Origin: Entomortierella parvispora E1425
Lineage: Eukaryota > Fungi > Mortierellomycota
Assembly (NCBI GenBank): GCA_020891255.1
Contig: BQFW01000002.1
Location: 1-64,000, forward strand
Length of the DNA stretch: 64,000 bases
Direction: 5' to 3'
Under the pieces are notes generated by a model. It saw nothing but the letters and a program-made list of their open reading frames with translations. It was not told the DNA's origin and searched no databases. Position numbers and translations under genes: made by a program. Below, in pieces: positions 1 through 64,000 of this stretch; position 1 is the first letter of the stretch, and every line of letters starts with the position of its first letter.

Positions 1-155
1 CCTAAAAACCCTAAAAAAAGGCCGCAAAAGGCCACAAAGGCCGCAAAAACCCCTAAAACCCTAAAAAACCCTAAAAAACCCTAAAAAAACCCTAAAAAAC
101 CCTAAAAAAACCCTAAAAAACCCTAAAAACCCTAAAAAACCCTAAAAACCCTAAA
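1..155 (+). repeat. Telomeric repeat array, C-rich strand (CCCTA3-7)n, modal unit CCCTAAAAAA (T6AG3)
   Basis: About 13 CCCTA(n) units at the very start of the sequence; A6 is the most frequent run length; three GGCCRCA(n) variant units lie at 20-49. Confidence 0.9.
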
Positions 156-1440
156 CCTTGATTTTAGGGTTTCTTGGCCCTAAACTCGCGTATTTGTACA
201 GTTTAATGACGTCCTGGAGCGTCTGTGCATTGTTTGCGCCGTTCAGATCGACCGTACGATGCGTTTTTGGTTTTGTCCTAAAAAGGAAATATGTGAAGAA
301 TATGTGGCTTAGACTTTCTGGACTATTAGGTGTTCCTTTTGTTTACTTTTGCTCCCGGGTTCGAATCCGGCTTCGGCCTTGCTTTTCTGAAGATATAAAA
401 ACAAGGTGCTTTTTTTCCTTCGTAGAGACATAAGATATGGTGTATTAGATAGCTCCCCTCACAAGTATTCCACCCGGCCAAAAACATCGTCAATCAATAA
501 TATGGATCTTGAGCAATTGCATTTTTCAATCTCGTTTTTTTTGAAAATCGAACGCTCATTTCTCGATATCTACGTTGACGACCAAGGTGATTTTTATATG
601 GGGAGGTGCCTATTCATCAGAGGTCAATATTCATCAAGAAAAACTGGCGAGTGATAAGGTGGTTGTGGTGTAATTGCTGTTCTTATATTTCGTTTTTTTT
701 TTGAAAAAAAAATTCTCTCTTAAGATGGAGGAGTGAAGTGGTGACAGGAGCCAAGAGCTAGCCACTTACGACAATTCGTAGCTGCATTTCATGAAGTACG
801 AGAAGGAAAAAGAGCCAAGTCTGCAGTGTTTACTCTCCTCATCGTGCATGCAGACCAGAAGATCAGCTCGTGCAGTTGTAAGGTAGCTTTTTTATTAAAG
901 TTGTACAAGCTAGACAAAAGCTGGAACAAGAGGGCAGAGACGAGGGCGCAAAACACACGAGACCGCGGTGACTTTGCCCTGGAACGGACTCATTCCTAGC
1001 TACTGCATGCTCTACCTGAGGGGCTGAGAAATCTGGCAGTTGAGGGTAGAGAGGACTTACCTGAGAAGTGCGCGCCCATGAATTAAGGACTTCATGTTTC
1101 CTGCATGCATCTCGTTTGTCGCATGTCCACTCTGGTTCATGGCTGAGTGGAATGAGCTTTCTCCGTATGATTAGATGTAAAAGAAGATGTGGTTGACGAC
1201 AAAGGGAAGGAATAGCAAGTAACGCGTGAGAAAGGAGGGAGAAAGTGAGAGGAAACACTCAAGCTTGCGAAAACACGAAGAGAAGAGAGCGAAAACAAAG
1301 ACAGGGGCACAAAAGACCCGCTGATGTTTGATGCAAGAGTTGAGTTGGATGTATTGGGTCGGTTGAGACGGCGGCTGCAAAAGGTGAAAGATGTGAGCTC
1401 GATTCATGAGAGGAGAAGGATGCACGAGATGAAATGTAAC

Positions 1441-1734
1441 AGAGAAGAGAGATGCAACAGAGAAGACAGAGAAGAGAGATGCAACAGAGAAGAGAGATGC
1501 AACAGAGAAGACAGAGAAGAGAGATGCAACAGAGAAGACAGAGAAGAGACATGCAACAGAGAAGACAGAGGAGAGACAGGCAACAGAGGCAACAGAGAAG
1601 ACAGAGGAGAGACATGCAACAGAGAAGAGACAGGCCACAGAGAATAGACAGGCAACAGAGAAGACAGAGGAGAGACATGCAACAGAGAAGAGACAGGCAA
1701 CAGAGAAGAGACATGCAACAGAGAAGAGAGATAC
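1441..1734. repeat. Subtelomeric tandem array of 18/27-nt units built from 9-nt modules
   Basis: Units such as AGAGAAGAGAGATGCAAC and AGAGAAGACAGAGAAGAGAGATGCAAC recur, giving low-complexity ORFs in several frames. Confidence 0.9.
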
Positions 1735-2195
1735 AAAAAGGAAAAGGGATGCAGGATGCAGGAGTCGAGGAGAAAGGAAGGATGCAGGAATCGAGACGAG
1801 AGAGACGAGAGGAAAGGGATGCAAAAAACGAGACGAGAGAGAGAGGGATGCAGGAGACAAGAGGGATGCGAGAATTGAATGCATGAGACGAGAAGGTCGA
1901 ACGATGCAAGAGACAACATGAATGCAAGGGACGAGATGGAGGCAAGAGTCGAGAGGAATGCAGGGGACGCAGGGTACGAGAAGGAGAGGACGAGATGAAT
2001 GCAAGGAGGATGGGTTGAGATGGCAAGAGAAGGGAGGGAGACAGAGGGAGAAAAAGACACAAGTTCAGGGACGCTCCATCCAACAAACGACAACAGCCCG
2101 TTTCTCCCTCCCCCTTCGGCCTTTTTTTTTTGGACAAATGGAGGCTGCACTGGCCCCATCCAAAAGAACAATGGTCTTGGGAGGGAAGAGGAAAG

Positions 2196-2400
2196 GAGGA
2201 AAGAGAAGAGGAGGGACAACAGCGAGGAGAAGAGGAGGAACAAGAGGAAAGAGAAGAGGAGGGACAACAGCGAGGAGAAGAGGAGGAACAAGAGGAAAGA
2301 GAAGAGGAGGGACAAGAGGGAGAAGAGGAGGAACAAGAGGAAAGAGAAGAGGAGGGACAAGAGGGAGAAGAGGAGGAGGAACAAGAGGAAGAGAGGGACG
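2196..2400. repeat. Subtelomeric purine-rich tandem array with 45-48-nt units (about 4 copies)
   Basis: GAGGAAAGAGAAGAGGAGGGACAACAGCGAGGAGAAGAGGAGGAACAA at 2196 and 2244; variant copies at 2292 and 2337. Confidence 0.9.
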
Positions 2401-3188
2401 AGAGGGAAAAGAAGAAGAGACGGACAGCGGATCCAACAACAGCTGAGACAAAAGACCCCCATGCGGGTCCCTTTGTGCTTTTTTTTTTGCGCTGTCATCC
2501 CGAGGGAAGGGTGGACGAGCACGAAACTCACGTCGTGCTACCAAAAAGTGCAAGAGTGAAGAAGGAGTCAACAGAGAAGGAAGACATGACATGATCAAGA
2601 GTGACGAACAAGAGAGAAGAGAAGAAAGGAAAGAAGGGAGAGAGAAGAAGAGAGGGACAGTTGAATGCAACAGACGAAAAAGCGATGCAAGAGAGGGGAA
2701 CACCAGACAAGTTCTAGAGTAAAGGAGAAGACATCAGCGAAGGAAAAGAAGAGAAAGAGTGACGAACAAGGAGGAAGAAAATAGAGGAGCAAGAAAGAAG
2801 AGAAGAGAAGAGAGGAGAGGTACAAAGCGGGAGAAGAGACGAGCAAGAGGGAAGAGAGGGAGTTCCGGAAGAGAGACGGACAAGAGGAAAGAGAAAAGAA
2901 GAGAAGAGACGAAAGGAGGAAGAGAAGAGCAAGAGTAGTGCTCCTTCCTACTCGTATCGTCTCCGCACCGAGAGATGAGATGAGACGAGCGAAAAGGAGA
3001 CGACAGCGGCAGGGATGAAGAAAGTTCAGTGTCTATGCGGACAACGAAAAAACATAAACAGTGCAGCAGGGTCCTTCGAATTTTTTTTTTTTTTTTGTTT
3101 GCGCCAGCAACTGCAGAGTGCTTCTCCCAGGTCACTCCTCCGTGCGTCTTTATTATCTTCATCATTTGGTTTCTAGAAAGGTGCTGTA

Positions 3189-4857
3189 TTAACGACCGAC
3201 GTGGTTGAGCTCCCAAGTTCGCAAGGCAAGATAGGAGATCGAGGTCAAGACCAGGGCCATTTCAAAGCCCAGATCACCACCATATGGACCGGTCAGCTTG
3301 CCCACTGGCCCGACGTACCAAGTTTGATTCATTCCGATTACGGCGCCAACAACACCAATAATACCAGCCGTTCCTGCAGCAAGGCCCCAGGGGAGCTTGG
3401 TTCGATCGCCATAGTCATCCACGTTGTAACCAGTTCGGCGACGGAACACAAAGTGCTCCAAGGCCAAAACAACGACAAAGGGCGTTGTCCAGTACGAGAG
3501 AATCGACAAAAAGTTGTTCAGGATATCCGAAAAGTTGCTCTTGCCTGCGACACCAGCGACAGTGTAAACAACGGCCACAAAAATGGTCCAAAGGAAACGG
3601 GGGATTCTTTGGAATGGCTTTCCCAACGTTTGAATGGACAAGGCAGCCGAATAGGTGTTTGGAACGTTGTTGGAAACAACAGACAAAGCCAACAGGAACA
3701 CCAAAAACTTTCCAAAGCCGCCCAACGACGACAATGACGCTCCAAGCACGCTGCCCAGACCTGCTTCAGGATTGTTGTAAATGTCGTTCCATGCGGCGTT
3801 GTTTATCAAAGCCGATCCGTAGAGTGCTCCAAGAGTCTCAACAAAGACAAGAGGGATGAACAGACCGAAAAAGGTCAACCAAAACACTTTCCATGAGCTA
3901 GTGTCCTCGGGAAGCATCACGTTGTAGTCGGCGGCAATGGGGGCCCAACCAATGACAGATCCAAAGACGACGCCACCAAAGCTGAGAACACTACCTGCAA
4001 GCGTAGATCCACTGCTCGTTGAGGGTGTCCAACTGAAGTACTCGTGTCCTGTGCCGTAAAGAACACACATGATGCAGGCGATGAGGATCCATGCATAGCG
4101 TTCCCATTTGTGGACAAGGTCGTAGCCAAAAAAGCAAATCAGCAGCGTCACCACGGACACAATAATGATAGCAACGGTGAGAGGCAACTTTGAACCACAG
4201 ACGTAGACAAGCGTTTGCCCTCCAAGAATGACGGCAATGATGGAGAAACCAATCTATCCGAGCAGTATTTAGAAAGATTGGAGAGTGAGTGGACTCGTTT
4301 GTGCACAGTTTGTCTCTCTTCTCACAGTGTTGTATCATTCCCACATGTTATAAACCGCACGATACACATACCTGGGTGATAATGTTCAGAAAACTCAGCA
4401 CGACAGCGCCCCACCATCCGAATGAGAATCTGGAGATGACCATCTGTCGTAGACCAAGTTTTGGGCCCAGAGTAGCACAGAACGCCGTTGTGAAGCATCC
4501 GAGAATTGTAAACCCAATGATGGACAGAATTGTGTCCCTCAGACCCATTCCAAAGACGGCAGGCCCAAGCGTTCCAATGGGGACAGTGGTGAGAACGCAG
4601 TTGACCGACCACCACATCAGAAGGTTGTTCATGACGCCTTTTGGTTGGCGATCTTCAGGCATGACTCGTTCGATACCACGAAGCTCGACCACCGTAAAGA
4701 TTTTCCGAAGCCATCCTCGGATTCCGGTTTGAGGCTCGACGTCGACCTCAACCATGGCATCAACAGGCACCTTGCCCTCGCCATCGTAGCTGTTGTCAAG
4801 GACTTTACCCTCGAAAGTCTGGTTGGGGTCCGATTTTTCCAGATCGAGAGAGTCCAT
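3189..4857 (-). CDS. NCS1-family purine/cytosine (FCY2/TPN1-like) permease, 2 exons (4857-4372, 4253-3189)
   Basis: Multi-TM protein with motifs ELRGIERV, WWSVN, GPKLGLRQMVISRFSFG, GWAPIAADY and NNVPNTYS; GTATGT...TAG intron joins the two ORFs in frame. Confidence 0.92.
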
Positions 4858-7430
4858 TGTCGAGGAGTTGGGAGTTGAATCCGAAACTGAAAGAGGGAGA
4901 CGAGTTGATCGTGGGAATGGAGTGGAAGAAAAAGAGAAAGAGAAAGAGAGAGAACGAAAAGAAAAAGCGGGGACCTAAAAGCAGACAAAACACACCACTT
5001 GGACGGCCTGGAGGGGCGTTTATCCGCAATATACTTTCTTCGGTGTACCCAAAACTGTCAGGTGGTCGGAACTGAGCAAATCGGTGCTTCTTCATTCGTC
5101 TTCATATGGAGCTTTGTCGTACAAAGCTTTAAAAGCCCCGCATTTTCCGACCTAGCTCGATCATGAAGCAGCTCGATCGCCTATATCTCGGGAACCATCC
5201 TTGGAAACCATCCTTGTCATTAAAATCTTTCTAAGAAAGCCAGCAATTTTGGGGCCTTGGAAGATCGAGCCAGAGAACCACGACCATGCAGTTTGTCGCT
5301 TCCGAAAATAGCCCGCCCGCCCTCTCCTGCTGGTCACAGGGGGGACACCACTCGCGGGAAAACATTTTTTTTTTCTCAGCCCGGTTGGACGGACCAAACA
5401 TAATTGGTCCACGACGGGCAAACACCTGTCGTTGAAAGGAAGCGATTAGTAAACACTTGTCGTTGTGAGGAGCGAGAGAAGCATGCATGGAACGAGCTTC
5501 AGAAGGAAAAGCCGTTGAAATGGTCACGGAACTGCATGCTCAAGGCCAGGCTTAGGTTGATTTGTCACTTTGCTTGAGTCTGAGAGCCACTAGCGCCTAA
5601 ACTTGCAGAGGGACCTTCGAATGGATCCCAATGGCTACCAGGGGATCCAGAATTATCCCAATTAACCGCTGGAGGATCAGCGTAGAAGTGTGGAAAGAAT
5701 GCAAGGACCATCACAACTACTTTTTTTTTCATAACTTCGGCGGGAAAGCAGCCAGATCTGGACCTCTTCTCTTTATTCGTAATAAACTGGACATGAGAAT
5801 TATTATTTTTCAGCAGATGGTTTTGCAAGTCTATGAATGAGCTGGTATTAAAACCAAGCTCACGGTAGCGCACAATATGAATGGCAAATGTGGACAAGGA
5901 GATGAACAGGGGCTCTGTCAGATTTCAAGGAAGAGAGGTCTACTTTGTGCCTGGGTTGGGGCGAGACATGGTTCCTGATGCTCTGGTTGGTACATGATAT
6001 GATTCTTCAGTCGGCGATATCAGGTACATGGAGCTACCGAAGTAAGAGACGAACAGGAGCCAAGAGACGGGGGGGGTGGAGGAGTCAAGAGAGAGGCAAA
6101 AGATGAAAGGAATGCGACGAAAGTGATGCTAGTCAAGAGATGTGCCCGGATGGACCAGAGGTGAGCGGGAACAACAAACGAATGCAAGAGACAACAGACA
6201 TGCAAGAAACAAATGGATTGTAATGACGAGAGGGACAAGAGGCATGTTGCACCTAGACGACAAGACATGTTCGCCTACATCTGAAGTTAGAAGCCAGGGA
6301 AGCAGAGAGAGGGGAATTCTGAGCGATCTTGAGTGAAGATGAGAGTCAAACCGCAGCAGGCTACCCCACAGTCAGCTCGCGAGGAACCTCTCCACAACGG
6401 AACCGACTATGGACAGAACCCCGCCTCATCACGCGAGTCATAAAACTTGACCAGGCTTCGGAAGCAACTGCTGTGTTAATGAACTAAAAACAGATTCGGC
6501 CGTGAAAAGCAGACGATGTTGTGTATTTGTTTCTGGTCTCAAGGCGGTCGAGACTCGACAAAGAATGAGTGTATTGACATCGACAATCTAGATCTTGTTG
6601 GCAAAAAATGATTTGAAGTCGAGACCCAACAGACCAAGAAAAAAAGTTCTCCTCCAGACATTTATTATCAATTCACCCACAGTTGCCGTAAGGGTCCCAT
6701 ATCTTGGGAGCAATTGACCCCACAGTGACTAAGTACGTCTCTATCCATGACGTCCTTCGCCGCATGCTCCCTTCGCTTGACCACCATTGATTTTTTCAAA
6801 AAGAAAAAAAAAAAAAAAAAGGATCGCCATAGATGTCGCTTCAAGGTGTCGCGCAAGGTGAACTGAGACCCATGCCATTGCCCACACACTGATGAGGAGG
6901 ACTGAAAAAAGCAGAGGCATCGTCCCGGCTCATGGCTGCCCTTCCTGCTGTAACAATGACACTGGCGCCAAAGTCTTCTTTAACCTTGCTGATGATAAAT
7001 GCACCCCAACAAGTGAATGACAAGACTGAACTCTCCGTGCCTTGCATCCAGTCAAGGATCGTTTCTCCAGCCAATGCACAGCTTCTGCATTTTCTCCAGG
7101 GATCACAAGGTAGTATCAGCGATACCTGTTCCTCCGCCTTAGCTGCCCTGTCTACTTCAGCTCTATGTCGACAAAAATTCCTCAAACTCCCGAAAAAGGT
7201 CAAGTGAATCCATGACGCGACTGCAGAGAAGCCCTCAGTCCCGATGTAACATGATCGTCCCTTGCCTGCGTTCGAAGACTGGGTGGTGTGGAACGAGACT
7301 ACAGGCAGAGTAGAAGGTTAATCTCTCCATTATATTTCAGAGTATGCGAGTGATCAGACCAACGACTAGGTCCTGCAGTCCAAGAGATCCAGTGAAGTAA
7401 GGATGTCAGTAGAGGTCCTGATTTCTCCCT

Positions 7431-7501
7431 GTTGCATTTGTCCCTGTTGCATTTATCCTTGCTGCATTTGTCCTTGCTGCATTTGTCCTTGTTGCAATGT
7501 C
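7431..7501. repeat. 15-nt tandem repeat (GYTGCATTTGTCCYT, about 4.7 copies) upstream of COP1
   Basis: Read directly from the sequence. Confidence 0.85.
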
Positions 7502-7652
7502 GCAAGAGCCTGGCCATGATTTGCATCGTGGCGCATTCTCGGGCGAGGAACAGCGGTCACTTAAGGGTCCGGCACACCGTGAAAAGGGCATCTCGCGACC
7601 ATCATCATACGGCAATCCTTCTCCCCTCGCCTTCCACGCGAACTTACCAGCC

Positions 7653-10600
7653 ATGCAGATGCTTACAAAGGTACCAACTGTCATCTGCTCCTCGCATCCG
7701 ATTGCGTAGACACCTGTTGAACTGTATCAAGGATGCTATGCAGCCTTGCCCGAGCCTCATCTCAGACTTCTCATTTTAGTTCGAGTCGAAAAGCAACCGA
7801 GTCAAGGGCATCGCGTTCCATCCTAAACGGCCCTGGATTCTTGCCGCACTTCACAATGGCTCGGTACAGCTCTGGGACTACCGCATGGGAACCCTCTTGG
7901 AGCGTTTTGATGAGCACGATGGTAACCTTTTCTTTCATCTCATCCTTCTCATTGCTACCCGGGAGCGAAGGGAAACTAATCTGGTCCATGTCTGGGCAAA
8001 ATAGGTCCCGTTCGAGGAGTCTCCTTCCACCCTTCCCAACCCCTCTTTGTCTCCGCAGGAGACGATTACAAGATCAAAGTCTGGAATTACAAGACTCGCC
8101 GCTGTTTGTTCACGCTGACAGGCCATTTGGACTATGTGCGCACCGTGTACTTCCACCACGAATACCCTTGGATCCTCAGTTGCTCCGACGATCAGACAAT
8201 CCGTATCTGGAACTGGCAATCGCGCAACTGCATCGCCATCCTCACAGGACACAACCACTATGTGTTTTCCGCCCAATTCCATCCAAAGGAGGATCTAATC
8301 GTGTCTGCTTCCTTGGATCAAACTGTTCGTGTTTGGGATTTCTCTGGCAAGTACATTGTGGAACTTAATTCTCGCCCTTTCTCTTTCCAGAGGACTAATT
8401 TATTGCTACATCCTTTACCTTGCACAGGTCTTCGGAAAAAGAACGCCGCCCCGGGTACCGTCTCCTATGACGAAAGTGCGCACCGCGCATCGCAGCAGGC
8501 GGATATTTTTGGCAGCACGGACGCCATTGTGAAGTTCGTGTTGGAGGGCCATGACCGCAGTGTTAACTGGGCGACTTTCCACCCCACGCTTCCCTTGATT
8601 GTGTCTGCTGGTGACGATCGCCAGGTCAAACTTTGGCGCATGAATGGTACCGACTTAAATCGATGCTATTACATTTGAACAGGTCTGAACCAATCCTCTA
8701 ATCCTTCATTGAACCTTTGAATCGTAGAAACCAAGGCATGGGAAGTGGATACATGCCGTGGACACACTAACAATGTATCCAGTGCACTTTTCCATCAGAG
8801 ACAAGAGTTGATTATTTCTGTCGCCGAAGATAAGTGCATCCGTGTCTGGGACATGTCCAAGCGCACGGCTGTCCAGACTTTCCGTCGCGAGCATGATCGT
8901 TTCTGGGCCTTGACAGCCCATCCCGAGTTGAACCTCTTTGCTGCTGGTAGGTCGAGATGAGGGGCTTGGATGGGTTTATTTTCAAAATTGATCTGTATCA
9001 TTGGAAGGTTGCCGGCTGACATTTACCACCCTTTGTGCTCTTTAGGTCATGACAATGGATTGATCGTTTTCAAATTGGAGAGAGAGCGACCTGCGTATGC
9101 TGTCCACCAGTCGAACCTGTTCTATGTCAAGGACAAGTATTTGCGCGTCTACGACTATGCGACTTCTCAGGATACCGCTGTTCTCTCGGTGCGCAGAGCT
9201 GGTTCCCAGTTTGTGCAGCCCAGAGCCCTTTCTTACAACCCTGCGGAGCGCGCGGTCTTGATCACCTCGACTGTCGACGGCGGCACTTACGAGTTGTACA
9301 GTCTCCCCAAAGATTTCAATGGAGGCGAGGCGCGTGAACCATCCCACGAAGGAAAGCGCGGAGTCGGTAACTCGGCCATCTTCATTGCCCGCAACCGATT
9401 CGCTGTCTTGGAGAAGGCCAACCAGACCATCACCATCCGCGACTTGCAGAACAACAGCACAAAGTCGTTCAAGACCCCCAGCATGGTCAACGAGATCTTC
9501 TATGCCGGCACTGGACAGTTATTGCTCAGCACCCCTACCTCGGTCATTCTCTTTGACATTCAGCAGCGCAAGGTCATCTCGGAAGTGACTACACCTCCAG
9601 TGAAGTATGTGGTCTGGTCCGCTGACATGTCGTACATGGCGTTGTTGAGCAAGCACACGATCACCATTGCCAACAAGTCGTTGGAGCAGACCTGTCTTAT
9701 CCACGAGACCATCAGGATCAAGAGCGCCGCCTGGGACGAGAGCGGCATTCTGATCTACTCTACCCTCAACCACATCAAATACGCTCTTCCCCAAGGGTAA
9801 GTTCTATTATGACCACCGACGATCTTTGCTTTTATGAATGTTGAAAATGAAACTAATTTCAACTTCATTTCAATAGTGACAACGGCATCATTCGCACGCT
9901 CGACCAGCCCATCTACCTGACCCGCATCAAAGGAAAGAACGTGTACTGCTTGGATCGCGACGGCAAGACTCGCGCCATTGCCATCGATCCTACAGAGTAT
10001 CGCTTCAAGCAGGCGCTCACCAAGCAAAACTATGATGAAGTTTTGCAGATCATCCGCAACTCCAACTTGGTCGGACAGTCTATCATTGCCTATTTGCAGA
10101 AGAAGGGCTACCCAGAGATCGCTCTTCACTTTGTGCGTGAGGATAAGACCCGTTTCGAATTGGCATTGGAATGCGGCAACCTTGAGGTCGGTTTGGAGAC
10201 TGCCAGGGCCATGGACAAAGAAGAATGCTGGTCCAAGCTCGCACAGGAGGCTCTCCGTCAGGGCAACCATCAGATCGTGGAGATGTGCTACCAACGTATC
10301 AAGAACTTTGACAGGCTTTCGTTCTTGTACTTGGCGACTGGCAACACTGACAAGCTGACCAAGATGCTCAAGATTGCAGAGTTGCGTGGCGATGCTATGT
10401 CTCGTTTCCACAACTCACTTTTCTTGGGCAACGTTGAGGAGCGTGTCCGTCTGCTGCAGGAGGTTGGCCAAGGTAAGGAAATACCTCGTTTGAAGATTTT
10501 TTTTCGTTTTATCACTGCAACATATTCTGACATTGATCTGGACCATGAACGTAGCTCCATTGGCGTATGTCACGGCTAGAACCCACGGCATGCACGAAAT

Positions 10601-12201
10601 TGCGGATGAAATCTTGGCCACTGCAGGACTCACCCCAGAGGATGTTGCTGATCTTCCAACTCAGGGATCTCTCTTGGTTCCCCCCAGACCCATCATGCGT
10701 GTCCATGACTCCAACTGGCCTCAACTTGCCGTTTCTCGCAGCTACTTTGAGGGCGCCTTCACTGGCGACATGGAAGGCGTTGCTGTTCCTGCTCACCCAA
10801 CCGCCGCTGCTGCTGAGCCTGAAGAAGATCAGTGGGGCATGGATGACGAATTCAGTATCCCTGCTTTGGAGCACAAGGGTGCCTCGCTTGCACCTGTGAT
10901 GAGCGATGCTCTGGATATGGACGGCGATGGTGGATGGGACATGGATGCGGACTTGACGGCCGAGTTGCATGCCGCCACTGGAGCTCTTGTTGCCGAGGAC
11001 ACTGGCTTGGTGATTCCAGTTGCAGGACAGAGCGAAGGAGAAATCTGGTGCCAGAACTCCCCCCTCGCTGCTGATCATGTCGCAGCTGGAGCATTCGAGT
11101 CTGCTATGCAGGTGAGTCTGCAGCAACCTTTTCTTGGCATGTGGTCATTCTGAGCAAAACCCGTCTGATCCTTTTTTTTTCCTGCGTCGATAGCTTCTCA
11201 ATCGTCAAGTCGGCGCTATCAACTTTGAGCCTCTCAAAGATCAGTTCCTGTCCATCTTCCAGGCCAGTCGTGCCATTTTGACTGCCAACGAGGGTATGCC
11301 TTCAATTGTTCTGCCTGTGCGACGCAACCCCAGCGAGACAGATCAGAGACGTGCCCTCCCTGTGCTGGCCAAGAGTTTCCAGTCTTTGATTGCCAAGGAG
11401 TTGCAGGAAGGTTACAAGGCCACCACGGCCAACAAATTGACCGAAGCATGCACGCTATTCAGGGGCATCTTGCAGTCGCTGTTGCTCACCATTGTCACCC
11501 AGTCGTCTGAGGCCGAGGAGGTATGTACCCAATATAACATGCACGGTGGTAAACGATTTCGCCTTTAACAACCCCGCGCCACTTTATCAAACCACTAGGT
11601 TCTTCAGCTGGTTGGTGTCTGTCGCGAGTATCTTTTGGGCCTGAGCATCGAGTTGAGTCGCCGTGAGTGCCAGAATGATACATCACCCGAGGGAGTCAAA
11701 CGTATGTTGGATCTTGCCGCCTACTTTACCAGTGCTCAGTTGCAGCCCAAGCACATGATTATCAGCTTGCGGACGGCCATGACCGCCTGCTACAAGCACA
11801 AGAACTTGCTCTCTGCACAGACATTTGCTCGCCGTCTCTTGGAGCTGGCCCCCTCGGGACACCCTGCTGTGACTCTCGCTCGTCAGATCCAGCAGGTTGC
11901 GGAGCGGAGTCCCCGTGATGAAATCCAATTGGATTATGACCAGGTAATTACTACGACCTGTGCTGACGCTACAATCTTCAAGAGGAATGATTCTGATCTT
12001 TCAAATTTATTTGCCATCATGTAGTTCAACTCGTTCGTGGTGTGCGGTATTTCATACACCCCAATTTATAGAGGATCATCAAGCGTACAGTGCCCTTACT
12101 GCAGGGCTCACTTCAAGCCAGAGTTCCAAGGAAACCTCTGCACCATCTGCGACATTGCTCAGATCGGTGGAACTGGTACGGGCATGGTGGTCATGGCTTA
12201 G
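7653..12201 (+). CDS. COP1: Coatomer subunit alpha (alpha-COP), multi-exon
   Basis: Begins MQMLTK|[19 protein letters not shown], followed by WD40 repeats, coatomer WDAD and alpha-solenoid regions, and a C-terminal CPYC...CTIC zinc finger; TAG at 12199-12201. Confidence 0.98.
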
Positions 12202-12235
12202 ATAGAGACTCACAGAAAAAAAAAGATATAGCTGC

Positions 12236-12268
<33 letters not shown>

Positions 12269-12274
12269 CATTAT
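12236..12274. repeat. (ATT)n microsatellite between convergent genes
   Basis: About 12 ATT units. Confidence 0.9.
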
Positions 12275-12334
12275 AAGTGTTGCTGTTGGCGATGGTATTG
12301 TGATTTACACTGTTGTTCTAGAAGGGATGTTCAT

Positions 12335-14200
12335 CTAAAAGTCGAGGGAAAACTTTGGGGGGGCAATTGACTCAGGCTTGCCCTTTGTCTCCAGGGTGGT
12401 TTTTGCTTCTTGGATGCCCCGCTCCACAATGAGCTGGACCCAGCTTTGGAGCTGGAGAGATGGAGCAAATATGAGATTGTCAGAAAGAGCTGTGAAGTCT
12501 GCTCTGAAGGTACCAAAATAAATGCCAAACATACCTGTTCTCTCCCGAGGGGTGTTTGCTTGACAATCTCAATGGGCTTGAAAGATCCCGCAGGGATTTT
12601 GAACTCGAGACGGAACTTGCATGCCCTTTTTCATTTGAATCCAGTATTTCGTCTTCAGTTAGCGCTGGCTTCCACTCAGTCATTTGCTCCAGCACGTACA
12701 ACTTATTCAAAGACTTACTGCATTAGAAACCTCCAGTTGTCGGCGCCCCTCCAAGTTCGTGTGGTCTCCTCATGAATCTTGTCCACTACTCCGAATGGCA
12801 TGTTGGTCAGGCTGACGAAGGCGTTGAATACCATACACATGATATACCCGTCACTAGATGTCGTTGGATCTTCAGTGTCAGTCTCTACTACATCTGAGAA
12901 TCCTCTTATCAAGGTGGTTCGTTATTTTGTTACGTACCTAAGTGCCTGTAAGAAACCATCTCGGTTGATTGCAGGCGAAGGGAGTGGCCCGCGTGTTGTA
13001 GGCTTAAAAAACTCGAGAAAAGCATGGCAACGATCTATAGATACAAGGGCGATTAGTTTCACTGGCGCATGCTGTTGCAAAAGCAGCACCATAGAACCGT
13101 CCGCTTTTTTTTTTCTTTTTTTTTTTTTTACCGAGACTTAGGACATCGTCGTCAGTAGTGGTCCACGCCGAATCATCAATCCACGTTGGCAGGGACTGGA
13201 GCACTACTCCTTGTCTTGACGACCTGTTGAATGAATCTGCAACAAGCAATTGCTCCAACGGTGTCTCGATCTTGTCCGCCTGCGGCTTGAAAAGATGCTC
13301 CTGGACAACGGTGAGGTATCTCTTCATTTCAGCGCGCTCCTCTTCTAGGTCTCCGTATTGTACTCGAGCGTAGCAATATCCCTCTGGCTGGTAGCCTTCT
13401 CCGTCTACAATACGATTCTCTTGTTCCAGAATTGAGAGCATCTCGATGACGGAAAGGGCTGCCTGACGATGAACTCTCAGTGCAGAGGACGTAAGCACGG
13501 GGGCGTGCATCGAGTACTTGCGGATGGAGGAAATGGCTCTAGTAGATGATTCGAGCAAGGCCAAGAGATCAATGGAGACATTGTCGTAGCGGTGCTGTTG
13601 CTGAGAGTTGATGGAGCTGCTGGAGCTTTCTTTGCCGTGGCCAAGTTGTCGGGACTGGTCATCGTCATCCAAGGAGAGAGGAGATTCTGGCTCTTGCACG
13701 TCGTCGCTGTGTGGGTAACTGATAATACCCCAGACCTCCAGCATGCTCTGAATATCTGTATGGCAATGTCGGAGAAGCACCTCGGGACTCGGCGACTTCA
13801 ACCCAGACCGGGGCGTGACATACTGGAGATAGCTACTAGCCCTTGCAAGCTCAAACTGCTCTTCACTGAAACTACGTGGAGTTACTTGTGTGAGCACAAG
13901 TCATGATAGCACCAGCAAGTCTGAGCAGACACGGTTCTGATTGGTCCTTACCCCTCTCCTACGGAGCCTCCAGAGGCGTAGTATCGTTGCAAATAAGTAA
14001 TGGAACCCAAGGCTCTGATGCTGGCGCGCTTCTTTGCGCTGCTTGCAAACTGTCTGGTCTGTCTTTGGAGTGAACGTGTATAACGGAGCGTGAGCTTTGC
14101 TGTTCAGTCAGACGAGAGTGCAGGTCAGCATCAAAGAAAAGATGATCAGCTGCGCCTACCGTGGTTTAATATAACCTTCGGCAAATCGCAAGGCACTCAT
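12335..14200 (-). CDS. Hypothetical multi-exon protein; the C-terminal region is possibly calponin-homology-like
   Basis: First exon MSALRFAEGYIKPR followed by a GTAGGC donor; long ORF 13897-13004; further spliced segments (SDGYIMCMVFNAFV..., LQSWVQLIVERGIQEAK...FSLDF*). The product is not recognised with confidence. Confidence 0.7.
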
Positions 14201-15839
14201 AGTAATAGTATTATTTGTGGGTGAATGAACTGAGGGTATCGTATCTCGGCAAAAGATTGGGGATTCTGAAGGAATGTAGTACTGAGCTGATGTCGGGCGG
14301 AGGCAAGTGACAGATGAACTGGTGGGATGGGGGTATATGAACTCGAGCAAAGAGAGGTCTCTTCGAGTGTTGGAATGGGGTCAAGTGAGAAAGTGGCGAG
14401 AAGGACAGAAGAGAGAGAGAAAGAGAGGGAGGGAAGGAGAAAAAGAAAGAAAAAAAGGGTGGAAGCGCTTGACTCAAGTGCAGGACCAGGTTGCAGACGA
14501 ATGGGACTGAAAGCGGGATGGGACGTTGTTGGATGGGCTGGTTCACAAACTCGTGGTGGGATCAAGTCTCAAGGAGCGAAGATTGGGCTCGACAAACGAC
14601 GGAGAAGAATAGGACAGGAAAGGGATGGGCTCGATTGGAGAAAAGTAGAAGAGAAAAGTGCGAGCAAAGAACAGGAAGACAGGATGGGAGGCGTTCGAGG
14701 TTGCCAGAGAGCCATTGGTCGGTTGCAGGTTGCAAGGATCCCGGCGGCTAAAGTGGCTTTATCCCCGCAGAGGAGCCAAGGGAAAACAAGAGGCACAGAG
14801 AAAGAAAAAAAAAAGAGGGGAGGTCTATCTTGCCTTGTAGACTTGGCTTGATGGCAGACTTGCATCTCTACACTCAACGGATCTCTGATGGACAGGACTG
14901 ATCCTCGAGATGAAAAAGGTTCGGTTCAACATCTAACGCGCGTCAACGATGTGTTTCGACCGTGGCCGTGCTGTCGTCTGGCATGCCATGTCAACGGACG
15001 GGCCAAGCCAGATGTTTCCACCTACAAGTCCTTATGTTTGTTGGTCTTTCTCCTGACCATCCTCTCCTTTTTCATGACTTTGGGTCGTCCCATCGGTTTG
15101 GAGCTCATAAAAATACAACACGGAGGTGTTTGCCCTTGTTTTTTTCGCGCTTTGGAAGATTTCCAATATGACGACTGCTGCGAGGCACCCTGTGGCGCAA
15201 GTGCAGATGCAAGTGGCGACACGGTCATCACAGTGGACTCTTGGTGGAGGGAAATGATATCAAGCATGGGCCCCTTTGGCGATGCATGTTGACCTTCTTC
15301 CGCAATCACGAGGGTAATCGATGTTCGACTCTCCTTTCCTCGCGTTTTACCCTGATTGACTCTCACGACGGTTCGGACGATAGTGTTTGTATCTCCGAGA
15401 GTATCAAGACAGACAGGAAAGAAAAAGTGGGCAGTGGTGGACGGTGGACCAGCAGAGGAAGGGGGCAGGGATATTGGCAGGGGTCGCGGGACCTTTTCTT
15501 TTGCCTCCTTCATGTACAACCAGACCAAACAACGAGTTGGTTCGTGTTGGAATCGTCTGCAGTCAACAAGCGGGATTGCTACGTGAGCAAAGCACAAAGC
15601 AGGGGGGACAAAGACAGACCACACAGGGGGCACTCAAGGGTCTGTCTGATCTGGTCCCGTCCATCGCGCCGTGTCACCACCACTTCATCTTACCCACGCA
15701 ACGCCGTCGACGAGGGATTCAACACCGCCAGTCCATAAATAAGACACGACCACCCCGCTCCCCTCGGCCATCTTCCCACTTGTCCTTCGACACTTATTCC
15801 CCTTCTTCCAAGAACCCATCCTTGCCCTGCCCTTCCGCT

Positions 15840-17000
15840 ATGTCTCAAGATAACACCGGCCTCGACTACCACCAGGTGGAACACCCACTGTCGAACGATG
15901 CCATCCAAAAGCCCTTTACTGAGCAGAGCACTGTCACCGAGAACGCAACAGAATCCGAGGCGAGCGATTCCTCTCCTGCCCCCCGTGATCGAAGCAGCAG
16001 CGACGCTCCCAAGGCCCAGATCGACACCAGCCGGGCAGGCTCATTTGGTAAGTTATCTGTCCTTCAACAGAAGAACAGAAGAACAGAAGAACTTTCTAGC
16101 TTCTGTATAGTTGGCTGACATTGCAATCCCACGCCGCTATAGACCATTCGGCATATATGACTCCAAAGATCAGGAGTCTTCTTTTGTGGGAGAACCCGGC
16201 TCTCTCAGGGAGCGTCCTCGCTGGCTCCCTCGCTCTTGTCCTTTCTTGCCGCTGGGTCAACATCCTCAACGTGATGTGCGCTCTCTTTGTCCTTGGAACA
16301 TTGGGCTCTCTTGCCTACGTGAACGGCCTTGTTTTCTTTGGAAAGGTAACAGGCGCGACTTCTGGTCGCCCCTTGGAGTAAGTTGAACCCCTAGATGCAG
16401 AGCAAAAAAAAAAAAGAAAAAAAAAAAAAGGAACGTCCTGGGCCAATGGCTGACAACACTTTTCTGCATCTGCATTGAATGAAATAGGAAGTACTACTCT
16501 CGATCGGCCGAGTTTGTGCACCTCGACTCTGAGGCAATCCATCGCAGAGTGGACTACCTTACCGACGGTCTGAACGTGATCCTTACAGAACTGGCAAAAG
16601 TTGTCCTCATTGAAGACAACAAGCGAAGTCTCAAGGTAAGCAGAAACATCCTGGTAGTTCTGCCTTGTGGGTACATCTGCTCACGTCCCTAACTCTTGTC
16701 GTGTGTTGTGTGTAGTACATTGGCATCTTTTATGGCATCTGGACCCTCCGCACATGGTTCTCTACAACGACCCTTCTCTCCATGATCTTGATCTCTGTCT
16801 TTGCCGCTCCCCGCCTGTACCTTGACAATCAAGTCGTCATTGACGCTCATATCGCAAAGACCAACGACCTTGTCCAACAACATGTGGGCAAGGGCCGCCA
16901 AGCTGTCATGAAGCAATGGACCGGTGTCTCCTCAAAAGTGGAGCAGTTTGCAAACGACAAGGGATTGCTGTCGAAAAAGAAGGTAGAAAAGGCCGAATAG
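15840..17000 (+). CDS. RTN1: Reticulon-domain ER-shaping protein
   Basis: IRSLLLWENPALSG reticulon start and two long hydrophobic hairpin segments; GT-AG introns join in frame. Confidence 0.88.
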
Positions 17001-17288
17001 ATGGGAACTCTTCACATACACCATTTACCCGACTCTCATACCGTTGAAGGCGTTTTCATTTATTTGGATGGTGAAATAAAGGTAGAATGCTGAAAAGTTA
17101 TTGTACAATAATAGTGTGGTTTCCCTTCTTTCCCATGACTCTCTTGTGGGCCAGGTCTTTTGAATCTCTTGCCAATGGCATGCAGTGACGGCACAGAGGA
17201 GGGATGGATATCAAAAATTACGAGAAAGGGTTGTGGATGGGTGCTTGTATGAGTGAAAGAAAAGAGAAAACTGAAAGTAAGGATAAAC

Positions 17289-18737
<1,449 letters not shown>

Positions 18738-19363
18738 GGTGGTTACGGGGATGGGTGATGGGTGAGAGAGACAAGCAAAAAAAAAGAAAAAAAAAAATGT
18801 GTTTGCACGGCCTCTTGCCACGCACTGCTGAGAAGTCCAAGCCACATCCAAACACTGAAATTCCGCGTCACGTTGCTGGCCCACATGGTCGCCCCTTAAC
18901 AAGTACATGCAAGCATGCTGCCGTGGCGACCTGAAGGTGATGGTGACAATCACATGGCGATGGCGACAACCCCACGAAATGACTGAGAGTGTTTGTAAAC
19001 AGTCAAAGCATTCCATCGCTGACTCCTTGTTCCGATCCATTACAAACATTTGCCGCATCCTTTCCGCATCCTCTCCCGCTTCAAAACCTCCCAACTGTGC
19101 GCATCCAATCAATCCAATCCAAATCAATTGCAGTCCCCATCACATCTACGTCCACGCCAGACAGACGTACGCTGAGCAGCACTGGCCACACTCCGCCACC
19201 AAAAAAACACACACACCGCGACGCGCCGTTGAACTATTCCACTCCACCCGTGCCTCTCCTCCCTCAACAACCGAGACCTCCTCCTGCAACAAACTCTTCT
19301 TCACGCCAACCCGTCCATTGCACAGCAACATCGACCCATTGACACCAGAGAAACTACTCGGCT

Positions 19364-21858
19364 ATGAAAGGTCGTAACAAAAGGTTTGTCAAGGACTCGT
19401 CTTCCACCCCAGAGGCCTCCGCACCTTTGGTGACCTCTGTCGCCAGCACCAGCATCACTGATACCCCAGGAACAGAAGGCGGCCCCGTTCGCAGAACTAT
19501 GACAACTCGCTCAAGGAAACGCGCCGCTCCCGGCGCCCCGCCGCCCTCCCATTCTCCTGCAGAGGGCGAGAGAGTAGGCGTCTTCAATCACACGTCCAAA
19601 CTGCCAAAGAGGAAGGATATCCAGCCAGAGCACCATGACAACCCAAGCGTCAACACTGAACTCAACCAAACCGATGAAGATACCCCAAGTGTTGTTTCTG
19701 CTGGCGCTCTGACGATGAATGGCAGCAGTAGAGGTGGCAGTAGTAGTAGCAACAACGACCAAACTTCAAGAAAGGCTTTTTCAAGTCAGCCTGACACTGA
19801 TGAACCTTCGCTACGTGCTACTACCACCGCCATCGAGAGTCGTGCCCCATTTCGCTCAAGGCCAGATGACTTTCTGCGTTCACCGCCAGGGCTGAGATCT
19901 CCTCCGCCCCAAGGGCTACGCTCTCCGTCGGGTCTAAGGTCACCTCCAGGACTGAAGTCGCCCATCCGAAAATTCTTTTATGACAGGTAGGCAATGCACA
20001 TCACGATCACGTTGAAACCAAAAAAAACAGCCAATCTGATCGAACCTGATTAGATATATACCAGCAAGGGAAGGAGAACTTGCGGAAAAGTATAATAGGT
20101 TACCAGGAACTCCAACAACACCACTAATGCAAGAAGGTATGAGGAGGTCGTCCATATCGACGACACCTGGGCAGGCCGAGTCGGGACATCAGACCATTGA
20201 TCACCATAAACGAGGTAAATTCCAGAGATATGAGCCAGGTCTGGTCGAGATGTTCAACTTTTCCTTTCATTTCCTTTACTAACTTTTATTTGGTATTCAG
20301 CCATGCATGAGGCCCATGACAGCTTGATCGCGTCGCAGATGCAAATGACAGGAACACGTCATGGCCCAGTCTCCAGTATACCGCGACGTCTTTTTGAATT
20401 CTCATCAACAACCACCCAAAATGTACAACATCATGATTCGCCAAACCGTCAAGTTTACCAAGAAGCGACAGTAACCCAGGAAGCAAGGAAAGTCCTTCTC
20501 AACCCGACAAAGTCGATCCGTCAGATCAACAAAGTGCCATTCAAGATTCTTGACGCACCAGAGTTACGAGTAAGTAGGATAATGCAACTTGCTTACATTC
20601 ACCACCTGCTCTTTGTCATGTTCCTATACCTAATGACGTTGATCTCGGAACTTCTTAGGACGACTTTTATCTCAACCTTGTCGACTGGTCGTCACAAAAT
20701 GTTCTTGGTGTGGGCCTTGGAAGCTGCGTTTACCTATGGAGTGCGATGACAAGCTCAGTGAACTTGCTTTGCGATCTCGGAGCAAACGACAGTGTCACTT
20801 CTATTAGTTGGGTCTCCAGCGTAAGTGACGCGCCATGGTGAGGATGCTTGTATGTCATGATAATTCTCTTTGTTAACAACTTGACCTTGAATTCTTGTTT
20901 ATTTAGGGTGCGCACTTGGCCATAGGTACAGAGGGGGGCGCCGTCCAACTTTGGGATGTGCAGGCCAGTCAAAGGATCCGAACAATGACTGGACACACTG
21001 GTCGCGTAGGAGCTTTAGCTTGGAACGACCATACACTGACGTCTGGAAGTCGTGACCGCAATATATACCATCGTGACGTGCGAGCGCCTGGCATGTGGCA
21101 ACATAAACTTGTAGGCCATGATCGTGAGGTAAGACGGGCGTTGAAAAACATGAACATGTTTTTTTTTTTTTTTTTTTTTTCCTTCAAGGAGTTTTGCATC
21201 TAACACGATCCATCGATCTAGGTTTGCGGACTAAAATGGAGTAATAATGGATCACAGCTAGCCAGTGGTGGAAACGACAACAGATTAATGGTGTGGGGAC
21301 AGGGATCTACCACACCGACGTTTACTTTCCACGACCATACCGCCGCTGTCAAGGCCATAGACTGGAGCCCTCACGAGGCAAATCTCCTAGCCAGTGGAGG
21401 AGGTACAGCGGATCGTCATATCCGGTTTTGGAATACATCTACGGGCAAGGCCATCAGTGCAACAGATACTGGCTCCCAGGTTTGTGAAGTGCAGGTTTGA
21501 AGAACATTGTGGGCGAAGCATAGATGGATCATACTAACAATGGGCTGCCGTATTCTTTTCATAGGTGTGTAATCTCGCATGGTCAAAAACATCAAGAGAG
21601 CTCGTTTCTACACATGGATTCCAACAGAATCAGGTTTTGGTATGGAAATACCCACAAATGCAGCAGCTAGCGAGTCTCCCAGGACATCAGATGCGAGTTC
21701 TCTATCTCGCATTGTCTCCCGATGGTCAAACAATTGTTACGGGCGCAGGGGACGAAACTCTTCGCTTTTGGAACGTTTTCCAGAAAAGCAAATCCGACAA
21801 AAGCGAAGACGATGACACATCCTTTTCATTGCCCATTCCTCAGACCACGCTCCGTTGA
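19364..21858 (+). CDS. CDH1: APC/C co-activator Cdh1/Fizzy-related WD40 protein
   Basis: Spliced C-box DRYIPAR; [12 protein letters not shown]; WD40 repeats ([26 protein letters not shown]); C-terminal LR tail. Confidence 0.93.
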
Positions 21859-22120
21859 ACAATCGCCCTGGGCACCATCATTTCTGGTTCACGTCTCCAT
21901 TTTGCCAAATCGCCCCTTACCCACTCCTTGTACAGTTCCCCCATGATATCTTTAGGGTAGTTGTGTTGCTGGTAGATGTCCTGTGCTATAAAATGTCCGT
22001 TTTTTTCAAGATTCTTTTTGCGCTCCTTTGAAATGAAATGGATCTGTTGCGCCCTGAGTCTCCGGTCCATGAATAAACACGGAAAGAGTCGCGCTCGACG
22101 CAACGAGGTTTATTCAATAT

Positions 22121-22892
22121 TTAGATGAATCCGATCTTGTTGGCAACATCAAGAGCATCGACGTCAGCGGTGAGCTTGATGTAAGCCTTCTTGTTGCCAT
22201 CGGGGCTAATAAGAATCAATAAAAAACAAGGGATGAGTTGGGTGTTGCTACAACCGTATTATGAGCAGATTGTGCAAAGACGTAGAGTCGTAGAGTCGGT
22301 CCTCATCCAGAATAGAGTCAAGTTCTTCCATTCGACGTCTTTCATTCCTCTTGATCAAAATAAATCCTGCAGTTGACATGATCTGGCGCCAATTGCCGTC
22401 CACAAATCCTGCCCTGAGAATTTAAAAAAAATGCAAATACGACATACCGGATGAGGGTGTTGACCTTGAGGGCGGTAACATCGTACATCTTCTTCAAGGC
22501 ATCCTTGATCTGGCGCTTGTTGGCCTTGACATCAACGAGGAAGACGAGAGTGTTGTTCTCCTCGATCTTCTTCATGGCAGACTCGGTGTTGAGGGGAGTC
22601 TTCAAGACCTTGTACTGATCCAAACGGGGGACGTGGGGAACAGACTTGCGAGCGTACTTGGGGTTACGGGCAAGCTTCAAGGTCTTGGGGCGGTTGAAGG
22701 TGGTCGAGGTGCGGATCTTGCGAGCCTTCTGACCGTTCACACCCTTCAAGGCAGCCTTCTTGGCGGCGAGAGCCTTGTTCTTATCCGAAGGAGCAGCTAC
22801 AGTTGGTTGATAGGTTGATGTTGGCAACAGGAAAAAGAAAGATATCGAGATGAGTCCAGGGTCCAACGCAATAGTTTTGCAATGTTGATTGA

Positions 22893-22926
<34 letters not shown>

Positions 22927-23317
22927 CGTTCCAGCTGATGCAAAGGTCGTTCGCTCCAGAGAAATGTTCATTCCACAATCGTGTTTTTGATGATGGCTCC
23001 CACATGAGAATCCTGCCAGATTCCTGATTAGATGTCACATTGTCGATTTGGTGAAATGTGTGTCATGCCATCCCATGGGTCCGCATGGACTCTACTGGGC
23101 ATGCAAATACATCTCTGATGGTGCATGAAACAGAGTCCATCTGTCCTGCTCTGTGAAGTCCCGTAAAGTCCTGTCCAGCATGGCGATGGCGATGGCGGGA
23201 ACTTGGCGATGAAGCTCCTCCAGTTTGATGGATCGATGTGTGTGTGTGTTTGATCGATGGATGATCTGCCATGGATCCAACTGCTATCTCCCCGTGCGCC
23301 GCACCTTTGGAAGTCAT
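22121..23317 (-). CDS. RPL25: 60S ribosomal protein uL23 (L25/L23a), 3 exons
   Basis: MTSK|[19 protein letters not shown]...[22 protein letters not shown]...KVNTLIR|PDGNKKAY...NKIGFI*. Confidence 0.96.
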
Positions 23318-23514
23318 ATTGCTTGGATATGGAGAAAGAGAGCGAGCACAGGCAGAGTCGCCGCCTCAATTTTACCAAGAGGAACCCCGAAAACATCACG
23401 TGATCCCGGTTTCCTGCGGTGTCGTTCGGCATTCCCGATGTATACAATCAAATAATGATCAACACACATCCTTCCTCTTGCATCTCTCCACCACCTCCAT
23501 CCCTTCCAACGACA

Positions 23515-23899
23515 ATGTCTCTTATCAACCGCCCCAACCCCGTGCCTGCCATGCAGCGTCTCTACCAGGTTCGAAACGACGTTCTATCGGCGGCATCTCT
23601 CTCATGGACTTTCTTTAGTTTTATTGACATTTTCTCTTTCACCAATCTTGCAGACCAACACGCACGTCCCCATCTACCTCAAGAAGGGTGGTGACAAGTT
23701 CATCATGGCCACCTTCGCCGGTCTCCTCGCCGTCGGCTTGGCTGGAAGCTTCTACGGTGCCACCAAGATGGCCAGAGTAAGAACTATTACGAATACTTTC
23801 GTTTTTCTGGCGCGTATCAGGAATTTTGAGAAAGAACTCGTGTCCTGACCTGTCCATTGCCATTGCATTCTTCTTTCTTTGTAGGGCGTCAAGAACTAA
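23515..23899 (+). CDS. Small cytochrome c oxidase subunit VIIa-like protein, 3 exons
   Basis: MSLINRPNPVPAMQRLYQ|TNTHVPIYLKKGGDK plus one TM helix and |GVKN*; this fits the COX7a pattern (N-x-V...Q+xxQ...P-x-Y-L-K-x-G-x-D). Confidence 0.8.
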
Positions 23900-24371
23900 A
23901 TCACCCCGATAGACTTCAACGCGTGGTACTTGACCTTCATTATCAGAAATACACGGAAAAATCGACAATTTATTATAAAGGGTTCATGATGTGGACCACG
24001 TCCGGATAGGCGTTTCTTCACTCTATCCCATCAACATTTTCAAAAAAAAATCATTGGCATGGACTTTGGGAGCGTCTCTTGTGGGCTTTGTTCAAAGGGA
24101 CTGCAACCTGTGGTCGATTTTTGTGTCGAAAAATAAATAACGACTCATAATCCACTTGTTCCTCGAGAGTGGTTGGTTGGTAAAATCACTTTTGTGCAGG
24201 TGCAGGAATTGAAACACGAAAAAAAAACATGCCGGAGAAGCGAAAAAAATGATGTTATTAATGCGGTATTTTGCTACGAGTATCTTGGAATTACGGCCGC
24301 CACTGTGCACTTCATCGTTGACCCGCGCCTGGGTCTTTGCTCAAGGCATGGGGATGCCTTTTGCCATTGTG

Positions 24372-26099
24372 TTAACTGGGTGAGCTTGATTGAGGATTCA
24401 GGGCCGGCGGTCGATATATAGTCGGAACGGGTGCCTTTGTGGAAAGGTCTGTTGCCCCTGAAAGTTGTGATGATGACGGAGGTGATTCGTCTGTTGGGCT
24501 GTAATAATTATAGGAGGAACAAACGCTTGCTTGCCTCGACGGATCATCTGAGCGAACCAACTCATCCAGTAGAGGCGGATGCATCATAAGCTGTGTTTGT
24601 GATTGCACCTGGGGTTGGAAGATCCGTGGGTAGAGTTGTTGCTCGTGGTAATAATCATGTAGAATGGGTGGCGTATAGGGTGTATAGAGCTGCGAATATG
24701 ATGGCTGAGAGGTCAAATCTCGATGGCGAATCTGGTCATGGTATCCGTATCCATTCTGTTCTTGGCCCAGTTCATGTTGTGCATGTTGTTGTTGAAACGA
24801 TGTTCCCCATTGTTGAGACTGTTCGGTGCCGTCTCTTGCTTGATCCAAGGATCTTGATGAATGAGTCTTGTCATGCTCAGAGTCCGCTAACTGTTGAGGG
24901 GCCTGACTACGCTGACGCTGGCGCCTACGACCATAGAGGAATCCAACCACCAATGCAATGACGACAACCGCCGCTGCCACAGGACCCACAATGATACCGA
25001 TATTCCTCTTTCCGTTTAAAGCGCCTGGACTGCTAGCCCAAGGAGCAGAGGGATCCGAAACGGGCATCGGTGAAAAATTAGTTTGCCAAGAGTCCGTTCG
25101 AGCGTTGTAAATGATGGTGAGGTTCGAGCTGATCACTGTGTTGACACCACCCCCACCCCAGACCACGAAAAGATCGTTCGTCATGGCGCAAGAACACTCG
25201 GCCCGTGCACTGGCCACGCCGGCATCTTTGCCCTTGGACCATGTCAGAGAAGCAGTGTCGAGGATGTAAATATCGCTGAGAACCGAATTGGACTCGTCGG
25301 TCAAACCGCCAAAGAGTATCATCTTTTGGCCGTTGTAGGCAGGGACCATGCAGGCTGACCGCCGGGGGCTAGGCACTGTACCTTGAGGAGACAATAACGC
25401 CCAGCCGTTGATGGGGTCCCACGAGTACATGGCTCCATTGACATTGTTGGTTCCGCTGACAGCACCTCCAAAGAGGAACATCTTTTTGGCTTGACCGCTC
25501 CAGGCAATTGCATAGCTGACCATGTTGACAAGAGCCGGATGCATGTCGACACTGTTGAGGACGTTGTTGATCACGTCGAACTGAAACATCTGGGTGGTCG
25601 TCGCATTGACCAAGAATCCATTAGGGACGTAGATCATACCCGTATCGGGGTCAGTGGCAGCCCCAAGACCCCGAGTACGACTGACCTCTGCTGAACCTCC
25701 GAGAGATCGCCAGGTATCGGGCGGAATGGTGTACTCTAGTCCCGTGCCGTTGGAGAGCACGAACCAGTTTTTATGGTCATTCAGGAGTGATGCAGAGTGT
25801 TTATAATCGCTGGGTCCATCGAGTAAGCGTCGATATGGAACCGAGGATATGTCCCAGGATGAAGAGAGGTCGATGGAGAAAGTTTGAGGAATGGTAAAAG
25901 TGCCGTTGCTGCCTCCTTGTATGACAAACGTCTGACCCTCAACAAAGGCGGATGCGCTGCCCCATGCCGTGGTTGGCTGAAACCCTTGGGATTGGACAAT
26001 TGAACAGAGAGTGGAGCATAGAGTGGCAAGAGTGAATATCCGAATGAAGAATGAGGCAGAGCCAACACCTCTTCGGGGAGATCCTGTCCTTTGGCACAT
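24372..26099 (-). CDS. Kelch/galactose-oxidase-type beta-propeller, single-pass membrane protein (about 575 aa, no intron seen)
   Basis: Signal-like hydrophobic N-terminus, repeated Kelch motifs (FVIQGG, FLFGG, MILFGG, FVVWGGGG), TM segment IGIIVGPVAAAVVVIALVVGFLY, and a Q/P/S-rich cytoplasmic tail. Confidence 0.88.
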   Translation of the reverse strand: MCQRTGSPRRGVGSASFFIRIFTLATLCSTLCSIVQSQGFQPTTAWGSASAFVEGQTFVIQGGSNGTFTIPQTFSIDLSSSWDISSVPYRRLLDGPSDYKHSASLLNDHKNWFVLSNGTGLEYTIPPDTWRSLGGSAEVSRTRGLGAATDPDTGMIYVPNGFLVNATTTQMFQFDVINNVLNSVDMHPALVNMVSYAIAWSGQAKKMFLFGGAVSGTNNVNGAMYSWDPINGWALLSPQGTVPSPRRSACMVPAYNGQKMILFGGLTDESNSVLSDIYILDTASLTWSKGKDAGVASARAECSCAMTNDLFVVWGGGGVNTVISSNLTIIYNARTDSWQTNFSPMPVSDPSAPWASSPGALNGKRNIGIIVGPVAAAVVVIALVVGFLYGRRRQRQRSQAPQQLADSEHDKTHSSRSLDQARDGTEQSQQWGTSFQQQHAQHELGQEQNGYGYHDQIRHRDLTSQPSYSQLYTPYTPPILHDYYHEQQLYPRIFQPQVQSQTQLMMHPPLLDELVRSDDPSRQASVCSSYNYYSPTDESPPSSSQLSGATDLSTKAPVPTIYRPPALNPQSSSPS

Positions 26100-27188
26100 G
26101 GGCAGGAGTAGAGAGGAAAGGATGCAACGGTTGTGAGGGTACAGAGATGAAGAGGTAGGACGAAGCAGGGGGGGAAGAGTGGAAGATAAAAAGAGAGAGG
26201 AATCAGGAAAGGTGGGTGATGGCGGTGCATCCAAAATGACGAGTGCGACAAGAAAATAAAAAAAAAACGCAAAAGCATTGCAGAAAATATCGGCAGTAAC
26301 GCAAAGCCCGGAGTTGCCGGACTGGGGCAAGTAAAGGAGAGGAAAGGAAAAGGGGGCGGGGAGACTGTTGCGGTCTAGCAAAGTTGAAAGAGTAGAGAGC
26401 AAGGAGAAAGGTCGCTCATTTTACAGTGAATGACATTGGTGGTATTGGCGTTGATGGATCATGGTTCGGAGGATGTGTGTCTTCTGGAAGGTGCTGTCGC
26501 GCCGTAGAGGGAGGACCCTTGGACCCTGTGCCTGGTATCCCTGCAATAGGGAGGTTTGATCCAGAGAGAGAGACCAGGGTTGGTCCTCGGACCTCAAGGG
26601 TGACAGATCATTGGCGGCTCAGTTGGCTATCTACGGATCCCACTCTCGCGACGCAAATCAAAAATATCCTGTCTACAGTATCTGATAAATGTGGCCATGG
26701 CTCTCAAGCAGCCAAAAAGTGAGGCAGCACAGGGCTCAAAGGGGTGGACACAACGGCTGTGTGTTCTTCCGGGACAGCCGACACTTTGGCAGACGGACTG
26801 GACCGCTGCGCGATTATTTATGTTTTCGCGGTGCAACGAAGACTAGGGATTCGCCAGTTGGTCGTCCAACAATCAACATTGGTCCTTCAACGACACAGGA
26901 ACAGGTTGCTCCGGTTTGGCGGACATCACATTTCTCTTTTCGGAAATTCTATCCACGCGGACAGAGTAGCTTGTCAGTGTTTAGCAATGAAGAGTGAAGG
27001 AGATGCATGGGGGGTGAAGGGATGAATGCATTTCAGTGATCAGGAGGGGATCTTCCGAGTGCAAAGAGAAGAAGAGAAAAGAGAAAAAGAAGGGCGACTG
27101 CGAGCAAGACATTCTCTGGTACATCGAAGATGGTCTCCCTCTCCGAGCTCACCCCTCTCCGCCCACAGGCCTTCAGTCAGTCGACCAG

Positions 27189-27242
27189 TTCTGCCTGTTC
27201 TGCCTGTTCTGCCAATTCTGCCAATTCAGCCAATTCAGCCAG
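27189..27242. repeat. 9-nt tandem repeat with stepwise drift (TTCTGCCTG x2, TTCTGCCAA x2, TTCAGCCAR x2)
   Basis: Read directly from the sequence. Confidence 0.85.
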
Positions 27243-28504
27243 GACCGACCGGCAGGGGCAGAAGGGGAAAGAGCGACAACAGCCAGGACAGGATGGGGAC
27301 ACGGGCCGACTGTGGGTGCGGGTTGCAGGACTGATTGACTGACTTTGATTGACTTGACTGGAGCTGGCTGTGTGGGTGTGGGTGTGTGTGTTCATTTGAG
27401 GTGGACCCTTTCTTCCTTCCTTCCTTTCATCTTTCGCTTCTTTCCTTCTCGTCGGGTTTCTCCTTCGTTTCTTTCTTTGTTTCTTTCCTTCCTTTCCTTT
27501 CCTTTCCTTTCCTTCCTTCCTTCCTTCCTTCCTCCCTCTTCCTCCCTCCTTCCTGTCATCTTTCTCTTTCTCTCCCCTGTGCATCTATTGTCCATTCGTC
27601 AGTCCTTCCTTTCATCCACTCTCATCTACATCCATTCTGTCCCCACTTCCAATCGTAAGTACTCATCCTCCCAATCCACGTCCTGGGTCATTCCTTGTTT
27701 CAGGCACCAAGTCTGAGGAGCAACTCCTCCACAGGCTGATCAGCGTCGTTCGTTCGCTTTGTTGGTTCGTTCGTTTGTTCGTTGGTCCACTTGCGCTGGA
27801 CCGATCTCCACATATTTCCCCATCCCCTTGACCGTCAGGCGACAGGGCCGCACAACCACACTTGTGGGTTCGTGCTGAGATAAAGATTAAAAAAGCTGGC
27901 ATCCTCTCCGTCCATTCAACCCTGCCAGTTTTTCAAACCACGCAAAACCGCACTCCGTCCACACTCAATTCGTTCCTTGAGCTGCGCTTTGCGCTCATCA
28001 TTGATCTATTTGCAACCAGGACATCATCAGCAAAGCCCGCCCAAAAGTGCTCTCCTGTCTTTTTTTTCTTGTTTTCCCCCCGATGATGACACTTTCTCGT
28101 TGCCCGTTCTTCGTGCGCTGCACCAGTGTCCCTGTGGCGCCGTTAGCAACAGCTGCCCCCTCTTCCTTGACTCCCTGTCCCTTCACCCCTTGTTGTTTTG
28201 TTTACTTCATGCACCTCCTTCTGCTCGACCACAGTCATCTCGACATTCTCAAGATCCACCTTTGTTTTTCCCCGAGAAAACGATATGGCCCGACGTCGCG
28301 TGCTGCTTCTTGTGGACGGGACACCCAATTCTCACTCGTGCTGGACCCTGCTCACATGTTCCTGGACCTTTCTTGCGATGTCATCGAGAGTCTCTCCTCC
28401 CCCTCTCCCTTCATACGGTTGGCACCTTACCCTTTCTAACCGTCCATCCTTCTCCTCGCATCTCACCTTTTAAGATTGCGCTCTTCTACTAGATTAGCTT
28501 TGCA

Positions 28505-30054
28505 ATGTCAGCTCAAGGAGGTTCACAGTCCGAAAAGACCGGCTCAGCAGAGTCTCTCGGCAGGTCAGGCCTTGATGCCCACGATCGCAACAGAAACAGC
28601 AACACGACGATGGTTGGCAACAGCAACGTAGCGACAGCAGCTACATCAGTCCCCCGTGGCGAAAGCCCATTGCGCTCAAACCATGACGACAAAGAATACA
28701 ACAACAACAACAGCAACAGCAGCCTTGGCCCTAATGAAAACCCCGCAGCAGCCGCTGTCCCCTCTGCCAAGCCTGTCACTGACGATCGTATTGCAAGGTC
28801 AAGAATGGGTCGCCTCTGGCATCAATTCAGCAGCCCGATTGCAAGATCAAAAGTGGGTCGTCTCTGCCATCGATTCAACAACTCTGAGACTGGACGTTTC
28901 GTGTGGTCTGTGGTTTATTTCGCTGTCGTCTGCATTGGGATGGCGTTTTGTAACCAGTTCTCGGACCATCGCTGGATCGACACTGGATACCGCTATGTCA
29001 TTCTTGAGGATCGTGGTTTCGATATCTTCCCTGCTTTGTCGAGTGATACTCCCGCCAACATCTTTGTCATGACCACCATTGTCTTTACCGTTATCGGCAT
29101 GGCGTTCATCTGCCCCAACTGGACCACTCGTGGCATTGTTCTCCGTCGCGTGTTCTGGGTCGTGGGCACCCTCAGCGTCTACCGTGCCTTGACTCTTTCT
29201 GTCACCACACTGCCTTCACCCAAGGTGGGCTGCAAGCCTGCAGATAACCGCACCTTCTGGGGAATGTTTTGGATCGCTATTCAGATGATTCCAGGAACGG
29301 TCGAGGCTTGCACAGATGATATCTTTTCTGGTCATACTGTTTTCATGTATGTTGCAGTAGAGTTTTGATCCACTTTGAATTGTAATGCTGGGGTTGGTAG
29401 CTCATATTGTCATTTCTGTCGTACTCTAGGGTTACCTGCGTTATCCAGTGGCGCTTGTACTGCCGCAATAAGTGGATCACCTATCTGTCATATTGCTACA
29501 TCACAGTCGGTCTCTACTATGTTATTGCCACTCGTCTGCACTACACGGTCGATGTCGTCTTGGCCATTTTCATCACCTACGCCGCGTGGTCCTTGTACAT
29601 GGCCATGGTCGATGTCGTGATGGAGAAGGAGTACTTTGGTCATCGCCGTCAACGCGACAAGTACCTGACCTTTGGACACCACGACGTCATTGTCGAGGAC
29701 GCTGCCAAGGATGCCGTCGAGCCTGCCGCTACTGGCAGTTTTGAGTCTAGAAGAGCTCAAGTGAACGCACGTCTGAACCGCATGCGTGGTCCCGGCATTG
29801 GCTATGACCGCACGGAGCACGACTGTGTTGCGTTTGCGCCCATGCAATACAACACTTGGTTGACCGGCGCCATTCGTTGGTGCGACGGCCTGGACCTGCG
29901 TATGCACAAGACTGGAAGGACCGTCGATACCCGCGCTGGACGTTCCTTTGAAGACGATGCCACTGCTACTTTTGCTCCCCATGTTGAACAAAAGCAACAT
30001 GTCCGCGATACCACCATTGCACCTGTTGCCCTCGACAGCATCGTGGTATCATAG
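28505..30054 (+). CDS. Sphingomyelin-synthase-family (PAP2 superfamily) phosphosphingolipid synthase, 2 exons
   Basis: Motifs LEDRGFDIFP, RALTLSVTTLPSP, CTDDIFSGHT and HYTVDVVLA; about 6 TM segments. Confidence 0.9.
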
Positions 30055-30277
30055 TTCAGAATCTATCCTCCTCATCTTATATATCTATCTCCCTACATCT
30101 CACTAATAATAACAGCCGTGTTTTTTCATTCATTCTTGATATTGATTGTGAATTTTTTATTTTCTTTCTTATTTCGCCGGTGAGGCGAGGGGGGGGTTTT
30201 TTATGGTTGTGATACCAGGACAGAGAGTTCTCATGGTGGACGAGGTTGATCTCAAGTTGTTGGACTGTATGCACTGT

Positions 30278-33200
30278 TTACGCGACGTATGAGAATGTAT
30301 CCTTCTGACCTTCCACACGCTCAATGTACTCCTTCTCCAACAAGACATCAATGCACTTCTTGATATCGGGCACACGAGGCTTGAAGCGGGTCTGGAGCTG
30401 CGTGATGACTTCTGTCATCAAAGCACCGTGCTTCATCACCTTGCGCGTCTTCATGATACGAACAATAGCAGCCTGCATCAACAGCTTGCGATCCTCCTCG
30501 ATGGTCTTGTGTGTTTGCTCAGTTTCCACCTTTTGTTCTGCCTTGATGGGCAAGTTCAGGTTGACACGGATCTTTTTGCTATAAATGTCAAAAAGGAAGG
30601 ATTAATACACAAAGATATAGAGGTGCGAGCCTTTTCATCCATCCAAACCAAAAATTGTAACAAACGAACCTCTTAAATTCCAAGTTGAGGTCATATCGAG
30701 TGCCTTCATCGCCGACGTTGGTGCCGTTCTCGAGCATCAATACCTTGGCCTTGACAAGAATACCCAAAGCACCGGCCAGGATATCTGTGTTGAGGTTGGT
30801 TTGAGCCTTCAACTCCTCAAAGGTATAGGACAATCCGTTGTTGTACTGGAGCAGAATGCCCATCTGGTAGGTCGACGTCTGGAACATGTAACCGGTTTTG
30901 CTGGACTTGATATAGTTGGTCTTCAGGTCGGCCTTGGACAGCTGGAAGAGCCAGTTCAACTTACGACCAGAGTGCTTGTCCTGGTAGAATGCCTGGAAGC
31001 GCTCATACGTTTTGACGACCTCATCGGGCAAGTTGAATGATGTCGCTGGGGGTTGCAGTGGCCATGAAGCAGTTCCCAGCACAAGGATGTTGAAGTCGAC
31101 AGTGTTGTCTGAGGCATCGTGGTTCAATGACATCTTGTCCCTGAACTGATCATTGAGCTCCTTGGAAAGACCCATATCCGTGAACATGCGCTGAAGTTTG
31201 GAGGTGTATTCGAAACCACAGGCCTCCTTCAATCTCGAAATCATACCAGCCTCCGCATCGTCCGAAGCCGATGTATCGTTGACAAGACGCTTGGCCAACA
31301 TCTTTGAGTAGAACTTTTGGAACACATCCTTGTCCTCCACATACTTGAAAACGGTCATCTAAATGTACAATTGCATGTCTACGGTTAGATGGATATCACA
31401 GGGATGAGGTGCTTTTCTTCAAAAGTGCGCGCCATGATTCTTACGATGCTGTTCAAGATGTCCTCCAAATCACCCTCCTCAGGGTTCTTTGAGCTCTTAC
31501 GAAGAAGAGCATCGCAGTAGCGTGCCAGCAATTCTGGGGACTTTGAGGTCGAGGTCTTGCAAATCTTGTTTCGGTTCACGAACTCGCGACAAGCCTTATC
31601 CAACGAGGCCACAAATCCAGCCTCTCCTCTGAAAGCTGTTTGTACAAGGTCATTGTACTTCTTGTGGACTTCAAGCAATGCGTCAACGTACACCTTGGGC
31701 TCCTTTTCGGTTGATAAAGCAATAGATTGAAAGAGTCAGTTACCTGAACTTTTTCGAAGTCGCGACATAGTATCGACTACACCAACTTACAAGACTGTCT
31801 GGTGACTCTGCAGACTCGGCGGCAATCTTCTCAATGGCACTCAAACCAGCTTTGCGAACATGGGCCTCGAATCGAGCACGCAATGGATCAAGTCCCTCAG
31901 GAATGCGGAGCAAAAGAGAGAACATACGGAAGAGGTCCTCCTGCTTGTCCTGGTTCAACAAATTCTGGAACTCTTCCCAAATAATCTCGGCATGGCCCTT
32001 GACAAGAACAGTCTCGCACTTTTGAATGAGAGGCTTGTGTGTGCTGGGGTGAAGGTACATTTGAACTCGAGTCTCCTCCTCTGCCAAGCGGGTTTCCGCC
32101 TAAAGAATAAATATATTCTGGTAAGGTCCACGAACCTACGGCAATATACCATTATGGAGATTATCAGAACCAAAAAAAATTACCTTCTTCATGTATTCCG
32201 TTACGCTATTTTCGCTCAAGAACTTGTCAGATTCCATCTTGTAGTACACCTCCGTGGCGTTGACAAATGGAGTCTCAAAGTAAAGGCGGTAGACCTCCAA
32301 AGTAGTCTTCTTGGAGTCGTTCTCATCCAACCCGAGAGAAACTATTGCGATCCGTGGGATTTGGTCAGAAAACAGGTCGGCTTTTCATATCGACTGGTTT
32401 TGCAAAAAAACAACAGCCAAAAAAAAAAAAAAAAAAAAAAAACGTACCGAATGATTCAACAACGTTCTTCAAGAGGCTGGTTTCAACAGACTCGCCGTTT
32501 CTCTGGCGCTCGATTAGCTGCAAGACGGCGGCCATGACATTTCTTTCAACATGGCTAAATAGACTGTCCTTCCAGCTGACAAGGGCGAGCTAATAACGCC
32601 AAAAAAAAGGCAGGCAAATGAAGCGATATTAGTCTTTGGTCCTTCAACCATGACCCAGTGAGGCATGCAGGTATAACGACGTACAGTGCCAACATCGTGC
32701 ACGGTCTTGCGTCCTTCATCAATCTCGCGCTTGACCCAGTGGCGGTTCAGATACGTAAACAGATGGTGGACATAGGTCGATGCCTCTGTGAACTTGACCC
32801 ACTGCTTTGTGTAGTACTCAAGAAGCGACACATCCATAAATTTTTCGGAATCCTTTCGAATCCCATTAAGATGCTGCTGAAAGTAACGAATCAAATGTGC
32901 GTACAAGTCACTGCCGCCCAACGTGGCACCTACAGGGGATAGCAAAAGAAGGGAGGGTCAGGATGAGGCGATGTAGAGTGGACAATGGAGGCGCAGTCAG
33001 AGCCTTGGCTGCGACATGGCTGTCGACGAGAGTGACTGATCCTTTTACCTCGAGTCTGGATGGATGCAGTCATGCCATCGCCTGTAGTCTTTGTGGTGCA
33101 GTAATTGTAGATGACACTGTCGACAAAATACCAAAGCAGATAGGCGTTAGTCAATGTCGTGTATTGCAAGCACGGTGTGGACACGCGCGCACCAGCGCGA

Positions 33201-33621
33201 AGGATGATTGCAATGTTCAGAAGCAAGCGCCGCGTCCTTTGTTCAATGTCAAGGGGGTTGGAGGCAAAGCAAGAGTCTGCCCTACTGCGGTCGATGGTCT
33301 GCTGTGCCATTATCCACTGCGTCTCCAAAGGCCTCGCTCGTCTTTCCCAGTGAGTTGTCGACTCGCGTGCTGCGGTGCATCTGAGAATGCGAAAAGAAGC
33401 ACTCTTGGCAATGTCGCAGAACGTGGACGCGGCTATGCCCAACGACACTAATCCAGCAAAGAACAAGAAAATAAAGACGAAATACATTACGTGTAGATCT
33501 CCATGTAACGCTTGTAGGTCAAACCCTCCTCGAGGCGGTTCATGATCTGATCAATTCCCTGCTGGAGGAAGGCCCAGGTGACATTGATGTCGGAGCCATG
33601 GGGCGGGGGCTGGGAAGACAT
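30278..33621 (-). CDS. CUL1: Cullin-1 (SCF scaffold), multi-exon
   Basis: N-terminal [13 protein letters not shown]...YMEIYT; [11 protein letters not shown]; [22 protein letters not shown]; neddylation motif [11 protein letters not shown]. Confidence 0.97.
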
Positions 33622-34962
33622 GGTTGACTGTGCTGCTTTTGGTTCCTGAAACGGGCGATGGGGCGCAAAGAAGAAAGGTGGAGGAGGAATAAATGAGAAA
33701 AGAAGGGGGGGGGGAGCAAGGACAAGCGCGCAGAGGAAGGACGGGAACAGGGGGTGATGGTGACAAGCAGAAGAAAAGAAAAAAAAGGGAATCAAAGAAA
33801 AGAAAGGGACCACATGATGCAAGGCATGCCTTGCCTTTGCCACCACAGACTCAGAGCCTCAGAGGGCGAACTGACGTGGTGGGGTGGGGTCTTTGATCGA
33901 GTCACGTGCAAAGCACTGCCTCAAATTCAAGGCCTCCTAGATCACACCCTTAAGATCGCGCTCGTCGGCTGTGGGACGAGATTGGGCTGGGCCGGAAGTC
34001 TCAGCGGGTTGGGGGACAGTGCGGCACTTGCTGTTGTTCCCACCTTTTCCACGGCCGTTTCAGGTCCCAGGCACCTCGTATCATCCCCATTCAAAAAAGT
34101 GCCTCAACCCGCTCGAAGGACCAGGCTGCCACCGCACTGTCAAAAGACACTTTGTACATTTCGCACGTAGCTGCAGGGCCTACACTTCTCGAAGGAATAG
34201 GGAGCAGAAAGTGAATGTTCTCGAACGATCTCCGTTTGAAAACCAGTCTGTCCCTGACCATCGAGGTAATTCCAACTGCTCAGAGATATTGGAATGTCCG
34301 CCTGGACATTTTGAATATTCTCTGGTCTTGTTGAGGTCGCTGCAGCCCTTCCCACTCGCCCACAGCTCGGGAGCCAAAGTCTGCGTCTTGCGGAGGGTCG
34401 AATGGAACGTGCCAACGCCGCCTAAGGTTGGGCGCAAATAAAATAGCGAGTCCAAGATCTTTCTGTCCGTCACAGCCAACAGTGCAGCCATGAGGCAACA
34501 AAAAAGCAGGGGAGCAAAAAGCAGACCGCGTGCATTGGGGTGGCACAGACAATTGCTGGCAAAGGGTGTAAGCAGCAAGGGATCATTGTTCTTGCCCCAG
34601 CAACAAGAAACCACCACCGTTCATGCCAGCCACAGCTTTCTTTTTCTTTCTTACTGACCACACTGGCTGACAACACTCCTGGAGTTTCCCGCGCTGCTTC
34701 CGCCCTTCCTGACCTTCTCAAGTCCAAAGTTCTTTAAGCGCGTCTTTTTTTTTTTTTTTTTTTTTTTTGAGTGACCTTCCCGCTTACTGCTCACATCCAT
34801 ATTTTCCCCTTCCCTCATTTTTTTTTTTTTCATATTTGTTCTTCCCACTGCTCTCCCCCTCTTTTTCTCTTCTCATTACTTCAGCAACTCCTTCGCATCT
34901 CGCACCTTTCCATCCGTAACTCTCTCTCTCCATTCCTCATCTCTCAGTCGAGCTTTTGAACA

Positions 34963-37341
34963 ATGTCCCAGCCCCAGGAACAAGGCGAGCCTATCGTCAA
35001 CGTGGAAACGGTCGTTACCGTCTTGCCCGATGGTCGCAAGGTCACAAAGACCATCAAGAAGATCACCCACTCTTATCAAGTCAAAGTTCCCGCTGGTACC
35101 CCTGTCCCTGAAGGGGCCACCCTTATCTCAACAGTCGCGGCCGAGGGTTCGCACGGCTTCGGCAACGGCAACGGCCAGGGCCAGGGCCATCAAATTCAGT
35201 ACAGTGCAGGAAACCCTGGCATCCCCCAGGAGCACGCTCAGCCTCATGATTACAAGCCCTTTACCAACTTCAACGAGACCGTCAACAGTCAGTTCGGTGA
35301 CAGTGGCGTCGTCAAGACCGAGCCCACTGTTGTGGTCGAGTCCTCAATTGGACCCGACGGACGCAAGGTGACGAAGACTACGACCACAACCTCCTCGTCC
35401 TCGTCTTCTGGCTCACCTTCTTCCTTGTCCAAGTTCTTCAAGCGTGTAAGTGAGGTGTTTTGTTTGCTTCCCGAAAAGTGAACGACCCATGTTCAGGCGT
35501 TTTCGAGTTGGTTTGGAAACAAGGGTCATGACACCATTCGATGGCCAACAACGCGTCTTTCTCGCGTCTCCTTAATGCCTCAAATTGCCGCGACACTCTT
35601 GTTTACGTTCTCATGTTGTTTTCTCTCTCTCTCTCCCTCCCTCCTTTATTTGTCTTTGGGCATGCTTTATTCAGTTCTCTCTTCACTCTGGCGATTCGTC
35701 TTCCGACCTCAAGCCCCTGCCTGCTGCACCTGTTGCTCATGCTCCAGTCCACATTCAGGCTCAGGCTCAGGTACAGGCTCAGCCCGAGACCCTTTTCCAC
35801 AAGCCTCACCCCCCTCTGCCAATTGTGCAGCACGAGGTCACATCCGAAGTCAAAAACGTACGTGTCAAGCGCGAAGAGGCTAAACACGCCGACGGTAGTA
35901 GAGTTGCACTTTCCAACTGCAGTGGAGAACGCAGAGCATTGCTTATCGGTATCAACTACACTGGCATGGCCAATCCTCTGCACGGTAAGGTGGCAAAGTA
36001 GATTTAGTATATTATTATGTTGACGCCAATTGGGCTGAAGGATCAGTGGATCTAATGACCGCCTTGTCGTATGACATTGTAGGATGTGTGAACGATACCG
36101 CGGTGATGAAAAACTTCCTTCTTGGTGTTGGATTCGAGGACGAGAACATCCGCATCCTCACAGATGACCAACACAACACGCCATGGATGCCCACTCGCCA
36201 AAACATCTTTGACAGTCTCAGTTGGTTGATCAGGGACGCCAAAAAGAACGACTCGTAAGCAATGAGAATGCACCCGTTCGTCTTGACTTTTCGAGCCTCA
36301 GTCACATTGCGACTCTTCGCAAAAGTTGACATCAAAGACCTTATTGTTGCTATTCTGTATAGGTACTTCTTGCACTACTCTGGTCATGGTGGCCAGGTCG
36401 AGGATCTGGATGGAGACGAAACTGATGGAATGGACAACTGTATCTTCCCATTGGACCACCAACAGAGCGGTGTCATCATTGACGACGTAAGGACCTAACT
36501 ACTTGGTTTTTTTTGTCGAGATTTTTTCTACTTGTTTTTCTGATAAGCCATTATCAATCCTCTAGGAACTACACAACGTCCTTGTCAAAGCTTTGCCCCC
36601 TGGCGTGCGTTTGACTGTTGTTTTTGACTGCTGCCATTCTGGATCGGCATTGGATTTGCCATACATGTACGCGAGCACCGGTTATATCCGTGGCTCGAAC
36701 GCACTCCAAAACTTGGGCCATGAACTTGTGGAGGGCAACTTTGATGCCGAGGCTTTGAAGGAGTTGCAACACAAATGGCAGATTTTGCAAGAGGAAGAGA
36801 AGGAGTTTGCCCGACAGGTCAAGCTGAAGGCAGCAGATGCTGATGTGATCATGTTCAGCGGGTAAAGTTTTGCCAGAGATTAACGTTGGAAGTTTTTTTG
36901 AGCTCGGCGTCCATGTTGGAAAGGTTGACTGGGTGAATCACTCGGCTACAGTACTTACCTCTCCCGGTTTTCTTGTTCGTGGTGAATAGTTGCAAGGATG
37001 ACCAGACTTCGGCTGATGTCAGTATTACAAGGGGAGGAAACACATCCTCGAACGGTGCGATGACATACGCCTTCACAAAGTGGTGAGTTTTTTTTTTGTC
37101 TTTTTTTTTTGGGTTGTTCTATCTCTCAAGGACCGCAATGTCTTGTCAACGTCGGTGCACCATTTCTGACTCGAGGCTTTGTCTCTAATCTCTTTCAATA
37201 CATAGCATCCGTGAAAACCCAGTGCAGTCTTACCAGGAGATGTTGAACAACATCCGGGACCTGCTCAAGGACAGGTACAAGCAGCGACCCCAGCTCAGCT
37301 CGTCTCGACCCATGAACATGCAGGAGCTCTTCCACATGTAG
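34963..37341 (+). CDS. MCA1: Type I metacaspase with atypical N-terminal extension
   Basis: [15 protein letters not shown], catalytic HYSGHGG and DCCHSG, and [11 protein letters not shown]. Confidence 0.93.
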
Positions 37342-37816
37342 AGTGTGATATGATAGCAGCCATTGGCTTTTCTGATAAGAATGAAGTGAAGAAAAGAAGA
37401 CGGAGGAAGAAGAGAAGTGGGTCTGTGATCGAGAACATGAGAACATGACCAGGGCAGAGACAGCGAGTGAGGACTGAGTTTCCCTCTTTCTTTTTTTTTG
37501 CCACCAATAAATCGAATGTGACGTACAGGAATGGAATGGATGAATGAATGACACGCACCGTCAGAATCACGTGCCGTCCCGCACCGTCCGCACCCCGCCT
37601 GCCTGCCTGCACGCACTTTTATTGTGTTCGTGCCTGCCTTCCTGATCCGACTGCAATCGCTGCAATCGGATCTCCCGATGGAGGGACGGACGGACCGACG
37701 GGGCGGGAGGACGACGGCGGCCTCTTAAGAAGCCTTCGTTCTTTTCTCTTCTCTTTTCTTCTCTTCTTCTTTTTTTCATCTTCATCTCCTCATCACCCCC
37801 ACTCCACTCAACCACA

Positions 37817-39719
<1,903 letters not shown>

Positions 39720-39904
39720 GTACCTTCCCTTCATCACTTTGCATGACTCCCCCTCCCTTTCTATCCACTACATCTGTTCATAGCTACTTTGGAATGCTCC
39801 AGTGAGAATTGTCAAAAACCACATTCAACTGGACAGCATAGACGTCAATAAAACACCCCAATAATATAGAATGCAACGCGATGCTGTTGATTGTTTTATT
39901 ATCA

Positions 39905-40369
39905 CTACGTGAAGTCGTAGAGGTATTTGTCAATGTCGAACTTTGTGCTTTTAGCCAGTGCCTTGATTGTCTCGTAGCTGACATTGCATTTGCACTTTAT
40001 GGAATCCAGCTTGTCCATTGGCGTGACCCGTTGCAGCAAACGTAAAGACACCAACGAGGCGATCTGTGTATGCACATGGACAGTCTCCTCTGCTTCTTCG
40101 TCGAGAATACTGTAAAAGATGGCCAGCATGCGCTCAATTGGAAACGTCTTGGGCCCCAACAGTTGTTGTCGTAGTTTTGATCCCAGGCTGTCGTGTCCAT
40201 GTCTCTTGGCGGCTGCAACCTTGGCCCGCTTGGTCATCTTGCCGCCCTGATTCGAAACTTTTGCAAAGTAGCGCATGTCCAATCGCGGTGGATTATACGA
40301 GGCCAGAAACGCAGCAATCAGAATGAACTTTGTAAAGTAAGGCAGGTCGAAAACATCTAGGCGGTGATA

Positions 40370-40406
<37 letters not shown>

Positions 40407-41752
40407 TAAGCGCAATGCACAAAATATCAACGTATTTCCAAGTAAACAAGATCGACTTCAGGAACACACTTACTTTGAACGGATACGGCCGTCATCATGG
40501 CGCGCTCGCTTCCCGGAGCTCCAGAGACCATGCGGGATGAAGATGAATCACCATCTGTTCGAGAGTGCAATGATCCTCCAGCAGCCTGCGTTGTGCGATC
40601 CGACCACTCCATACTTGAAATCTCTCGCAAATAGATCTTGTCCATGGCCTCCACAAAGTACGCTTGAATATGGCGATGGAGCTTCAATCCTTCATGTCGC
40701 TGAATCTTGCCCTCCTTCACGGGCTTGACGTAGAGTGGAAACAGTAACGCCACCAGATGCCGGATCTCGTTCAAATCCTTGCAATTCCTCTGAAAGACGT
40801 CATAGACCAAATCCACAAAACGCATGTAAAGTTCTGCATCTTCGCCCTCTGGCAAGTCGCGCTCCAGGATGGCAACGGTTTCACTCTTGGAATACTGCGG
40901 GAAATGAAGGATGATCGGTTCATATCCACCCGTCTTGGACCGGAACTTTTCCCAGACGATTGTAGTGATCAGAATGACGCAGATGTTTCGACCGGTAAGC
41001 TCCTGAAGCCTCATCAAAACTGGAATTAACGTCGGTGCCGTGTCTCTCAAGCGCTCGGCTCGGTCGAGAACGAGGTAACGTGTATCCTTGCCGCCTTTGA
41101 TACGTTGATCGTTTGTTTGTTCCTGAGATCCGGCCATTTCCTGATCTTCAGCCGTATCAATGTCGTCCTGGTCACAAATCCGCCGGCACCACTCTACAAA
41201 CTCGTTGACGTTCTCACATTTCTCCCAAGATGTATCCACATGGGAAGATGAGGAAGCTGGCCGTTTTCTCTTTCGAGTATCTTTTTTGGTCGATCCCGAA
41301 CTTTGACTCGTCGCTGAAGGGTGTGTGGCCGACTCGTCTTCAGTAGGCGGTGCGTGGATCCTTGGACGTGTCCCTTTTGGCGCGCTCCGAAACTGATAAA
41401 TGGCGTGCTCGAAAATAAGGCGAGGGGTATGGCATTCGACACAGTCAATAAAGGCATATCGACTTGGGCTGTGATGGCCCAATGTGGTCGCGAGAATATT
41501 TTTCACGACGGCTGTTTTTCCTACGGAGGAATTGCCATTGACCAGAAGTGATGGTGGTGTCGGTGAACATGGCTAGATTGAATGGATGGGTGCATCAACG
41601 AGATCAGGGCTTCGGGTTAGCTTCATTAGCAAAGGGTTGTGGACTGCAGGCGATGGTGTTTGCCTTACCTGGCCCATGAAACTGAGGATCTGGTCAATTT
41701 GCTTGGCTCGTCCTGGGAACATGCCATGGAGCTGGTCCCGTGCCTGTGCCAT
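39905..41752 (-). CDS. ORC5: Origin recognition complex subunit 5
   Basis: FPGRAKQIDQIL; Walker A GNSSVGKT; AFIDCVECHTPRLIFE; LVLDRAERLRD; C-terminal QIASLVSLRLL winged helix. Confidence 0.93.
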
Positions 41753-42957
41753 GGTGTTGATTTAAGGGCGGCGAGTAGTCCTGCGTCTGAATTCTTTGTT
41801 GACTGCTCCTGCTTTGGTCGGATGTAGGCGAAAGGGGGGGAGCGTGAGCAAGGAGGAGTGAATGGATGATCGAGCCATGGGCCAGGGGCCAAAGTCTGTT
41901 GGAAAAAAAAAGACAATTTGGTGGCAACGGGCCCCTTGAGTGCACCACCAAAAAAACGCGTCGAAATTTGGGGTGGTCATTCCCTTTTGGTCGCGCACAG
42001 AGGCACAGAGACAGGAGCGGGCACCTTCAAAATGTCACCAGTCTGAAAGGGTGAAAGCGCATGCATGATGAGCATATGGAGCTTTTATGCAACGGTTTCC
42101 TTCTTTCTACACTGAGCTGCACTCCATGCCAGCCGTGTCCTGGACTAAAGAAAGAATGAACTCGAAGGCATGCACCTTCATGACACTTGTATCCTTCTGC
42201 AGTGCAGTGCTCTCTCTCCCCCCTCCCCCCTTCCTTCTTTTCTCGCTCTTTTCTTCCTTTCCAGCATCCCCTCCCTCGTGGCAGAAAGTCTCTTTCACCG
42301 CCCAGCGAGGCTGCACTCATCGAGGCCATAAGATACGCGTTCAAGTTGGATTTTTAAGGAGAAGGCGAGCTATGATGATCACGACGAGAGCTACCAACAA
42401 GGAGAGAGGGAAAGAGAGTGTGTGTGTGAGAGAGAGAGAAAGTGAGAGTGAGAGAGAGAGGGAGGGAGAGGGAGGGAGAGAGGGAGAGAGAGAAAGAGAA
42501 AAAGGGATCTCTTTTTTTCGGAGGTTCTAGCTCCTGATGAAGAGGTGGAGGTTGGCAAAGGCGCCTGGATGGTCTCCCAGCGTACTGGATGTGCTCCTTT
42601 ATTCTCTCTGCTGCTCAATATCCCCCTCGTTTACTCCTACGCTCCTTATCGTCGCCATGACTCCCTTTATAGTCTTTGAGCTCTTGATCCATACCGGATT
42701 CGCAAAAAAAGGTACACACATCGGTGCCTCAAGTCTCCCCCCATTGCACTCTGTTGGCAGAACGCGTGCCGAGACCACGGTAGCAAGTTCACTCTTGCTG
42801 GCTATAAATTCTCATGTACTCTCCCTCCATCTGTTGCTCTCTTTCTCTCTATCCTTTAGATCACCTCCTCTCTCTTTTCTCTCCCTTGTCATTAAATATT
42901 CTCGAATTTCGACCTCACTTTAGTCGTCTTCAACCTTAACACAACCCCTACCAAGTC

Positions 42958-43792
42958 ATGAAGTTCATCAAAGTGGCGCTCCTCGGTGCAATGTGTTTCG
43001 CGGCCTCAGTTCAGGCTGGGCTTGATCACTGTGATGGAAATGACCACGTAATACCTCTTGCCATTGCTATTCATAGTTGATTTTTTTGATTCGGCAAGTT
43101 GGATTCAACCCACCACTGATCTTTTCCTTTGAACGTTCTCAATCGACCCAATGCTCACCTCCATCGATCTCCTCTCTTTGGAACTTCAACCAAACAGGAC
43201 TTCTCATTCGAAGACGTCAATTATGAGCCAAGTCCGTTGACAAGGGGTGGAGAAGTCCGCGTTTTCATCAAAGGCACCCTTAAAGCTGCTATCCCAAACG
43301 ATGCTAAACTCAGATTTATCATCAAGCCTGAGGGTAAATGAATCCTCTGACACTGGTCGTCATCAGAATCACGACGTTCAGCAGGGCAATTAAGTTTTTT
43401 TTGGTCTTGTTTATTTGTTCAATTGGCGTCTTTTAGGCCATGAGAAACGGAAATGGGATATCGGCTTTTACAGTGCCGTCAAGAACCCAAGCAACACAGT
43501 CCCTTTGCAGGAGAACTCTGAGCCACAAATGGTCATTCCTTACTTCTACCTCCCGGGCGACTTCCAATATCTCAAGGGAGATGTAAGTTTTTTTTTCAAC
43601 ATCGAGCGAGCAGTGTGGGTTTGGTTTTTCTATTTTCGAGGAGATCGCTTGTGCTGAACCCCTTTCTTTTCTATTTTTTTCCCCTGCCTCCCTTAGGACT
43701 TTGATGTTGAAGTGTCAGCTCACAAGAACAATACTGTTGGAGAGGAGAAGAGAATCTTCTGCGTTCATGGAACCCTGCGTTTCCCTCTGTAA
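42958..43792 (+). CDS. Secreted ML (MD-2-related lipid-recognition, NPC2/PG-PI transfer-like) protein, about 4 exons
   Basis: Signal peptide MKFIKVALLGAMCFAASVQA; V-x-Y-x-P-x-P-L-x-x-G pattern, IKGTL, and a terminal IFCV. Confidence 0.7.
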
Positions 43793-44029
43793 TCGCATTT
43801 GATGGCTAGTGTTTTTTTCTGCATTGATCCTTGCATCATTTTCTACCCCAAAATCCATAGTTAGCGAGCTATTGCATACATGCGCCCATTATATATATTG
43901 CATCTCAAACATTTATTGACTATTCACAATTACGCAAGGAGTGATTTATGACTCGAACCCAGAGAGGCAAGAGAGATACTGAGAATGAGGGAGAAAAGAG
44001 GAAGGGTGAAAGACCGGCGGTCAATCAAC

Positions 44030-45897
44030 TCACTGCTGTGCCTGTACTTCTTCATACGAGTCCATCACTCTGGCCAAGAACTCATTAAAAGTTTCCGTCA
44101 GAAATTCAAAGTGCTTCAGACCTGTCCACCAATTCTGAGGAATACCTTCGAGGCCATGCCTTGCTCCTAGGAGACTTCCAACCACGGCCATATTTGTATC
44201 GGCATCTCCTGCTTCCAAGGTGATAACCTCCGTGACGCCCCTGAAGAAGCCGCATGTTCCTTCATAATTTGGGTCGGTCGGCAAGGGGTCAATCCTACGG
44301 GTCACCGCATAGAAGCCTGCACCTACGCACTTGTAAGCGTAACCCATTGCCTCACCATCGCCGAGCTCCAATTTGTGAAGGCTCTCCGGAAAGCAATTGG
44401 CCTGCAGTTGCTCTGCCCATCGTTCCTGAATAGTACGGGGCTGCTCCTCGGAGGTCCTCTGAAGCGCCGGGTTGGTGATGGTCACGCTGGCTGGTACGAC
44501 ATCCGTCTCTTTGATGAGGAACAGGTAGTCACTGACAACTGACCGAGCCAGAGCTGTCATGGCGTCATGCTCGCCAACGTTGTCCAGTCCAGCCCATCCA
44601 ATGTTGTCTCGAGCTATGGCGCGTGGCCTTTTAGTCGAGTATTCGACCTTTGGACTCACGGGGGCAGAGGGTCCACCCACAATACCTCTGACAGTATTGA
44701 AAAAGTTGTATTTAATCGTTGGCGGAACCGACTGTTTCACTGGCTTGCGTTTGAACTCGTTTCCAATGTCGCGTTCATAATCGGGATCCAAGGTGTCCAA
44801 GGTGCGGATGTCGGTTCCACGTCTCAAATATTCCAAGAGTTCCTCGTGGTATTCACTATCCCGCAATCTAGGGTTCCAGACGCGGGCAGAGTCTGCATGC
44901 TCGTTTGTTCCTCCCCCGCGCAACAGACGCGAGATAAGCACCGAGGCGATCAAAGCGCTAATGATCGACCTTGGATCTGCATGCGTGACTTTTGCGGCGG
45001 CCAGAGCGTTTTCAACCACTCGAGTCTCATCCCAGAATGACTCTACGCCTAAAACTGAGGTCCTCATGACTGCACCGTTGGCCGCAAGGTTGCGTCCTCT
45101 CGAGTTCCAAATCTAAGTTTTTCCGTCATAGATGAAGAGAGTGAGCTGGGGTTAGGAGGGCATGCGCCGTGGGTACATAAAAATATACTTTCTTTTTTTT
45201 TCATCATGCATCGTGGCGCCACCGGAGCTTTAGTTTTTCTTTTCCTTTTTCAGTGGTTGAGCTTACATCGAACGATGCCCTATGTGGGTTGTAACGGAAC
45301 TCGGGATGCGACAATGTCGAGCCAACCGTGTACCCGATCCCACGAGGAGGCGTCTCCATCTCGGGGAACCCAATGACGCTCCACTCTTTTAGTCGTCTGG
45401 CAAAGACGGTCGGATGCAAGCGCCCGTTTGCTGTCTGCTGCAGTGACTGCAGGATGAGCAGCATCTGATCAGTGTCGTCCGTGAAATCATTCCTGTCCCA
45501 TTTCCCACGGTGCGAGTCGATCCAAACAGGATGCCTAAATAGAGTATACCATCGTCCGAAGATATAGAGAGTCAGCTTTAGACATGACTAAAAAGATGAA
45601 GCGCCAGCAAGCCGTTTTGTTGGCCACGACTATCCACTTACCCTTCATCACCACCAAAGGCAATAGGTCCGTTGCCGTAATGGGCAAAGGCTGATTCTTT
45701 GGACATGAACTCGGTGGCTAAACCATAGGCGTCTCCAACGGCGTTTCCTATTGTGGACCGCGAAAACAAAACGTTAGGGACCCGTGTCGTCATCAGTAAG
45801 GCATTGACGGAAGAGACTTACCAAAGAGGCAGCCAAGAATACGGCTCTCAATCTCAGGCCTGGTCAGGGTTGATTGCGTGGAAGGAATTGGGGTCAT
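44030..45897 (-). CDS. ADP-ribosylglycohydrolase (ARH/DraG family)
   Basis: GCLFG.ALGDA.G, FTDDTDQ, AANGAVMR and GDADTN metal-binding motifs. Confidence 0.93.
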
Positions 45898-46075
45898 TGT
45901 ACAACTTGAGTGTGTGGAGAGGGGAAAGGAGAGTAAAGAGGAGAAATGGTGAGGAAAGAGGATGATTTTTTTTCTACAGTGGGCGCAGCACAAGGAGCAC
46001 AAGGTGAAAGCGTCACATGAGGGGTCAGGATCAGTAAAGGAGTCTTTTTATTTGTGTACATGTCCAAGGTAGTGT

Positions 46076-47416
46076 CTACTTCTTGTCGCGTCCCAACGTG
46101 GAGGCCACAGTTGCGGCCTCTTGAATTGTTCTGGCCAGTGTGGAACGGATGCGACCATCCTCCATGGTGAGGAGACCCGCGATGGTGCATCCACCGGGGG
46201 TTGTTACGGAGTCCTTGATTGCTGCTGGATGTGCTCCAGTGGTAAGAACCATGCGGGCAGCTCCCTGCAGGACTAAAAGAGCAAAAAAAAAAAAAAAAAA
46301 AAAAAAACTTCTAAGGAGTTGGCCTTGAAACCTGATCATTTTCAACTGATAGAGCGAATGTTGGTACCTTGGGCTGCAAGCTCGGTCGCCACATCTCGAG
46401 GCAAACCCATCATTACGCCTCCATCAGCCAATGCCTCGAGCATGACACTAGTTCATAAAAAAACATAAAGGATCGTTCTGTTAGCAAGCATTCAAGTTGG
46501 CATTCCCTTCAGATAGACTTCTTTCCTTGGGAAGTGTAGGTCGATTTTTTCTCATGTACCATGCAAATGCGGGACCGCTTCCTGCCAAAGCTGTTACTGC
46601 ATCCAGGTGCTTTTCATCCAAGATTCTGCAACGACCAAGAGTGGAAAAGATGTTGGAAGTAAACTTCATGGACTGAAGATCAGTGTTTGGTCCACACGAG
46701 AGCACAGTCATGCCCTCGCGAATCTAAACGTTTGCGGTTAAATCGACGCGATTAGATTTGGCAAAGGTTGGGCCTCGAAGGTGTGTGGAATAGGCAGATC
46801 TGCTGCTGATGCCTCCCTACCTTGCATGGAGTGTTGGGCATGGCTCTGATAACAGTGGTGGTTGGAGTCGTCCAGGACTGGAGCTGTTCGATGGTGACGC
46901 CAGCACAGATGCTGACCAGAAGTTTGTCTCTCAAGGCCTCCTGGATCCCAGGAGCCGACAGGACGGCCTTGGCTACTTGTGGTTTAGTGCTATTCTCCAA
47001 CAATAGCAAAGAATCGTCAACCAACCGAGCGATCGTACATTCGAAACAAAAAGAGCATCCAAGCCTAGGCTGACTTTTTTTGCCTACCAGAGAAAGATAA
47101 CATCCGACTCAGACACGCCCTGGACATTTCCTGCAGCGCCGTGTAAGACTCGGGCCTGGTTGCCTAGGGTCTTTCTCAGCTTCACTGCAGAGTCTTCATG
47201 GCTGACACAGGCAATGAATCCTGCAGGGCGAAGCAAATCGTCCTCAGAGCTGCTCTGATCCACAACTGCACCTTCGCTGGCGGGGGTGACAGGGGCCAAC
47301 GAAGGCGAGGCCTGAGCAGAGTCTTGGCCGGCAATAGAATCGAGGGTGCCACGGATAATGGCGATGCCCATGGTGCCGCATCCGAGGACACAGATTGTTG
47401 GCTTGTTGAGGGTCAT
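46076..47416 (-). CDS. PRO3: Pyrroline-5-carboxylate reductase
   Basis: VLGCGTMG, SICAGV, IRAMPNTP, VTALAGSGPAF and VTTPGGCTIAGL. Confidence 0.96.
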
Positions 47417-47991
47417 GATCGGGAATGCAGGTAGGATCCGCGAGGAGAAGGTTGAATGAGAAGGAGGAGGAGGAGAGAGAATGGTGGCGGTGAATGGATC
47501 CATTCGCCTTGCCTTTGCACCCTTTCTCTCTGTCGGTGCTTGCTCTCGTTTTGACTCCGTCTCAGACGGACCTCTCACTGACCGCAAACGGACGGACGGA
47601 AGGGCGGGCAGGAGCCTCTTTTGGGTGTGCAATCTCAATCTCTGTCTGTGAGATATCTGTGTGTGCGTATCTCTGCGTGTGTATGCGCTCTGTTCTGTTC
47701 TGTTCTGTTCTGTTCCCTTGGTGCAGTGTCCTTTTCTTCCTTCTCCCTTTGCTCCCCTTCCCATTCATTCATTCATTCATTCATCCCTCCTTCATCACCC
47801 TCTCTCCCTCCCCTCGCTTGACCCCTCCCGTTATCTTTATTGTTATTCACCCTGCCCTCCACACCTCGCCTCTCTCTCCACAAGTCGTTACTGTTTCCCG
47901 CCCCTGCCTTCCTTCGTTTCAATTCACGCCGACAGACTCTTTGAATTCAATTCTCTCAAGGACACTCTCATCCTCCACCTCAACTGCGACA

Positions 47992-49262
47992 ATGTCCAAG
48001 GACCAGCAAAAGCAGCACCACAACGACCAGTGGCATCCATCATTGCTGCCTGGTTCTGCTGCAAGCAATGCTGCAACAGACCAGGCAACGGCGTGGCTAA
48101 AATGGCTCGTTCACAGCACAAGTGCCATGGCTACGGCAGACTGCGTGATTAATGAGCGACTTTTCTCCGAACCCATGGTCCTCGGGATGCCCATGATCCT
48201 TGGCACAGCGGGTGAGTTTCCCCCGCACACACAGACAGGCATTCTGTCCATCTTTCCCCATAGAGCTCCCCATGCACATGTGCATGCATTACATGCATTG
48301 CATGGGACCCGGGGCCCTGTCGGCGCTATCTGCTGTGACTGCCCCGATCCCCGAATCCTGCAAAAGGAAGCCAGCTGACCAAACCTTGCTCCCTTCCCCT
48401 GCTACTAGACTGCCTTTCAGCACCATCGTCGTCGTCGGCACAGGGGTACCGTTATCGATCACGGCGTAATGCTCCTGGGCAGGTTCACTTCAACCAGGGT
48501 ACTGAGGAAGCAAGCCGGGCTTCGGCTTCCATTTCTTCTGGCGCGACCACGGCTGGACCTCGTGCTCAACGACATCCTGCTGGCACCAAAACTGCAGGAT
48601 ACGATACCCATGAGCACAGCTCGCATGATGCAGACGAAACCTCTAGACCCGTGCCTCAGGATGAAATGAGCAATCCCGCGGCGGCCAGGGTGCTCAATCG
48701 ATCAACAACCCTGTCCTCAGCCAAGGTGGCATCAAGGAATCAGGACGCGGACAGAAGCTCTTCATCCTCGTCATCTTCTGCCCCGATTTCTTCTTCACCA
48801 ACGTCATCGTCTCCTTCAAGTTCAGGGACGGGTTCAAGTTCGTTACTGCTGTCTGCAAATCAAGAATTTTTCGAAGCATGGACCAGGACAACTGCGTTCT
48901 TGCACCGCACATTCTCCCCTACGTATCGTGTCGGCGGCCTCTATATCGACTCTTGGACAAATGGTGCCCAACGAAGAGGGCTGGAGAAGATGAAGACCAG
49001 TCTCTTGCGAGGCGATGCTTGGGTGTTGGTCAAGGGTATTACTGCCCAACTCCAAACTCGTTGGAAACAGAGTATCGCAGACAGTGAAGCCAAGGTCAAG
49101 GATATGGAAAGGCGGGCGAAATCGATTGAGGACGTGAAGCGTCTCTCGAATCGAGGAGGCAACAACCGCAAAAGTGGCTGTGAAAATGAAGGCGATGGAG
49201 ACAATGGTTCTCGGACAAAGTCTTTGGATACAAAGACCTCCAGTGGGCACTCTAAGGATTGA
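47992..49262 (+). CDS. Hypothetical protein, 2 exons (47992-48211, 48409-49262)
   Basis: A GTGAGT donor, GCTGAC branch point and CTAG acceptor join two ORFs in frame; S-rich middle and a structured C-terminal block (FFEAWTRTTAFLH...YIDSWTNG). Confidence 0.65.
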
Positions 49263-49901
49263 TTTGCCCATAAATATACCATAAATAAATGCACTGTACT
49301 ATAAAACACACAGTCTGACCACCCAAGGCGCTTTTATAGAGGCATTCTCCTACAAAGGCACATTGCTTTGAACAAGATGTCTACATCCGATGCATGTCTT
49401 GGGCTGTTCAACACAACTGTGTACTCATCATGGACAGAGTAGAACTCAGGGGCGTTCGACCATGATAGGGTCAAAAACAACAGCAGGACCTAAATCAGAG
49501 CAAGGACGCAGAAGGTGGAGACAGTATGGTCATTAAGGTAGCTCAGCTGGAAGATAAGGCATCTCAGCTGTCGACAACATCGTCCAATGCCTTGATCTTG
49601 GCCTTTCACCGTCCCACGTTGTGGCCCCCCACGGATACCCCTGTAGATTTGTTTGCGAGAGGGTATGGCGAGTTTTATATCTTCAAGATGGCCCTCAGAC
49701 CAGATAACCGACTGGGATACCTCACGATGAACGACGTGAACCGCTTCGAGCCCCGTTCCTCACGAATCCGCGTTTCGTTTTTTTTCCACAACAGATAGGG
49801 CGCTTTATTTGTCCAGGAGTTTGTGACTCCTTTTCACGAGCCCCACTTTAGAACGTGCTGGCAAACACGCATATGTTTTTTTTTTTTTTTTTTGGAAATG
49901 T

Positions 49902-51934
49902 TCACTCGGTTCTGACGCGTTTGTCCCTCCCACCCGCGGCGCGTTGTTGCAGAGCCCTTTTGGCTTCTGTCTGGGGGGTCGGCTGCTCGCGCTTGCATTG
50001 TATATAGAGTGGCCTTTCAGATGGCTGGAGATTGTTTAATCCTTCCAGAATGTCGCGTTCTCTCTGATTCAGCTCTTTGACTGGATCGGGTGTGCTTGTC
50101 TTGACGCCAGGTGTCCATTGACAATTGCCCTCCCTATCCGTGGGCTGCAAATAGTCGCTTCGCGTAAAGTATGTCATCTGATGTCGGGCGGCATTGGCAA
50201 TATTGTGGGCCCCGATAACGTCTCTGTGAACCCGAGACCCACAGTGATTACAGGCCAGTCGCCTCATGTTGATGCGAAACAGGAATCGGTGGCAGTGTCT
50301 GCGAGGACACTTTTGGCTCGTGTAATATTCATTCACCAGAACTACGACGTAACCAAGTGACCGTAGCTAGAAAGAGCAATAGCAGTTAGCATTTGCCAGA
50401 TCTTTTTGGGGTAGCAGGAATCGAAGTACATGTCATGTTTGTTCAACTTACAACTCGAATAAGATAGGCAGTAAATGTGCTATCCATGGATTCCAGGCCC
50501 TTGTTGTATCTAGACCCGCCTTGTCCTATTGCCACCAAGACCTTTTCATCCGGTCTTCGTCGGCGCCCGATGCTGCCTCCAAACGACTTCATGATACGGT
50601 CTGCCATGATAGCAAACTCGGCTTCCATCGCCTTCTTCAGATCCCAATGCCTTTTCTTGTATTTCTGGCTCCCGTAAAACGCATCAAGTTTTTCGGCAAC
50701 CTTTTCCATCTCTTGCATATACTTTGTGAAGGATGCTTGTGGCCCATGTAGTGGTGGGAGATGTCTCAGTATATCAGCGATGCTCTCTTCGGTGTCGATT
50801 GGTACGATTGGTACAATATTGGCGGGTGCAGCATTGGTAGGTGCAACATTGGTAGGTGCAACATTGGTAGGTGCCACTGCCACTGGCTGCGATCGGGAGT
50901 GATTTTCCAGACGAAGCTGAGCCTGACGTACAAGTTCTGCTGCTTCCTTCATTTTTACCACAAGAAGAGCTTTGGCGTTCGCAGGGAGCAGTGTTGATAG
51001 CTCTGGATCTGGCGGTCCCGTTGTATGAGTCCTGGGGCTTGTTACTGCTGTTGATAGTGCCAGCGCATTCGAGGCAGAAGCTAGGGCACTTGTGGAAGCC
51101 CCTTCTACTGAAGGCGTCGAAAAGGATTGCAAGTGTGCTGGGGAGATCAAGCCTGGTAACGCCACTGGAGATATTGTTGATGAAGCTATGGTCAATGTTT
51201 CCTCTGCAGCGAGCGGAACTGACCGTAGCATCTTCTTGGACTCCTCCTCAAGCCAAGCGCGATGCTTGAGAATTGGTTGGTATGCAGCTTTCTGACTGAT
51301 GGTAAGGTTGCGAAAGCTCGGGCTGATCGGAGGATCCTGAGCGCTGGGGCCGTTCGCAGACTCTGGTAGCAGCACATGCACACCAACAATAAACCGATCC
51401 CCAGGATCGATGCCAACTACTGTGATGTCGCTTGGGCTGCAGTCGCCGTAGTAGCGTTGCACGTCTCCCTCATTCTTGAAGACATGGCGGATCTCAGATG
51501 GGAAGTAGTCGAGCCCACGGATAGTGGAGGTTGGAGAGACGGGCATCCGATCTGATGGCAGCCGCTTGTATTTGACCATATTCAGTTCTCGAATCTTGAA
51601 GACGTTAACGTGGAGCTTCGTTCCGTTTGTAGTAATGGAGCCTTGCAGGTAATAACCCTTGTCCTCGTATGTATTCGGGTCAAAGTCCTCGCTTCCCAGT
51701 CTTTGAAGGTGAGCCTCGAGCTCCAAAGTGTTGGCATCGATGATTTTCGCCTTCATTCCTCGCTTCTTCCGTTCTCGTCTTGAAAGACTGTTCCGCCCAA
51801 CTCTGCAGATGAACTCTTTAACGATGGCCCCAGGTGATTGCCTTCCCACCCATGATTTGGTGTCTTCCAGAGTAGGCTCCCTAGACAAGCCTGCGCCGCC
51901 AAGGTCGCCTCGAACCATTTCCTGCAGCTTGGAC
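49902..51934 (-). other. Fanzor/TnpB-like RuvC plus zinc-ribbon half of the fusion gene
   Basis: GSITTNG; RuvC-I VVGIDPG; Gly at the canonical RuvC-II position (VAIGQGG); VNEYYTSQKC; CPRRHC...CNHC; RuvC-III HRDVIGAHNI. Confidence 0.9.
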
Positions 51935-54900
51935 TTTAGTGCAATAGGAGTATCGAGGGTGGAGTGGAGACAAGAAGTCAGTTTTATTATATTGCAAGTT
52001 TCTAGCTTTTGTAGGTACACATCGCGTGATGTCACCGTATTCCTGTTACACCTTCCCCTTTTAAAAAATGATACCGTGCTGCTCTTTGAAGGTTGTGACC
52101 AAGTCCATGCAGTTGTCCAAGTTGCTTACTGGGAGCCATTCGTCAGCTTCTCTGCCGTAGCCTTTGAATGACACTAGGAACTGGTGTTGTCTGCGGTAGA
52201 AGCGGTACTTTAAAATTTCGTCCACTTCATACTCCTCTTCGCCGTCAATTACAGTGGGATCCACGGGGGCAGGAGCTCGAATGCCGAGTGACTCCGGGGA
52301 CGGCAAATAGGGTCGAAAGGTATCAACGTGGAAGACGTCATGGATTTTGTAGAATGGTGGCAGCTCGACGCGGAAGGTGACAGGTGAGTGTTGCTCCAAA
52401 AGTGTGAACGGGCCAAGGAATTGAGGTCGAAGTTTATCGGCTGGTCTGATACTGTCGGCAGGGATGGTGATATTGGTGGCACGCAGCAGGACCTTATCGC
52501 CAACCTTGTACTTGTGATCCCGTCGTCGCTTGTTTGCCTGTTGCTCCTGATGATCCTGAGCACGCTGCAGAGCATCCTGGGCCAGGGCAAGGGTGGTCGC
52601 CTGCTCAGTCAGGAAGGTATCGACAGTGGGGACTGAGCTGCTGGGTTTACCGAGGAGAGCGGTGGGGAGACGAGGGTGCTGGCCAGAGTTGAGGAAGAAC
52701 GGCGAGTATCCCGTGGATGCATTGACAGCGTTGTTATAGGCGAATTCCAGTGACGGAAGGAGCTGGTCCCAGTTAGACTGCTTGTTGTCAATAAACGCTC
52801 TCAACATAGTCTTCAGCGTCTTGTTCATAACCTCTGTCTGCCCATCCGTCTGTGGGTGGTAGGCGGTTGACAGTGCAAGTTTGACATCCATTAGCCTGTG
52901 CAACTCTTGCCAGAATCTACTAGTGAATCGAGTGTCGCGGTCCGAGATGATGGATGTTGGTGTGCCATGCAGCTTAAAGATGTTGTCAAAAAACTGGTGG
53001 GCGACGTCGACGGCTGTGGCAGAGGTAGTACTGGGGACGAAGTGAGCTTGCTTGGTCAGCTTGTCGACAAACACTGTGATGGCGTCAAAATTTCTAGCTG
53101 TGGGCGGAAGAGGGCCGATGAAGTCCATGGTGACTACCTCCCAACGTTGCGAAGGAATGGGTAGCGGTTGCAAGAGTCCAGCTGGTCGATCCTGTGAGTC
53201 CTTGTTCCTTTGACACTTCTCGCAGGTTGCTACATACTGCTGGGTATCCTTGGCGATGTGGGGCCAATATACGAAACGGCGCAGGTTGTCGTAAGTCTTT
53301 TGAAAACCAAAGTGTCCAGCAGTGGCAGAGTCGTGAGCGTCGTGCAAGAGAGTGAGGCGGATCGGGGAGTGCCGAGGGATGGCCAGGGTGGTTGCTCCAC
53401 GTCGGGTAAAGTAGAGGAGGTTGTTCTGGAATGAATATCCATTGGCAACCTTCCCATCCAGGCAATCCTTGTAGATGGGTCCAAGTCGAGGATCGTCGTT
53501 GTAGTCCTGGACAAGCTGGTCACGGACGTCCGGGGACAGGGAGACGCTGAGGTTGTATAGCTCAACAGGGTCAGGCTCGCGGTAGTCCGGTCGTCGGGAG
53601 AGAGCGTCTGGGACGATGTTGTCAACTCCTCGCTTGTACTTGAAGTCAAAGTCGTATTCCTGAAGCAACTCCATCCAGCGAGCCTGTCGACGAGTGAGTT
53701 TGGGCTGTGTGGGGGAAGTGGCGGAGGGTGGCGTGGTCGGTGTGGACGCTGAACTTGGTTCCATCGAGGTAGTAGCGCCAAGTGCGGAGCGCATGGATGA
53801 CAGCCAACAGTTCCTGCTCATGGACAGGGTAGTTCCGCTCAGCTGACTGCATTTTTCCTGGAAGTGAATGCGATGGGATGGGTATTCCCTTCCCGGTCAG
53901 TCTGCAGCAGCACTGCACCGATGGCGAAACCGGATGCATCTGTTTCGACAAAGGTGAGAGATCGGGGTCGAAGATGCGGAGGACGGGGGCGGAGCAGATG
54001 GCGCGTTTGAGCTGAAGGAATGCAGATTGTTGTTCGTCGGTCCATTTGAAGGGAGTGTTGTTGGCGAGGAGGGAAGAGAGAGGGAGGGCAATCCCTGCAA
54101 AGCCCGATACGTACTGTTGATAAAATTGCGCAAGCCCCAAAAATTGCTGGACGTCCTTTGTGCTCTTGGGGGTGGGCCAGTCACTGATGGCTTTGCTGAG
54201 CCCGGCCGATGTTTTGATCCCGTCCTTCGTGATGGTGTGGCCCAAAAATTCAGTTTCGTCTTGCATGAAGGAGCACTTGCTCAATTTCGCGTACAGACCG
54301 TTCTTGCGGAGGAGAGCCAGGACGCTTCGGAGATGCTGCAGGTGTTCTTTCTTTGTCTTGGAGTAGATCAACAGATCGTCGAGATACACGACAACCCATT
54401 TGTCCAAGACTGGATCGAGCACTCGCAACATCATATTGGAGAACGAAGCAGGAGCGTTAGTAAGGCCAAAGGGAACAACATTGAACTCAAAGTGACCATA
54501 GCGACAACGGAAGGCAGTCTTGTGTGTGTGTGGTTCAAAGATACGCTGCTGATGATAACCGGATAACAAGTCCAACTTGGAGTAATAGCGTGCTCCACGG
54601 AAGCGGTCAAGAAGCTCGTCGATACGGGGCAACGGGTGTCTGTTCTTCCTGGTGATCTTGTTGAGGCCACGGTAGTCGACGCACATTCGGAGTGTGCCGT
54701 CCTTCTTCCGCACAAAGAGCACGGGGGCGCCATAGGGAGAGGTACTGGGTTTGATAAAACCTGCTGCTAGCAATTGGTCCAGTTGTTTGCGAAGTTCGTC
54801 AAGCTCGGCGATTGAAAGTCTAATGACAGGGCGGAAGGGTGGGTCGGCTGTCGGGTCGGTCTCGATCTTCATAGCATCACCACGGTCTGGGGGCAGGCCG

Positions 54901-57900
54901 TCCGGGAGTTTCTCCGGAAAGACATCAGCGAACTCTTCCATGACAATGGACCGCACCTCTGGGGGTCATATCGGGAATTGTACGCGGTTGGTCAGTTTCT
55001 TCAGAGGGCTCTGGGGTGTTGCGAATAAGGGCCAGGAACACCTCCGAGCCGGGCAGGGTTGCCATGGAATGAAAGTGCATGTGTGTGAGGAGGAGTCCTT
55101 TGGTGCGGCTTTGGATGTGATCGGCCTTGAAGCCGCGGCAGCTCCATTTGACATCGATTCCATTGTGAGTGAAATGAAGATCGTTGGTGCGCCAATTGAT
55201 GCAAGGGTTAACTTTGGTGAGCCAGGGTTTGCCAAGGATGAGGTCGTATTTGTTGAGAGGATAGAGAATAGGGTTGAGCGAATCGGAGTAGTCGCTGCGG
55301 TTGAGGGTGATGGGGACGGTGTGTGATGTGAGGGAGGAAGAGCCATTGGGGAGGAGGATGGGGATGGGCAAGCATTCAGTGCGGAGGAGCTGGTGTCGCT
55401 TTTGAAAAGACGAACTGATAATATTACCTTCTGCACCACCATCAATCAGGATTCTGGCAGCGTGGCCATTGACAGAACCGATGAAAGTGAGCAGTTGGCT
55501 CTCTGCCTTTTGGACAGTGAATTCGTGTAGGCGAATCGCACGACGCTTCAACTTCTTCAACTGACTTTTTGGACAGAGGTACACTAGGTGCCGGCGGTAC
55601 AGCGAGAGGGTCCGGTTCATCTGTATCGGAGGATCTAGGTAGAGGAGCGGACAGGGCAACTGGAGCGGGCGAGGCAACAGGTTTTTTGGTTTGGTTTTGG
55701 TTTCGGTCCGATAGAACAACCAGAGCATCGTGGATGTGAGTTCGCTTGTCATGATTGGAGTCATGTTTCTGAGGTGTAGAATCAAGTGAAGTTTTATTTG
55801 AGGTACTTAGCTCAGGGTTGTTGGCTACAGTTTCGACAACTGGGGTCCGGACCGACCCTAGTTGCCGGAGGCTTTTCCCGAATCAGGGGATTCACCCGCG
55901 GTTACTTGATTAATTCCTCGGCTGCCGTTGCCGTACTTAGGGCAATTGGGACTGATGTGACCCAATTCGCGGCAGCGGAAGCAGCCACCGTTACGTACAA
56001 GGTACTCTCGGTCGGCGGCGGTCAGGGGTGCGGGGCGATCTCGAGAAGGGTTGTTAGTACCGTTGGTGGGGCGGTTCTGTAAGGAGCGGTGAAGGGTGCC
56101 GAGTTGCTTGTGGATATTGTTGAGTTGGATATGAATATTGTCCACTTCCATTGCGTTGGGGTCGGTGATACCAGCAGAGGATCCCGAGGCAGCCAGTGCT
56201 TTGGCACCGAGTGATGGGTCTTCAGTGTGGAAGATACGACCGAACTCCTCCGCGGCCTTAAAGAGTCTGGGCAGATCTATGGTGTCGTTGCCTGCATTAA
56301 CAATGGCCACTTCCAGCATCTGGCGAAGCTGAGTAGGTGCACCACTGAGAAAGGCAGTGCGGATAGTATCGTTGAGAACTGCGTTGTCGGCGTAGTAAGA
56401 CTGGAGGAGTAGGTGGTATTCACGGGCTTTGGTAATATAGGCCATGACGTTGGAGATGTTCAGTGGCAGTGTCATTTTCATTTGCATTGTGAGGGCGAGA
56501 ATGTGCTCCTTAAACTTCGCAGGGCTGAACTCGGCGGCAAGGAGCTCGCTGAAATCCGGGAATGAGGTGTCGGATGGCTTGTTTAAGAGTGCCCACCAGC
56601 CGATAACCTCATCGCCGGCAAAGGCAAGGGTAACCCCGACCTTGCGAGATTCGGCAATTCCAGCGCCATCGAAGAAAAAGGTCATGCGTTTCAGAAAACC
56701 GAGAACAGAGAATCCGTCGCGCTTGCCGTTGAACGGTGTTGGATGAGGGAATTTGAATGACGGTGTCGCGGAGTCCATGTTGGGTGAATTGTCGAGGGAG
56801 AGTTGATCGAAGAGGGATACGAGGGGGTCCAGGGTGTGAGTGTGTCGGAGGGTCAGTGGGTCAGTGAGGTCAGTGGATCGAAAACCTTTGCTACCATGCA
56901 ATAGGAGTATCGAGGGTGGAGTGGAGACAAGAAGTCAGTTTTATTATATTGCAAGTTTCTAGCTTTTGTAGGTACACATCGCGTGATGTCACCGTATTCC
57001 TGTTACATTTAGGTCAGCATGATACCAGAACAACTGTGCAAGCTGGTGGTCGGTCCATGTGATGTGAGGGTCGCTCAAATGGGTGAGAGGGAAGAGCACG
57101 TGGGTCTTGCCGACCACGGTGTTTAATCTCCAAAAGTTCTCGATCGCGGACTCATTTTCACGAATTGAATGATCCTCTCCGTGGATGTGAGCGCCGTCCT
57201 CTTCGAGCTGCGTACGATGAAAACAAAAGAACGGATTGTTATTAAACACGCGCTGATAAAATAATCCAGCTCTGCAGCGCGATATCAACATACCTTTTCT
57301 TTGATAGCAAGACTCGTATTGATATAGTGGCGTTGGATCTGGCCCTGAACGGTCCTTAACCAGGGTTCAACCAAAACAGTGGCAGAATAGGGGCAGCTTT
57401 CACTCTGATAAGGAAAACCTCTGTCCTTGATTTCATAAACGCGCAGTCGCTCTCGAAAGGCTCTGAGGGCTTCTGTTCCAGGATTTCCTGATATGAGAAA
57501 CCGGGCAAAGCAGGCCAGAAAGTTGCATTGTTGAGAATTGTTGACTTTCTTGCGCTTTTTTGGCCTGCTTCCGCTGCTCGCACTGACACTGCTGACGTCA
57601 GGACTGGTGCCTTCAGAACCAGGAATCCTTGGGCAAATAAGATCCAAGAAGATTCTGTCCTTATTGTCAACTACCGGCTGCTCTAGGACCGCATCAATGT
57701 AGCGTCCAAGTATCCGCTCAGTTTGTCTCCTGGCTGCTGTACTCACTTTCGCGGCCAGGGCAAGGCAATCGAAGACTGTTTGGCCATAGTTGCCCTGCTT
57801 ACAAGCCTGAAGAATGTTTGCCTTTAGACATCCGACTTTAGCTGTAACAAACGGATGATGACGACGCAGGTCTCTCTGCATTTGCTCTCTGGGATGAACC

Positions 57901-59473
57901 CTGCGCTTAGTTCCATCAGCTGCTGCGTTATCAACCATAGTGTTGTCCTCCTGAGCGCAACTACTTTCGTCGTTTTCCACCTCATCCTCGTCCTCATCCT
58001 CATCCTCCTTGCTGCTCTCTTCCTCTCGGGCAGGTTTTTGGTACGACTTCCAGTAATATTGTTCAGCCTCCAGTGCTGGTCCATGGTCTTTGGCCTGTCG
58101 TTCATGATACGAGTAGCGTGGTTTGATGTGTTTGTTTTTCGCGAGACTGACATCTGCCGCTGCGGGTCGATCGATTGTTCTGAATGGGTTGAAAGTCTGC
58201 TTTGAACCATGCCTCTTCGATGAAGGATAAAGTGACGAGCTATGACAAAGGTCATGACAGGTGTGAGTATCAGCGAAAAAGGTACAGGAGTATAGTATGC
58301 CAAAGGAGGATGCAAAGAGAAGGATCGGGAACTTACATTGCTTGTTCTTCTCCAGACAGCCTGGCGTCACGGCGCCTCTTTTCAAGACCGTCCCTAATTT
58401 CCTCGAGGTCTTTACAGACACTGACCCATGTAAAGGGCAGCAGGGTATCCGTTGGCGCTTGCACCGCCGTCTGCACCTTGTCCACAAAGACGCGTCTTGA
58501 ACCGGCAAACATTTGGGGATCGATGTTCTTGGCCGCCAAAAGACGATGGGAAAGGAACCGTTCAACCATCTGCTCAACCCCAATGTACTCAGACGCGTCT
58601 GAAAACGAACAGATAACGATGATCGTTAGTTGGTACTCACAATACATAGAAACAGAAATAGGAGTTTATATTACCTGCATCGCCAGAGTCAAGCTGCTTA
58701 ATAACATCAAGGGTCTTGACTGACCCGAATCCCTCAACGTTCTTGTTATAGTCGTTTTTGCTCACGATCGCAAAAGTTGTGAGCTGGACTCGGCTTAGAT
58801 CCAGCGAGGACATCACTTTCTCAACCGCACTCACAAGAAAGCGATCTTTGGTTATAGGGACAACCACGGTGTGAATAGTGTCGTAGGCGAACATGTCGCT
58901 GTCCCGAGACACAACAACATCGTGCGTTTGGCAGTCGGACGCGATTTCAGGATCTGCCTCAAAGCTACACACCCTGGCGTCGAATCCCTGCTGAATGAGA
59001 AACTGGACAAGATTGCTCTTGATCTCTGCGGGGAAATAGTAGGCGCTTGATAATAGGCGATGGGCCTTGTTGAACAAGCCTTTCGAGATGCGTTTGTCGT
59101 GGAGAGCTCTTTGTTGTATATCCTCCACAGTTGCTTTGGCTGCAATCAGCGACTTTTGCTGTTCTTGATGTCGAGACTTTGCCGTTGCCTGCTTTTCTTC
59201 GCAGGGCTTTCCATCAAAATAGAGAACGACGCTACTCTTGGGGACTCCACTTGTCTGTAAGAAATGGTTGATCAAAGCCAGCACTTTCTGGTGACCGATC
59301 TCCCATTTTTTCGTCGTATGATAACCGTAGTATGACCGAAGTTGACCAAAATACGTCGCCTGCATGTCGATCCTAATTTTTGTTCCTTCTGTGCACAGTT
59401 GATCGAGCGAAAGCACCAGATCTGGACGAAAGTTGACAGCGTCGAGTCTCTGTCGTAGAGCGGGCCACCCCAT
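49902..59473 (-). CDS. PIN(XPG/FEN1-like)-Fanzor/TnpB fusion nuclease, 5 exons, 1384 aa when reconstructed; this allele is interrupted by a Ty3/Gypsy insertion
   Basis: Exons 59473-58675, 58598-58337, 58239-57294, 57207-57008 joined to 51934-50452, and 50366-49902 have GT-AG boundaries and total 4155 nt. Removing the retroelement and one TSD copy gives ...FWYHADLKSKLQEMVRG... in frame. Confidence 0.88.
51940..52050 (-). repeat. 3' LTR (111 bp)
   Basis: Base-for-base identical to 56897-57007; preceded on the minus strand by the PPT. Confidence 0.97.
52051..52062 (-). other. Polypurine tract AAAAGGGGAAGG
   Basis: Lies immediately 5' of the 3' LTR on the element's sense strand. Confidence 0.9.
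52061..55879 (-). CDS. pol: Pol polyprotein (protease, RT, RNase H, integrase, chromodomain), broken by five 1-nt frameshifts in this assembly
   Basis: LIDGGAEGN (PR); YLDDLLIYS (RT); ETDASGFAIG and EQELLAV (RH); H...H...C..C and TMDFIGPLP (IN); GPF module; EYEVDEIL...FLVSFKGYG..ADEWLP (chromodomain). Confidence 0.95.
55858..56778 (-). CDS. gag: Gag with a CCHC zinc knuckle
   Basis: P.PFNGKRD motif and CFRCRELGHISPNC; TAG at 55860-55858. Confidence 0.92.
   Translation of the reverse strand: MDSATPSFKFPHPTPFNGKRDGFSVLGFLKRMTFFFDGAGIAESRKVGVTLAFAGDEVIGWWALLNKPSDTSFPDFSELLAAEFSPAKFKEHILALTMQMKMTLPLNISNVMAYITKAREYHLLLQSYYADNAVLNDTIRTAFLSGAPTQLRQMLEVAIVNAGNDTIDLPRLFKAAEEFGRIFHTEDPSLGAKALAASGSSAGITDPNAMEVDNIHIQLNNIHKQLGTLHRSLQNRPTNGTNNPSRDRPAPLTAADREYLVRNGGCFRCRELGHISPNCPKYGNGSRGINQVTAGESPDSGKASGN
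56866..56896 (-). other. Primer-binding site complementary to tRNA-iMet, with extended T-arm complementarity
   Basis: TGGTAGCAAAGG directly follows the 5' LTR, then TTTCGATCCACTGACCTC. Confidence 0.85.
56897..57007 (-). repeat. 5' LTR (111 bp)
   Basis: Identical to 51940-52050; contains AATATAATAAA on the sense strand. Confidence 0.97.
58675..59473 (-). other. XPG/FEN1/Exo1-type PIN 5' nuclease domain with H3TH motif (exon 1 of the fusion gene)
   Basis: RIDMQ, LYFDG..CEEKQATAKSR, FEAD, VVSRDSD and NDYNKNVEGFG acidic motifs in the expected order. Confidence 0.9.
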
Positions 59474-60342
59474 GTTGAAGTAAAAGGAAGAAACTGCAAG
59501 GAACAGAAATGCGCCCCAGGAGGAGGATCAGCAGTGAGAGTATGTGGATAGTGTCAAAGTAAAAAGAGTAGGACAAATGGAGTGGTTTGATATGAAGTAG
59601 GAGTATTCACGCTTGGCAGAGGTTTACTGGCAGTGAACTTGAAGAGAGAAAGAGAGAATAAAGGTCAAGAGGAGAGAAAGAAAGAGAGAAAGCTTGATGA
59701 AAACAACAGCTTGACAGCTTCATAGAATCAGTAAAGGCGACCAGGCGCACCACAGATTCAAAAGCTTTTCCTGTGTGCCATCACTTCACGACCGCATCTT
59801 GATGGCTGCCCCGAGTTACACTTTTGAAATTTGAATATGATGGATACACAGGTTGCAGACACTGCTTGTACGGCACTATTTATTTTGGACCTTAGGCAAC
59901 AACAGCAGGTCCCTGGGAACAACGACAACAGATTCATTGCACCACTATTCTTTGTCAATGTGGGCTGGCAGGGATATAATACAAAAAAACCAACAACTCT
60001 GGACCAGGGCTGGTTGTTATTTTCCGTGGACAACCAGCTCTCCAGTCCAATTGCACCGGCGCCTCATTTGGGCGATCGTGTTGTCCTGGTGGCGGTAGAC
60101 GCAGCTCTGGCTACTCTTTTACTGTTTCCCCCCTTTATCCCGGATGGTGTTTACCAACATGTGAGATATGAAGTTGGCGATGGTGCTGGTGCCTCTCAGT
60201 CTTTCAAACGCCGGCAGATGCTCAGACCACGTGATGTTATGCTGGGCATGTTTGCCACCAATTCGTTCTTTCTGACCGAGGTCGAGGGTCAAGGCATCCA
60301 TCCATCCATTTGCTCAACGATCCTTCCTCCCTCCCTCTCCTC

Positions 60343-63300
60343 ATGGCTGCAGACAAGAGAGCGCCCGTAAAGGCGCAGTCGACACTCTTGAGCTTTTTCA
60401 AACCCGCTGTAGCCACACCGACTACGCAGGATTCAAAAGCCACGCCTCCATCCAAAGACAAGAATGTCGCGCCTCTTTCTGAATCCGAGCCCACGGTCAA
60501 GGCACCCACACCCGGCAATTCAAAGTCTCCGACCTCTTCTCGGACCACAGGAAACCGCGCCGAGAAGGAAACTTTAAGCAAAACCAAAAGTCGGGATGAG
60601 GACGATGAATCTGAAGACGAACAGGATGCAATGGAAGAAACCAGGTCCAAAGACTCTTCTTCGACATTGCCCAAGGCTGCAGCCAAGGGCATGCTGTCCA
60701 GGCTCCAATACGAGAGTGAAAGCACCGAGTCCAGTACACCAGACAACAGCGGCGACACTCCCACGGCCCAAAAGCCGACTGCCAGCAACGGCAGCAGCAG
60801 CCTGAGTAGACAGGAAGCGTTTCGACAAAAGATCAGACAATCAGGCGCGTCGTCCCAAGCGACTCCCTCGCACGCCGACCCTACAACTCCTACCACGAAA
60901 CGGCGGCGACTCATTGTTTCTGAGGATGAAGATGAGGATGATGATGAGTACAAAGAGTCTGCTCAGCCAGTTGTCAAGAGAGCAGCTACCACGCCCACTC
61001 GCCCCATTCAGACCAAAGGCGGATCCAGTCGATCATCAAAGGCAAAGAGCATATATACACCCTTGGAGCAACAATACCTAGAGATCAAGGAACAATACCC
61101 GGATGCTATTCTTTGTATCGAAGTTGGATACAAGTTCCGATTCTTTGGCAACGATGCCGAGGTAAGTGTCTACATCAGCCATTCGGTTCAATCGTTTGAG
61201 AAATTAAAAAAAACCAGATTATTAATGGATCTCTCCGTTCTTAGATTGCTTCCAAGGAACTAAGCATCATGCACTTTATGGACCACAACTTCTTCACAGC
61301 CAGTATTCCAGTACATCGTCTCGATGTGCATGTACGAAGGTGAGTGTTCCTTAATCAATCTTTTGTTTGGATGTAATTTACTCGATTTCATGGCGACTGA
61401 CAAGGAGCGTTCTACCCTCCAATAGATTGGTTCATTCTGGATACAAAGTGGGCGTAGTTCGCCAAATCGAAACAGCAGCTCTAAAGTCGGCAGGCGATAA
61501 CAAGAGTGCACCATTCACCCGCAAACTCACCAATCTTTATACCAAGGCCACCTTTATTGAGAGTCTTGACCGCGACGAGGACCAGTTTGGCGGACATGAG
61601 CCTTCATCGCAATATATCATGAGCATCAGCGAGCAACCCCAGGGCGGATCTGGAGCGGACGAAAGAGTACTGGTCGCCATCATGGCAGTCCAGCCGGCGA
61701 CAGGCGATATCATTTACGACGAATTTATAGACGGACACTTTCGAAATGAGCTCGAGACTCGGCTTTTGCACATTCAGCCGACAGAACTCATTGTTCCAAT
61801 GGAGCCTATGAGCAAAGCGACAGAGAAGATTATCAAGCACCTGTCGTCTTCACGCCGTACGGCAGCTGTAACGAGTAGCCCGGATGATGTCCGCATTGAG
61901 CGTACCAATGGATTTCTCAAGTACGATAAGGCCTTCACGCTCGTCTCTGAATTTTACGCTGAGGGGGTCAAGGAGGAACAGCTGGCGTCAGGATCCAGCG
62001 GGAGCAAGACCGGTAGCAACAAAAGCCAGGCCGAGGTTCTTCTCACCACTGTTTTGGGTCTTTCAAAAAACTTAATCGTGGTCCTCGCAGCCATGATTTC
62101 TCATCTCTCAGATTTTGGACTGGCGCCAGTTTTCCGGCTCTCAAAGTACTTTGAGTGCTTCACCTCGCGATCACACATGTTGTTGAATGGAAACACGATC
62201 GCCAACCTTGAGATCTATAGGAACCAGACTGACTGGTCGAGTCGAGGCTCCTTGTTCTCGATTTTGGACCATACCGTGACTGGATTTGGGAAACGGCTCC
62301 TGAAAAAGTGGGTTGGAAAACCATTGGTGGACCGGATAGCATTGCAGGAGAGGATCGATGCAGTCGAAGAAATTTTGTCCACAAAGGGGACAAACATCCA
62401 TCTGGAAAATACCCGGAGCATGCTGAAAGGATTGATGGATCTTGAAAAGGGTGTTTGTCGCGTGCACTACGGAAAGGTAGGCCCAACTTTGACATGACCG
62501 ACATTGGATTCTCTCGCATCTGTGGCTAATATGGCGATTTTTTTTTCTGGGCAAAAAATAGTCGACACCCAAGGAGTTCTTGACCATCCTCAAGGCGTTT
62601 ACTCAAGTGGCCAAAGTGACGGAGCGGGCTGATCGGACAGAGCAGGATCAAGACTATGGACTGTCGAGTCCTATCTTGAGAAGACTTGTAGGATCTATGA
62701 GCAAGGCCAAAGAGGATACCGAGTACTTTGTTCAGTGTTTGGATGACAATGCAGCATTCAAGAACGACAAGTTGCAAATGTTCCGAACCGAGACCCTCGC
62801 TGAAAAATGGCCTGAAGTTTTGGAGCACAAGGATGTAAGTTTTCTGAATTTTGTCCGCTGATGATGTGGGTTATATCTCTGTTTTTCATTCTTGCGGTTT
62901 GAACATGGTTTTAATCCAAAGATTTGTCATACTTCCTGGACTTTAGAACATTGTGCAAACAGATGCTGAGCTACAAGAACATTTGATAGAGATAAGAAAG
63001 ACCTTACGGGAACCTCGACTTGAGTTTACTTCAGTCTCTGGAATTGATTATCTCGTGGAGGTCAAGAACAAGGATGTGGCCAAGATTCCCAAAGCTTGGA
63101 TCAAGATCAGCGGGTAAGGAATAGTTCTCACGGCAAGGCAACACCGGGGTCCTGACTCCAATATTGACACAAAAGCTGAAAAAAAAAAATGACGATAGGA
63201 CGAAGCAGGTATCCCGCTTCCACACTCCGGAGACCACTCGACTTGTCAACGAGAAAGCGCAACACCAGGAAAGACTCGTGCTGTCCTGTGAGCAAGCCTT

Positions 63301-64000
63301 CAAGGCCTTTCAACAGGAATTCTCTGATCGCTACGAGATCTTCCGGGATGTTGTTCAGAGCTTGGCTATCCTCGACTGCCTGTTTTCTTTGGCGACGGTA
63401 GCATGCCTGCCCAACTATGTCAAGCCCGAGTATGTTGACAATGGTGGAACCCACACGACCATTGACATCAAGAACGGGCGGCATCCCATGGTAGAGCAGC
63501 TCGTATCCCCTGGCACGTTTGTGCCGAACGATGTCCATTTCGGTCTCCACCCCGAAACGCAGGTAGCGGAGACGTCCATCCTCCTCACAGGACCCAACAT
63601 GGGCGGTAAAAGTTGTTATATCCGGCAAGTGGCGCTTCTGTGTATCATGGCGCAAATAGGATCCTATCTCCCAGCGGACTCTGCCCGCGTGTCCATGCTG
63701 GATGCAGTGTATACCAGAATGGGCGCATCGGACAATATTTTTGGACATGAGAGTACGTTCATGGTGGAGCTACAGGAAACATCAGATATCCTCAAGATGG
63801 CCACCTCAAAGTCGCTGGTGATCTTGGACGAGCTCGGAAGAGGAACGTCGACCTTGGACGGCGTGGCGATTGCGTACGCAGTATTGCGACATGTGGTTTC
63901 CTCCGTCCGGGCTACAACGCTGTTTGTGACCCATTATCCATCCTTGTCCGAGGTCGCGACAGAGTTTGCCGAGGGCACGATTCGAAACTTTCACATGGGA
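60343..64000 (+). CDS. MSH3: DNA mismatch repair protein Msh3 (MutS-beta), 3'-truncated by the window
   Basis: [11 protein letters not shown]-like box; YTPLEQQ...[13 protein letters not shown]; [16 protein letters not shown]; [10 protein letters not shown]; DELGRGTST. Confidence 0.96.

Follow-up and report, generated by a model that had tools for sequence, protein, structure and literature searches.

A FEN1/EXO1-type nuclease and a Fanzor are joined in one spliced gene within a transposon of Entomortierella parvispora, and the sequence predicts that this gene (PIN-Fanzor) encodes a single chain of 1,384 aa. It lies on the minus strand of the window, i.e. the whole stretch of 64,000 nucleotides analysed here, and is interrupted by a Ty3/Gypsy element of 5,068 bp. 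The original prediction had not recognised such a fusion as a characterised system, and no flap-nuclease-Fanzor fusion was found described in the searched literature.

Structure of the interrupted gene

The gene and the element nested in it comprise the following features, in the direction of transcription of the gene:

58675..59473, minus strand: exon 1, FEN1/EXO1/XPG-class PIN-like domain, about aa 1-266, by alignment, PDB profile, and AF2 with Foldseek
58599..58674, minus strand: intron 1, 76 nt, GTAATA...AG
58337..58598, minus strand: exon 2, 262 nt, where the linker begins
58240..58336, minus strand: intron 2, 97 nt, GTAAGT...AG
57294..58239, minus strand: exon 3, 946 nt; an acidic tract and the NLS RPKKRKKV (57543-57566) lie in this conserved part of the linker
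57208..57293, minus strand: intron 3, 86 nt, GTATGT...AG
57008..57207, minus strand: exon 4, upstream part, in which the Fanzor core begins (SAIENFW at 57130-57150), with a CTAAA copy of the target-site duplication (TSD) at its end (57008-57012)
51940..57007, minus strand: nested Ty3/Gypsy chromovirus-type LTR retrotransposon, 5,068 bp, with LTRs at 56897-57007 and 51940-52050
50452..51939, minus strand: exon 4, downstream part; the second CTAAA copy comes first (51935-51939), then REC/WED-like regions and RuvC-I D912 (51406-51408)
50367..50451, minus strand: intron 4, 85 nt, GTAAGT...AG
49902..50366, minus strand: exon 5, with the C4 zinc ribbon/TNB (Pfam PF07282) set between RuvC-II E1243 (NEYYTS) and RuvC-III D1279 (HRD), then a basic tail and the stop codon

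Taking out the retrotransposon together with one copy of its 5-bp TSD leaves five exons that sum to 4,155 nt and encode 1,384 aa without an internal stop, the same totals as had been predicted earlier from five GT-AG exons. The excision had been predicted to join ...CAT GCT GAC CTA AA in frame to G TCC AAG CTG CAG, and this is borne out by a paralogue on contig C11 that lacks the insertion: there LFWYHADLKSRLQEMV spans the junction point, and in an uninterrupted paralogue the junction reads FWYHADLKSRLQEMV. Both this paralogue and an intact copy on contig C3 (1,377 aa) are uninterrupted versions of the kind for which a check of the E. parvispora genome had been proposed.

The inserted element has LTRs that end in TG...CA, a 5-bp TSD and the order gag-PR-RT-RNase H-INT-chromodomain characteristic of Ty3/Gypsy elements, with recognisable gag zf-CCHC, RVP_2, RVT_1, RNase H, integrase and chromodomain regions. 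On the minus strand it opens with TGTAACAGG and closes with CTATTGCA; a PBS-like sequence, TGGTAGCAAAGG, stands just after the 5' LTR and a purine tract just before the 3' LTR. The LTRs are direct repeats of 111 nt each that are 100% identical, and the insertion into exon 4 is young. Apart from this split, the reading frame of the window copy is intact. The copy is dead, since the retrotransposon splits the gene and the 5' end of the host element is missing; loss of the 5' terminal inverted repeat (TIR) was followed, or preceded, by the splitting of exon 4.

The two nuclease domains and their linker

Residues from about 1 to 266 are predicted to form a 5' nuclease of the FEN1/EXO1/XPG class with a complete active site (D36, D87, E93-K94, R101, E172-A-D174, D191-S-D193 and D241). 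An alignment of 10 sequences with about 30% identity shows little or no variation at the carboxylates D36, D87, E172, D174, D191, D193 and D241, and none at the gateway residues K94 and R101. A profile of this alignment searched against the PDB recovers solely chains of Rad2/XPG, FEN1 and EXO1, with E-values down to 3.5e-10, and the AF2 model of the domain (pLDDT 82.7) retrieves human EXO1 as its best Foldseek match at 1e-8, EXO1-DNA complexes being nearest; profile and fold thus agree with the XPG/FEN1/Exo1 PIN motifs originally noted at the N-terminus. The model has a long helical arch, with helices at 92-124 and 131-143, and the arch-bearing EXO1 and FEN1 rank ahead of GEN1 and XPG. NDYNKNVEGFGSVKTL aligns to the H2TH/H3TH motif of FEN-1, in a region where the model is of low confidence (pLDDT < 50 at residues 238-254). 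The domain has in common with EXO1, FEN1 and XPG (Rad2) the seven carboxylates, the gateway Lys/Arg, a candidate H3TH-like motif and, as far as the model goes, the helical arch, and its predicted fold is nearest to human EXO1 bound to 5'-recessed DNA. However, it is only about 15% identical to these enzymes, and the window piece alone scores 18.5 bits against Pfam XPG_I, under the cut-off of 24.9, with its relatives P0017 and P0005 above it. In contrast to EXO1, FEN1 and XPG, moreover, it is without their C-terminal partner-binding regions, is fused to a predicted RNA-guided nuclease and is borne on a transposon.

Residues from about 685 to 1384 are assigned by their motifs to Fanzor1: the RuvC triad is rearranged, and there is a C4 zinc ribbon. 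They are probably an RNA-guided DNA cutter. The residues D912 (GIDPG), E1243 (NEYYTS), CPRRHC...CNHC and D1279 (HRD) are conserved across the Fanzor alignment. At the canonical RuvC-II position Gly stands in place of Glu (GGSIG...VAIGQG), with a relocated Glu, E1243, about 40 residues downstream; such a relocated Glu beside an inert canonical position is a described Fanzor pattern (PMC10530073). Pfam PF07282 matches both the window piece (4.3e-10, 40 bits) and the paralogue P0001 (4.5e-13, 49.6 bits) above its cut-off of 26.3, and the Fanzor half is also matched in a PDB profile search. Foldseek ranks SpuFz1 (2.7e-6), PpFz1 and GtFz1 best, followed by CasPhi, Fz2, Cas12f and TnpB, for a model of low confidence (pLDDT 58, with TM about 0.3 in the matches). 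The TnpB/Fanzor RuvC and zinc-ribbon motifs predicted for the C-terminus are thus recovered by Pfam, PDB profile and predicted fold alike, and the failure to match TnpB/Fanzor by profile or structure that was to count against them did not occur. With SpuFz1, GtFz1 and PpFz1 (PMC10432273, PMC11423790), its best structural matches, PIN-Fanzor shares a rearranged RuvC, a zinc-ribbon TNB, an NLS, introns and residence in transposons; PpFz1 also has an insertion within RuvC. The downstream part of exon 4 carries a low-complexity insert of APTNV repeats. Whereas Fz1 proteins are mostly of 600-700 aa (PMC11423790), PIN-Fanzor has 1,384 aa, of which about 685 additional N-terminal residues comprise the second nuclease and the linker.

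The two parts are connected by a conserved linker of about 420 aa, which carries the NLS predicted in exon 3 (RPKKRKKV, located at aa 579-586). A domain search with the exon 3 linker returned no known domains. Its exon 2 motif FAGSRRVFVDKVQT is homologous to FSSAVRVFHDMRQT of the Actinomortierella protein P0024.

The host element, its copies and its insertion sites

Three further features of the window concern the element that carries the gene:

49797..60210, minus strand: non-autonomous TIR DNA transposon, whole copy, retrotransposon included; 3' end intact, about the first 100 nt and the 5' TIR missing
49798..49875, minus strand: last 78 nt of the element, after an A-run and including the 3' TIR, for which divergence was compared among four copies
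60228..60233, no strand assigned: CACGTG motif, 17 nt outside the expected 5' end of the element

The window element is homologous to five other copies from about 60205 to 49798, and of its TIRs that at the 3' end (49797-49818) alone survives. Full-length copies are of about 5.4 kb, start with GGGTGTACTTATTTGTCCAGGA and finish with TCCTGGACAAATAAAGCGCCCC, with TIRs of about 22 nt (GGGTGTACTTATTTGTCCAGGA and GGGGCGCTTTATTTGTCCAGGA) and 9-bp TSDs, e.g. GCACTTCAT on contig C11, GATTGGAAA on contig C12 and GCCTGCGGT in the sister family L038. PIN-Fanzor is the sole cargo of this non-autonomous element. Of the two fates originally offered for the gene, non-autonomous cargo or domestication, the former stands and the latter does not, because a TIR element with 9-bp TSDs, present in many, often decayed, copies, has the gene as its only cargo. 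As had been noted for the window, no transposase was found in or beside any PIN-Fanzor copy; the 37 matches to PF10551 (MULE) in the genome all lie elsewhere, none of them near a TIR match. A MuDR/MULE-type assignment is suggested by the TSD length and by the precedent of non-autonomous MuDR-type Fanzor1 elements with 9-bp TSDs in Mucoromycotina (PMC3627910). Like PIN-Fanzor, the elements ROr-4 and PBl-3 as well as MCi-4 (Bao & Jurka 2013, PMC3627910) have Fanzor1 as sole cargo, TIRs, 9-bp TSDs and no transposase, and come from early-diverging fungi; however, their N-terminal regions are described as 'highly variable', with no XPG/FEN domain assigned to them and no mention of XPG in that paper, whereas the N-terminus of PIN-Fanzor is a predicted complete 5' nuclease.

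At least 33 E. parvispora loci have a PIN part upstream of, and on one strand with, the Fanzor part. The layout is not due to chance, since five more copies of the window family and many diverged loci repeat it. Fused models of 1,000-1,310 aa occur in six other genera of Mortierellaceae, among them Actinomortierella, Linnemannia, Mortierella, Dissophora and Gamsiella. In GenBank these proteins go under names such as 'Rad2 nuclease', 'putative transposase' or 'hypothetical protein'. All three segments, PIN, linker and Fanzor, show dN/dS of 0.24-0.30 with an excess of third-position changes. Homologues with PIN and RuvC parts as separate genes were to have spoken against the fusion; instead, we found fused models, a conserved linker and dN/dS < 1. 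Many copies are frameshifted or truncated, and current activity is uncertain because only one of the five other family copies, that on contig C3, is intact.

Among four copies, the last 78 nt of the element show a pairwise divergence of 0.64%, compared with 4.9% for third codon positions and 1.3-3.5% for introns, a conservation 5-8 times that of silent sites. This stretch is a candidate for an omega-RNA scaffold, for a transposase-binding end or for both; neither a significant fold (z -0.21) nor an Rfam match was obtained with the 3' end of the element. Two diverged PIN-Fanzor families have the 5' TIR in common, and the spacing of 17 nt to CACGTG, in a fixed orientation, recurs at 14 TIR-bearing insertions genome-wide. 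No fixed motif usable as a TAM was found immediately beside the TSD at the insertion sites examined.

Proposed mechanism and alternatives

On balance, we favour the reading that the window holds a dead copy of a TIR element encoding a single-chain 5' nuclease-Fanzor1 that would cut under RNA guidance, resect the break and thereby drive homing or retention of the element. An omega RNA from the 3' end of the element would guide the RuvC domain, as in TnpB/Fanzor systems, to cut the insertion site on the copy free of the element. The tethered 5' nuclease would then thread and resect the new 5' ends or flaps, leaving 3' single-stranded tails that would turn repair from end joining to homologous recombination with the chromatid or homologue that carries the element, such that the element is copied back. 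The mechanism is proposed by analogy, and the conservation of the last 78 nt fits it. T5 exonuclease is a member of the FEN superfamily. Its fusion to Cas12a or Cas12f raises editing activity (10.1101/2020.07.07.191130, PMC12337685), and TnpB, according to PMC10690162, is a homing endonuclease that stimulates recombinational re-copying. More tentatively, PIN-Fanzor may be a natural single-chain 'cut-and-resect' enzyme, in which the omega-RNA-guided break is resected in cis and recombinational copying forced, and which is perhaps also involved in targeting integration to a position 17 nt from (T)CACGTG(A) in fixed orientation.

That the locus instead yields two proteins, a PIN-only one with intron 1 kept and a Fanzor-only one from an internal start in the linker, which act independently or as a non-covalent pair, with the fusion an artefact or minor isoform, appears unlikely. 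Retention of intron 1 does bring the frame to a stop 12 codons on, giving a PIN-only ORF of 278 aa, and the GenBank model of the paralogue P0001 is spliced otherwise than the five-exon model; however, the linker has no in-frame stop, is conserved between families with invariant residues, and lies in a PIN-Fanzor frame with dN/dS of 0.26-0.30, the four introns all have strong donors and preserve the frame, and independent gene models are fused in several genera. We give little credence to an action of the PIN domain on RNA, by which it would either mature the omega RNA from an mRNA already spliced and polyadenylated or shorten that RNA at its 5' end. In bacterial TnpB, omega RNA maturation is done by the RuvC domain itself. 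A nuclear, mRNA-derived guide would require processing, the ORF and the conserved last 78 nt have an A-run between them, and many PIN-like domains are RNases (PMC5499597), but the best sequence and fold matches are to FEN1/EXO1/XPG DNA 5' nucleases, the helical arch and the candidate H3TH-like GFG motif are typical of duplex-DNA binding, and no RNase-type PIN family was matched.

It is likewise improbable that PIN-Fanzor is the element's own mobility machinery, engaged in flap or end processing at excision and integration or in target choice, rather than a homing or retention device. The lack of a transposase in or beside any copy and the 5' TIR shared by two diverged families are consistent with such a role, and the fixed distance and orientation relative to CACGTG imply a specific targeting factor. 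Against it, none of the known Fanzor and TnpB proteins is a transposase, there are earlier examples of non-autonomous MuDR-type Fanzor elements (PMC3627910), and TSDs of 9 bp bear the signature of a DDE transposase that works in trans. Least probable by far is a domesticated host gene or a gene for defence against other mobile elements: purifying selection on the coding frame and the NLS would fit it, but the gene is bounded by TIRs and TSDs and present in multiple copies at unrelated sites, many of them frameshifted or truncated, and the window copy has itself been destroyed by another element.

The favoured cut-and-resect reading has engineered counterparts in TEXT (T5 exonuclease-FnCas12a, 10.1101/2020.07.07.191130) and exoCasMINI (T5 exonuclease-Cas12f, PMC12337685), both of which likewise tether a 5' nuclease to a TnpB-derived RuvC nuclease. 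In contrast to these man-made proteins, which were optimised to enlarge deletions or to raise editing rates, PIN-Fanzor is natural, and selection on it has presumably acted on transposon spread. As a natural counterpart of the engineered exonuclease-Cas12 fusions, it could guide tool design by its linker and domain order.

To our knowledge, Fanzors are the sole known RNA-guided DNA nucleases of eukaryotes. What is new here is a natural two-nuclease architecture that has gone unrecognised in the searched literature, though the proteins sit in GenBank. The conserved EXO1/FEN1-type fusion points to a step after the cut, in which the break would be processed for recombination and not for end joining, and with it the homing/retention hypothesis can be put to a direct test in a eukaryote.

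Gene model and retrotransposon insertion

The PIN-Fanzor gene appears in the ORF listing of the window as a row of minus-strand pieces, which is interrupted by a block of retroelement ORFs:

ORF pieces of the PIN-Fanzor gene
58637-59473, minus strand, ORF piece
57285-58583, minus strand, ORF piece
56989-57291, minus strand, ORF piece
50443-52035, minus strand, ORF piece
49902-50336, minus strand, ORF piece

Joining the frames across four short predicted introns, with strong donors and AG acceptors (76 nt, GTAATA; 97 nt, GTAAGT; 86 nt, GTATGT; 85 nt, GTAAGT), yields a stop-free predicted coding sequence of 4,155 nt and 1,384 aa, i.e. the same five exons and the same numbers as in the original prediction. 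Three of the four predicted junctions are also used in the GenBank model of an E. parvispora paralogue (P0001, GJJ76480.1, 'putative transposase'), which departs from the present model by a weaker exon 2 donor and by leaving out some of exon 3. Because the Actinomortierella protein P0024 conserves the stretches that P0001 lacks, the five-exon model is preferred; omitting them probably serves to avoid the frameshifts of the P0001 copy. GenBank names are inconsistent across these two and the further database proteins P0017 and P0152, comprising 'putative transposase', 'Rad2 nuclease', 'Elongation of fatty acids protein 2' and 'hypothetical protein'.

The interruption contains a pair of 111-nt direct repeats that are 100% identical (51940-52050 and 56897-57007), reads on the minus strand from TGTAACAGG to CTATTGCA, and has CTAAA on either side (57008-57012 and 51935-51939). 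Its ORFs encode zf-CCHC, RVP_2, RVT_1, RNase H, integrase and chromodomain modules. The repeats, flanks and domains therefore identify a 5,068-bp Ty3/Gypsy element of the chromovirus type with a 5-bp TSD. In silico excision of this element along with one TSD copy restores the frame as ...HADLKSKLQEMV..., just as had been anticipated, and the paralogue on contig C11 runs without interruption across the junction point (LFWYHADLKSRLQEMV). Despite the identical LTRs, gag, protease, RT/RNase H and integrase are spread over four overlapping minus-strand ORFs in different frames (52061-56901), and many related LTR fragments are dispersed through the genome. As a matter of arithmetic only, the insertion could in principle be spliced out (51934-57006, minus strand), using as donor the GT at LTR base 2 and as acceptor the AG formed by the TSD and the next G; the 5,073 nt so removed (3 x 1,691) would keep the frame with one K-to-N change, and an intron of 5 kb would be highly unusual here.

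Two nuclease domains and their linkage

Profile searches were needed because single-sequence searches of the PDB were weak (FEN-1 at 1e-3, TnpB at 0.11); the window sequence on its own also lies under the Pfam XPG_I cut-off. Searched against the PDB, a profile of the nuclease-domain alignment (A1) matches chains of Rad2/XPG, FEN1 and EXO1 only, with E-values as low as 3.5e-10. The paralogue N-termini carry the XPG-N signature MG(I/L/V)..W/L, and across ten sequences of ~30% identity the equivalents of FEN1 D34, D86, E158, E160, D179, D181, D233, K93 and R100 vary little or not at all, corresponding in A1 to D36, D87, E172, D174, D191, D193, D241, K94 and R101 of the window protein. The AF2 model of the domain (pLDDT 82.7) displays a long helical arch, with human EXO1-DNA complexes as the best fold matches (1e-8, TM 0.65), followed by FEN1 and then by GEN1 and XPG.

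In the C-terminal half, PF07282 (Cas12f1-like TNB) is detected above its cut-off, and the Fanzor-part alignment (A2) conserves GIDPG (D912), NEYYTS (E1243), a C4 ribbon and HRD (D1279). Gly stands at the canonical RuvC-II position; a rearranged RuvC site of this kind has been described for Fanzors (PMC10530073). A profile search of the PDB recovers LaTranC at 1e-4 and the mimivirus Fanzor2 at 3e-3, while the structure model, which is modest (pLDDT 58), best matches SpuFz1, PpFz1 and GtFz1, and then CasPhi, Fanzor2, Cas12f and TnpB. These searches bear out both the XPG/FEN1/Exo1 PIN motifs proposed for the N-terminus and the Fanzor/TnpB RuvC and zinc-ribbon motifs proposed for the C-terminus.

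Weak PIN-like similarity (22-33%) is also present in several multi-copy families of 400-550-aa ORFs with no Fanzor part nearby (homology matches in the same genome, G000, at e.g. C8:1883542, C12:575633, C14:1949122, C7:668457 and C13:2529741). XPG-like nucleases may be a recurrent cargo of other repeats in E. parvispora.

Whether the PIN and RuvC parts belong to one gene or to two was judged on comparative evidence, namely selection, linker conservation, gene models and genomic layout. In comparisons of the window copy with the other five copies of its family, the nuclease part, linker and Fanzor part all have dN/dS values of 0.24-0.30, and substitutions relative to the C3 copy (L027) number 41/31/84 at codon positions 1/2/3. 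The linker matches no Pfam domain and nothing in the Atlas, and has invariant residues among proteins of 30-55% identity (full-length alignment A3). Both domains are found in gene models of 1,000-1,310 aa from Actinomortierella ambigua, Linnemannia zychae, Mortierella spp., Dissophora globulifera and Gamsiella multidivaricata. In the E. parvispora genome, a layout with both parts on one strand and the nuclease part ~2.5 kb upstream of the Fanzor part is seen at six window-family loci, at 17 loci from families of only 35-41% identity, and in a 7-kb family with at least 10 copies. Homologue searches with the P0024 region or with A3 returned only two to three proteins and are no guide to distribution. 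The fused models, the conserved linker and the dN/dS below 1 argue, at the sequence level, for a single gene over two separate ones.

Carrier transposons and their insertion sites

Copies of the window family have ~5.4 kb in common, the full-length ones starting with GGGTGTACTTATTTGTCCAGGA and ending with TCCTGGACAAATAAAGCGCCCC; the family has the TIR GGGTGTAYTTATTTG and 9-bp TSDs (GCACTTCAT in the C11 copy and GATTGGAAA in the C12 copy). No transposase was found inside the element, in keeping with the original prediction. In its 9-bp TSD and lack of an internal transposase the carrier resembles the MuDR-type non-autonomous Fanzor1 elements reported by Bao & Jurka from Rhizopus, Phycomyces and Mucor (PMC3627910). 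In the window copy the 3' TIR survives (49797-49818) but ~100 nt are absent from the start, the 5' TIR among them; a 9-bp TSD is not claimed for this copy, as only five of nine bases agree (ATCTGCCGG vs ATCTGTTGT). Of the five other copies recovered by the genome search proposed for uninterrupted ones, only that on C3 is intact (1,377 aa), those on C11 and C12 being frameshifted and those on C4 and C15 decayed. The truncated 5' end of the window element is ~100 bp upstream of a neighbouring ORF (60310-61263, plus strand) for a MutS domain I protein of the MSH-type mismatch-repair class.

In a six-copy alignment of the window family, the introns and 5' leader differ less (1.3-3.5%) than third codon positions (4.9%); therefore, the non-coding parts of the element seem to be constrained, or sequence is exchanged between copies. 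The element's final 78 nt show 5-8 times the conservation of silent sites, and no Rfam family or significant fold was found for the 3' end.

The 7-kb family (L038:523-7513 on contig C7, L039, L040) likewise shows a 9-bp TSD (GCCTGCGGT at L038), and its 5' TIR (GGGTGTACTTATTTGCCCAGGA) is almost identical to that of the window family; therefore, the two distant families are apparently mobilised by the same machinery. This family was ruled out as an autonomous, transposase-carrying partner: its cargo is a further PIN-Fanzor protein, much more distant in sequence (identity 23-26%) and without a Pfam match. Examination of the ends of the L030 family revealed no clear TIRs.

At 14 sites carrying the 5' TIR, from two PIN-Fanzor families, CACGTG occurs exactly 17 nt outside the TIR, mostly in the form TCACGTGA, which we take to be a bHLH/Cbf1-like site. 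The intervening 17 nt are unlike at each site, the last nine being the TSD where both flanks were read, and the 5' end of the element is always towards CACGTG. The window position that matches this spacing is:

60228-60233, CACGTG

The fixed spacing and facing imply site- and orientation-specific integration, and suggest that PIN-Fanzor elements are directed to such sites via some factor. CACGTG was rejected as a conventional TAM, since it is 8 nt off the TSD and the expected target.

Precedents and proposed function

Most Fz1 proteins are reported to be 600-700 aa long (PMC11423790). In the searched literature, Fanzor is nowhere combined with XPG, FEN1, PIN-like or Mortierella; such a nuclease domain goes unmentioned in the main Fanzor papers, as does TnpB in the classification of PIN-like domains (PMC5499597). 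Within that literature the fusion is, as originally supposed, an uncharacterised system.

The PIN-Fanzor architecture is established by the above comparisons, and its function we infer by analogy to TnpB homing (PMC10690162). Engineers have fused T5 exonuclease to Cas12a or Cas12f and obtained higher editing (10.1101/2020.07.07.191130, PMC12337685). Competing readings are that the two domains act in separate isoforms, a PIN-only form of which may arise by retention of intron 1, that the protein has a role in RNA processing or in transposition itself, or that it has been domesticated.

Arch-bearing EXO1/FEN1-type nucleases act on free 5' ends and flaps. For a role in homing, we propose that the Fanzor part, guided by an omega RNA derived from the element's 3' end, would cut element-free target sites; the tethered EXO1/FEN1-type nuclease would then start 5' resection at the cut, so that homologous recombination would be favoured and would copy the element back.
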